In this document: positions 1 to 39,105 of the stretch, piece by piece | Layout: every line of letters starts with the position of its first letter | How positions within the stretch are numbered: the stretch's first letter is position 1 | Assembly (NCBI GenBank): GCA_902796545.1 | Contig: CADBPF010000010.1 | Location: 1 to 39,105 of the forward strand | Source: an uncultured Ruminococcus sp. | GTDB lineage: Bacteria; Bacillota; Clostridia; Oscillospirales; SIG627 | Length of the DNA stretch: 39,105 nucleotides | Direction of reading: 5' to 3' | Notes under the pieces: model-generated | Told to the model about the DNA's origin: nothing | The model's database searches: none | The model's input: the letters and a program-made list of their open reading frames with translations, nothing else | Program-made: the position numbers and the translations under genes

Positions 1-1419
1 ATCAACGGCTATCAGTCCTGGACCGAAACGCGCGAATTCTACGCCGACGCCCGCGAGCGCGACGTGACCGCCCTGCCCCGGGCGCTGGTGCGCAGCTTCG
101 CGCTGGACCGGTACGGCGACGCGACCTTTTACGAATACGACAAGCGCGTTCTGCACGGATACGACGTGTTCTACGTGAAAGGCAAGACCGGCGCGTTTAT
201 CTGCAACTTGAACGCGAAAAACGCCTATCTGATCGTGGAGGTCGTGCGGCGCATCGGCGCGGTCACGCTCATTTCCGATATTCGCGGCAAAAAGCTCTGT
301 GCGGGCGAAAGCTTCGTGATCTGCGATTATTTCTATCGCGGCAGCTTTGAGGACGGCATCCGCGCGTTTTCCGAGATCTTCCCGGAAAAGCCCGTTTCCG
401 GAATCTTCGGCTATTCCTCCTGGTACAACTATTATCAGAACATTTCCGAAGAGATCCTCCTGCGCGATCTGGACGCGCTTGACGAGCGCTTCAATCTCTT
501 TCAGATCGACGACGGCTACGAGACCTTCGTCGGCGACTGGCTGGACGTGGATCCGCAGAAGTTCCCGAACGGATTAAAGCCCGTACTCGACAAGATCCTG
601 TCGCGCGGGTATCGGGCGGGCATCTGGCTTGCGCCCTTCGTGGCGGAGGAAAAGAGCAGGCTCTATCACGAGCACCGCGACTGGTTCAAGAAAGGCCCGG
701 ACGGTGAATGTGTGAAGTGCGGCTCGAACTGGAGCGGCTTTTACGCGCTGGATCTGGAAAACAAAGACGCGCTCGACTATATCGCAAAATGCTTGAAGCA
801 CTACGCGGATATGGGATTTACTTTCTTCAAGCTTGATTTTCTCTACGCCGCGAATCTTCCCGATTACGACGGAAAAACGCGCAGCGAGGCGGCGGAGTAT
901 GCCTATCGCTTCCTGCGGGAGACGCTCGGCGAGCATCTGATCCTCGGCTGCGGCGCGACCGTGTTCAACGCGCTCGGTAAATTCGACTATCTGCGCGTCG
1001 GTCCGGACGTGTCCTTGAAATTCGACGACGCCTGGTTCATGCGCTTCATGCACCGCGAACGCATCTCCACCAAGGTGACGCTGCAGAACACGATCTACCG
1101 CTCTTTTTTAGACGCGCGTTTCTTCGGCAACGATCCGGACGTGTTTTTACTGCGCGACGAGAACCTCGCTTTGAGTTTCGAGCAAAGACGCGCGCTTGTC
1201 ACGATCAACGCGCTGTTCGGCAGCGTGATGATGACCTCCGACAACCTGTCCGGTTACGACGCGCCGAAACGCGCCCTGCTCGATCAGGCGCTGGAGCTCT
1301 TTAATTCGGCGCGCGTGACGGACTTTTCCAGACGCGGCGATGAGATCACCGTTCACTACACGCTCTCCGGCGCCGAACACACCTTGATCTACGACACCGA
1401 AAAGGGGGTCTTGAAATGA
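1..1419 (+). CDS. Alpha-galactosidase, GH36-like (5' truncated by window)
   Basis: Frame open from base 1 (INGYQSWTE); motifs SSWYNYY, QIDDGY, FKLDF (nucleophile Asp), RVGPD (acid/base Asp). Confidence 0.85.
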   Translation: MNGYQSWTETREFYADARERDVTALPRALVRSFALDRYGDATFYEYDKRVLHGYDVFYVKGKTGAFICNLNAKNAYLIVEVVRRIGAVTLISDIRGKKLCAGESFVICDYFYRGSFEDGIRAFSEIFPEKPVSGIFGYSSWYNYYQNISEEILLRDLDALDERFNLFQIDDGYETFVGDWLDVDPQKFPNGLKPVLDKILSRGYRAGIWLAPFVAEEKSRLYHEHRDWFKKGPDGECVKCGSNWSGFYALDLENKDALDYIAKCLKHYADMGFTFFKLDFLYAANLPDYDGKTRSEAAEYAYRFLRETLGEHLILGCGATVFNALGKFDYLRVGPDVSLKFDDAWFMRFMHRERISTKVTLQNTIYRSFLDARFFGNDPDVFLLRDENLALSFEQRRALVTINALFGSVMMTSDNLSGYDAPKRALLDQALELFNSARVTDFSRRGDEITVHYTLSGAEHTLIYDTEKGVLK

Positions 1420-2858
1420 CCGATAAAACCCGCGTGATCTTCCAAAACCCGATCGACCCGAAAACGATCGCCGCCGCGGAAAGATCCCGCGCGAAATACT
1501 TGAAAAAATACGGCGACGACACGAACGCCGACTACAAAATCAGTTTTATGCCGATCGAAACGCTGTCCCACATCGGCGCGCAGAATATCGTGTTCGGCGA
1601 AACCAACGCCGCTTTCGGCGAAAAGCCGCTGATCGTCGGCAATATCCGCATGGGCTTCGGGCATTACCGCATTTCGATCGCGATGGCGAGCGCGGCGCGG
1701 GCTTTGGGCTTTACGCCCTATTGGCTCGACCTTGCCTCGTTTGACGCGACCGGCAGTAAAATGATCCGCGAGCAAAACGACCTGTATTCCCTCGCCTCGC
1801 GCATTTCGCAGAAATCGCGGCTCTTCAACAAGCTTTTCTGGGAGCCCTTGAACAGCGAGGGCTTCAAAAAGCTCACCTACAACGCAAAGGATCAGAAAAA
1901 CAGCGAGCTGCTCGTGCCGATCTTTCGCAATATCGACCGTTCGATCCCCTATATCGCGACGCACGTCTGGCCGAGTCAGGCGGCGATCCACGCGGGCATG
2001 ACCCGCGTGGTCAACGCGATCCCCGACAACTGGCCGATGGGTCTGCACCTTTCCGAGGGCGCGATCCACACCGTGCAGACGCCGTTTGCGTATCTCGGCT
2101 ACAAGACCTTGAACGGCTTTGCGAAAACGCCCCTGCGCGGCATTCCGGAATCAGACCTCAAAATGGTCGGCTGTTACGTGGATCACGAGCTGCTCGCAAA
2201 CCTTGCCGAGGACAACCGTCTGCGCAAAGAGCGCGCCGCAAACGGCGAGCCTGTGCGGATCATGATGAACGTGGGCGGCGCGGGCGCCGGCGGCGATCTG
2301 TTCACCGCGATGATCGACCACCTGCTCCCCTACGTGGACCGGCACAAGGCCGCGCTCTTTGTAAACGTCGGCGATCACAAGGGCGTGCTCGACAAGATCC
2401 GCGCGCATTTGGGAGATCGCGCGGATCTGAAGGTTTTTTCCGACGACTACGACGCGTTCTGCAAGCACGTTGCAGAAATCCGCGGCGCGGCGGCAAGCGG
2501 TATTACGCTCGTGCATCACGAGTCGATCTTCCCCGCCGTGTATTCCACCAACCTGTTGATGCCGGTCTGCGATCTTCTCGTGACCAAGCCGAGCGAGCTT
2601 GCCTACTATCCGATCCCGAAGCTCTTTATGAAGCACATCGGCGGCCACGAGGTTTACGGCGCGATCTACGGCAGAGAGATCGGCGACGCGACCGACGAAT
2701 ACCCCGGAAAAGACGGGATCTGCGCGGCGCTGGATCGCCTGATCGGCGATCCGGAGATCCTTTGCCACCTCTGCGACCGGATCGACGTTTTGCACGCAAA
2801 CGGCACCTACGACGGCGCGTATCGCTGCGTGAAGCTCGCTTCCGGCATGGAAAGATAA
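1416..2858 (+). CDS. Uncharacterised GT-B-like protein resembling UgtP/MGDG synthase (GT28-like)
   Basis: ATGA overlap with upstream gene; ordered motifs MGFGH, ATH, GGAG, CDLLVTKP, GGHE resemble GT28 glycolipid synthases. Confidence 0.55.
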   Translation: MTDKTRVIFQNPIDPKTIAAAERSRAKYLKKYGDDTNADYKISFMPIETLSHIGAQNIVFGETNAAFGEKPLIVGNIRMGFGHYRISIAMASAARALGFTPYWLDLASFDATGSKMIREQNDLYSLASRISQKSRLFNKLFWEPLNSEGFKKLTYNAKDQKNSELLVPIFRNIDRSIPYIATHVWPSQAAIHAGMTRVVNAIPDNWPMGLHLSEGAIHTVQTPFAYLGYKTLNGFAKTPLRGIPESDLKMVGCYVDHELLANLAEDNRLRKERAANGEPVRIMMNVGGAGAGGDLFTAMIDHLLPYVDRHKAALFVNVGDHKGVLDKIRAHLGDRADLKVFSDDYDAFCKHVAEIRGAAASGITLVHHESIFPAVYSTNLLMPVCDLLVTKPSELAYYPIPKLFMKHIGGHEVYGAIYGREIGDATDEYPGKDGICAALDRLIGDPEILCHLCDRIDVLHANGTYDGAYRCVKLASGMER

Positions 2859-2869
2859 GCGCAAAAACG

Positions 2870-2899
2870 AAAAGCGCAGCACCTTTATGCCGCGCTTTT
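2870..2899. terminator. Bidirectional intrinsic terminator
   Basis: AAAAGCGCAGCA-CCTTTA-TGCCGCGCTTTT (one mismatch) between convergent genes. Confidence 0.6.
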
Positions 2900-2910
2900 G
2901 TTTACCCGGT

Positions 2911-4629
2911 TTATCCCGCCTCCGTAACGGATCGCCAGAGATCGGCGTAAACGCCGTTTTGTTGAAGCAGGCTTTCGTGGTCGCCGCGCTCGGCGATGCC
3001 CTCGTCGGTGACGACCAGGATCTCGTGCGCGCCTTTCACGGTGGTGAGCCGGTGCGCGACGACGATCGTCGTGCGGCCGCGGCACAATTCGTCCAGACTT
3101 TGCTGGATCAAGGCTTCGGTCGCGTTGTCGAGCGCGCTCGTCGCCTCGTCCAGAATCAGAATCGGCGGGTTTTTCAGAAAGACCCGGGCGATCGAGATGC
3201 GCTGCTTCTGCCCGCCGGAAAGCTTCACGCCGCGCTCCCCGGTCACGGTATCGAATCCGTCCGGCAGGCTCATGATGAACTCGTAGATATTCGCTTTTTT
3301 CGCCGCCTCCACGACCTCGTCGAAGCTCGCGTCCGGATTTCCGTAGGCGATATTCTCATAGATCGAGGAATTGAACAAAAACACGTCCTGCGCGACGATG
3401 CCCACGTTGCGCCGCAGGGACGCGCGCGTCATGGTGCGGATATCCCGCCCGTCGATCCGGATCACGCCGGCGTTGATCTCGTAAAAGCGCGGGATCAGAT
3501 GGCAGATCGTGGTCTTGCCGCCGCCCGTCGGCCCGACGAGCGCCAGCGTGCGCCCCGGCTCGACGGAAAACGACACGTCGCGCAGGATCTCGTGCGTGCG
3601 CTCCCCGTAAGAAAACGAGACCGCGTCAAACTCGATCTTCCCTTCTAACGTGCCGACCGCGATCGCGTCCGGCGCGTCCGCTTCCGGCGCGCAGTCCATG
3701 ATCTCGCAAAAACGCGCAAAGCCCGTGATGCCGTTCTGGTACTGCTCCACGAAATTGACAAGCTTCCTGACCGGATTCATAAAGACGCTGATGAACATGA
3801 TAAAGGCGGTCAGATCGGCAAGGTCGATCTTGCCGGAAATGCAGAAAAGCCCGCCGGCGACGTACAGGATCACCTGCAGAATATCGCCGATGAAGCCCGT
3901 GGTGCTGATAAACTGCGCCATGACCCGATACGCGTGCGAGCGCGCCTTTACGAACCTGCGGTTGCCCTCGCCGAAGCGGGCGTTTTCGTACCCGGTCGCG
4001 TCGTAGGCTTTTGCCACGCGGATGCCGGAAATGCTGTTTTCCAGCCCCGCGTTCACTTCCCCGATCTCCACGCGGGTCCGCTTGAACGCCTCCGACATCG
4101 AAACGCGCTTTTTGGCGGCGAACAGCACCATGACGGGAAGCGACAAAAACACGATCAGCGCAAGCGGCAGATAGATGCTCGCCATGATGACAAAGGCGCC
4201 GACAAGCATGATGATCGACAAAAACAGATCCTCCGGCCCGTGGTGCGCGAGCTCCGAAATATCCATCAGATCGTTGATGATCCGGGACATGATCGTGCCG
4301 GTCTTGTTGTCGTCGAAATACTTTAAGGGCAAGGTTTGCAGGTGGGCGAACACCTCTTTGCGCATATCCGCCTGGATCCGCACGCCGACGATGTGCCCGT
4401 AATAGGCGACGAAATAATTGAGCCCGTATTTGATAAGATAGATCCCCGCGAGCATCGCGCCGAAGACCAATAACAGCCGGATCTGCCCGTTGGGGATAAA
4501 CTCGCGCAGCATGGTGCGGGTAATCACGGGATACACGAGATCGCACAAGGCGAGCACGAAAGCGCAGATCATATCCGCGCAAAACAGTTTCACGTGGGGA
4601 CGGTAATATTTTGCAAAGCGGCGGATCAT
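2911..4629 (-). CDS. ABC exporter, fused permease/ATPase
   Basis: N-terminal TM domain; Walker A GPTGGGKT, signature LSGGQKQR, Walker B ILDEATSALD. Confidence 0.95.
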   Translation of the reverse strand: MIRRFAKYYRPHVKLFCADMICAFVLALCDLVYPVITRTMLREFIPNGQIRLLLVFGAMLAGIYLIKYGLNYFVAYYGHIVGVRIQADMRKEVFAHLQTLPLKYFDDNKTGTIMSRIINDLMDISELAHHGPEDLFLSIIMLVGAFVIMASIYLPLALIVFLSLPVMVLFAAKKRVSMSEAFKRTRVEIGEVNAGLENSISGIRVAKAYDATGYENARFGEGNRRFVKARSHAYRVMAQFISTTGFIGDILQVILYVAGGLFCISGKIDLADLTAFIMFISVFMNPVRKLVNFVEQYQNGITGFARFCEIMDCAPEADAPDAIAVGTLEGKIEFDAVSFSYGERTHEILRDVSFSVEPGRTLALVGPTGGGKTTICHLIPRFYEINAGVIRIDGRDIRTMTRASLRRNVGIVAQDVFLFNSSIYENIAYGNPDASFDEVVEAAKKANIYEFIMSLPDGFDTVTGERGVKLSGGQKQRISIARVFLKNPPILILDEATSALDNATEALIQQSLDELCRGRTTIVVAHRLTTVKGAHEILVVTDEGIAERGDHESLLQQNGVYADLWRSVTEAG

Positions 4630-4630
4630 A

Positions 4631-5788
4631 TCAAAACTCCCCGATCGTCCGCGCGCCGGCGGAAAGCCGGACGGGATAGATCCGCGCGTCCAGCCCGAAG
4701 GACTGCCGATAGGCGTCTTTCACCGAGCGGCAAAACGCTTCCTGCGCGTCAAAGCGCACGAGATTCACGGTGCAGCCGCCGAAGCCGCCGCCCGTCATGC
4801 GCGCGCCGTACACGCCGGGCGTGCGGGCGGCAAGATCCACGAGAAAATCGATCTGATCGCAGGATACTTCAAAATCGTCCCGCAGGGAACGGTGGGAGGC
4901 GAACATCAGTTCGCCGAAATCCCCGGCGTTTCCGGCTTCCAGCGCTTCTACCGCGCGTTTCACGCGCGCGTTCTCACTTACCGCGTGGCGGGCGCGGCGG
5001 TACGAAAGATCGTCCAATACCGCTTTGTGCGCTTCTAATTGCGCCTCGGTAAGCGAGCAGAGCGCCAAAGTCGGGATCACGGCGTCCAGCGCCGCCCGCG
5101 CCGCCTCGCACTCGGCGCGGCGCGCGTTATACCCGCCGGAGGAAAGCTTGTGTCTGACCCCGGAATTGACCGCTAAAAAGCCGCAATCGGGAAACTGCGC
5201 GCGAACGTATCGCACCTCTTTGTGAAAAGTATCGAGCAAGAGCGCATGATCCTTTTTGGAAAGCGCCGACGCGAATTGATCCATGATGCCGCAGTTCACG
5301 CCGAGCAGTTCGTTTTCCGCGCTCCAGGCGATTTCTGCAAGCTCAACGCGCCCGGGATCCAACTGAAAAAGCGCGCTGATCGCAAAGGCGCAGGCGACTT
5401 CCAGCGCCGCGGACGAGGAAAGCCCCGCGCCGTAGTCGAGATCGCCGTAAAAATATAATTTCGCGCCCTGCGAAAAGCGGTAACCCGCGCGCAAAAACGC
5501 CAAAACCACGCAGACCGGATAATCCGCCCAGCCTCCGCTCAAAGTCAGCTTGTCCGCCGCAAGCGAAACGGGAGCGGACGGAAAACTCTCGGAATAAAAC
5601 GAAAACCCGCCCTCCGGATCGGGCGCGGCAAGACAAACGACGCCCTGCTCTATGGCGCAGGGCAGCACGTATCCGCCGTTATAATCCGTGTGCTCGCCGA
5701 TCAGATTGACTCTGCCCGGCGCAAAGGCGCATACCTCGGGCAGACGCCGGAAAACGCGCTGAAACGCCTCTTTTTTCGATCCTGTCAT
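4631..5788 (-). CDS. galK: Galactokinase
   Basis: GRVNLIGEHTDYN, GAGLSSSAA, GARMTGGGFGG; ATG at 5788 close behind GAGGTG (TTT-preceded GTG start at 5794 is the ORF-track alternative). Confidence 0.95.
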   Translation of the reverse strand: MTGSKKEAFQRVFRRLPEVCAFAPGRVNLIGEHTDYNGGYVLPCAIEQGVVCLAAPDPEGGFSFYSESFPSAPVSLAADKLTLSGGWADYPVCVVLAFLRAGYRFSQGAKLYFYGDLDYGAGLSSSAALEVACAFAISALFQLDPGRVELAEIAWSAENELLGVNCGIMDQFASALSKKDHALLLDTFHKEVRYVRAQFPDCGFLAVNSGVRHKLSSGGYNARRAECEAARAALDAVIPTLALCSLTEAQLEAHKAVLDDLSYRRARHAVSENARVKRAVEALEAGNAGDFGELMFASHRSLRDDFEVSCDQIDFLVDLAARTPGVYGARMTGGGFGGCTVNLVRFDAQEAFCRSVKDAYRQSFGLDARIYPVRLSAGARTIGEF

Positions 5789-5812
5789 AAACACCTCGTA
5801 AAACGCAGGATC

Positions 5813-5841
5813 ATTATACCAAAACGACCGGGATCTGACAA
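5813..5841 (-). promoter_or_regulatory. Sigma-A promoter for galK-ABC
   Basis: TTGTCA-17-TATAAT with extended TG. Confidence 0.75.
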
Positions 5842-5870
5842 GAGTTCCCGAAGAATCTCCGCTTTTCCTC

Positions 5871-5899
5871 TTGATTTTTGGTATAAACTATGTTATATT
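5871..5899 (+). promoter_or_regulatory. Sigma-A promoter for the GGDEF gene
   Basis: TTGATT-17-TATATT with extended TG. Confidence 0.6.
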
Positions 5900-5936
5900 T
5901 ATTATTTAGAAATTCTTCACCTTATCAGGAGCTGCC

Positions 5937-7292
5937 ATGAAAGAACGGACTGCGGCGGAAAAACGGGGCGTGCGTTTGCGCACGACCAATTTCGTTATGG
6001 TCGCGATCGCCCTGATCCTCAGCGTGGCGCTCTTTCTTTCGGTCTATCAGACCAACGACAGTTACGAAAAGACCAGAGAAGCCGCGGAGAACTATATCAC
6101 GCTGCAAAAGTGCGCGCAAAGCATGCAGGATTCTTCGGATTATCTGACCGAACAGGTGCGCGGCTTTATCATGACCGGCGCCTCCGAATATCTCGACAAT
6201 TACTTTCACGAAGCAAACGTTTCCAGACGCCGCGACCAGGCTTTGGCGACCTTAAAAGAACACCTCGGCGAAACCGAAACCTATTTTGCCCTGGAAGCCG
6301 CGATGAACGGTTCCGTGGATCTGATGCAGGTCGAATGCTACGCCATGCGGCTCGCAGTCGACGCCTACGGATATCGCCTCGCCGACGCCCCGGTCGAGAT
6401 CCAAAGCGTCGTTCTGAGCGAGAACGATCTGACGCTGGATTCGCAGGAGCTGCAAACCCTTGCCCGCGAGCTTGTGTTCAACGACGCGTACCGCGAACAA
6501 AAAGAGAAGATCAGTTCCAACACCCGCCGGTGTCTTGTGGGACTGGAAGAAGAGGCGGAAACCAATCAGACCACCGAGGCGGATCACCTGCGCGATCTTC
6601 TGCTCCAACAGCAGGTGCTGATCGCCGCGCTGATCGCAACGATCTTGGGCTATGCGCTGATCGTCTCCGTCCAGGTCGTTGCTCCCCTGTTGCGCGCGAT
6701 CCCGCGCATCCGCGAGGGCAAGTCCATCCCCGTGCGCGGCGCAAAGGAATTCCGCTTTCTTGCCCGCACCTATAACCGGATGTCGGAAGCCAACCGCAAG
6801 AGCAAAAAGCGCCTGATCTACGAGGCGCGCCACGACCAGCTCACCGACTTGCTCAACCGCAACGGCTACGAGTCCCTCACCCAGTCGATCGATCCCTCCA
6901 ACTCCGTGCTGCTGCTCATCGATATCGACCACTTCAAGAGCATCAACGACACCTACGGACACGACGTGGGCGATAAGGTGCTGGAACTGGTCGCGGACAC
7001 GCTGAAAGCAAACTTCCGCGAAAACGATTATATCTTCCGTTTCGGCGGCGACGAATTTGCCGTCATTATGCAGGACGCGGACAAAAACTGCCGCGAACTG
7101 ATCGTAAACAAGGCGGCACGGATCAACGAGTCGCTGTCCGAAAAGCGCGAGGGCGTTCCCGTGGTGAGCGTTTCCGTGGGCGTTGCCTTCGGCAAGGAAG
7201 AAAGCGAGTCGCAAAACCTGTTCAAGGAAGCGGATATCGCACTCTACCGCGTGAAGGAAAATAAGCGCGGCGGCGTGGAATTTTTCGCGTAA
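5937..7292 (+). CDS. Membrane-anchored diguanylate cyclase
   Basis: Two hydrophobic segments flanking a sensor region; DQLTDLLNR, DIDHFKSINDTYGH, RxxD I-site (REND), intact GGDEF. Confidence 0.92.
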   Translation: MKERTAAEKRGVRLRTTNFVMVAIALILSVALFLSVYQTNDSYEKTREAAENYITLQKCAQSMQDSSDYLTEQVRGFIMTGASEYLDNYFHEANVSRRRDQALATLKEHLGETETYFALEAAMNGSVDLMQVECYAMRLAVDAYGYRLADAPVEIQSVVLSENDLTLDSQELQTLARELVFNDAYREQKEKISSNTRRCLVGLEEEAETNQTTEADHLRDLLLQQQVLIAALIATILGYALIVSVQVVAPLLRAIPRIREGKSIPVRGAKEFRFLARTYNRMSEANRKSKKRLIYEARHDQLTDLLNRNGYESLTQSIDPSNSVLLLIDIDHFKSINDTYGHDVGDKVLELVADTLKANFRENDYIFRFGGDEFAVIMQDADKNCRELIVNKAARINESLSEKREGVPVVSVSVGVAFGKEESESQNLFKEADIALYRVKENKRGGVEFFA

Positions 7293-7307
7293 AGATCCCG
7301 TGTTTTG

Positions 7308-7338
7308 GCGCCGGAAGGATCCCTTTCGGCGCTTTTTT
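7308..7338 (+). terminator. Intrinsic terminator
   Basis: GCGCCGGAAGG-ATC-CCTTTCGGCGC followed by T6. Confidence 0.75.
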
Positions 7339-7339
7339 C

Positions 7340-7368
7340 TTGAAAAACGGCGGAAAAAATGCTATACT
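7340..7368 (+). promoter_or_regulatory. Sigma-A promoter for fprA
   Basis: TTGAAA-17-TATACT with extended TG. Confidence 0.75.
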
Positions 7369-7400
7369 TTTTCCAACATACGAAGGAGGGTTTTCCGTTT

Positions 7401-8591
7401 ATGAAACGACCGATCAAAGCAAACGTGAGCTGGGTGGGCTATCTCGACTGGGAGCTTGAGAGCTTTCACGGCGACGATTATTCCATTTTCAACGGCTCCA
7501 GCCAGAACGCCTATCTGATCGAAGAGGAAAAGACCGTTCTGATCGATACCGTCTGGATCCCCCACCGTTTTGATTTCGTGGAAAATTTAGAAAAAGAGAT
7601 CGATCTTGACAAGATCGACTTTATCGTTGCAAACCACGGCGAATGCGACCATTCCGGCGCTTTGACCGCGCTGATGGAGAAGATCCCGAACACGCCGATC
7701 TACTGCACGCAGAGCGCCGTGCAGAGCCTGAAAGGTCAATACGGCGACCGCGGCTGGGATCTGCGCGTGGTCAAGACCGGGGACACCCTCGATATCGGGC
7801 ACGGCAAACAACTCGTGTTTCTCGAGATGAAGATGCTCCATTGGCCGGATTCGATGGCGACCTATCTGACCGGCGACAATATCCTTTTCTCCAACGACGC
7901 CTTCGGTCAGCATTTCGCGGTGGAAGAGCTCTTCAACGACAAAGCCGATCAGTGCCTCTTATACAAAGAAGCGATCAAGTATTACGTGAATATCTTGAAC
8001 CCCTTCTCCCCGCTCGTGAAACGCAAGATCGAGGAGATCAAGGGGCTCGATCTGCCGATCGACGTGATCGCGCCCTCCCACGGGGCGATCTGGAGAGAAA
8101 ACCCGATGCAGATCGTGGAGCAGTACGCGATCTGGGCAGACGCCTATCAGGAAAATCAGATCACCGTTTGCTACGACACCATGTGGGAAGGCACCTCGAA
8201 ACTCGCGCACGCGATCGCAAACGAGATCCACAACCAAAGCCCGGAGACCGTGGTCAAGGTCTTCAACGTGGCGAAATCGGACAAAAACGAAGTGATGACG
8301 GAGATCTTCAAATCCCGCGCGATCGCGCTCGGCAGTCCGACGGTATCCAACAGCATCCTTTCGAGCGTGGCGGGCTTTTTGGAATTTGCCAAGCAGTTGA
8401 AATTCAAAAACAAGCGCGCCGCGGCGTTCGGCTGTTACGGCTGGAGCGGTGAGAGCGTGAAGATCCTAAAAGAAAAACTGGCGGAAGCGGGCTTTACGGT
8501 CACAGAAGAGGAGATCCGCTCTCAATGGAACCCGGGGAAAGCCGATTTTGCGCAGGTCCCCGCGCTGGTAAAAGAACTGATCGCAAAATGA
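7401..8591 (+). CDS. fprA: Flavodiiron protein (O2/NO reductase; MBL + flavodoxin, no rubredoxin domain)
   Basis: NHGECDH, HWPD, SNDAFGQH, PSHG, flavodoxin FGCYGWSGE; AAGGAGG upstream of ATG 7401. Confidence 0.9.
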   Translation: MKRPIKANVSWVGYLDWELESFHGDDYSIFNGSSQNAYLIEEEKTVLIDTVWIPHRFDFVENLEKEIDLDKIDFIVANHGECDHSGALTALMEKIPNTPIYCTQSAVQSLKGQYGDRGWDLRVVKTGDTLDIGHGKQLVFLEMKMLHWPDSMATYLTGDNILFSNDAFGQHFAVEELFNDKADQCLLYKEAIKYYVNILNPFSPLVKRKIEEIKGLDLPIDVIAPSHGAIWRENPMQIVEQYAIWADAYQENQITVCYDTMWEGTSKLAHAIANEIHNQSPETVVKVFNVAKSDKNEVMTEIFKSRAIALGSPTVSNSILSSVAGFLEFAKQLKFKNKRAAAFGCYGWSGESVKILKEKLAEAGFTVTEEEIRSQWNPGKADFAQVPALVKELIAK

Positions 8592-8606
8592 TCCCGCAAA
8601 ACTACA

Positions 8607-8634
8607 AAAGGCGACGGCAAATGCCGTCGCCTTT
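8607..8634. terminator. Bidirectional intrinsic terminator
   Basis: AAAGGCGACGGCA-AA-TGCCGTCGCCTTT between convergent genes. Confidence 0.85.
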
Positions 8635-8645
8635 CGTTTTACTTT

Positions 8646-10379
8646 TTACGCGCTTGGTTCGTTTCTGCCGCCGGGAGGATCGCCGCCCATTCCGCTCTGC
8701 TCGCCCATATCGCCGGGGCTTGCGCCCATGCCTTGATCGCCCATACCGCCGAAAGCGGAGCCGCTTGCGGCGCTTCCGACAGTATTGAGCGTATCGGAAA
8801 GCGTGATCTCGTATTCGGTCTGACCGATCGTGACGGTATAGCTTTCGCCGAGCGTAAACTCCGGGATACTGACGATCGCCGAAGAAAAGCCGTAGGGGAT
8901 CGTTTCTTCCAAAAGCGTGTTGCCTTGCGCGTCGGCGATGCGTAAGGTACTCTGATCGCCCGTTGCCTCAACCCCGAGTAAGACCGAGGCTTGCGCGGAG
9001 CCGGAGGTGAAGTTTTCCGCCATGGAGCCGTTGCAGCAGCCGACGACCGTGCCGCCCGAGATCTCGCAGACCCCGCCGGACTCGCTTGCGTAATCGAAGG
9101 CGTTGTTGCCGGCATTGTTTGCCGCGCTCACGAGCACCTTGCCGCCGGTGATGAAAATATCGCCGTTGGAGTCGATGCAGTCCGCGTCCTGCCCCGTGGG
9201 GTTATAGATGCGCGTGGTGCCGCCGGAGATCAGAACGTAGATCCCGTTTGCGGAGGTTTCGGCAGTGCTCGTTTCAAAATCCCCCGTGCTCCCGGCGCTT
9301 GCCGGCGCATTGCCGGGCGCGCCTCCGTTCCCGACTCCGCCCGTCCCGCCGGGCGCAGAGCTGCCGGACCCGTCGGACGCGTTGATCCCGTCGTCGCTGC
9401 AATAGATCGTAAGGTCGCCGCCTGAAATCGTGACGGTCACGCCCTCCAGACCCTCGTAGCAGTTTTCGATCAACAGCGTGCCGTTTTCCCAAAGAAGGTC
9501 GGTGTCCGAATGGATCCCGTCGTCGCCGGCGGTGATCGTGAAGGTCCCGCCCGAGACCGTGATCGCGCCCACGGCGTTCACGCCGTCGTCGCCGGCGGTG
9601 ATCGCAAAGGTGCCGGACTCGATATAGAGATAGCCGTTCTCCCCCGCGACGCTGATCCCCTCGTCTGAAGCGTTCACGGTGAGATTCGCGCTTGTAACGC
9701 GGATACTGTCGTTTGCGCGGATCCCGTCGCCCGCGGACGCGTTTACCGTGATCGTACCGCCCGTGATGACCAGATCGTCGTTTGCGGAGATTCCGTGCTT
9801 GTAAGACGCGCTGACGGATAAGGCGCCCGAGCCGTTGATCGTGAGATCGTCGTGGGAAAAGATCGCGCCGTCCGCGCCGTCTGAAATCGCCGCGCTGGAA
9901 TACGTATCGCCGGAAACGAAGGTGTTTTCGGTGTTTTCCGCCAAGGTCAGGAACACTTTGTCCGCGTTTGCGACCCGAAACGCCGCGTTGTCCGAGCAGG
10001 TGATCGAGACGCCGTTTAAGAGGATATGCACCTTTGCGGTGTTCTCGGCGTCCACCACGAGCGCGCCGTCGGAAAGCGTTCCCGTGACCTCGTAATAGCC
10101 GTCGGAGGCGATGACCACGGTGTTTTGATACTGATACGTCCCCTTGCCCGTGAATGTGGAGCCAGAATCGGACAGGACGATCGTGTTTGCGTTTTCCCTG
10201 TCCCAGGTGCCGTTCAGATCCGCGTTGGTGAAATATTTCGCGTCGGAACCAGCTTCCGAATCCTCGTCCACGACAAGCGTGATCCCGAGCGCCTCGCCGT
10301 TCATGAACAAAACGGTGAGGATCAGCGCAAAGATCATCACGATCACGCAGATAAGATCGATCCGTTTGTGGGATGACAT
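8646..10379 (-). CDS. Membrane-anchored carbohydrate-binding-domain protein (Cthe_2159-like beta-helix)
   Basis: N-terminal TM; repeated 'ISGGTxxIxAxDDGI' coils; YEGLEG; DCIDSNG; G/M/P-rich low-complexity tail. Confidence 0.8.
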   Translation of the reverse strand: MSSHKRIDLICVIVMIFALILTVLFMNGEALGITLVVDEDSEAGSDAKYFTNADLNGTWDRENANTIVLSDSGSTFTGKGTYQYQNTVVIASDGYYEVTGTLSDGALVVDAENTAKVHILLNGVSITCSDNAAFRVANADKVFLTLAENTENTFVSGDTYSSAAISDGADGAIFSHDDLTINGSGALSVSASYKHGISANDDLVITGGTITVNASAGDGIRANDSIRVTSANLTVNASDEGISVAGENGYLYIESGTFAITAGDDGVNAVGAITVSGGTFTITAGDDGIHSDTDLLWENGTLLIENCYEGLEGVTVTISGGDLTIYCSDDGINASDGSGSSAPGGTGGVGNGGAPGNAPASAGSTGDFETSTAETSANGIYVLISGGTTRIYNPTGQDADCIDSNGDIFITGGKVLVSAANNAGNNAFDYASESGGVCEISGGTVVGCCNGSMAENFTSGSAQASVLLGVEATGDQSTLRIADAQGNTLLEETIPYGFSSAIVSIPEFTLGESYTVTIGQTEYEITLSDTLNTVGSAASGSAFGGMGDQGMGASPGDMGEQSGMGGDPPGGRNEPSA

Positions 10380-10419
10380 CGGGTTTACTCCTTATCGAAC
10401 ATCGGTTTTTTTGCGTGCG

Positions 10420-11091
10420 TCAGCCCATATAATCGCCGTTGTAGCTGACGAGCACCGCGCTTTTCACGCCGGGCAGCTCGGAGAGCCGGTTGATAAAGCC
10501 GGTATCGGAATCCTTCATGCGCACCTCGGCGTTGACCTCCACCATACCCTTCTGCACGGTCTTGGATTTGACGGAGAATTTCGTGACCTGCTTCTGCAAA
10601 AAGTCCAAAGCCGCCTGCTCGCTTGCCTGATCCTCCGTGCGCAAAACCACGATATAGGGGTTGATATGGCTTTTGCGGTTGGCAAAGATCAGAAGCACGA
10701 CGCCGATGATCACGCTGCCGAAGACCGCCAGGGGGATCATCCCCGCCGCAAGCACGATGCCCGCCGCGATCGCCCAGAACAAAAACGCGATGTCGATCGG
10801 TTCTTTGATCGCGCTTCTGAAACGGACGATGGACAGGGCGCCGACCATACCGAGGGACAGCACCACGTTGGAGGTGACTGCCAAGATCACGAAGGTGGAG
10901 ACCATGGTGAGCGCGACCAGCGTGACGCCGAAGCTTGCCGAATACATAACGCCGGCGAAGGTCTTTTTATAGATGAAGAAGATAAACAGTCCGATCGCAA
11001 AGGACAATACCAGGGCGATCACCATATCCAGAATGGAGACCGCGGTCACGTTTTCTAAAAAACTGGATTTGAAAATGTCGGAAAAACTCAT
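10420..11091 (-). CDS. DUF4956 family membrane protein
   Basis: SLGMVGALSIVRFRSAIKEP signature; several TM helices; adjacent to VTC gene. Confidence 0.88.
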   Translation of the reverse strand: MSFSDIFKSSFLENVTAVSILDMVIALVLSFAIGLFIFFIYKKTFAGVMYSASFGVTLVALTMVSTFVILAVTSNVVLSLGMVGALSIVRFRSAIKEPIDIAFLFWAIAAGIVLAAGMIPLAVFGSVIIGVVLLIFANRKSHINPYIVVLRTEDQASEQAALDFLQKQVTKFSVKSKTVQKGMVEVNAEVRMKDSDTGFINRLSELPGVKSAVLVSYNGDYMG

Positions 11092-11140
11092 AATCTGACT
11101 CCTTTTTTACAAATGGTTTTGTGGATAAGCGTTTCTGCGT

Positions 11141-11812
11141 TCAGTCGTAAAGCCGACAGGATGCGTATTTGGAAAAGGCGCTCGTTTGGGTCGTGGGGGT
11201 CTGGACCAGATCGTGCACGAGCGAGGGCAAAAACCCGTCCCATTTGACTTCCAAAATATTCGGGTCGCCCGGGATCGGGATCGTGACGCAGTCCCAGACC
11301 AGCAGATCCGTGCAGGAAAGCCCGGTGCGGATGTGGTAATCGAGCGTGACGCGCACGTTGCCCGGCGCGTATAAAAAGGCTTCACGCGTGTAGTCCACTA
11401 TCGTGCGCGGGCGCAACAGATTCCCTTGCAGCTTGCGGTAAAACTCCCGCATGATCGGCTCGTCCCGCATCCGGATCGCCTCAAACTCGCCGTGTGCGAG
11501 CGCGTCCGCTTCCTCATACGAGAGCTTTGCCGACTCTTTTTTTCCGAGTCCCGCAAGTTTACTCTTCTTTTCCAGGCGGATAAACGAGGTGTCGCCGTTA
11601 TAATACCGGATACGGAACTTTTCCCTGCGGCTGATCCCGCTTAAACTCTCTTTGAGCGCCGTGTCGTAGAGATCGTCGAAATATAAGCTCCGGATCTCGT
11701 ACTTGCCGTCGATCGCGTGGGGATCTTTTTGAAGCACGGCGCAGAATTTCGCGCGAAGAGCGAGCAGATCGGCAAAACTGATCTCATGCTTTTTCTCATG
11801 GCGATAATCCAT
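11141..11812 (-). CDS. VTC-domain (polyphosphate polymerase-like, CYTH fold) protein
   Basis: RHEKKH, IRSLYFD, REKFRIRYY, LEKK, YTREAF, RVTLD, ILEVK, FSKY; AAGGAG 8 nt upstream of ATG 11812. Confidence 0.88.
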   Translation of the reverse strand: MDYRHEKKHEISFADLLALRAKFCAVLQKDPHAIDGKYEIRSLYFDDLYDTALKESLSGISRREKFRIRYYNGDTSFIRLEKKSKLAGLGKKESAKLSYEEADALAHGEFEAIRMRDEPIMREFYRKLQGNLLRPRTIVDYTREAFLYAPGNVRVTLDYHIRTGLSCTDLLVWDCVTIPIPGDPNILEVKWDGFLPSLVHDLVQTPTTQTSAFSKYASCRLYD

Positions 11813-11845
11813 CTTGCACACTCCTTTCTCAACGTTTCCGCGTAC

Positions 11846-11878
11846 AGGATAGCAGGCAAACCTTAAAGCAATCTTAAA
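11846..11878 (-). promoter_or_regulatory. OmpR/CiaR-type direct-repeat box plus -10 for the VTC operon
   Basis: Minus strand: TTTAAG-attgc-TTTAAG-N10-TATCCT. Confidence 0.75.
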
Positions 11879-11920
11879 AAAAGAAACCGTTTCGAAAAAA
11901 TTTCGAAACGGTTTCTTTTT
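11878..11920 (-). terminator. Intrinsic terminator after the histidine kinase
   Basis: Perfect inverted repeat AAAAAGAAACCGTTTCGAAA / TTTCGAAACGGTTTCTTTTT. Confidence 0.85.
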
Positions 11921-11933
11921 CCTCGGTCTTGTT

Positions 11934-13214
11934 TCAGAAGATCACGGTAAACCGGATGCGATCCGGCGCAAGATAGTCGGCATAGATCCCCTTGCCCGCC
12001 TTTTCGGCGATCGTTTTTGCCACGGAAAGCCCGACCCCGAAGCCGCCGGAAGAGCCCTGCGTGCGGGCGCCGTCCGCGCGATAAAAGCGATCGAACAGGC
12101 GCTCCGGCGCGCAGTCCGGCAGATCACGACAGGTGTTTTCGATATCAAAGCGGATATGCTTGCCCTCCCGCGCAAGAGATACCCGGATCTCGCCGTCCTC
12201 GTCGGAGTACTTGACGGCGTTTTCAAAGAGGATGGAAAACAGCTCCTCGATGCGCGCCTTGTCCGCGAAAGCGTCGATCCCCGGCGCGATCTCTTTAGAA
12301 AAGGAGATCCGCTTTTGCCCGATCGGCTCCGAAAACGCCTCCGAAAAGCTTTCGCACAGATCGCTCAACGAGAATCTTTCCGGCGTCCAGGTCTGCGCTT
12401 CCTCCATGCGCGACAGCTTCAAAAGCCGATCCGTCAAGCCGGACAGGCGGGTCGTTTGTTCTTTGATATTGCGGCTGTACTTGCTCTCGCCGCTATACAG
12501 CTCCATCGCCTCCGTATTGGACCGGATGATGGCAAGCGGCGTTTTGAGTTCGTGTCCCGCGTTGGTCACGAATTGCTTCTGGCGCTCCATATTCTCCGCG
12601 ATCGGGCGGATCACGCGCCGCGAGAGCGCGATCACGAACACGAGCATCAAAGCCCAGGCGACGATCCCGCCGCCGATCGAGATCAAAAGCACGTTGAAAA
12701 ACGCGCCGTATTCGTCCGTTACGTCCAAAAAGACCACGCACTTGCCGTCTTCTTCCCGCAAGTCCGCCACGCGGTAATGAAATCTGCCGAAGACGCCCGT
12801 TTCCTTTGCGCCCGCAAGCGCGCTTTCGGCAAGCTCGATCGCATCCTCCTCGTCCACGGCGCTCGTGCGCTCGCAATCGACGCGGGTCACTTCCCCGTCC
12901 TCGTCAAAGCAAACGAGAAAGAAGTTCGAGGACATCAAAACGTCGTAATCGTTTTTGCGGCCCTCGGGAAACTCACTGTCGCGCCACGGCGCCCGATGAT
13001 CGTCGTCCCGCTTTGCGTCTTCCCCGGCAAACTCCGGCGGGATGAGCCGCTGCGGCTCGCCGAGCGTTTCGGCGAGCATCGACAAGGTCTCGCCCACGCG
13101 GTTTTCCGTGAATACGAGATCGAAAACGTTGATCGCGGCAAGCAAGACCACAAGCAGCACCGTCACGGCAAGCTGCGCCGTGAGGATGAACTTTTTCTGT
13201 AAGGTACGGATCAC
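11934..13214 (-). CDS. Sensor histidine kinase (HisKA + HATPase)
   Basis: GTG start overlapping the regulator's TGA; two TMs; H-box NAGHELKTPL, N-box ENAVKY, FDRFYR, GFGVGLS. Confidence 0.92.
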   Translation of the reverse strand: MIRTLQKKFILTAQLAVTVLLVVLLAAINVFDLVFTENRVGETLSMLAETLGEPQRLIPPEFAGEDAKRDDDHRAPWRDSEFPEGRKNDYDVLMSSNFFLVCFDEDGEVTRVDCERTSAVDEEDAIELAESALAGAKETGVFGRFHYRVADLREEDGKCVVFLDVTDEYGAFFNVLLISIGGGIVAWALMLVFVIALSRRVIRPIAENMERQKQFVTNAGHELKTPLAIIRSNTEAMELYSGESKYSRNIKEQTTRLSGLTDRLLKLSRMEEAQTWTPERFSLSDLCESFSEAFSEPIGQKRISFSKEIAPGIDAFADKARIEELFSILFENAVKYSDEDGEIRVSLAREGKHIRFDIENTCRDLPDCAPERLFDRFYRADGARTQGSSGGFGVGLSVAKTIAEKAGKGIYADYLAPDRIRFTVIF

Positions 13215-13885
13215 AAGCCTTCCTCCAGAGTATAACCGAGATTGCGCTTCGCGCTGATGACGGCGCGGCTTCCGACCGACCGGATGCGCTTGCGCAGATA
13301 GGACAGATAGACCCAGACCGTGTTCGCCTCGGCTTCGGAATCGTAGCCCCAGGCGCGCTCGATCAGCTGATCGGTGGACAGGCAGGCGCCCTGATTCAAC
13401 ATCAGCACCTCCATCAGGCGGTACTCCGCTTTCGGGAGTGTGACGCGCTTGTCGCCGCAGGACAGCTCGAAGGTCCTCTGATCCAAATTCAAGTCGCCGC
13501 AGCAAAGAACGCTCGGCGTGAAGGTCTCCTTACGGCGCAGCATGGCGCGGATCCGGGCAAGCAAAAGCTCCATGGAAAAGGGTTTGGGCAAATAATCGTC
13601 CGCCCCGAGATCCAACCCCGCGATCTGATCCTCCACCTCGCTTTTGGCGGTGAGCAGCAAGATCGGTGTTTTGACCCCTTGCGCGCGCAGGGTCTTCAAA
13701 ACGGTAAGTCCGTCCATACGCGGCATCATGATATCCAGAATGATCCCGTCGTAGGAATCGGCGCGGGCGTAATCCAGCGCATCGGCGCCGTCATAGACCG
13801 CGTCAACGAGATACTTGTGATAGGTTAAAATATCGACGACCGCGTCGGATAAGGCGCGCTCGTCTTCCGCGTACAAGAGTTTCAT
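13211..13885 (-). CDS. OmpR-family response regulator (CiaR-like)
   Basis: AEDE, LDIMMP, LTAK, GADDYLPKPF, winged-helix C-terminus (VYLSYLRKRI, RNLGY). Confidence 0.95.
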   Translation of the reverse strand: MKLLYAEDERALSDAVVDILTYHKYLVDAVYDGADALDYARADSYDGIILDIMMPRMDGLTVLKTLRAQGVKTPILLLTAKSEVEDQIAGLDLGADDYLPKPFSMELLLARIRAMLRRKETFTPSVLCCGDLNLDQRTFELSCGDKRVTLPKAEYRLMEVLMLNQGACLSTDQLIERAWGYDSEAEANTVWVYLSYLRKRIRSVGSRAVISAKRNLGYTLEEGL

Positions 13886-13905
13886 TTTTCATCCCTCCGG
13901 GATCT

Positions 13906-13938
13906 AATCTACCAAAACGACCTTAAGGATACCTTAAA
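13906..13938 (-). promoter_or_regulatory. Second OmpR/CiaR-type box plus -10 (likely autoregulation)
   Basis: Minus strand: TTTAAG-gtatc-CTTAAG-N10-TAGATT. Confidence 0.75.
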
Positions 13939-13955
13939 AAGAAAAAGCGTCGGAG

Positions 13956-14237
13956 TCAGGACGCTTTTTTGAAATTTTCTTTTCTGCGGTAGTGGAAATA
14001 GAGGACGATATCCGCGGTGACCATACAGAAATTGAGGATATAAAAGAACAGAACGTACCAGGCAAAGGATGCGCTTAAAAGCTTTGCCGCGATCCCGCAG
14101 AGATAGCCGAAATCAATGAGCAGTAAAAAGGCGAGGCTTTTCCCTTTGGTGCTTTTGTTTTTGTAGGTCGTGAGGATATTGTTCGGCCAGGAAAAGCCGA
14201 ACGCGATGAGCATGGCGATCTCGAAAATCTGTGACAT
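13956..14237 (-). CDS. Small 3-TM PQ-loop/SemiSWEET-like protein
   Basis: 93 aa, three hydrophobic helices, FGFSWP..I...KSTKGKS; AAGGA RBS. Confidence 0.65.
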   Translation of the reverse strand: MSQIFEIAMLIAFGFSWPNNILTTYKNKSTKGKSLAFLLLIDFGYLCGIAAKLLSASFAWYVLFFYILNFCMVTADIVLYFHYRRKENFKKAS

Positions 14238-14250
14238 GATACCGTTCCTT

Positions 14251-14916
14251 TCAAAGCTGATCGGAAAGCAATCTTTCCGTAAGTTCGGCTACGCTGCGGC
14301 AGATATAGTCCGCGCCCGCGGACAGAAGCTCCGCCTCGTCCCCGTAACCGTAGGTCACGCCCAAAGACGCAAGCCCGACTTCCTTTGCGCCGAGGATATC
14401 GTATTTCCGATCCCCGATCATCAAAGCGCCGCGTTGATCCTTGACCGAAAGCGCGCTGAGGCAGGCGCGGATCACGTCCGCCTTTTCGGCGCGGGTCTTT
14501 TCGTTCAGATCGCTTCCGACGATCGCGTCGAACGTCTCCGCCAGTCCCTCGCGGCGCAGGATCTGCTCGGCAAAGGGCTGGGGCTTGGAGGTGGCAAGCG
14601 CTAACTCGTATCCCGCGCGCTTCAAGGCGCGGATCGCCTGCGGGATACCGTCGTACACGCGGTAAAGCAGCATGGCGCCCCGATCGCGGTAAAACTCGCG
14701 GTAATAGGCGACGGCTTTGCCGCAATCTTCTTCCGGCACGCCGGCGAAATGATGAAAGGAATACGGCAGCGGCGGCCCCAAAAAGGGATCGAGCAGATCC
14801 CACGCGATCGGCTCGTATCCGAGGCGGGAGAGCGCGTACAAGACGCTTTTCTTCACGCCCTCTCCGGAATCGATCACGGTGCCGTCTAAATCAAATAAGA
14901 GATACGGATAGTTCAT
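14251..14916 (-). CDS. HAD-family phosphatase (phosphoglycolate phosphatase/nucleotidase-like)
   Basis: FDLDGT, GPPL, ATSK, MIGDRKYD. Confidence 0.9.
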   Translation of the reverse strand: MNYPYLLFDLDGTVIDSGEGVKKSVLYALSRLGYEPIAWDLLDPFLGPPLPYSFHHFAGVPEEDCGKAVAYYREFYRDRGAMLLYRVYDGIPQAIRALKRAGYELALATSKPQPFAEQILRREGLAETFDAIVGSDLNEKTRAEKADVIRACLSALSVKDQRGALMIGDRKYDILGAKEVGLASLGVTYGYGDEAELLSAGADYICRSVAELTERLLSDQL

Positions 14917-14929
14917 ATTTTCGGAAAGT

Positions 14930-14953
14930 GCGGCGCACGTGTCCGTGCGCCGC
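14930..14953 (-). terminator. Hairpin after ftsH (weak terminator or RNA-stability element)
   Basis: GCGGCGCACG-TGTC-CGTGCGCCGC; only a short U tract. Confidence 0.45.
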
Positions 14954-14958
14954 GTTCG

Positions 14959-16971
<2,013 letters not shown>

Positions 16972-16998
16972 AAAAACCGTACTCCTTGTTTCAGGGGC

Positions 16999-17580
16999 TT
17001 ATCCCTCGTAAACCTCCGGCTTCAAAACGCCGACGTATTTGAGATTGCGGTATTTTTCGCCGTAATCGAGCCCATATCCGATCACGAACAGATCGGGCGC
17101 CTCCTTGCCGGAAAAGTCCGCCTTGATCGGCGCCTGTCTGCGGCTCGGTTTATCGAGAAGCGTGCAGAGGCGCACGCTTTTGGTGCCTTTGTCGGCAAGC
17201 ACGGACTGCACTTTGTGCATCGTGTGGCCGGTATCCAGGATATCCTCGATGATCAAAACGTGCGCGTCTTTCAATTGCGCGTCGGTCGGGGCGAGGCGGA
17301 TCTCCACGACGCCGCCGGAAACGGTGCTTTTGCCGTAGGAGGACGCCTGCATGAACGACAATTCCAAGGGCAGATCGATCTCGCGCACGAGATCGGAGAA
17401 AAAGATCACGCTGCCCTTCAGAACGCAGACCACCATCAGCCGTTCGCCCGCTTCGACCGCGGCGCGATAGGCATTCGTGATCTCCCGCCCGAGCCGCGCG
17501 ACGATCAGGCGCAGTTCTTCCTCGTTGATGAGCACTTCGGACACGTCTTCGTCCATGGGCGTATAACGCATATCACTCAT
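16999..17580 (-). CDS. hpt: Hypoxanthine phosphoribosyltransferase
   Basis: VLKGS, IIEDILDTG, FVIGYGLDY; AAGGAG upstream of ATG 17580. Confidence 0.96.
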   Translation of the reverse strand: MSDMRYTPMDEDVSEVLINEEELRLIVARLGREITNAYRAAVEAGERLMVVCVLKGSVIFFSDLVREIDLPLELSFMQASSYGKSTVSGGVVEIRLAPTDAQLKDAHVLIIEDILDTGHTMHKVQSVLADKGTKSVRLCTLLDKPSRRQAPIKADFSGKEAPDLFVIGYGLDYGEKYRNLKYVGVLKPEVYEG

Positions 17581-19042
17581 ATTGTCTCCTTTTTTGAAGC
17601 AGGATCTCATAGATCCCGCCGGAAATCAGCCGGATGGTCAATTCTTCCCCGCCGTCGGAGCGCACGCGGTCGTCGCACAGTTCGCCGGGGACCCACAAAA
17701 CGCCCTGCTCGTCCGCGATCACGGGAAAAGCCTTGCGCAGCGCCGGCGGGTATTTGCGCGAAGCCAAGAGATCTTTGACGCGCCGCGATCTGCCGCCGAC
17801 GCAAAGCCGATCGTCTGAAAGCGCGTATCGCACGCAAAGATTCCCGAAGATTTTAGCACGATCGAGCGTGCAAAATGTGTGGAATTTGTAAACATTTTCC
17901 GCTTTTTCCGAAACGCTCGGCGAAAAACAAAACTCGTGGCCCGAAAAATAAACGCTGACCGAGCGCTCTAAAAGCGCGTTCCGATCGACGATACGCGCCT
18001 CCTCCGGAGGGATCAGAGCCGGATCTTTGCCGGCAAAAAGCGCTGCAGAGTCGAAAAAGAACGAAAACCCGCCGCCGACTTCCACGCGGCGGTCGGAGGC
18101 GCCGGAGCCGATCAGGCGGCGCACCGCCTCGAAGCGTTCGCCGGACAAGGGCTCGTCGCACCCTGCGGCGGACAGAAAACCGGAAAGAAGATCGTATAAA
18201 AACGCGTGCGTCGCGCGCCTCTCCGCAAGCGGCTTCAAAACGGATAAAGGCGCGCCGGTATCGGCGTTTTCGATCGACAGGCGGCGGCGGTATTCCAGAA
18301 ACGCGGCTTCCAGCGCGCGCCTTTGCGCGTTCAAGGTCGCGGTCATGCTCAAAACGGTCCGGTCGAGCGCGGGATTTTGTTCCTTGAGCCGCGGCACGAT
18401 CGCGCGTCTGACGAAATTGCGCGGGATCTTGAGATCGCGGTTGGTTTCGTCCCGGACAAAGGGGACGCCGTTTTGTTTGCAGAAGCGCTCGGTCTGCCCG
18501 GCGGTAAGCCGGATCAGCGGGCGGATCACGCCGTCCGGCCGGCACGGGTCAATGCCGGAAAGCGCCTTGATCCCGCCGCCGCGGATCAGCGCGAGCAGGA
18601 CGGTTTCGGTATTATCGGAGGCGGTGTGCGCGGTGGCGATCTTGGATAAATTCTGTTTTTCCGCCACTTCCTTCAACGCGGCGTAGCGCAGCTTGCGCGC
18701 CGCGTGCTCCAAAGACAGCCCGTGCGCGCGCGCGTAGTCCGAAGCGTTGACGCGGCGCAGATAATACGGCACGCCGTTTTCTTGACAAAGCTTGCGGCAG
18801 AGCGCCTCGTCCCGATCCGCGCTTTTGCGGATCCCGTGATGCACGTGGCACGCCGCCACGCTGATCCCAAAATCCTTGCGGTGGGCGCACAATAGAGAAA
18901 GCAGACAGACGGAATCCTTGCCGCCGGACAGGGCGACGAGGACCCGGTCGCCCTCCTGCAGCATCCCGTAGTCCCGGATCGTTTCCGAGAAGATCCGGTC
19001 GGTCGGATCAGCCGTTTTCCGGCGGGACCTGTTCGTCGTCAT
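17573..19042 (-). CDS. tilS: tRNA(Ile)-lysidine synthetase
   Basis: PP-loop SGGKDS, HHGIR, ARKLRY, TAHTASD, DETN; tilS-hpt-ftsH order; exact start uncertain. Confidence 0.93.
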   Translation of the reverse strand: MTTNRSRRKTADPTDRIFSETIRDYGMLQEGDRVLVALSGGKDSVCLLSLLCAHRKDFGISVAACHVHHGIRKSADRDEALCRKLCQENGVPYYLRRVNASDYARAHGLSLEHAARKLRYAALKEVAEKQNLSKIATAHTASDNTETVLLALIRGGGIKALSGIDPCRPDGVIRPLIRLTAGQTERFCKQNGVPFVRDETNRDLKIPRNFVRRAIVPRLKEQNPALDRTVLSMTATLNAQRRALEAAFLEYRRRLSIENADTGAPLSVLKPLAERRATHAFLYDLLSGFLSAAGCDEPLSGERFEAVRRLIGSGASDRRVEVGGGFSFFFDSAALFAGKDPALIPPEEARIVDRNALLERSVSVYFSGHEFCFSPSVSEKAENVYKFHTFCTLDRAKIFGNLCVRYALSDDRLCVGGRSRRVKDLLASRKYPPALRKAFPVIADEQGVLWVPGELCDDRVRSDGGEELTIRLISGGIYEILLQKRRQYE

Positions 19043-20390
19043 AATGCTTTTCTACCGTGGAAAACCGCGTGTAGGCGCTTTCCCAGTATAATTCGACCTT
19101 GCCGGTCGCGCCGTGACGGTTTTTCTCCAAAAGACACTCGACGGTGTATGCCGGCGGGCGGTTGGCAAAATCATAATACTCGTCGCTGTGCAGGAAAATG
19201 ACTGCGTCCGCGTCCTGCTCGATCGCGCCGGAATCGCGCAGATCGGAAAGCTGGGGGCGTTTGTCGCCGCCGGAACGCTTGGTGTTGGCGCGGGACAACT
19301 GCGAGCACAGAATGATCGGGACCTGCAGCTGGCTCGCCATGATCTTCAAGGAACGCGTGATCTCCGCGACCTCGACCGCTTTGTTTTCGTTTTTGCGGCT
19401 GGCGTCGCTGTCCATCAACTGCAGATAGTCGATCACGACCAGCCCCAGATCCTTGACCCTGCGTAATTTCGCGAACATTTCCGAGGGGCGGATCGAGGTG
19501 GTCTCATCCAATAACAGGTTCTGATTCTGGCACAGCGCGGTCACGCTTTCCGCCAGTTTATCGAAATCGCTCTGGCTTAAATCGCCCGTGCGCAGTTTCG
19601 AGGAATCGATCCGCGCTTCGCTTGCCGCAAGACGCGCCGCAAGCTGGGTCGGGCTCATTTCGATCGAGAAGATCGCGACCTTGCGCGGGTCGTTGCGGGC
19701 GACGGCGGCGGCGATATTCATGGCAAAACTCGTTTTGCCCATGCCGGGTCGGGCGCCGATCAGGATCAGATCGCCCGGCTCCATGCCGTTGAGCAGGCGG
19801 TCGAGATCGGAAAAATGGGTCATGATCCCCAAAGCGCCGTGCTTTTTCTTCAAAAGATCCAGGCGCGCGTAGAGCGCGTTGAACGCGTGGTAGATCGGGC
19901 TCAAGCCCGCGCGATCCCTGCCGTTGTTCAGATCGTAGATGAGCTGTTCGGAGCTGTCCAGGATCTTTTGCGCTTCCTCGCCCTGCTCGTACGCCGCCTC
20001 GCGGATCTGCTCCGATACGGCGATCAGCTTGCGCAGCATCGACTTATCCCGGATGATCTGCGCGTAGTCCTTCACGTTGGCGCTGGCGGGCGACAGTTCC
20101 GCGATCTGTTTGAGATACTCGCGCCCCGCGGCTTCCTGATAGACGCCGTTTTTCACGAGCTCGTCGAGCAAGATCACCGCGTCCACGTTGGAGCGGGTCT
20201 GCCGCAAGGTCATCGCGGTGGCAAAGATCGCCTGATGGACCTCCAGATAGAAGTCCTCCGGGCGCAAGAGTTCCGCCGCTTCGTCCAAATTGCGGATGTC
20301 TAAAACGATCGCGCCCAAAAGCGCCTGCTCCGCATCGACGGAAGCGGGGATCTGCCGGATCAGACCGGCGTCGGAAAAGCTGCGGTCCAT
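19008..20390 (-). CDS. dnaB: Replicative DNA helicase
   Basis: EQALLG, GARPGMGKT, IDYLQL, SQLSR, LRDSGAIEQDAD, KNRHG. Confidence 0.97.
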   Translation of the reverse strand: MDRSFSDAGLIRQIPASVDAEQALLGAIVLDIRNLDEAAELLRPEDFYLEVHQAIFATAMTLRQTRSNVDAVILLDELVKNGVYQEAAGREYLKQIAELSPASANVKDYAQIIRDKSMLRKLIAVSEQIREAAYEQGEEAQKILDSSEQLIYDLNNGRDRAGLSPIYHAFNALYARLDLLKKKHGALGIMTHFSDLDRLLNGMEPGDLILIGARPGMGKTSFAMNIAAAVARNDPRKVAIFSIEMSPTQLAARLAASEARIDSSKLRTGDLSQSDFDKLAESVTALCQNQNLLLDETTSIRPSEMFAKLRRVKDLGLVVIDYLQLMDSDASRKNENKAVEVAEITRSLKIMASQLQVPIILCSQLSRANTKRSGGDKRPQLSDLRDSGAIEQDADAVIFLHSDEYYDFANRPPAYTVECLLEKNRHGATGKVELYWESAYTRFSTVEKHYDDEQVPPENG

Positions 20391-20398
20391 GTTCGCTC

Positions 20399-20845
20399 CT
20401 ACTCTTTGCTTACGGTCACTTTCAGATCCGCCGTCACGCCCGGATACAGGCGCACGGTGAGCGGGTATTCGCCGATCGCCCGGATCGGCGCGGACAATTC
20501 GATCTTGCGTTTGTCAAGCTCGATGCCGGATACTTTTTGCAATTCCTCCGCGATATGCGCCGCGGTGATGCTGCCGTACAGTTTCCCGTCCGCCCCGGAG
20601 GACGCGGTCAGCCGCAAATCGATCCGTTCGAGTTTTTCTTTGAGTTCCTTTGCCCCCGCAAGCTCCACGGAGCGTTTGAAGGCTTCCGCGCTCTGCTTAT
20701 TCTTTGCCTGCGCTTCCGCGTTGCGGTCCGCTTCCACGGCAAGCCCGCGCGCGATCAGATAGTTTCTGGCGTATCCGTCCGACACTTCCGCGATGGTCCC
20801 CGCCAAGCCGACGTTGCGCACGTCTTTTTTCAAAAATACTTTCAT
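20399..20845 (-). CDS. rplI: 50S ribosomal protein L9
   Basis: VSDGYARNYL, GKLYGSIT. Confidence 0.97.
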   Translation of the reverse strand: MKVFLKKDVRNVGLAGTIAEVSDGYARNYLIARGLAVEADRNAEAQAKNKQSAEAFKRSVELAGAKELKEKLERIDLRLTASSGADGKLYGSITAAHIAEELQKVSGIELDKRKIELSAPIRAIGEYPLTVRLYPGVTADLKVTVSKE

Positions 20846-20863
20846 AGCGATCCTCCCGATCCT

Positions 20864-22849
20864 TTACAGTTGATCGTCCAAATAAGCGTCGATCGATTGT
20901 TTCAAGAGTTCCAGCGCGCCGGTGAAGTCAAAGCCGCGCAGCTGCGCGCCCGCCGCGTCGAAATAGCCGCCGCCGTGCAGACGCTCCAAAATGAGCTGCA
21001 CGTTGACTTTTCCCGCGCTGCGCGCGGAGATATGGATGCAATCGTCGATCATGCACAAGGCAAAGCTCGCCTGTACGTGTTTTAAGTTCAAAAGCCGGTC
21101 CGCGGCGCGGCTTGCCGCGATCTTATCGCGCGCGGTCCCCTTTTTGTCGCTCGCGGCGATCGCGATCACGTCGCGGTACAGGACCACGTTCTGCTCGAAT
21201 TCCAACTCGGAGAGCATGGTATCGAGATCCGTCTTGAAAAGGCGCATGGTCTGCGCGGGGTTGGCTTCCATTTCCCTTAAATACAGGGCGGCGGCAAAGG
21301 TGCGGGTGCCGGTGTTGCGCGTGAATTGTTTGGTATCAAGCATGATGCCCGCAAACAAGAGCTCCGCTTCCTCGCGGTGCAGTTTGCCGCGCTCCAGCCC
21401 CTGCTCCAATATTTCGCTTACCATTTCGCAGGCGCTGGAAGAAACGGGATCGATATAGGTGATCTTCGGGGCGACGATGAATTCGTCGGTCTTGCGGTGG
21501 TGGTCGATGATGACCACCGTGGGCGAATTTTCATACAACTCCGGCGACTCGAAGGTGCGCGGGTTGTTCGTATCCACCACGATGAGCAGCGTATCCGGAC
21601 CGACCAGATCCTGCGCGCTTGCCGGATCCAAAAACACGCCGGCGTATTCGGGGATGCCGGACAGCGTTTCCATCAGCGGCGAAAGATTCGGATCCTGACG
21701 GCGCAGAACGATATTCACCTTGGCGCCGAGTTCCATGCAGAACCGCGCGACGCCGACGCTCGCGCCGAAGGAATCGTGGTCGCCCATGGCGTGTCCCATG
21801 ATTAAGACACGCTCGGACTTGCGCACGAGGTTGGAAAGCTCGTTTGCCACCACGCGGCTGCGGATGCGGTTGCGGCGCTGGACGGTCTTGGTCCTGCCGC
21901 CGAAATACTCCACCGTGCCGCCCGGACGCCGCACGACCGCCTGGTCGCCACCGCGCTGCAGGGCGGTATCGAGCGCCTGATACGAGGCAAGCTCCTTTTC
22001 GTGCAGGGTGCCCGCGGAAACGGCGACGCCCGCCGAGATCGTGACCGGGATCTCCACCACGCCGGCGGACAGGGCGCGCACCTGATCCAGAATATCAAAT
22101 CGCGCGGCGCAGACTTCCTCCAGGCGCGCTTCCTCGATCACACACAGATACCGGTCGCGTCCGACCTCGCGCAGAACGCCGTCCAGCCCCTGCGCCCATT
22201 CTTCCAGAAGCGGCGCGATGCGGGCGAGCACGCCGCGGTACGCGGCGTCGGACATCGCCGGATCGTCGGACACGTTATCGACCGCGAAAAACACGATCAG
22301 CGGATTGCGCATTTTCAGTTCCTGGCGCAGTTTCTTTTCTTCGCTCAAATCGATCAGCACGCAGACGTACGATCCCTCGCGCTCGCCGGACACGCAGTAC
22401 GGCAAAAGCTTATAATCGCAGTCGGCGATTCTAAGCTCGATCGGTGCTTGCTCTTTTAAGCGCTCGTAGCCCAAGGGCTCGTCCAGAAACGCGTCCAGTT
22501 CCTCATCCGAAAGTTCGCTTGCGTTTTTTCCGACGAGATCGCCGAAAGCGTCGTTCGTCCACAGGATCTCGCCGTGCTCCGACAAGAACAGGACGGGCAG
22601 ACTCACACCCGATAAAAACTCCATACTGACGCTCTGCGTCCAGTCCTCGCTCACCCGGCGTTTTTTGGCTCTGGCGTAGGCGGCGAAGGTGAAGATCAGA
22701 AACAAAACGATCTCCAACGCGATCAGCGCGGCGCAGGGTAAAACGAAACTCTTTTCAAACAACGCGCCATAGACCAAAGCCGCGCTTGTAAGAAACAACA
22801 GCACGGAAAACAGGACCGCAAGCACGGGGGACCCGAAACGACGTTTCAT
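20864..22849 (-). CDS. gdpP: c-di-AMP phosphodiesterase GdpP-like (TM, PAS, degenerate GGDEF, DHH, DHHA1)
   Basis: ALQRGGDQAV, GH..DHD, IDHHR, DTK, ISARS; position between yybS-like gene and rplI. Confidence 0.92.
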   Translation of the reverse strand: MKRRFGSPVLAVLFSVLLFLTSAALVYGALFEKSFVLPCAALIALEIVLFLIFTFAAYARAKKRRVSEDWTQSVSMEFLSGVSLPVLFLSEHGEILWTNDAFGDLVGKNASELSDEELDAFLDEPLGYERLKEQAPIELRIADCDYKLLPYCVSGEREGSYVCVLIDLSEEKKLRQELKMRNPLIVFFAVDNVSDDPAMSDAAYRGVLARIAPLLEEWAQGLDGVLREVGRDRYLCVIEEARLEEVCAARFDILDQVRALSAGVVEIPVTISAGVAVSAGTLHEKELASYQALDTALQRGGDQAVVRRPGGTVEYFGGRTKTVQRRNRIRSRVVANELSNLVRKSERVLIMGHAMGDHDSFGASVGVARFCMELGAKVNIVLRRQDPNLSPLMETLSGIPEYAGVFLDPASAQDLVGPDTLLIVVDTNNPRTFESPELYENSPTVVIIDHHRKTDEFIVAPKITYIDPVSSSACEMVSEILEQGLERGKLHREEAELLFAGIMLDTKQFTRNTGTRTFAAALYLREMEANPAQTMRLFKTDLDTMLSELEFEQNVVLYRDVIAIAASDKKGTARDKIAASRAADRLLNLKHVQASFALCMIDDCIHISARSAGKVNVQLILERLHGGGYFDAAGAQLRGFDFTGALELLKQSIDAYLDDQL

Positions 22850-22865
22850 GGATCGTTCTCCTTAT

Positions 22866-23987
22866 TCAGCGGCTCTCGCGGCGTTTCCGGAACGCCTGCC
22901 GGACGACCGAAAACAGCCCGAGAAAATAAAGTACCGGATACAAGATGCCGGAAACGAACAGCGCAAAAGAGGCGACAAACGCGGGAAACGCGCCCGTGCG
23001 GATCCCCGCGCCGCCGAACCACAGAATAAACGCAAGGATCAAAAGCACGCTCGTGAAAAACGGCGAGCGGCGAGCCGAATAGCGGCGGCATAGCGCGCCG
23101 ATCCCCGTCATGGCAAAGACAAAGGACATGGGCGCCGAGAGGTTTGCCACGGTAAACGCGGCAACGCTCACGGAATCGCCGATCAACGCGCCCAAAATCA
23201 GACAAAGCGCGAAGACCACGGCGCTCACGATACCGGGGGTCGCGTAAAAACCGTCCGGATAAAGCGCCTGCAATACGCGCGCGCGTTTCAGAATCAGTCG
23301 CAGCACGAAGGTGGAAACGTAGGAGAAAAACAGACATAAAACGGCAAAAATGCCCGGAAGCGAAACAACAAGGGCGCCGATCAGCCGATCGACGGTCTGC
23401 TCGCTCAGATCCAAAACCGCAAGCTGCGCGGCGGAGGAATCCTCCGCTAAAATCGCCTCGTACTCTTTGGAAAAGTCCGCAAAAAAGCGATGGATCTCGC
23501 TTCTTGCGTCCGAAAGGTAGTCGCCGATGCGCGCAAACCCCTCCGAGCCGATCGTCTCGTAGGCGCAAAGCGCCGCGATCGCGGCAAGAAAAACGAGCAC
23601 GACCGCCGCGCCGCAGGTCGCGGTAATAAGGCGGCTTTTTCGCCTGCGGACGCACGCGGCAAGCACGACCGCCAGGATCGCGCCGAAAAAGAACAGCGCA
23701 AGACCGGCAAAACTGCGGGAAACGATCACGCAGGCGGCGGCGGTCAAAAACGGCGCGATAAACCAATACGGATTCATCCGGCACAAGAGATAGAACGCCG
23801 CGACCGCGGCAAACAGTACCGTGACGAAGATCGAGGCAAGCGCATAGCCGCCGCCCTCCAAAAAACTGACGGAAAAGGGGGCGGACTTCATCAGAAAGCA
23901 GGCGCCGAACAGGATCCCCGCGAGCAACAGCTCCGCGAGTACGTAAAACGCGATCGGCCGGTGCGCGCGCTTTTCGGTCTCCGCCAT
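22866..23987 (-). CDS. Polytopic membrane protein, YybS/DUF2232-like
   Basis: Many TM helices; syntenic position upstream of gdpP; GAGGGG upstream of ATG 23987. Confidence 0.6.
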   Translation of the reverse strand: MAETEKRAHRPIAFYVLAELLLAGILFGACFLMKSAPFSVSFLEGGGYALASIFVTVLFAAVAAFYLLCRMNPYWFIAPFLTAAACVIVSRSFAGLALFFFGAILAVVLAACVRRRKSRLITATCGAAVVLVFLAAIAALCAYETIGSEGFARIGDYLSDARSEIHRFFADFSKEYEAILAEDSSAAQLAVLDLSEQTVDRLIGALVVSLPGIFAVLCLFFSYVSTFVLRLILKRARVLQALYPDGFYATPGIVSAVVFALCLILGALIGDSVSVAAFTVANLSAPMSFVFAMTGIGALCRRYSARRSPFFTSVLLILAFILWFGGAGIRTGAFPAFVASFALFVSGILYPVLYFLGLFSVVRQAFRKRRESR

Positions 23988-24034
23988 GTGATCCCCCTCG
24001 ATTTTCGTCGATAACAAAGCGTATCGGAATTTAT

Positions 24035-24063
24035 ATTATATCAATTATTATACGCTTTGTAAA
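24035..24063 (-). promoter_or_regulatory. Sigma-A promoter of the yybS-gdpP-rplI-dnaB operon
   Basis: TTTACA-17-TATAAT with extended TG. Confidence 0.7.
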
Positions 24064-24064
24064 G

Positions 24065-26290
24065 TCAAAGTTCCAATTTCGTCTGCTCTTCCTCCACGTC
24101 GATCGGGTTGAAGATCACCCCCGCGGTGGGCAATTTGATCTTGCGGCATTTACTATAACGGTGATCCTCCGGATCCACGGCGACAAGCGTTTTCAGACTG
24201 TCGCCGCGCTTCAAGGACAGACAGGTGATGCCGGAACTCGTGCGCGTGGCTTTTTCGCTCACAAGTCCGGATTTAATCAGCGCGCATTTGCCGAGCGCGC
24301 TTATTAAGAACAGATCTTTGTTTTCGCCCGCGGCGAGTCTGACGAAGCCGACCGCAGGCGACGCCGCCGAAAAAGCGGGAGAAAGCTTTTTGCGGTTGGA
24401 TTTCGTCTGATAGGCTTCCAGATTGAAGCGCACGCATTTGCCGTTGGCAAAGCCGATCACGATCTGCCCCGTAAACTCCGAAACAGGCAGGAACCACAAG
24501 ACTTTTTCGCCTTCGTCGAATCCTAATTTCGCCGGGACGTAATCACCCAAAGCGCTCGCCTTGGTCGATTCAAAATCACCTAATCTCGCCTTATAGACCT
24601 GCGCGCGGTCGGTGAAGAACAAAAGCTCCGCAAAGCTCGAAACCTCGCCGGAGAAGACGATCTCGTCGCCCTCTTTCAATTTCTGCTCGTCGTTTCCGCG
24701 GATCGAGAGGCGGGTGATCTTCTTGAAATAGCCCTCGCGGGTCATCACGACAAAGAAGAACTCCTCTTTTTCCGGCTCGGCGGACAGATCCGCGGTATCA
24801 GGCGCGTCGTACAAGATCTCGGTCTTGCGGTCGATGCCGTACGTTTTGCTGATCTCGTTTAGTTCCTTCACGATCAGCGTGTCCTGGCGGCGCTTGGAAT
24901 CGAGCGTGGCTTCGATCTCCGCGATCGCCTGCTTCAAGCTCTCCGTTTCGGAAACGCGGTTCAGGATATATTCGCGGTTCAAGTGCCGCAATTTGATCTC
25001 CGCGATATACTCCGCCTGGGTGCGGTCGATCTCAAAGCCCTCCATCAGATTCGGGATTACGCGGGCTTCCTCGTCGGTCGAGCGGATGATGCGGATCGCG
25101 CGGTCGATATCGACTAAAATCTTAGCAAGACCGAGCAAGAGATGGAGGCGATCCCGCTTCTGGCGGAGCTCAAAATTGAGTTCGCGTTTCAGGCATTCGC
25201 GGCGAAACGCGTGCCACTCGTCTAAAATCTCGCGCACGCCCAAAAGGCGCGGCGTGCCGCCGACGAGCACGTTGAAATTGCAGGAAAAGCCGCAGGCAAG
25301 CGAGGTATCGTGCATGAGCCGCGCCATCAAGCGTTCCGGATCCGCGGACTTGTATTTTAAGTCGATCACGAGCTTCAGCCCGGACAAGTCCGTTTCGTCG
25401 CGCACGTCGGAGATCTCTTTATACTTGCCGTCTTTGACCAGCTTCACGATCTGATCCAAGATCGTTTCCACGTCCGTGGAATACGGGATCTCATAGACCT
25501 CGATGCAGGATTCCTCTTTGAGATAGCGCCATTTCGAGCGCAGTTTCACGGTGCCGCGCCCGGTCTGATAGATCTGCTCGAGCGCTTCTTTATCGTAAAC
25601 AAGCTCGCCGCCCGTGGAAAAATCGGGCGCTTTGAGCGTTTCGAACAGATCGGCGTTCGGGTCGCGGATCAGCGCGATCGCGGTATCGCAGACCTCGCGC
25701 AGATTAAACGAGCAAATCGAGCTGGCAAGCCCGACGGCGATGCCGGAATTGGGGCTTACGAGGATATTGGGAAATCTCGTCGGCAACAGCACCGGCTCTT
25801 TGAGTTCGCCGTCGTAATTATCGACCATATCCACGGCGTCGGACTTGATGCCGGAAAAGATCTCGTTGCAGATCGGGTCGAGCTTGACCTCGGTGTAACG
25901 CGCGGCGGCGTATGCCATTTTGGAATATTTCCGGCCGAAGCTGCCCTTGGAATCGACGAAGGGATGCAAGAGCGCGCCGTTGCCGCGCGTGAGTCGCACC
26001 ATCGTTTCGTAGATCGCGGCGTCGCCGTGCGGATTGAGTTTCATCGTTGCGCCGACGACGTTCGCGCTTTTCGTGCGCGGACCGTCCAAAAGCCCCATCT
26101 GATACATGGTATAGAGCAGTTTGCGGTGCGCGGGCTTGAAGCCGTCGATCTCGGGGATTGCGCGGGAAACGATCACGCTCATACTGTAAGGCATATAGTT
26201 GTTGCGCAAGGTATCGGTGATCTGTTCGTCGCGGATCGGCGCGTCCGGTAAACGCTCTTTGGTTTCCGGGGTTTTTCTTGCTTTTCCCAT
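24065..26290 (-). CDS. Type IIA topoisomerase subunit A (ParC/GyrA-like, clostridial second-copy type)
   Basis: RAIPEIDGFKPAHR, PHGD, catalytic AAARYTE; shortened CTD with no QxRGGKG GyrA-box visible. Confidence 0.92.
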   Translation of the reverse strand: MGKARKTPETKERLPDAPIRDEQITDTLRNNYMPYSMSVIVSRAIPEIDGFKPAHRKLLYTMYQMGLLDGPRTKSANVVGATMKLNPHGDAAIYETMVRLTRGNGALLHPFVDSKGSFGRKYSKMAYAAARYTEVKLDPICNEIFSGIKSDAVDMVDNYDGELKEPVLLPTRFPNILVSPNSGIAVGLASSICSFNLREVCDTAIALIRDPNADLFETLKAPDFSTGGELVYDKEALEQIYQTGRGTVKLRSKWRYLKEESCIEVYEIPYSTDVETILDQIVKLVKDGKYKEISDVRDETDLSGLKLVIDLKYKSADPERLMARLMHDTSLACGFSCNFNVLVGGTPRLLGVREILDEWHAFRRECLKRELNFELRQKRDRLHLLLGLAKILVDIDRAIRIIRSTDEEARVIPNLMEGFEIDRTQAEYIAEIKLRHLNREYILNRVSETESLKQAIAEIEATLDSKRRQDTLIVKELNEISKTYGIDRKTEILYDAPDTADLSAEPEKEEFFFVVMTREGYFKKITRLSIRGNDEQKLKEGDEIVFSGEVSSFAELLFFTDRAQVYKARLGDFESTKASALGDYVPAKLGFDEGEKVLWFLPVSEFTGQIVIGFANGKCVRFNLEAYQTKSNRKKLSPAFSAASPAVGFVRLAAGENKDLFLISALGKCALIKSGLVSEKATRTSSGITCLSLKRGDSLKTLVAVDPEDHRYSKCRKIKLPTAGVIFNPIDVEEEQTKLEL

Positions 26291-26301
26291 AACGTCCTCT
26301 T

Positions 26302-27591
26302 TTATCCGATGATATGATCGGCAAATCTGCCGGTAAGCGCGGGCTCTAAATACGCGTGCAGGGTGACGCCGTTTTCATCGTGACGCGCGTCGATCACGCT
26401 CGCTTTGCGGTACAACAGATCCACGCTTGACTCTTCCGAAAGCGCAAAACGCAAGGTGCAAAGCCGCAAATCCTCACGCAACACCGCTTCCATGCGTTGG
26501 AGCAGTTCCCCGATCCCGAAACCCGTTACGGCGGAGATCTGCACGCTGTTTTGCCGGTCCTGCGGCGCAAGGATCAGTTCCCCGGACAGTTTGTCACACT
26601 TATTATACACGAAAATCGTTTTCGGGGAAAGTACTTTTCTCGTTTTTCCGAGTTCATATACCAGATTGCGCGTTACGGAAAGCTGACGCTCCAGATTCGG
26701 ATCGGACGCGTCGAGCACCACAAGTAAAAGATCCGCGTAGGCGACCTCGTCGAGCGTGGAGGCGAACGCCTCGATCAGATGGTGCGGCAAACGATCGATA
26801 AAGCCGACGGTATCGGTCAGAAGCACCTCGGTCTTATGCGGCAGCACAAGTTTGCGCGTCGTGGGGTCGAGCGTGGCAAACAACTGATCGCGCGCGAGAA
26901 TATCCGCGTTGGTCAGCGTGTTCAAGAGCGTGGATTTGCCCGCGTTCGTATAGCCCGCGATCGTGACCTGTTTTTTCCCGCCCGCTTTTCGGGCGCCGCG
27001 GCGCAGATCGCGGCTCGCGGCAAGGGCTTCCAGTTTTTGCTCCAGGGCGGCGATCCTGCGCTTGACGTGGCGTTTATCCGTTTCGAGTTTGCTCTCGCCG
27101 GGGCCGCGCGTGCCGATGCCGCCGCCCAAGCGCGAGAGTTCCTTGCCCCGCCCGGTGAGGCGCGGCACGCTGTATTTGAGTTGGGCGATCTCCACCTGGA
27201 GCATCCCCTCCGCGGTATGCGCGTTGTTTGCGAAAATGTCCAAGATCAGCACGCTGCGGTCGATCACGCGCACTTCCTTGGGCAGTTCCTTTTCCAGATG
27301 CACGACCTGCGCGGGGCTCAATTCCTCGTCGAAGATCACAAGACCGGCTTGCAGATTCTCGCAAAGCTCGTATAGTTCGCGCAGTTTGCCCGAGCCGATC
27401 ACGGTGGACGGATCGGCGCTGCGGCGCACCTGCGTGAGCGCGGCGAGCACCTTCACCCCCGCCGTATCGCACAGGGCTTCCAGCTCCGATAAGGCGCTTT
27501 CGGCGTCTTCATATTTTTCGGCGTCCGATACGACGCCGACGAGGATCGCGCCCTCGGCGCCGGACGAAGTGTTGAATTCCTGATAGTCCAT
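26302..27591 (-). CDS. hflX: Ribosome-splitting GTPase HflX
   Basis: IGSGK, GTRGPGESKLE, GYTNAGKST, LFATLD, DTVGFI, NKCD; GGAGG upstream of ATG 27591. Confidence 0.96.
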   Translation of the reverse strand: MDYQEFNTSSGAEGAILVGVVSDAEKYEDAESALSELEALCDTAGVKVLAALTQVRRSADPSTVIGSGKLRELYELCENLQAGLVIFDEELSPAQVVHLEKELPKEVRVIDRSVLILDIFANNAHTAEGMLQVEIAQLKYSVPRLTGRGKELSRLGGGIGTRGPGESKLETDKRHVKRRIAALEQKLEALAASRDLRRGARKAGGKKQVTIAGYTNAGKSTLLNTLTNADILARDQLFATLDPTTRKLVLPHKTEVLLTDTVGFIDRLPHHLIEAFASTLDEVAYADLLLVVLDASDPNLERQLSVTRNLVYELGKTRKVLSPKTIFVYNKCDKLSGELILAPQDRQNSVQISAVTGFGIGELLQRMEAVLREDLRLCTLRFALSEESSVDLLYRKASVIDARHDENGVTLHAYLEPALTGRFADHIIG

Positions 27592-27616
27592 AACAGTCCC
27601 TCCTCCCGGGGGTCTA

Positions 27617-27650
27617 AAAAAAGAGAACGGCACAACCGTGCCGTTCTTCC
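27617..27650 (-). terminator. Intrinsic terminator between rpmE and hflX
   Basis: Minus strand GAACGGCAC-GGTT-GTGCCGTTC followed by TCTTTTTTT. Confidence 0.7.
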
Positions 27651-27682
27651 GTTCGTTTGAAAAGCAAGCCGACCTTGCCCGA

Positions 27683-27883
27683 TCAGGTGCGGTCGTAACG
27701 CTTCTTGAACTTGTCCACTCTGCCGCCCGCGTCCACGAACTTCTGTTTGCCCGTGTAGAAGGGATGGCACTTCGCGCAGATATCCACGTGCAGATCCGAT
27801 TTGGTGGAACGGGTGGGATATTCCGCACCGCAAGCACAGACGATCACGGTGTCTTTATATTCGGGATGAATGCCTTTTTTCAT
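27683..27883 (-). CDS. rpmE: 50S ribosomal protein L31, Zn-binding type
   Basis: [29 protein letters not shown]. Confidence 0.97.
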
Positions 27884-27918
27884 GATCTTTTCCTCACAGC
27901 TTTTTTCGATACCCGAAA

Positions 27919-27947
27919 AGTATAGCATAAGAAATGCGGAAATGCAA
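27919..27947 (-). promoter_or_regulatory. Sigma-A promoter for rpmE
   Basis: TTGCAT-17-TATACT with extended TG. Confidence 0.7.
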
Positions 27948-28061
27948 GGGGTTTTGAAAAAATTTTCGCGTTTTCAAAAAAACGCGCAAAATTCAAGCAT
28001 TCTTCACAAATTTCTGTTATACTGAACGCCAACCCCGACGAACCCCTTTTTGAGGTGCAGT

Positions 28062-29414
28062 ATGGCTGAATCGTATCAAATCGAACTTCCGGAGCTTTTG
28101 CCGCTTGCCGAAAAAGTTTTGGCAAACGACCGCATCCCGCAGGAATTATACACGCGCTACGACGTGAAGCGCGGTCTGCGCGATTTAAGCGGAAAAGGCG
28201 TGCTCGCCGGACTGACCGAGATCTCCGAGATCGTTTCCGCCACCCCCGACGGCAAGCCCTGCGAGGGCAGGCTCTTTTACCGCGGCATCGAGATCCAAAA
28301 GATCGTGGACGGGTTTTTGAAAGAAAACCGCTTCGGTTTCGAGGAGGTCGTATATCTTTTGCTCTTCGGCGAATTGCCGACGAGGACGGAGCTTGACACC
28401 TTTACGGCTGTGCTCGGGCATTACCGCAGCCTGCCGACGAGTTTCGTGCGCGACGTGATCATGAAAGCGCCGAGCCCCGACATGATGAACGCGCTTGCCC
28501 GCAGCGTTTTGACGCTGTATTCCTACGATCCGAAGCCGGACGACACGGACATTGCGAACGTGCTGCGCCAATGCCTGCAGCTGATCGCGCAGTTTGCGCT
28601 GCTTTCGGTGTACGGCTATCAGTCGGCGCGGCACTATCACGGCGGCGAGAGCCTGTTCATCCACGCGCCGCGCGCCGATCTTTCCACCGCGGAGAATATT
28701 TTGTATCTTTTGCGCGCGGACAACCGCTATACCGAGCTGGAGGCGCGGGTGCTCGATCTGTGCCTCGTATTGCACGCGGAGCACGGCGGCGGCAACAATT
28801 CCACCTTCACGACCCACGTGGTCACCTCGTCCGGCACGGACACCTATTCGTCGATGGCATCGTCGCTCGGCTCGCTGAAGGGCCCGCGCCACGGCGGCGC
28901 GAACTGCAAGGTGGACGCGATGTTTTCCGATCTGCGCGCGCATTTACAGAACCCGGAGGACGAGGACGAGATCCGCGCTTACTTAAACGATCTCTTGGAT
29001 AAAAAAGCCTTTGACCGCACGGGACTCATTTACGGGATGGGGCACGCGGTCTATTCCCTCTCCGATCCGCGCGCGACGATTTTGCGCCGTTTCGTGCAGC
29101 AGCTTTCCGCCGAAAAAGGGCGCGAGGAGGAATACCGGCTCTACGAGCGCGTGGAGCGCCTGGCGCCGCAGGTGATCGCCAAAAAACGACATATCTACAA
29201 GGGCGTGAGCGCCAACGTGGACTTTTATTCGGGATTCGTGTATCACTTGCTCGGATTGCCGAGAGAGCTCTACACGCCGGTCTTTGCCGTGGCGCGGATC
29301 GCCGGCTGGAGCGCGCACCGATTGGAAGAGCTTGCCGGCGGCGGCAAGATCATCCGCCCGGCGTACCGCTGCGTCGCCGAGGAGCGCGAATACGTGCCGC
29401 TGGACCAGCGGTGA
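28062..29414 (+). CDS. gltA: Citrate (or 2-methylcitrate) synthase
   Basis: LHAEHGGGNNST, GPRHGGAN, GMGHAVY..DPR, ANVDFYSG; GAGGTG RBS; extended -10 TGtTATACT at 28015-28023. Confidence 0.92.
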   Translation: MAESYQIELPELLPLAEKVLANDRIPQELYTRYDVKRGLRDLSGKGVLAGLTEISEIVSATPDGKPCEGRLFYRGIEIQKIVDGFLKENRFGFEEVVYLLLFGELPTRTELDTFTAVLGHYRSLPTSFVRDVIMKAPSPDMMNALARSVLTLYSYDPKPDDTDIANVLRQCLQLIAQFALLSVYGYQSARHYHGGESLFIHAPRADLSTAENILYLLRADNRYTELEARVLDLCLVLHAEHGGGNNSTFTTHVVTSSGTDTYSSMASSLGSLKGPRHGGANCKVDAMFSDLRAHLQNPEDEDEIRAYLNDLLDKKAFDRTGLIYGMGHAVYSLSDPRATILRRFVQQLSAEKGREEEYRLYERVERLAPQVIAKKRHIYKGVSANVDFYSGFVYHLLGLPRELYTPVFAVARIAGWSAHRLEELAGGGKIIRPAYRCVAEEREYVPLDQR

Positions 29415-29427
29415 ACAGAATTATTAT

Positions 29428-29458
29428 AAAGACCCCCCGGCAAAGCCGGGGGGTCTTT
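29428..29458. terminator. Bidirectional intrinsic terminator
   Basis: AAAGACCCCCCGGC-AAA-GCCGGGGGGTCTTT. Confidence 0.88.
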
Positions 29459-29482
29459 GTTTCGGTTTGGTTTTACGATCGC

Positions 29483-30118
29483 TCAACGTTTTTTCTCATT
29501 CAAATTCTCACAGCGGGTGCGGATATAGTCGAGCACGAAGAAAAAATGCTCGTCATCGACGTAAACCTCGTTGTGCTCGAGGCCCGCGCTCAATCGGATC
29601 AGGTGTCGGCGGGGATACGCTTTGATCTTCCTTACTCTTTCAAATTCCGTATAAAGCTCCGTTTTCTGTGCGCTTCTCCCGGCGCCGGCGGCGCCAAAGC
29701 TGCCCGAGGCGGCGCCGACGGATGCGGTCAGGGCCCCGAGTTTTCGCGCCTTTTTTGCCTGCGCCGCGGTCTGGCGGTGATCGATCCCTTTTTCATCCAT
29801 CGTAAACTCAACGATATATTCCCCGCCCATGTTCAGCGCGTAGATCAGATACCCGAGGATCACGAGTACCGTCATTCCGGCAAAAACATAAGCACACACC
29901 CGGAAAAAGTCCGAAACGCGCCGGGCGTCCAGGCTTCCGCCCGTCAGATCGAGCAAAAACACGAACGCGAAAACGGCAAGGAAAATAAAGAAAAAGATCT
30001 TCCAGACCAGAAATGCGATATGGAGATCCCGAAACAAATTCACGGAAAAGGTCCAACGGTATTTCCCGTCGTAATCCGCGCGGTACGCGCCCTGTTTTGC
30101 CGGTTCAATCCGTTTCAT
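29483..30118 (-). CDS. Hypothetical membrane protein
   Basis: Two TMs, a Gly/Ala-rich segment and a soluble C-terminus; promoter TTGACA-18-TATACT at 30172-30201 favours ATG 30118. Confidence 0.7.
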   Translation of the reverse strand: MKRIEPAKQGAYRADYDGKYRWTFSVNLFRDLHIAFLVWKIFFFIFLAVFAFVFLLDLTGGSLDARRVSDFFRVCAYVFAGMTVLVILGYLIYALNMGGEYIVEFTMDEKGIDHRQTAAQAKKARKLGALTASVGAASGSFGAAGAGRSAQKTELYTEFERVRKIKAYPRRHLIRLSAGLEHNEVYVDDEHFFFVLDYIRTRCENLNEKKR

Positions 30119-30202
30119 ACGCTTTTTTCGTCCGGAGATCCTTTCGCGAAAACGATACTTATGGTAAGACCAGTATAAGAAACCCAAGGCGTTTTTGTCA
30201 AG

Positions 30203-30234
30203 AAAAATCCGCCCTGCCGTGCGGCAGGGCGGGT
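30203..30234 (-). terminator. Intrinsic terminator after asnA
   Basis: CCGCCCTGCCG / CGGCAGGGCGG stem with T tract on the minus strand. Confidence 0.8.
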
Positions 30235-30240
30235 CTTGTC

Positions 30241-31254
30241 TTATAAGAGCTTGACGCCGGCGCCCTCACAGGCACGGATCGTTTCCTCGTCCCAGACGGA
30301 GGACTGCACCTCGCCGACGTGCGCCTTGGCGAGCAGGAGCATACACAGTCTGCTTTGCCCGATGCCGCCGCCGATCGTGTCCGGCAAGGTCCCCGACAGC
30401 ACGAGTTTGTGGAAGTCCAGCGCCTCGCGCCTGGTTTTGCCCGACGCCGCAAGCTGGGACCGCATGGACGAAGCGTTGACGCGGATCCCCATGCTGGAGA
30501 TCTCCAGCGCGCAGCCAAGCGGCTCGAACCAGTACAACAGATCGCCGTTTAAGCTCCAATCGTCGTAATCCGGGGCGCGGCCGTCGTGCGGCTTGCCGTC
30601 GGAAAGATTTGCGCCCACGCCGATCAAAAACACGGTGCCGTATTCCTTTGCCGCGGCGTTTTCGCGCTCTTTTGCGGAAAGACCGGGATAGCGGTCAAGC
30701 AGCGTTTGCGTATCCACGAAGGTCACGGTGCGCGAAAGATTCGTCGGGATCACCGGATACGCCGCCTTCAAGGCGTCCAGCGTGTCGGCGATGCACCCCG
30801 CGATGCGGCGCACGGTATCTTTGAGCGTATCGAGCGTGCGCGTGCCGGGCGTTAAGATCTTTTCCCAGTCCCATTGGTCCACGTACACGGAGTGCAGGTT
30901 GTCCAATTCCTCGTCGCGGCGGATGGCGTTCATATCGGTATAAAGCCCTTTTCCCGCCGGAAAGCCGTATTTCCACAAGGCGAGCCGTTTCCATTTGGCA
31001 AGCGAATGGACGACTTCCGCGTCTTTTTTCGCGTCGCGGATGTCAAAGCGCACGGCGCGTTCCACGCCGTTCAAGTCGTCGTTGATCCCCGTGCCGCACT
31101 CCACGAACAAGGGGGCGGAAACGCGCGTCAGATCCAGTTCTTCGCACAGGCGCGTTTCAAAGGTCTTTTTCACCAGACTGATCGCCGCCTGCGTTTCAAA
31201 CAGACTTAGTCCCGCGTTTGCCCGATACCCCGCCGGGAAAGCCGTTTTCGACAT
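30241..31254 (-). CDS. asnA: Aspartate--ammonia ligase
   Basis: DDLNGVER, VHSLAKWKR, HSVYVDQWDWE, RAPDYDDW, TIGGGIGQSR; promoter TTTACA-17-TATAAT at 31283-31311. Confidence 0.97.
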   Translation of the reverse strand: MSKTAFPAGYRANAGLSLFETQAAISLVKKTFETRLCEELDLTRVSAPLFVECGTGINDDLNGVERAVRFDIRDAKKDAEVVHSLAKWKRLALWKYGFPAGKGLYTDMNAIRRDEELDNLHSVYVDQWDWEKILTPGTRTLDTLKDTVRRIAGCIADTLDALKAAYPVIPTNLSRTVTFVDTQTLLDRYPGLSAKERENAAAKEYGTVFLIGVGANLSDGKPHDGRAPDYDDWSLNGDLLYWFEPLGCALEISSMGIRVNASSMRSQLAASGKTRREALDFHKLVLSGTLPDTIGGGIGQSRLCMLLLAKAHVGEVQSSVWDEETIRACEGAGVKLL

Positions 31255-31369
31255 CCTGCCACCTCCGAAAAAATTTTTTGCCATTATAGCACTTTTCTTC
31301 CGTCCTGTAAAGACTTTTTTTCGTTTTGCATATCCTGTTTATCAGGACGTGTAAGGGAAAGGAGAAACC

Positions 31370-31567
31370 ATGAAAAAACCGTGTTTTGATCCGAAAAAGA
31401 CCGTATATCTGCGCGCGAGTGCGCGCTATTGCGACGGTTTTCCCGTCCCCGGGCGCTTTCATCGCGCGCCGCAGCGGATCCTGTCGGTCACAAACCGGCG
31501 CGCGCTCTTATATCCCCTGATGCGGACCGTGCCGCTATCCGCTCTTTGCAAAACGAAAGATCTGTGA
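31370..31567 (+). CDS. Small protein, possible stand-alone SH3-like domain
   Basis: Strong RBS AAAGGAG shortly before ATG; fills the intergenic gap; residue pattern resembles SH3-like cell-wall-binding modules. Confidence 0.55.
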   Translation: MKKPCFDPKKTVYLRASARYCDGFPVPGRFHRAPQRILSVTNRRALLYPLMRTVPLSALCKTKDL

Positions 31568-31594
31568 TATACTCTTAAGAAAAAGGAGGCGGAC

Positions 31595-32431
31595 ATGGGT
31601 TTGAAAAACACGCGGTTTTACCGCTTTGTTTCCAGGGCTTTCGCGCGGATGCGCGAAGAGCGGATCGATCTGTATTCCGCGCACGCCGCCTTTTTCCTCG
31701 TGATCAGTATGATCCCGCTTCTGATGCTCCTGATCACGCTGTTCCAGATCTTCTTCCCCGCCACGGAGGAAACGCTCACCGTAGAGGTATTAGGCGCGCT
31801 GCCGGAGAGCTTCCGCAACTTTTTTCAGATCATTTTAAGCGAGCTTTTTTCCAAAAAGACCGTGCCGATCATCTCCGTTTCGGCGCTGATCCTCTTGTGG
31901 TCCGCCTCGCGCGGGGTCTTGTCCGTGATGCGGGGGCTCAGGCACATCTATCGCGCAAAGTCCTTACAGTTTTACCGCGAGCGGGTGCGCGCGCTGGTCT
32001 ATACCGTGGCGCTCGTGCTCACGCTGTTATTTGCGCTGGTGGTGCTCGTGTTCGGCGATACGGTGCTCAATTTCATTTTATCCAACGTGCCCTGGCTGGA
32101 AAGCTCGTCGGCGCTCATCATCGCGGCGAAATTCCTCGTTTCCGCGCTTTTAATCTCGCTGTTTTCGATCCTGATCTACACCTCCATGGCGCCGAAGCCC
32201 TACAATACCCTGCGCGTGCAGTTTCCCGGAGCGCTCTTCACCGCGGCGGGCTGGATCCTCTTTTCCACGGGCTTTTCTTTATATATCAACAACTTTTCCA
32301 ATTACTCCTATATCTACGGCTCGCTTGCCGCGATCATTCTGTTGATGCTCTGGCTTTATATCTGTATGTGGCTCTTGTTTTTGGGCGCCGTTATCAACAG
32401 CATCCTCTACCGGCGAAAAAACGGAAACTGA
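31595..32431 (+). CDS. YihY/BrkB family membrane protein
   Basis: AFFLVISMIP, LWSASRG, PGALF, YSYIYGSLAAIILLMLWLY; AAGGAGG RBS. Confidence 0.92.
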   Translation: MGLKNTRFYRFVSRAFARMREERIDLYSAHAAFFLVISMIPLLMLLITLFQIFFPATEETLTVEVLGALPESFRNFFQIILSELFSKKTVPIISVSALILLWSASRGVLSVMRGLRHIYRAKSLQFYRERVRALVYTVALVLTLLFALVVLVFGDTVLNFILSNVPWLESSSALIIAAKFLVSALLISLFSILIYTSMAPKPYNTLRVQFPGALFTAAGWILFSTGFSLYINNFSNYSYIYGSLAAIILLMLWLYICMWLLFLGAVINSILYRRKNGN

Positions 32432-32435
32432 ATTC

Positions 32436-32465
32436 AAAACGCTCTGCAAAAGCAGAGCGTTTTTT
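32436..32465. terminator. Bidirectional intrinsic terminator
   Basis: AAAACGCTCTGC-AAAA-GCAGAGCGTTTT. Confidence 0.85.
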
Positions 32466-32470
32466 GATCG

Positions 32471-33106
32471 TTACGGTATCGATTCTCCGGTGGGCAAAAA
32501 GCGTTGTTCCAACAGTTCCGGTACCAGTTCCCCGGCGGACAATTCGCCAAGCGAGGCGATCAGATCCGGCGCGTCGGCAAGACGGACGGAAAACGTGTGC
32601 GTGACGCGCTCGGCAAAAACGCTGTCCAGCACCTTTGCGCCGCGCTTTTTGAGTTCCTGCTCCACGCGGCTTTGGCGCGCGTAAGGCAGGGTGATCCGAT
32701 ACACGCCGCACGATTCGCAGCGCACCGTACCCGCGTTTTCGATCGCCGAAAGCGCCGCCGCGGAATAGGCGCGCGCAAGCGGCCCCGCGCCGAGCAGCGT
32801 GCCGCCGAAATAGCGCACGATCACCACACACACGTTGGATAACCCGGCCTGTTTGATCGCGGTAAGCACGCGCGCGCCGCCCGTGCCCTGGGGCTCGCCG
32901 TCGTCGCTCATACGCTCCTTTGCGCCGAAATCGACCGTATAGGCGTAAACGTGGTGCCGCGCATCCGGGTGGAGCCTGCGCAAATCTTCCACGAACCCGA
33001 TCGCGTCCGCTTCCGAAAAAACGGGGCGCGCAAATCCCAAAAAACGGGATCTTTTTTCCTCGTAAACCCCCTCGCCCTCGCGGGCGACGGTGTAAAACGC
33101 ATCCAT
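32471..33106 (-). CDS. yigZ: YigZ/IMPACT family protein
   Basis: EKRSRF, ARHHVYAY, SDDGEPQGTGG, VRYFGGTLLG; TGATG coupling to the topoisomerase B gene. Confidence 0.92.
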   Translation of the reverse strand: MDAFYTVAREGEGVYEEKRSRFLGFARPVFSEADAIGFVEDLRRLHPDARHHVYAYTVDFGAKERMSDDGEPQGTGGARVLTAIKQAGLSNVCVVIVRYFGGTLLGAGPLARAYSAAALSAIENAGTVRCESCGVYRITLPYARQSRVEQELKKRGAKVLDSVFAERVTHTFSVRLADAPDLIASLGELSAGELVPELLEQRFLPTGESIP

Positions 33107-35223
33107 CAGATATCCGCCAGGGCGAGATATTCGTGCCCGTGCTCCTCGATATACTTTTTGCGGCCGATCAGATCGTCCCCGAGCAGGATATTGAACAGCT
33201 CGTAGGTCTTCCGCTCGTCCTCCGGCAGGATGCGCACGAGTCTGCGCGTGGCGGGGTTCATCGTGGTGCGCCACATCATATCCGGCTCGTTTTCGCCCAG
33301 CCCCTTGGAGCGCTGGATCGTATATTTCTGGTCCTCGAGCGTTTCCAGGATCTCCGCTTTTTCGCTTTCGTTATAGGCAAACAGCGTGTCGGTCTTGGTG
33401 TTGATCTCGTAAAGCGGGCTTTCCGCGATATACACGCGCCCCTCGCGGATCAGGCTCGGGAGCAGGCGGTAGAACATAGTCAAGATCAGCGTGCGGATCT
33501 GGAAGCCGTCCACGTCCGCGTCGGTGCAGAGGATGATCTTGCTCCATTTCAGATCCTCCGGCTTGAAATCGGTAAACTCGCGATTGGATTTGGTATGGAT
33601 CTCCACGCCGCAGCCGATCACGCGCAAGAGATCCACGATGATCTCGCTTTTGAAGATCTTGTCGTAGCCGGTTTTCAGGCAGTTGAGCGTTTTGCCGCGC
33701 ACGGGGATGATCGCCTGGAATTCCGCGTCGCGCCCGAGTTTGCAGCTGGTGAGCGCGCTGTCGCCCTCGACGATGAAGAGCTCCCTTCTCTGCGGGTCGC
33801 GCGAGCGGCAGCCGGCGAATTTTTCCACGCGGTTGGAAATATCCAGCGTGGCGCTCAATTTTTTCTTGATATTGATGCGCGCGTTTTCGGCGCTCTCGCG
33901 GCTGCGCTTATTGACCATGACCTGCGTTGCGATGCGCTCCGCGTCCGCCGGGTGCTCGGCAAAATAGACCTCTAAATTGTGCAAAAAGAACTCGGTCATC
34001 GCCTCGGCGATGAAGGGGTTGGTCACGCTCTTTTTGGTCTGATGCTCAAAGGAAATATAGGTGGAAAAACAGTTCGTGACCAAAATCAGGCAGTCTTCCA
34101 CGTCCTGATAGGTGATCTTCTGCTCGGTCTTATTATATTTATTGTTCGATTTGAGATAATTGTCGATCGCGCGGGTAAAGGCGCTCTTGACCGCCTTTTC
34201 CGGCGCGCCGCCGTGCTCCAGGTTCGACGAATTGTGATAGTATTCAACAAAGCTCTTCGCGTTGGAAAAACACAGAGCGGAAGAGATATAAAGCTCGTAT
34301 TCCGGCTGATCCTCGCGGTCGCGGCCGCGGCGCTCCGTTTCCCAGAACACGGGTAAGGTAAGCGTTTTGCCCGCGCGTTTTTTCTTCTTTTTGCCTTTTT
34401 CGCCATCGAACTCGTCGTCTTCCTCGCCCGATTCCGCGGCGATCTGCTCATCCAGTTCCGCCTCTTCCTGCGCGGCTTTTTCGGCTTCCTCGTCCTCTGC
34501 GTCAAGATCGCCCGCGATCTCTTTGACGTAATCCAAAATGCCGTTCTGGTAAAAGAAGCTCGCCGTTTCGTTCTTCGATCCGACCACTTCCCATTCCAGA
34601 TTCAAGGTCAGCCCCGCGTTCACGACCGCCTGGCGCTTCAAGATCTCGAGATAGTATTCTTTTGGGATCGCGATATCGGTAAAGACCTCTAAATCCGGTT
34701 TCCAGCGGATCACGGTGCCGGTGCGGCGGTGCGGGAAGGGCTTGACGGAAAGCTTCGACGCCGGATTGCCCTTTTTGAACTCGATATGCGACTCGTTGCC
34801 GCCGGAATAGACGGTCACGTTCATATATTCCGAGCTGTACTGCGTGGCGCAGGCGCCGAGCCCGTTGAGCCCGAGCGAAAAGCGATAGGTGCCGCCGGAG
34901 CGGTTATCGTACTTACTGCCCGCGTACAATTCGCAGAATACGAGCTCCCAGTTATAGCGTTTTTCCTTTTCGTTATAACCGAGCGGGATGCCGCGCCCGA
35001 AATCCTCCACCTCGATCGAGTGATCCGCGAACACGCGCACGTTGATCACCTTGCCGAAGCCCTCGCGGGATTCGTCGATGGAGTTGGACAAGATCTCGAA
35101 AAACGCCTGCTCGCAGCCCTCCAGCCCGTCGGACCCGAGCATGACGCCCGGACGCTTGCGGACCCGGTCCGCGCCCTTTAATTGCTGGATGCTTTGCTCG
35201 TTATACGCCGCACGTTCTGCCAT
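33106..35223 (-). CDS. Type IIA topoisomerase subunit B (ParE/GyrB-like)
   Basis: VRKRPG, EILSNSIDE, DFGRGIP, GLNGLG, TOPRIM EGDSA, PVRGK, DADVDG, KGLGE; AAGGAG upstream of ATG 35223. Confidence 0.93.
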   Translation of the reverse strand: MAERAAYNEQSIQQLKGADRVRKRPGVMLGSDGLEGCEQAFFEILSNSIDESREGFGKVINVRVFADHSIEVEDFGRGIPLGYNEKEKRYNWELVFCELYAGSKYDNRSGGTYRFSLGLNGLGACATQYSSEYMNVTVYSGGNESHIEFKKGNPASKLSVKPFPHRRTGTVIRWKPDLEVFTDIAIPKEYYLEILKRQAVVNAGLTLNLEWEVVGSKNETASFFYQNGILDYVKEIAGDLDAEDEEAEKAAQEEAELDEQIAAESGEEDDEFDGEKGKKKKKRAGKTLTLPVFWETERRGRDREDQPEYELYISSALCFSNAKSFVEYYHNSSNLEHGGAPEKAVKSAFTRAIDNYLKSNNKYNKTEQKITYQDVEDCLILVTNCFSTYISFEHQTKKSVTNPFIAEAMTEFFLHNLEVYFAEHPADAERIATQVMVNKRSRESAENARINIKKKLSATLDISNRVEKFAGCRSRDPQRRELFIVEGDSALTSCKLGRDAEFQAIIPVRGKTLNCLKTGYDKIFKSEIIVDLLRVIGCGVEIHTKSNREFTDFKPEDLKWSKIILCTDADVDGFQIRTLILTMFYRLLPSLIREGRVYIAESPLYEINTKTDTLFAYNESEKAEILETLEDQKYTIQRSKGLGENEPDMMWRTTMNPATRRLVRILPEDERKTYELFNILLGDDLIGRKKYIEEHGHEYLALADI

Positions 35224-35250
35224 GAGATACGGTTTCTCCTTCGTGTTTTC

Positions 35251-35279
35251 AAAAAAAGGCAACTTGCGTTGCCTTTTTT
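35251..35279 (-). terminator. Intrinsic terminator after fba
   Basis: AAAAAAGGCAAC-TTGC-GTTGCCTTTTTT. Confidence 0.75.
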
Positions 35280-35286
35280 CTTTCCG

Positions 35287-36216
35287 TTACGCTTTGTTTT
35301 CGCTGCCCAATACCGTGGTGATCTTATGCTTCACAAGGTCGCGCACGTTATTGCGCGCTTCGGCAAGATAGGTGCGCGGATCGAATACGGAAGGATCGTC
35401 GGTCAACACCTTGCGCACGCCCGCGGTGAATGCCAAGCGGATATCGGAATCGATATTGATCTTGCAGACCGCCATGGTCGCCGCTTTTCTTAACATATCC
35501 TCCGGAACGCCCATCGCGCCGCCCAAGGCGCCGCCGTTTGCGTTGATGATATCGACGTATTCCTTGGAAACGCTGGACGCGCCGTGGAGCACGATCGGGA
35601 ATTCCGGCAGTCTGCGGCCGACTTCTTCCAGAATATCGAAACGCAGTTTCGGCTCGGATTTGAACTTATAGGCGCCGTGGCTCGTGCCGATGGCGATGGC
35701 AAGCGAATCCACGCCCGTGCGGGTCACGAATTCCTCGACCTCGTTGGGATCAGTGTAAAGCGCGTCTTCGGCGGAAACTTTCACGTCGTCCTCCACGCCC
35801 GCGAGCTTGCCGAGTTCGCCTTCCACGGTGATGCCGCGCTCGTGCGCGTATTCACAGACCTTTTTGGTCACGGCGATATTGTCCTCGAAGGAAAAACGGC
35901 TGCCGTCGATCATCACGGAGGTGAACCCGTCGTCGATGCAGGCTTTGCAGATCTCGAAATCCGCGCCGTGGTCGAGATGCAGGGCAAATTCGATCTTGGA
36001 ATCCAGTTCCGCCGCGCGGGCAAGCGCTTTCAGATATTCGCTTTTCGCGTATTTTCTCGCGCCCGCGGAGACCTGCAGGATCACCGGGCTGTTGAGTTCG
36101 CCCGCTGCTTCCGCGATCGCCTGGATGATCTCCATGTTATTGATGTTGAAGGCGCCGATGGCGTATCCGCCGGCGTAGGCTTTTTTGAACATTTCTTTGG
36201 TGTTGACAAGTGCCAT
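35287..36216 (-). CDS. fba: Class II fructose-1,6-bisphosphate aldolase
   Basis: AFNINN, LHLDHG, SVMIDGS, VEGELG, GTSHGAYK, VLHGAS, KINIDSD. Confidence 0.97.
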   Translation of the reverse strand: MALVNTKEMFKKAYAGGYAIGAFNINNMEIIQAIAEAAGELNSPVILQVSAGARKYAKSEYLKALARAAELDSKIEFALHLDHGADFEICKACIDDGFTSVMIDGSRFSFEDNIAVTKKVCEYAHERGITVEGELGKLAGVEDDVKVSAEDALYTDPNEVEEFVTRTGVDSLAIAIGTSHGAYKFKSEPKLRFDILEEVGRRLPEFPIVLHGASSVSKEYVDIINANGGALGGAMGVPEDMLRKAATMAVCKINIDSDIRLAFTAGVRKVLTDDPSVFDPRTYLAEARNNVRDLVKHKITTVLGSENKA

Positions 36217-36246
36217 AATCGTTCCCCTTTTTATCCTTGAATATTT

Positions 36247-37377
36247 TTACAAGCAAATCACGCGTTTGATCGCGCTGTCGGCAAATTTGAGTTCCACGGC
36301 GCTTTCCAGGTCCGCAAGATAATACGCGACGCCTTTTTTCTGCGCCTGCTTCGACTGGAGCACTTTCGCGCCCGCGTTGGACAAAAGCGCGTCGAAATCG
36401 AGTGCTTCGGTTGCAATGATCGCCACGCGCGCGTTTCCTTGGCGCTCCATGGACAGATTCGGCAGATTGACGGAATTTTTCACGTTGCCGTTTTCGAGAT
36501 AATCCTTGAGTTCGCGCGCCGCCATGACCGCGCAGTTATCCTCGCTTTCCGGAGTGGAGGCGCCCAGATGCGGGATCGCGATCACGCCGGGCTTGCCCAA
36601 AACGGCCGCGGTCGGAAAATCGGTCACGTAAGCGGCGACCTTGCCGCTTTCCAGCGCCGGGATCAGCTCCTCGGCACACGCGAGATCCGCGCGGGAAAGA
36701 TTCAAGATGCGCACGCCGTCGCGCATTTTGGCGATATTTGCCTTGCCGATGATGCCGCGGTTTTCCGGCGTGGACGGAATGTGATAGGTGATATAGTCGC
36801 ACAAGGGATACAATTCGTCGAGCGTGTCCGCGCGGCACACGTTTTCATCAAATTCCTTTGCCGCTTCGTCGGACAAAAACGGATCGTAGCCGACGACCTT
36901 CATGCCGAGCGCGACGGCGGCTTTGGTGACTTTTCTGCCGATCGCGCCGCCGAAGCCGACCACGCCCAAGGTCTTGCCCGCGATCTCCGGGCCGACGAAG
37001 GCGCTCTTGCCTTTTTCCACGGCGGCGGGCACGTCGTCGGAAAGCGTGTTCGCCCAAAGGATCCCGTCCACGATCTTGCGCGAGGCAAGCAGCAGCGCGC
37101 AGACGGCGAGCTCCTTGACCGCGTTCGCGTTCGCGCCCGGGGTGTTGAACACGCACACTCCCTCTTCGGTGCAACGGTCGATCGGGATATTGTTCACGCC
37201 GGCGCCCGCGCGAGCGATGGCGCGCAGCGAGGCCGGAAAGACCTCGTCGTGCAAAGCGGCGCTGCGCACGAGGATCGCGTCGTAATCCGCGACCTGCTCG
37301 GACGCCTGATACCGTTCGGCGGGCAGTTCCCTCAAGCCCACCTTGGCGATCTTATTATACAATTTGACCTGATACAT
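36247..37377 (-). CDS. serA: D-3-phosphoglycerate dehydrogenase
   Basis: RAGAGVNNI, NTPGANANAV, PHLGAST; directly downstream of serC. Confidence 0.92.
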   Translation of the reverse strand: MYQVKLYNKIAKVGLRELPAERYQASEQVADYDAILVRSAALHDEVFPASLRAIARAGAGVNNIPIDRCTEEGVCVFNTPGANANAVKELAVCALLLASRKIVDGILWANTLSDDVPAAVEKGKSAFVGPEIAGKTLGVVGFGGAIGRKVTKAAVALGMKVVGYDPFLSDEAAKEFDENVCRADTLDELYPLCDYITYHIPSTPENRGIIGKANIAKMRDGVRILNLSRADLACAEELIPALESGKVAAYVTDFPTAAVLGKPGVIAIPHLGASTPESEDNCAVMAARELKDYLENGNVKNSVNLPNLSMERQGNARVAIIATEALDFDALLSNAGAKVLQSKQAQKKGVAYYLADLESAVELKFADSAIKRVICL

Positions 37378-37394
37378 GATGATCCCTCAAACGT

Positions 37395-38477
37395 TTACGC
37401 GTTTTCTTTGGCGAATTTTTGCATGAAGTCCACGAGCTTCTCCACGCCCTCGATCGGCATGGCGTTGTAGATCGAGGCGCGCATCCCGCCGACGGAGCGG
37501 TGGCCTTTCAGGCTCAAAAGCCCTTCCTTTGCCGCCTCGGCGCAGAAAAGCTTGTCCTTTTCCTCGTCGCCGGTGACGAAGGTCACGTTCATCATGGAGC
37601 GGCAGGACTTGTCCGCTTTCGCTTTGTAAAAGCTCTGGCTGTCGAGATAATCGTACAAAAGCGCGGCTTTTTTCTCGTTGATCGCTTTGCGCGCCGAAAG
37701 CCCGCCGGTCGATAAGAGCCAGTCGAACACGAGCCCCGCGATATAGATCGCGTAGCACGGCGGCGTGTTATACATGGAATTATTATCCGCCATGGTCTGA
37801 TAGTCGAGCATCACGGGCGTGCAGGGCAGCGACGCGCCGAGAAGATCCTCGCGCACGATCACGACGGTCAGCCCCGCGGGCGCCATGTTCTTCTGCGCGC
37901 CGGCGTAGATCACGCCGAATTTCGATACGTCCACCGGCTCGGACAGGATGCAGGACGACAGATCCGCGACGAGCGGAACGTCGCCCGTGTCCGGGATATA
38001 CGGGTATTTCGTGCCGAAGATCGTATTGTTGAAGCAGATATGCGCGTACGACGCGTCGGCGCTGAAATCCCCGCGCTTGACCTCGGGGATCTTGGAAAAG
38101 CCGTTATCCTCCCCCGACGCGACCAAGCGGATATCGCCGTACTTCTGCGCTTCTTTATAGGCTTTTTTGGAAAACTGACCGGAAACGATATAATCCGCTT
38201 TGCCGGTCTTGCCGATCAGATTCAGCGGCACCGCCGCAAACTGGGTGGAGGCGCCGCCCTGCAAAAACAGGATCTTATAGTTGTCCGGGATCTGCATGAG
38301 TTCGCGCAAGGACGCAAACGCGGCGGTGATGATCGCGTCGTACTGCTTGCTGCGATGGCTCATCTCCATCACGGACATCCCGGAGCCCTGATAATCCGTC
38401 ATCTCGCGCGCCGCCTGCTCGAGGACGGGCAGAGGCAGCATGGACGGACCGGCGGAAAAATTATAAACGCGTGCCAA
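37395..38477 (-). CDS. serC: Phosphoserine aminotransferase
   Basis: NFSAGP, EMSHRS, QGGAS, AGAQKN, YNTPP, GHRSVGG; TTG start after AAGGAG; promoter TTGACG-17-TAAGAT at 38515-38543. Confidence 0.97.
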   Translation of the reverse strand: MARVYNFSAGPSMLPLPVLEQAAREMTDYQGSGMSVMEMSHRSKQYDAIITAAFASLRELMQIPDNYKILFLQGGASTQFAAVPLNLIGKTGKADYIVSGQFSKKAYKEAQKYGDIRLVASGEDNGFSKIPEVKRGDFSADASYAHICFNNTIFGTKYPYIPDTGDVPLVADLSSCILSEPVDVSKFGVIYAGAQKNMAPAGLTVVIVREDLLGASLPCTPVMLDYQTMADNNSMYNTPPCYAIYIAGLVFDWLLSTGGLSARKAINEKKAALLYDYLDSQSFYKAKADKSCRSMMNVTFVTGDEEKDKLFCAEAAKEGLLSLKGHRSVGGMRASIYNAMPIEGVEKLVDFMQKFAKENA

Positions 38478-38634
38478 AAAAGAACATCTCCTTATTGTAA
38501 ATTCAATTTGTTATATCTTATACTTTTTTTCGGATTTCGTCAAGTCCAAAGCCGAAGAAACGTCGATTTGCCACAAAAGAAAAACGGCAAACCGGATTTC
38601 TTTGCCGAATGTGGCGAAGATCAGCGGAAAACAC

Positions 38635-38663
38635 TTGATTTTTTCGCCCGCCGTCCGTATAAT
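38635..38663 (+). promoter_or_regulatory. Sigma-A promoter for the tRNA
   Basis: TTGATT-17-TATAAT, 12 nt before tRNA position 1. Confidence 0.85.
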
Positions 38664-38675
38664 GAGACCGTACCC

Positions 38676-38752
38676 GCCCTCGTAGCCCAGCTGTATAGAG
38701 CGACCGCCTCCTAAGCGGTAGGCCGGCGGTTAGAATCCGCCCGGGGGCGCCA
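38676..38752 (+). tRNA. tRNA-Arg(CCT)
   Basis: Cloverleaf: GCCCTCG/CGGGGGC acceptor, ACCGC-CT-CCT-AA-GCGGT anticodon arm, GGCGG/CCGCC T-stem, A20 identity base, encoded CCA. Confidence 0.93.
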
Positions 38753-38793
38753 TGAAAGAACCCTGATTTGTCTATCAAATCAGGGTTCTTTCA
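38753..38793. terminator. 18-bp perfect hairpin directly after the tRNA
   Basis: TGAAAGAACCCTGATTTG-TCTAT-CAAATCAGGGTTCTTTCA. Confidence 0.75.
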
Positions 38794-38966
38794 GTTCTAT
38801 TCGCCTGCGGCGAGTGATATTGGGCTTCGCCCAGTTATATTCGCTTCGCGAGTGATATTGCGCTTCGCGCAGTTAAAAGGAGAATAGAATATCACTTCTC
38901 GCGTCAGCGAGAAATATAACTGTCCCGAAGGGACAATATAACTGCCGCCATAGCGGCAATATAACT
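38793..38966. repeat. Array of mini-hairpins separated by 9-nt linkers in two inverted arms
   Basis: Four AGTKMTATT linkers with 4 hairpins, then four AATATMACT linkers with 3 hairpins. Confidence 0.85.
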
Positions 38967-38993
38967 TGAAAAAACACATTTATATGTTAAAAT
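38966..38993 (+). promoter_or_regulatory. Possible sigma-A promoter facing out of the window
   Basis: TTGAAA-16-TAAAAT with extended TG. Confidence 0.5.
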
Positions 38994-39105
38994 GAATTGT
39001 GAAAAGATCTCAACAAATCGGGATTTGTCTTGTGGGGAGTAACTTTGAAGTTTCCGAAGCAACATATCGGGATTTGAAAGGAGTACTGAAACTTTTAACA
39101 TGAAA

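Follow-up and report, generated by a model that had tools for sequence, protein, structure and literature searches.

A sensor-linked VTC-DUF4956 module with a surface beta-helix protein: a possible route for phosphate polymer to the bacterial cell surface

Polyphosphate in bacteria is taken to be the product of PPK1 and PPK2. In eukaryotes, the VTC complex (yeast Vtc4/Vtc3/Vtc1; 3g3q, 3g3r, 7ytj, 8i6v) pairs a cytoplasmic catalytic domain of tunnel fold with a membrane component, which in yeast is a pentamer of three-helix subunits, and is controlled by inositol pyrophosphates. A VTC cryo-EM preprint describes nine Vtc4 residues as binding triphosphate and Mn; mutating them lowers polyP, and K458 alone among them is replaced in Vtc2 and Vtc3, which are inactive. 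In Gram-positive bacteria, the nearest described gene sets are the accessory genes of Pel loci, namely cotH, a 'poly-phosphate polymerase' gene, DUF4956 and DUF4832 (S. intermedius SIR_1592-1594). Whitfield et al. (2020; PMC7112168) place the first three contiguous with pel in streptococci and clostridia, and the linkage of VTC, DUF4956 and CotH is already in print for Pel loci. A study of S. intermedius (PMC12345266) reports less Pel and reduced aggregation after deletion of the DUF4956-like and CotH genes, and the three-gene synteny was reportedly not found outside the Pel locus. Among the loci analysed here this synteny was found many times, and those that are annotated have no adjoining pel genes.

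The module described here comes from a gut bacterium and lies within the window, the whole 39,105-nucleotide stretch of DNA that was analysed. Like the pel accessory sets, it joins VTC and DUF4956 to an exported third protein; unlike them, it carries Cthe_2159 in place of CotH, has no pel genes adjoining it and possesses a dedicated sensor pair. Its five genes are co-oriented on the minus strand, in the order regulator, kinase, terminator, VTC, DUF4956, Cthe_2159 protein and second terminator, with the following features.

13942..13969, minus strand: terminator-like hairpin, closing a small membrane-protein gene upstream and marking the upstream limit of the unit (hairpin scan)
13921..13937, minus strand: regulator box 1, TTAAGG-N5-TTAAGG (direct-repeat search)
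13211..13885, minus strand: response regulator, OmpR/PhoB-type, 224 aa (Response_reg and Trans_reg_C)
11934..13214, minus strand: sensor histidine kinase, 426 aa (HisKA and HATPase_c)
11878..11920, minus strand: intrinsic terminator after the kinase gene (folding energy against shuffles)
11861..11877, minus strand: regulator box 2, TTAAGA-N5-TTAAGG (direct-repeat search)
11141..11812, minus strand: VTC / triphosphate-tunnel enzyme, stand-alone, Vtc4-like, 223 aa (PF09359)
10420..11091, minus strand: DUF4956 membrane protein, 223 aa (PF16316)
8646..10379, minus strand: Cthe_2159 beta-helix protein, 577 aa (PF14262)
8607..8634, no strand assigned: terminator common to the module and a convergent flavodiiron-like gene (-28.8 kcal/mol, z -7.5)
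7359-8591, plus strand: the flavodiiron-like gene, convergent neighbour

An earlier sequence-only reading had proposed a regulator-kinase pair and, after it, a co-oriented three-gene operon of these families, bounded by terminators at 11878-11920 and 8607-8634. The profile matches bear out the genes, including the VTC, DUF4956 and Cthe_2159 assignments, for which it had suggested an HMM check; the folding scores (z -6.4 and -7.5) bear out the terminators. The terminator that follows the kinase gene (-27.5 kcal/mol, equalled by 0 of 200 shuffles) consists of a 22-bp hairpin and a U-run; a simple hairpin scan missed it, and it was seen by reading and folding the sequence. The hairpin at the upstream limit has 10-11 pairs before its T-run and is detected on both strands. 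The gap between kinase and VTC genes (121 nt) contains this terminator and one regulator box; the two following gaps are of 49 nt (VTC-DUF4956) and 40 nt (DUF4956-Cthe_2159). The neighbours of the module in the window are housekeeping genes unrelated to it, and no glycan-synthesis genes occur within the 39 kb. The arrangement is far beyond chance, and dozens of further genomes carry these gene sets as well. It is best explained as a self-contained envelope unit with its own two-component system.

The VTC protein (PF09359, E 5.2e-33, 115 bits against a cut-off of 23) belongs to the same Pfam family as the eukaryotic VTC enzymes, and its profile matches Vtc4 (3g3q) with E 3.3e-16. An AAGGAG stands 7 nt before its ATG, and the ORF as listed begins 9 nt earlier than this ATG, at a GTG. 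The protein has no signal peptide and no membrane segment. As in the eukaryotic complex, the catalytic domain is cytoplasmic and has a membrane component as its partner. In the profile alignment, K200, R264, R266, K281, Y359 and R361 of Vtc4 correspond to K8, R67, R69, K83, Y141 and R143 of the window protein; E426, S457 and K458 correspond to E188, S214 and K215 in a low-scoring second HMMER stretch whose motifs line up. All nine catalytic residues of Vtc4, those binding triphosphate and Mn, are kept, and they are invariant or at least 90% conserved among 26 and among 80 VTC homologues. Furthermore, the predicted model (pLDDT 93.1) has Vtc4 3g3r as its best Foldseek match (E 1.9e-13, TM 0.74), and VTC subunits fill all of ranks 1-13, before the triphosphatases and cyclases that also have the tunnel fold. 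The enzyme thus most likely polymerises polyphosphate from nucleoside triphosphate; the literature searched yielded no activity for any bacterial VTC protein. PPK1 is present in the same genome, and polyphosphate synthesis as such is therefore not missing there. Unlike the eukaryotic enzymes, the bacterial protein is a bare domain without SPX or fused membrane helices, its 223 residues leaving room for the VTC domain only; SPX (PF03105) had no match in the genome, but this family also matched none of the control genomes.

The DUF4956 protein (PF16316, E 1.9e-11, 44.4 bits against a cut-off of 30.6) has five predicted helices and a C-terminal ACT-like domain. Its basic loops at residues 42-43, 90-95 and 138-140 fit a five-helix topology with the N terminus probably outside and the C terminus inside. 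A membrane partner of yeast Vtc1 type was considered, and the protein is unrelated to it; DUF202 (PF02656), the Vtc1-type family, had no match in the genome. DUF4956 is instead a remote relative of MgtC, with which it shares its layout of a multi-helix membrane domain and, at the C terminus, a small alpha/beta domain. It aligns with bona fide MgtC proteins over 198 columns covering both domains (hhalign probability 96.35%, E 1.5e-9). Its C-terminal domain superposes on the MgtC C-domain 2lqj with Z 9.8 and rmsd 2.6 over 84 residues, and it resembles both 2lqj and 7qa5 (Foldseek E 2.4e-3 to the MgtC C-domain). The authors of PMC12345266 likewise interpret the membrane protein of S. intermedius as resembling MgtC and having an ACT domain. 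Membership in the MgtC family proper was rejected at 35 bits against an NCBIfam cut-off of 214 (NF007431). Pfam MgtC (MgtC/SapB/YhiD, PF02308) does not match the window protein and gives sub-threshold matches on DUF4956 genes, found in 4 of 21 relatives with a best E of 4.8e-4. The invariant residues of MgtC are replaced in DUF4956, which has its own invariant GAxSxVRFRS stretch. Moreover, DUF4956 adjoins VTC, whereas the true MgtC genes in these genomes are located either on different contigs from the VTC-DUF4956 pairs or over 100 kb away from them.

VTC and DUF4956 are near-obligate neighbours. The sequence-only reading had named neighbourhood statistics as a check, and these agree with it: in 41 related genomes, 30 of which have both genes, 44 of the 46 VTC matches have a DUF4956 match immediately after them, and among 121 phylum-wide genomes the two occur in the same 13, with none discordant. 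At 78 of 80 orthologous loci VTC immediately precedes DUF4956, the remaining two having a 1.8-kb insert and a cut by the contig start, respectively. DUF4956 is 65-79% identical across these 80 loci, which span several families, and database searches at E <= 1e-5 give at least 8000 clusters for each of the two proteins. The pair also occurs apart from either usual third gene, 17 of the 46 pairs in related genomes having neither CotH nor Cthe_2159 within 5 kb, and in one genome (G038) regulator, kinase, DUF4956 and Cthe_2159 are together with VTC elsewhere. Separately, other organisms carry in-frame deletion products in which at least the first two-thirds of VTC is joined directly to Cthe_2159, CotH or the kinase with loss of DUF4956, so that the module decays in some lineages.

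The third protein (PF14262, E 2.6e-70, 237 bits against a cut-off of 25.8) matches the solved structure of Cthe_2159 from Clostridium thermocellum (4peu/4phb) with E 1.9e-28 and belongs to the same family with the same beta-helix repeat. It differs from it in being anchored to the membrane by an N-terminal motif common to CotH proteins, in its low-complexity tail, rich in Gly, Met, Asp and Pro, and in its genetic tie to VTC-DUF4956. An acidic, anchored surface protein had been anticipated; indeed, the ectodomain is extracytoplasmic with a pI of 4.05 (71 D+E against 13 K+R), and because of this strong acidity it could hold polyphosphate only through bridging cations. No counterpart is part of the eukaryotic VTC system, in contrast to the bacterial operon, which encodes it. 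The earlier reading was right that CotH is absent (PF08757 has no match in the whole 1.40-Mb genome, 96.9% complete), but its view of the locus as a minimal version of the neighbourhood does not stand. After DUF4956, the 80 orthologous loci carry CotH in 43 cases and Cthe_2159 in 32. On the VTC+DUF4956 tree the choice switches at least 8 times, at least 5 of these forced by well-supported branches, and the nearest relatives of the window carry CotH. The N-terminal signal anchor motif, MS[ST]HK.ID.IC, is found in 39 of 43 CotH proteins and 30 of 32 Cthe_2159 proteins, and residues 1-33 of the window protein match CotH N-termini by blastp. A more distant VTC-DUF4956 lineage has Cthe_2159 lipoproteins in the same position. 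Sharing a slot, switching repeatedly and retaining one anchor, Cthe_2159 is on these comparisons an alternative head in the CotH slot, a new element here along with the direct repeat and the conserved sensor domain described below; the VTC-DUF4956 pair is best explained as a conserved 'engine' with interchangeable extracytoplasmic 'heads'.

The regulator (Response_reg E 3.8e-28, Trans_reg_C E 4.2e-19) and the kinase (HisKA E 5.1e-12, HATPase_c E 6.1e-17, computed on the ORF 11934-13505, which is longer than the gene 11934-13214) form a two-component system of OmpR/PhoB type, with a receiver and winged-helix domain in the one and HisKA/HATPase_c with two membrane segments in the other. The kinase starts at a GTG at 13214, overlapping the regulator stop codon by 4 nt (GTGA); its hydrophobic stretches (residues 5-38 and 169-206) enclose an acidic extracytoplasmic domain (39-168) and are followed by HisKA and HATPase_c. 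The phosphate-regulon pair PhoR/PhoB was rejected (161 bits against 296 for PhoB, TIGR02154; 123 against 334 for PhoR, TIGR02966), and the regulator falls below every NCBIfam equivalog cut-off, so that it is no equivalog of PhoB or another named regulator. Homologous pairs adjoin the module in 24 of 80 orthologous loci, where the regulators beside VTC-DUF4956 are 44-66% identical to that of the window, and in 9 loci of related genomes. Furthermore, kinase residues 1-190, comprising both membrane stretches and the intervening sensor domain, give blastp matches (E 2e-38 to 9e-4) to kinases encoded next to VTC-DUF4956 at 23 other loci (24 hits, one locus counted twice), and the sensor domain is conserved beside these modules.

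PhoB/OmpR-type regulators typically bind direct-repeat boxes in place of the -35 element. The window has just two copies of the direct repeat TTAAGR-N5-TTAAGG, one ahead of the regulator gene and the other ahead of VTC (expected 0.00 in 100 shuffles). Box 1 lies 35 nt before the regulator ATG with a -10-like TAGATT 9 nt past it, and box 2 lies 48 nt before the VTC ATG with TATCCT at the same distance. Both promoters thus resemble PhoB/OmpR-type regulons in having hexamers 11 bp apart placed 9 nt before a -10-like hexamer, beside a winged-helix regulator, the difference being that this regulator is no equivalog of a named one. A relaxed form of the box is present in the 250 nt preceding VTC at 21 of 77 orthologous loci, compared with 0.3% of random 250-nt stretches, the exact box in just 3 of 77. 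Control by the adjacent sensor pair, as first proposed from the sequence, is in agreement with the box before both operons and with the homologous pairs in many genomes.

The best overall explanation, to which we give a probability of roughly 0.45, is a sensor-controlled VTC-DUF4956 envelope engine with a surface head. The kinase would sense something outside the membrane through its acidic domain, and the phosphorylated regulator would bind the two boxes, sited where a -35 element would be, turning on its own operon and the three-gene operon; this control differs from that by inositol pyrophosphates in eukaryotes. The cytoplasmic Vtc4-like enzyme would then make polyphosphate from nucleoside triphosphate. 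DUF4956, as obligatory partner with its Arg-x-Arg stretch and ACT-like domain presumably facing the cytoplasm, would hold VTC at the membrane and probably pass the product or its phosphoryl groups across; in this MgtC-like build with an ACT-like domain it differs from the yeast pentamer. The tethered surface protein, here a very acidic beta-helix of Ca-binding type and in sister loci a CotH kinase, would hold the polyanionic product by way of divalent cations, or work on the surface polymer that CotH also acts on. Weighing against this explanation are the PPK1 already in the genome, the other uses of the tunnel fold, the kinship of DUF4956 with MgtC, the strong acidity of the ectodomain, the pairs with neither head nearby, the separate VTC of G038, the scarcity of the exact box and the VTC domains fused to a sensor. 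Enzyme activity, enzyme-membrane protein contact, transport, beta-helix ligand and sensed signal are what we infer within this model.

More doubtful is a bolder version, a second, yeast-like bacterial polyphosphate route wired for the cell exterior and not for storage, whose engine feeds swappable surface heads. The engine could supply either a CotH kinase, which outside the cell would otherwise have no phosphoryl donor, or a beta-helix of Ca-binding type that retains the polymer. The common anchor, taken to be cytoplasmic, would be where the heads dock and could be a chain start or handover site, and the acidic sensor domain might read the surface state, for example free divalent cations chelated by polymer.

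A cytoplasmic device for phosphate or energy homeostasis, without export, is unlikely, while being the strongest competitor. Here VTC would make or degrade short polyphosphate, triphosphate or a signal molecule, working at the membrane under, or upon, an MgtC-like regulator, and the surface protein would be only co-regulated within an envelope stress or nutrient response. The kinship of DUF4956 with MgtC in the full-length alignment and in the C-terminal domain speaks for it, and MgtC is described in PMC12345266 as a regulator of ATP synthase and PhoR and not as a channel. Tunnel enzymes also include triphosphatases and cyclases, and some other proteins combine a complete VTC domain with an RsgI-like transmembrane sensor in a single fusion, an arrangement that would fit a signalling role. 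The retention of all nine polymerase residues, including the lysine missing from Vtc2 and Vtc3, argues against it, as does the loss of the MgtC invariant residues in DUF4956. Furthermore, the third gene product is extracytoplasmic wherever present, and its repeated swapping with one anchor kept makes co-regulation alone hard to accept.

Somewhat less probable still is a surface-glycan accessory system as in Gram-positive Pel loci, the pair supplying phosphoryl groups outside the cell for an exopolysaccharide or wall polymer and the beta-helix protein binding or cleaving the glycan, not polyphosphate itself. The contiguity of cotH, the 'poly-phosphate polymerase' gene and DUF4956 with pel and the S. 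intermedius deletions, both noted above, favour it. Cthe_2159 proteins are reported (PMC6712302) to bind cellulose and polygalacturonic acid, and the acidic ectodomain would suit a cationic polymer. Against this, PelG has no match in the 96.9%-complete genome, and the module is set between terminators among housekeeping genes, in a window that holds no glycan-synthesis genes. Finally, that the genes are neighbours with no common function, or that the module is decaying and inactive here, as the truncated VTC fusions of other organisms might suggest, is very improbable given five intact genes with conserved residues, near-universal VTC-DUF4956 linkage and the high identity of DUF4956 across loci.

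The module is common, and the window copy is compact, intact and separately regulated, giving clear predictions in the form of nine residues, two DNA boxes and one defined anchor. The exchange of CotH and Cthe_2159 amounts to a natural experiment: a feature that both heads have in common, possibly a polyanion, a surface target or a polymer bridged by cations, should give a clue to the product. If the reading preferred here is true, bacteria would have a third polyphosphate route, aimed at the envelope and made up of a Vtc4-type enzyme, its own membrane partner and a surface protein. It would bear on the supply of phosphoryl donor to exported CotH-type kinases outside the cell and could explain the role of such genes in streptococcal Pel-dependent aggregation. 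The module may thus be a route for phosphate polymer to the bacterial cell surface.

The module lies on the minus strand, where five intact genes form two transcription units between 8607 and 13969.

Features of the module, in the direction of transcription
13942-13969: terminator-like hairpin, the upstream closure of the module
13211-13885, minus strand: OmpR-type response regulator, first unit
11934-13214, minus strand: histidine kinase, with a GTG start at 13214 and a four-base overlap with the regulator stop codon
11878-11920, minus strand: terminator of the regulator-kinase unit, a 22-bp hairpin plus U-run (-27.5 kcal/mol, z -6.4)
11141-11812, minus strand: VTC protein, 223 aa (PF09359, 115 bits)
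10420-11091, minus strand: DUF4956 protein, 223 aa (PF16316, 44 bits)
8646-10379, minus strand: Cthe_2159 protein, 577 aa (PF14262, 237 bits)
8607-8634: terminator hairpin of the VTC-DUF4956-Cthe_2159 unit, common to the convergent flavodiiron-like gene

The sequence-only reading had proposed these five genes, their families and the terminators at 11878-11920 and 8607-8634, all of which are borne out by the profile matches and hairpin energies. Within the second unit the genes are separated by 49 nt (VTC-DUF4956) and 40 nt (DUF4956-Cthe_2159); a promoter scan returned a single site, which overlaps the VTC start codon and was discounted. The module is real, intact and conserved, and what is said below of its function is read from sequence and structural models. 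The remainder of the window carries housekeeping genes (FtsH, TilS, DnaB, L9, GdpP, topoisomerase IV, HflX and others), and none of the genes in its 39 kb is a glycan-synthesis gene. The genome (1.40 Mb, 125 contigs, 96.9% complete) contains a single gene each for VTC and DUF4956 and two for Cthe_2159, of which the second lies on another contig and encodes a lipoprotein; PPK1 is present, and CotH, PPK2, Ppx-GppA, PelG, DUF202 and SPX gave no match in the 96.9%-complete assembly.

Several neighbours deserve mention. A 93-aa hydrophobic protein (13956-14237, minus strand), for which Pfam gives nothing at E ≤ 1e-5, is encoded between a HAD hydrolase gene and the module, and its gene ends in the upstream terminator-like hairpin. 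Converging on the module terminator are genes for a GGDEF protein whose first 290 or so residues are unassigned (5937-7292, plus strand) and for the flavodiiron-like protein, which combines metallo-beta-lactamase and flavodoxin domains (7359-8591, plus strand). Farther away, a DUF6937 + DUF6938 protein (1416-2858, plus strand; E 5e-106 and 3e-76) adjoins a melibiase-like gene. Nine public runs each contain half or more of the words sampled from the stretch 8600-13950; those with a label are bovine gut or rumen metagenomes, and no RNA run is among the nine.

A profile of 26 homologues of the VTC protein matches yeast Vtc4, the catalytic subunit of the VTC complex, with E 3.3e-16; a single-sequence search of solved structures had given a chance match only. 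The alignment yields nine equivalent residues.

Residues of the window VTC protein and their Vtc4 equivalents
K8 = K200; R67 = R264; R69 = R266
K83 = K281; Y141 = Y359; R143 = R361
E188 = E426; S214 = S457; K215 = K458 (from a low-scoring second alignment stretch in which the motifs nevertheless line up)

Each of the nine is either invariant or conserved to at least 90%, both in the 26 homologues and in 80. According to the VTC cryo-EM preprint, these Vtc4 residues hold triphosphate and Mn, their mutants make less polyphosphate, and the inactive Vtc2 and Vtc3 differ from Vtc4 at only one of them, K458. The predicted structure (pLDDT 93.1) has Vtc4 as its best match (3g3r, E 1.9e-13); fold-match ranks 1-13 are VTC subunits throughout, and other tunnel enzymes such as ygiF rank lower. 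Together, the residue map, the conservation and the best fold match assign the protein to the VTC family, with an intact active site of Vtc4 type. Such a site suggests a polymerase, although computation does not distinguish polymerisation from mere hydrolysis; searches of the literature outside subscription journals found no biochemistry on any bacterial VTC protein.

VTC and DUF4956 are found in the same 30 of 41 genomes of the same order, and DUF4956 lies just downstream on the same strand for 44 of 46 VTC matches, within 400 nt for 42. An even sample across the phylum places both families in the identical 13 of 121 genomes with zero discordant, and 13 of 14 pairs share a contig. The co-occurrence expected from the sequence alone is thus upheld, with the proviso that these counts are descriptive and not tests, because related genomes are not independent. 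One of the two exceptions among the 46 is a contig-end fragment. The other, genome G038, is the sole clear uncoupling observed: its VTC gene stands alone beside an alpha-amylase gene (locus L029, contig C23), and regulator, kinase, DUF4956 and Cthe_2159 are kept together on another contig (L030, C16).

Among 80 loci with closely related DUF4956 genes (65-79% identity to that of the window; Lachnospiraceae, Oscillospiraceae, Acutalibacteraceae and others), VTC is immediately 5' of DUF4956 in 78, one of the remaining two being truncated by the contig start and the other carrying a 1.8-kb insert. Culturable Ruminococcus flavefaciens strains are among the carriers (L102 and L107, both of CotH type). 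In 4 of 40 related genomes DUF4956 is 59-69% identical to that of the window, three of these with CotH downstream; identity to the other pairs of the related genomes is only 26-41%. These values place the window pair in a well-conserved lineage. Near-identical or Clostridia-like modules also occur under the labels Bacillus sp. and Clostridium sp. (L056/L066; end branches 0.016 and 0.028), Bacteroides, Fusobacterium and Coriobacteriales (L051, L083, L110), reflecting either gene transfer or mis-binned contigs.

In the DUF4956 model (pLDDT 79.6), five helices (20-45, 52-71, 75-87, 98-115, 119-137) precede a beta-alpha-beta-beta-alpha-beta domain. The positions of basic residues (42-43, 90-95, 138-140) are compatible with five helices in an N-out, C-in arrangement, in which case the invariant GAxSxVRFRS and the C-terminal domain would be cytoplasmic. 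In fold searches with the C-terminal domain alone, this domain is ACT-like; the MgtC C-domain is the top Foldseek match (E 2.4e-3), and MgtC structure 2lqj is among the best (Z 9.8, rmsd 2.6 over 84 residues). A profile search of known structures by sequence found no solved relative of DUF4956, MgtC profile matches on DUF4956 genes are sub-threshold, and comparing the DUF4956 profile with one built from 14 true MgtC proteins of the related genomes gives 96% probability (E 1.5e-9, 198 columns). The C-domain fold, the profile-profile match and the sub-threshold matches together point to a distinct, distant branch of MgtC-like proteins; DUF4956 is not related to the yeast Vtc1 channel subunits. 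A 564-aa DUF4956 frame in a Faecalibacterium sp. MAG record (L093:6965-8660, profile matches over 7007-8651) may have arisen by duplication of the membrane protein in tandem, or by fusion.

Constant adjacency suggests that the VTC and DUF4956 proteins are bound to each other. A prediction of their complex (80-row alignments, one copy per chain, without controls) gave 0.00 and 0.00, which is evidence neither way. No VTC-DUF4956 fusion was found among 23 longer VTC proteins, which is weak evidence of absence. Ten of these were scanned, and six are apparent Cthe_2159-VTC, CotH-VTC or kinase-VTC fusions with a cut VTC domain, covering profile positions 1-107 to 1-211 of 235 in five and 76-230 in one (P0264, CotH in front); none of the six has DUF4956-like sequence between the fused parts. 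The cut VTC, found in database proteins of Cthe_2159 type (P0250, P0253, P0259, P0263), CotH type (P0258, P0264) and kinase type (P0251), is joined directly to the mature Cthe_2159 part, to CotH or to a sensor kinase, DUF4956 being lost, and some of these proteins occur on many contigs. We rejected them as designed fusions that would attest contact, since the VTC domain is cut and no DUF4956-like part lies between; they appear to be what repeated in-frame deletions have left of the module. P0244 (and, by precomputed domains, P0245 and P0247) joins a complete VTC domain to a membrane helix, a central anti-sigma domain that is RsgI-like, and a very acidic tail, the VTC domain standing in for the cytoplasmic part of a transmembrane sensor.

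With Cthe_2159 called by a purpose-built profile and CotH by Pfam, the gene after DUF4956 is CotH in 43 of the 80 orthologous loci, Cthe_2159 in 32, and other or cut off in 5; within 5 kb of the 46 pairs of related genomes, Cthe_2159 occurs 14 times, CotH 15, both never and neither 17. The idea that a locus without CotH is a minimal version of the neighbourhood does not hold: Cthe_2159 alternates with CotH in the same slot. On a tree of concatenated VTC and DUF4956 (78 rows, quick search, SH-aLRT support only), this label changes at least 8 times, at least 5 of them forced by well-supported branches, and the window belongs to a 12-row group with 97% support (CotH 9, Cthe_2159 2, other 1). The tree is at odds with taxonomy, which suggests frequent transfer. 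Furthermore, the two kinds of third protein have their first ~32 residues in common, a basic stub in the cytoplasm that carries the motif MS[ST]HK.ID.IC (39/43 CotH, 30/32 Cthe_2159) and then a membrane helix; indeed, residues 1-33 of the window protein align with CotH N-termini by blastp (E down to 2e-8). The C-terminal tails of both kinds are rich in Gly/Pro/Gln/Asp/Met, some with a final membrane helix. In a more distant lineage, from the related genomes, the Cthe_2159 proteins that fill this slot are lipoproteins. Cthe_2159 is thus tied to VTC-DUF4956 in two diverged lineages, as an anchored form in one and a lipoprotein in the other, and in one of them it alternates with CotH.

Two CotH-type loci have, next after CotH, a gene with a weak Beta_helix (PF13229) match (L043:9500-11338, L050:9372-10994), so that a kinase head can co-occur with a beta-helix protein. 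Elsewhere, a VTC-DUF4956-Cthe_2159 operon has its Cthe_2159 gene facing a convergent gene for a Y_phosphatase3 + fn3 protein (L028:8004-9152, G021:C47). A Cthe_2159-regulator-kinase-VTC-DUF4956 array is immediately preceded by ApbE, an FMN_bind/Fer4_5 membrane protein and a second regulator-kinase pair (L031:5800-8880, G018:C113).

Two copies of TTAAGR-N5-TTAAGG are present in 39 kb (0.00 expected), and a -10-like hexamer comes 9 nt after each:

13921-13937: box before the regulator gene
11861-11877: box before VTC

A relaxed box within 250 nt upstream of VTC is present in 21 of 77 orthologous loci versus 0.3% of random stretches, an enrichment somewhat favoured by construction because the pattern was picked after viewing 13 of the 77; the exact box (at most 1 mismatch) is upstream of VTC in just 3. 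Regulators with 41-66% identity to that of the window adjoin the pair in 24 of the 80 loci and, in related genomes, in 9 more, and the first 190 residues of the kinase (two membrane stretches and the sensor domain) match kinases in 23 such loci, of CotH and Cthe_2159 type alike. Beside Cthe_2159-type loci of the related genomes (n=15 including the window), a sensor pair is adjacent in 10, not in 3, and contig-cut in 2. The kinase extracytoplasmic domain is acidic (34 D+E versus 15 K+R).

The best-supported mechanism is a regulated membrane machine, in which a cytoplasmic Vtc4-like enzyme would be bound to the MgtC-like membrane protein, and the pair would serve an exchangeable surface protein. 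The product would most likely be polyphosphate, and the surface partner suggests export. Counting against this reading are the very acidic beta-helix ectodomain, with its pI of 4.05, the PPK1 of the genome, the many pairs that have no recognised third gene (17/46), the ability of a full VTC domain to be fused to an RsgI-like sensor, and the description of MgtC relatives as regulators, not channels, in the S. intermedius study (PMC12345266). A cytoplasmic homeostasis or signalling device is the first rival to the membrane machine. The other is a glycan-modification accessory system, as in Pel loci: linkage of cotH, 'poly-phosphate polymerase' and DUF4956 genes is described beside Gram-positive pel genes (PMC7112168), and in S. 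intermedius DUF4956-like and CotH genes contribute to Pel-dependent aggregation (PMC12345266).

In earlier work, a C. perfringens locus with VTC and CotH genes is listed (PMC2879425), and the S. intermedius authors regard the membrane protein as MgtC-like with an ACT domain and report that the synteny was not found outside the Pel locus (PMC12345266). New here are the residue map of the window VTC against Vtc4, the profile-level link between DUF4956 and MgtC, the two regulator boxes with the conserved sensor domain, and the CotH/Cthe_2159 slot swap with its common anchor, this alternation being the main new point. Together, these observations describe an enzyme system of Vtc4 type whose membrane partner is a different one, whose regulation is bacterial and which includes a surface component.

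Follow-up and report, generated by a model that had tools for sequence, protein, structure and literature searches.

A Gut-1 element behind a tRNA-Arg gene of an uncultured Ruminococcus is one copy of a two-armed, dispersed repeat of gut and rumen Clostridia

The REP, BIME and REPIN sequences of Enterobacteria and Pseudomonas are multi-copy intergenic palindromes that lie after genes, form inverted mosaics and are distributed patchily between relatives. REPs and BIMEs have been credited with roles as terminators, as stabilisers and in protein binding. Modular non-coding repeats also include BOX of Streptococcus pneumoniae and MITEs of the Correia and bcr1 kinds, in which the number of internal units varies and the predicted folds are stable. 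Single-strand initiation (ssi) sites and related signals of phage and plasmid DNA form another class of comparison, as hairpins of the d(GCGNAGC) type are located at the G4 origin, at ssiA of RSF1010 and at N4 promoters, according to a review of mini-hairpins (PMC13037366). Among structured RNAs, the closest described motif is Gut-1 (Rfam RF01706). The discovery paper (Weinberg et al., 2010; PMC2864571) gives it the rating 'RNA? Y', does not class it as cis-regulatory and lists it as 'Human gut only'. Apart from that paper, the motif is named in the literature searched only by a structure-prediction benchmark of 2026, and neither gives a function.

The element described here lies near the end of a 39,105-nt stretch of DNA (the window), which is one entire contig of a 1.40-Mb genome in 125 contigs. 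The first-pass annotation described a ladder of seven perfect stems with complementary linkers that could not be assigned to a known family. When 38400-39105 was read again, the ladder and its layout were confirmed base for base, but the family proved to be a described one. In an Rfam covariance search, the left arm (38792-38863, plus strand) matches the full Gut-1 model, positions 1-77, with 58 bits (E 4e-11), above the gathering score of 50 bits that defines membership, while the right arm matches on the minus strand (38850-38944) with 26.8 bits (E 0.003). The covariance model alignment also recovers the three consecutive hairpins and the conserved linker of the family, and the compensated pairing shows in the aligned copies described below. 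Since a match to a described Rfam family had been set beforehand as the criterion, the element is not novel as a family. Almost certainly it belongs, as a single copy, to a modular intergenic repeat dispersed in gut and rumen Clostridia, with Gut-1 as its left arm. The Rfam motif and the element share three consecutive short GC hairpins with a conserved GUGAWAU-type linker between them. However, the Rfam model has 77 positions and covers one arm, whereas the unit here measures about 215 bp and consists of a long hairpin (H0), two inverted arms and a long-range helix (P1). The motif, reported only from gut-associated uncultivated bacteria, acts here as a dispersed repeat. It is already known; the extended anatomy was not found in the literature searched.

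Upstream in the window lie housekeeping genes (a class-V aminotransferase, a 2-hydroxyacid dehydrogenase, an aldolase and a GyrB/ParE-like protein). The gene that the repeat abuts encodes tRNA-Arg with anticodon CCT and an encoded CCA end (38676-38752, on the plus strand like all features that follow; ARAGORN; Rfam tRNA 58.3 bits). A candidate promoter of the tRNA unit (38635-38663; TTGATT, 17 nt, TATAAT; 10 of 12 matches in a consensus scan) is outside the repeat and serves as context only. H0, an 18-pair hairpin found by a terminator scan and folding (38753-38793), extends from one base past the tRNA CCA to the first base of the first linker, L1; together with the T-rich L1 it scored as terminator-like in a consensus scan. 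The left arm (38793-38870), which holds the RF01706 match, runs L1, h1, L2, h2, L3, h3, L4, h4. Its linkers (38793-38801, 38813-38821, 38833-38841 and 38851-38859) carry the word AGTKATATT with one mismatch, in L1, and the mini-hairpins between them and after L4 are perfect GC stems. After a centre of 17 nt (38871-38887), the inverted right arm (38888-38966) follows as R1, H5, R2, H6, R3, H7, R4. Its linkers (38888-38896, 38913-38921, 38935-38943 and 38958-38966) carry the inverted word AATATMACT, and stems H5-H7 stand between them; all seven stems of the window pair perfectly. Linkers L4:R1 and L3:R2 are complementary at 9/9 positions, L2:R3 and L1:R4 at 8/9. Five loops are C-GNA-G triloops: one is read on the plus strand and four on the minus strand, where three belong to the word GCGAAGC. 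The 5′ strand of P1, X (38795-38805), comprises most of L1 and the 5′ half of h1, and its 3′ strand, X′ (38879-38889), overlaps the first two bases of R1, so that the centre is listed as 38871-38889 when the end of X′ is included.

Chance is excluded as the origin of this ladder. AGTKATATT occurs seven times in the window against 0.21 expected, a count reached in none of 100 shuffles; among related copies, 300 of the 375 distinct spacers are paired over their whole length down to a loop of at most 5 nt, compared with 5% of shuffled ones; and the 218-nt stretch, folded with parameters for RNA or for DNA, gives z-scores between −9.7 and −11.2 on both strands. A coding reading of the 60-66-aa open reading frames (ORFs) across the array is ruled out because unit lengths of 16-26 nt keep no frame, and these ORFs are by-products of the repeat. 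A promoter in the centre, where many copies have TATAAT, is likewise ruled out, since there is no −35 element and the variable base covaries with L1. On the minus strand the mini-hairpins of the right arm pass a simple terminator scan. This call is not relied on, since the stem base can take up three of the nine linker bases in pairing, which leaves little T-tract.

Selection on pairing, proposed at first pass from the window stems alone, is borne out by an alignment of 54 copies (A1), on which the covariation and ladder counts are based. In this alignment the linkers are the most invariant columns, and RNAalifold picked the long-range helix P1, in which L1 and the 5′ half of h1 pair with the centre in each of the 54 copies. 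The window copy has 10 of 11 P1 pairs Watson-Crick and one G.A; across the 54 copies the variable pair is AU in 25, UA in 15, CG in 12, GU or UG in 2 and broken in none. Taken together, P1, h3 and H5-H7 have 98.5% of cells paired against 76.2% in shuffles and 369 compensated cells against 104, values reached in 0 of 500 shuffles. The covariation score is 0.53, with slid controls below 0.1, and 20 of 35 pairs have changed on both sides. P1 and h1 compete for the same four bases, a logic kept with a different sequence in the copy on contig C11 of the same genome. The stacked four-way junctions suggested for the ladder stand only in part: the innermost rung, L4:R1, is 97% paired across the 54 copies, with 7 compensated cells and 7 G.U, whereas the outer rungs are unpaired at linker position 4 in 14 (L3:R2), 29 (L2:R3) and 48 (L1:R4) copies. 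As L4:R1 overlaps P1 and the base of h3, these pairings are either alternatives or a pseudoknot.

The repeat is widely but unevenly dispersed. The genome of the window holds nine Gut-1 matches at E ≤ 0.001, four of them over the cut-off, and about ten array loci, several at contig ends, which fits repeats breaking the assembly. Among relatives, 43 of 61 genomes have matches (0 to 57 per genome), and a single genus spans genomes with none and genomes with 20-29; an even sample across the class has Gut-1 in 30 of 151. A pattern scan with one genome per species found at least 120 stretches in gut and rumen metagenome-assembled genomes (MAGs). Labels of these MAGs among the matches listed include Oscillospiraceae, Acutalibacteraceae, Ruminococcus, Christensenellaceae and Butyrivibrio crossotus. 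Copies of the AGTKATATT subfamily mostly score near or under the RF01706 cut-off. A 17-unit array at locus L107 was discarded as a chance pattern match, its spacers being non-palindromic. Viral contigs gave 19 pattern matches, of which only L173 (a full 4+4 array with H0) and L186 are real hairpin arrays; the others are coding or AT-rich tandem repeats. The plasmids searched gave no match, and phages a single weak one, in an unannotated faecal contig with 79% identity over half of the query.

Between related genomes the element comes and goes. The orthologous tRNA-Arg(CCT) locus of three congeners has no array and a plain terminator instead, while a paralogue on contig C70 of the same genome, behind tRNA-Arg(CCG), is 88% identical to the window copy, H0 included. 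The cassette is dispensable and, given this presence and absence, appears to spread like a selfish repeat. The REP/MITE-like character first proposed for it, that of a repeated, structure-conserved element, is supported, the repeat being multi-copy and patchy among relatives. Separately, the acceptor and T arms of the window tRNA-Arg(CCT) are markedly unlike those of its counterparts at the three syntenic congener loci (L143-L145). Some arrays elsewhere (L119:1-137 and L128:1-223) have been enlarged by tandem duplication of single units, reaching 8-10 linkers in one orientation with identical neighbouring units.

The full unit is ordered H0, left arm with four linkers and four mini-hairpins, centre, and inverted right arm with four linkers and three hairpins. 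The 120 loci among the matches listed contain 135 arrays, 82 of them two-armed and 53 exactly 4+4; in a separate count, again among the matches listed, 55 elements of the 4+4 type measure 169-181 bp. Across the class, 19 adjacent pairs of Gut-1 matches in plus-then-minus order were counted and none was noticed in the reverse order. Of 54 oriented copies, 44 have a perfect hairpin of 10 or more pairs directly at L1 and none has one at the right end, compared with 4 of 1032 random positions. The Gut-1 unit is polar. The base preceding L1 is C in 49 of 54 copies, and H0 types recur with compensatory changes; read on the plus strand, they have T.G wobbles and loops of GAAA or GTAA. Nearly the same H0 stands behind other tRNAs on contigs C70 and C27 of this genome. 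By crude ORF calling, 27 of 32 copies share their direction with the longest upstream ORF and 23 of 31 with the longest downstream one. Other subfamilies use the linker words GTGAAAT, AGTGAAGTT and GTGATAT and coexist within one genome, yet both arms invariably share the same word. The word-to-word period is 16-26 bp with a broad spread and no preferred helical phase, and 28 of 30 exact occurrences of the word in the genome fall inside arrays.

One-armed arrays also occur. Compared with flanking ORFs they lie 17 against 10, without clear polarity, in a set that mixes truncated copies, right arms and another subfamily. A one-armed subfamily at L057, L058, L062 and L074 has 4-5 units and ends in AGTTGNGGAATATTCCA-like palindromes; its hosts include MAGs labelled Butyrivibrio crossotus and Christensenella. 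At L125, two arms 2.2 kb apart were considered as an autonomous element and rejected, since they flank a membrane protein and a serpin-like gene and so represent two separate arrays. A repeated word, GAACGGGGGACAGGTAC, and its complement flank one-armed arrays there (L125:1090-1300 and 3490-3640). To the right of the element, at least seven MAG loci (L036, L071, L073, L083, L090, L100 and L101) share some 35 conserved nt that include AAAGTATATAACCCACTATGACACTTTCAA and have no match at gathering score in an Rfam search.

At the right end of the window copy, a candidate promoter of the next gene (38966-38993; TTGAAA, 16 nt, TAAAAT, preceded by TG; 10 of 12 matches in a consensus scan) has as its first T the last base of R4. 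A near-consensus −35 element starting on the last T of R4 is found in 5 of 53 oriented copies, the window included. Of 24 RNA runs listed, contigs from four were compared over 38300-39105; they leave the array uncovered, although such contigs cannot show absence, and start at 39013-39032, past the promoter-like site. This gives only a weak hint that the transcript of the next gene starts to the right of the array. The 53 nt of promoter and leader just after R4 (38975-39027) are 90.6% identical to L025:6261-6313 of a rumen Ruminococcus MAG, while the genes that follow differ; the one in L025 is, by its look, presumably a Nudix-type hydrolase. The window leader after R4 also contains ATCGGGATTTG twice.

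A position at the 3′ end of a tRNA, part of the original description, is typical of this genome and scarce elsewhere. Here, eight of about ten array loci start at most 60 nt from a tRNA CCA end, and arrays stand behind 8 of about 24 tRNA-unit ends with enough sequence, at eight different tRNAs. At these eight ends, no other terminator was found. In contrast, only 12 of the 135 arrays at the loci among the matches listed are tRNA-adjacent, with the tRNA on the H0 side in 12 of 12, and most arrays of congeners do not lie beside tRNAs. Adjacency to tRNAs is therefore a lineage habit of a terminator-associated repeat and not a defining feature. In the same genome, at least six tRNA genes have a contig end no more than 3 nt away, and others have one within 63-89 nt; the assembly seems to be broken up by repeats that follow tRNAs. 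A second repeat family is found behind tRNA-Glu(TTC) (L008:1586-1821, which is C22:18800-19035 of this genome) and, on contig C36, behind tRNA-Ser(CGA). It is ordered as a terminator, a long hairpin with a CT-rich and a GA-rich arm, and a conserved module. The module, which contains a tRNA T-arm-like word and CATCTTTTTCGTA, also closes the Gut-1 arrays of contigs C51 and C11 on their far, right-hand side.

Compared with known repeats, the Gut-1 unit resembles REP, BIME and REPIN sequences in its multi-copy, post-gene, inverted and patchy layout. However, REPs conserve the sequence of the stem, whereas in Gut-1 the stems are variable and conservation falls on the linker. The arms are complementary in the linkers only, so that inverted copies do not form the one long hairpin of a REPIN. 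Nor is there a link to Y1/RAYT enzymes: the Y1 (HUH) transposase PF01797 occurs in 23 of 43 Gut-1-positive and 6 of 18 negative genomes, and is missing from 9 of 14 genomes with at least 20 copies. The unit shares modularity, stable folds and positions beside terminators and promoters with BOX, Correia and bcr1, but not their usual terminal inverted repeats, target-site duplication or related transposase. For 44 elements, the longest words shared by the two flanks match those of a mismatched-flank control, giving no target-site duplication, and no related autonomous element was found, unlike in cut-and-paste MITEs of the DDE type. Clustering of 1323 ORFs from the 120 loci among the matches listed gave generic families only (AraC-type regulators, ABC transporters, SDR enzymes, cysteine synthase), with no recurrent transposase or nuclease. 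A gene of about 117 aa lies within some 50-400 nt of the array at 6 of the 120 loci among the matches listed (L024, L030, L038, L053, L106 and L139); we take its product to resemble the four-helix-bundle '23S rRNA intervening-sequence protein' type.

The reading preferred here, tentatively and at somewhat less than an even chance, is that the cassette spreads as a repeat and serves as a portable boundary that separates transcription units. It builds on the observed family membership, copy number, architecture, pairing, polarity and context. H0 with the T-rich first linker would terminate the upstream gene intrinsically, which in the window is tRNA-Arg, and the structured body would occupy the space up to the next promoter, and may fold in single strands reading into it, trapping or stabilising read-through ends. 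Like a Rho-independent terminator, H0 and L1 combine a long, GC-containing stem with a T-rich tract directly at the 3′ end of a gene. Unlike such terminators, H0, itself a predicted terminator, precedes a conserved structured body of 170 bp. A boundary role is suggested by the frequency with which H0 stands at L1, the co-directional upstream ORFs, the constant placement of tRNAs on the H0 side and the −35 elements that begin on R4. Several features argue against it. The mini-hairpins have no U-tracts of their own, 34 of 54 H0 hairpins have no T-run in the 3′ arm, the strict conservation of a 9-nt linker is not needed for termination, and no means of spread has been found. The composition of loops and stems, described next, also counts against a boundary.

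The loops differ strongly between the two strands. Among 286 spacers, G..A loops occur in 156 on the strand running away from the centre and in 3 on the other, which is the inward strand of the Rfam model and the one carried by a left-arm read-through transcript. The GNA mini-hairpin bias first noticed in the window is thus real and general. GCGNAGC or GCGNNAGC is found in 74 of 373 spacers on the outward strand against 1 on the inward, and in 40 of 54 copies the minus strand of h2 consists of the bare 7-nt GCGNAGC. Such hairpins are very stable as DNA and poorly so as RNA, d(GCGAAGC) melting at 76.5 °C and r(GCGAAAGC) at 39 °C according to the mini-hairpin review (PMC13037366). A terminator or insulator does not explain the loop asymmetry; the prevalence of GCGNAGC at h2, with those stabilities, also counts against the boundary. 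With the centre as its mirror, the asymmetry is what a DNA process would naturally give, and it fits a single RNA poorly. Stem pairs are 95.5% Watson-Crick (1598 pairs, with 16 of the G.T type on one strand and 29 on the other), and such near-pure Watson-Crick stems are unusual for RNA structure and a further point against the boundary. In the opposite sense, the basal ATT/AGT pairs include T.G pairing only on the inward strand, and two G.T in P1 and seven in L4:R1 are wobbles on the plus strand. The strand signals conflict, with wobbles favouring the inward strand and loops the outward; the Watson-Crick share and the fold z-scores are uninformative on strand.

These signals underlie the main rival to the boundary cassette, a possible but doubtful one, namely that the conserved body works as single-stranded DNA read by an enzyme specific for hairpin plus word (a nuclease, primase or recombinase). 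Opened duplex would show, in each arm, d(GCGNAGC)-type mini-hairpins spaced by a fixed 9-nt word on the strand directed 5′ to 3′ outward from the centre, which is either the lagging-strand template of forks leaving the centre or the template for entering polymerases. The enzyme would mobilise the repeat or act in replication, and the terminator would be incidental or an insertion target. Loop asymmetry with dyad symmetry, the outward GCGNAGC words and their stability as DNA, their occurrence at known origins and promoters in the source cited above, the Watson-Crick stems and the equal folding of both strands are all consistent with it. So are patchy copy number, near-identical paralogues and, as in REP families, several linker subfamilies in one genome. 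The words are the same 7-8-nt d(GCGNAGC) and d(GCGNNAGC) as at ssi sites, here on one strand only. Those sites, however, are single signals on phage or plasmid DNA, whereas here the words stand in arrays of seven at dozens of chromosomal intergenic sites, as candidates for priming or binding. No enzyme of this kind was found, and against it stand the generic neighbours at the 120 loci among the matches listed, the failure of Y1 to track Gut-1, the lack of target-site duplication and the conserved basal T.G pairs on the opposite strand. The strong polarity towards the upstream gene also suggests a link to transcription. The specific proposal that Gut-1 is a dyad-symmetric array of d(GCGNAGC)-type DNA mini-hairpins fused to a portable terminator hairpin, and not a small RNA gene, is regarded as unlikely.

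That Gut-1 is a small non-coding RNA gene, transcribed and acting in trans or on a protein, appears improbable. This possibility draws on the covariance match above the cut-off, on the rating as a non-cis-regulatory RNA in the discovery paper (Weinberg et al., 2010; PMC2864571), on the strong covariation and on the plus-strand G.T exceptions in P1 and L4:R1. The architecture argues otherwise: H0 abuts L1 and leaves no room for a promoter, and two convergent copies stand back to back. A copy number of 0 to 57, patchy within genera, degenerate and expanded arrays, and G..A loops on the antisense of the Rfam strand also speak against an RNA gene. The RNA contigs of four runs leave the array uncovered, which does not show that it is silent. 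Least probable is a duplex-DNA platform resembling an iteron, partition or centromere site, in which a protein binds eight 9-bp words, four per orientation, and the palindromes are spacers: the invariance of the linkers and the same inverted word in both arms, even in subfamilies with other words, are as it predicts, but the period lacks the fixed phase of iterons, spacers are strongly selected to pair, strand-asymmetric loops are unneeded by a duplex site and the word is hardly used outside arrays.

Taken alone, the window is ordinary, a known motif behind a tRNA. Gut-1 has stood in Rfam since 2010 as an orphan 'sRNA' known from gut metagenomes only. In assembled genomes the motif is half of a two-armed, multi-copy intergenic repeat, joined to terminator hairpins, that appears to break MAG assemblies at tRNA genes. 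For annotation this carries a warning, as Gut-1 matches come as convergent pairs, dozens per genome. The two-armed layout, the terminator hairpins, the assembly breaks and the strand signature of DNA mini-hairpins together favour end mapping, DNA probing and pull-downs over searches for small RNA targets. If the reading as DNA mini-hairpins holds, the strand chosen by Rfam would be the less structured of the two, and Gut-1 would represent a class of structured single-stranded-DNA repeat in gut Clostridia, read by a hypothetical enzyme that recognises hairpin plus word. Such an enzyme would either help the repeat to spread to sites after tRNA genes and terminators or make it a signal that primes or blocks polymerases entering from either direction.
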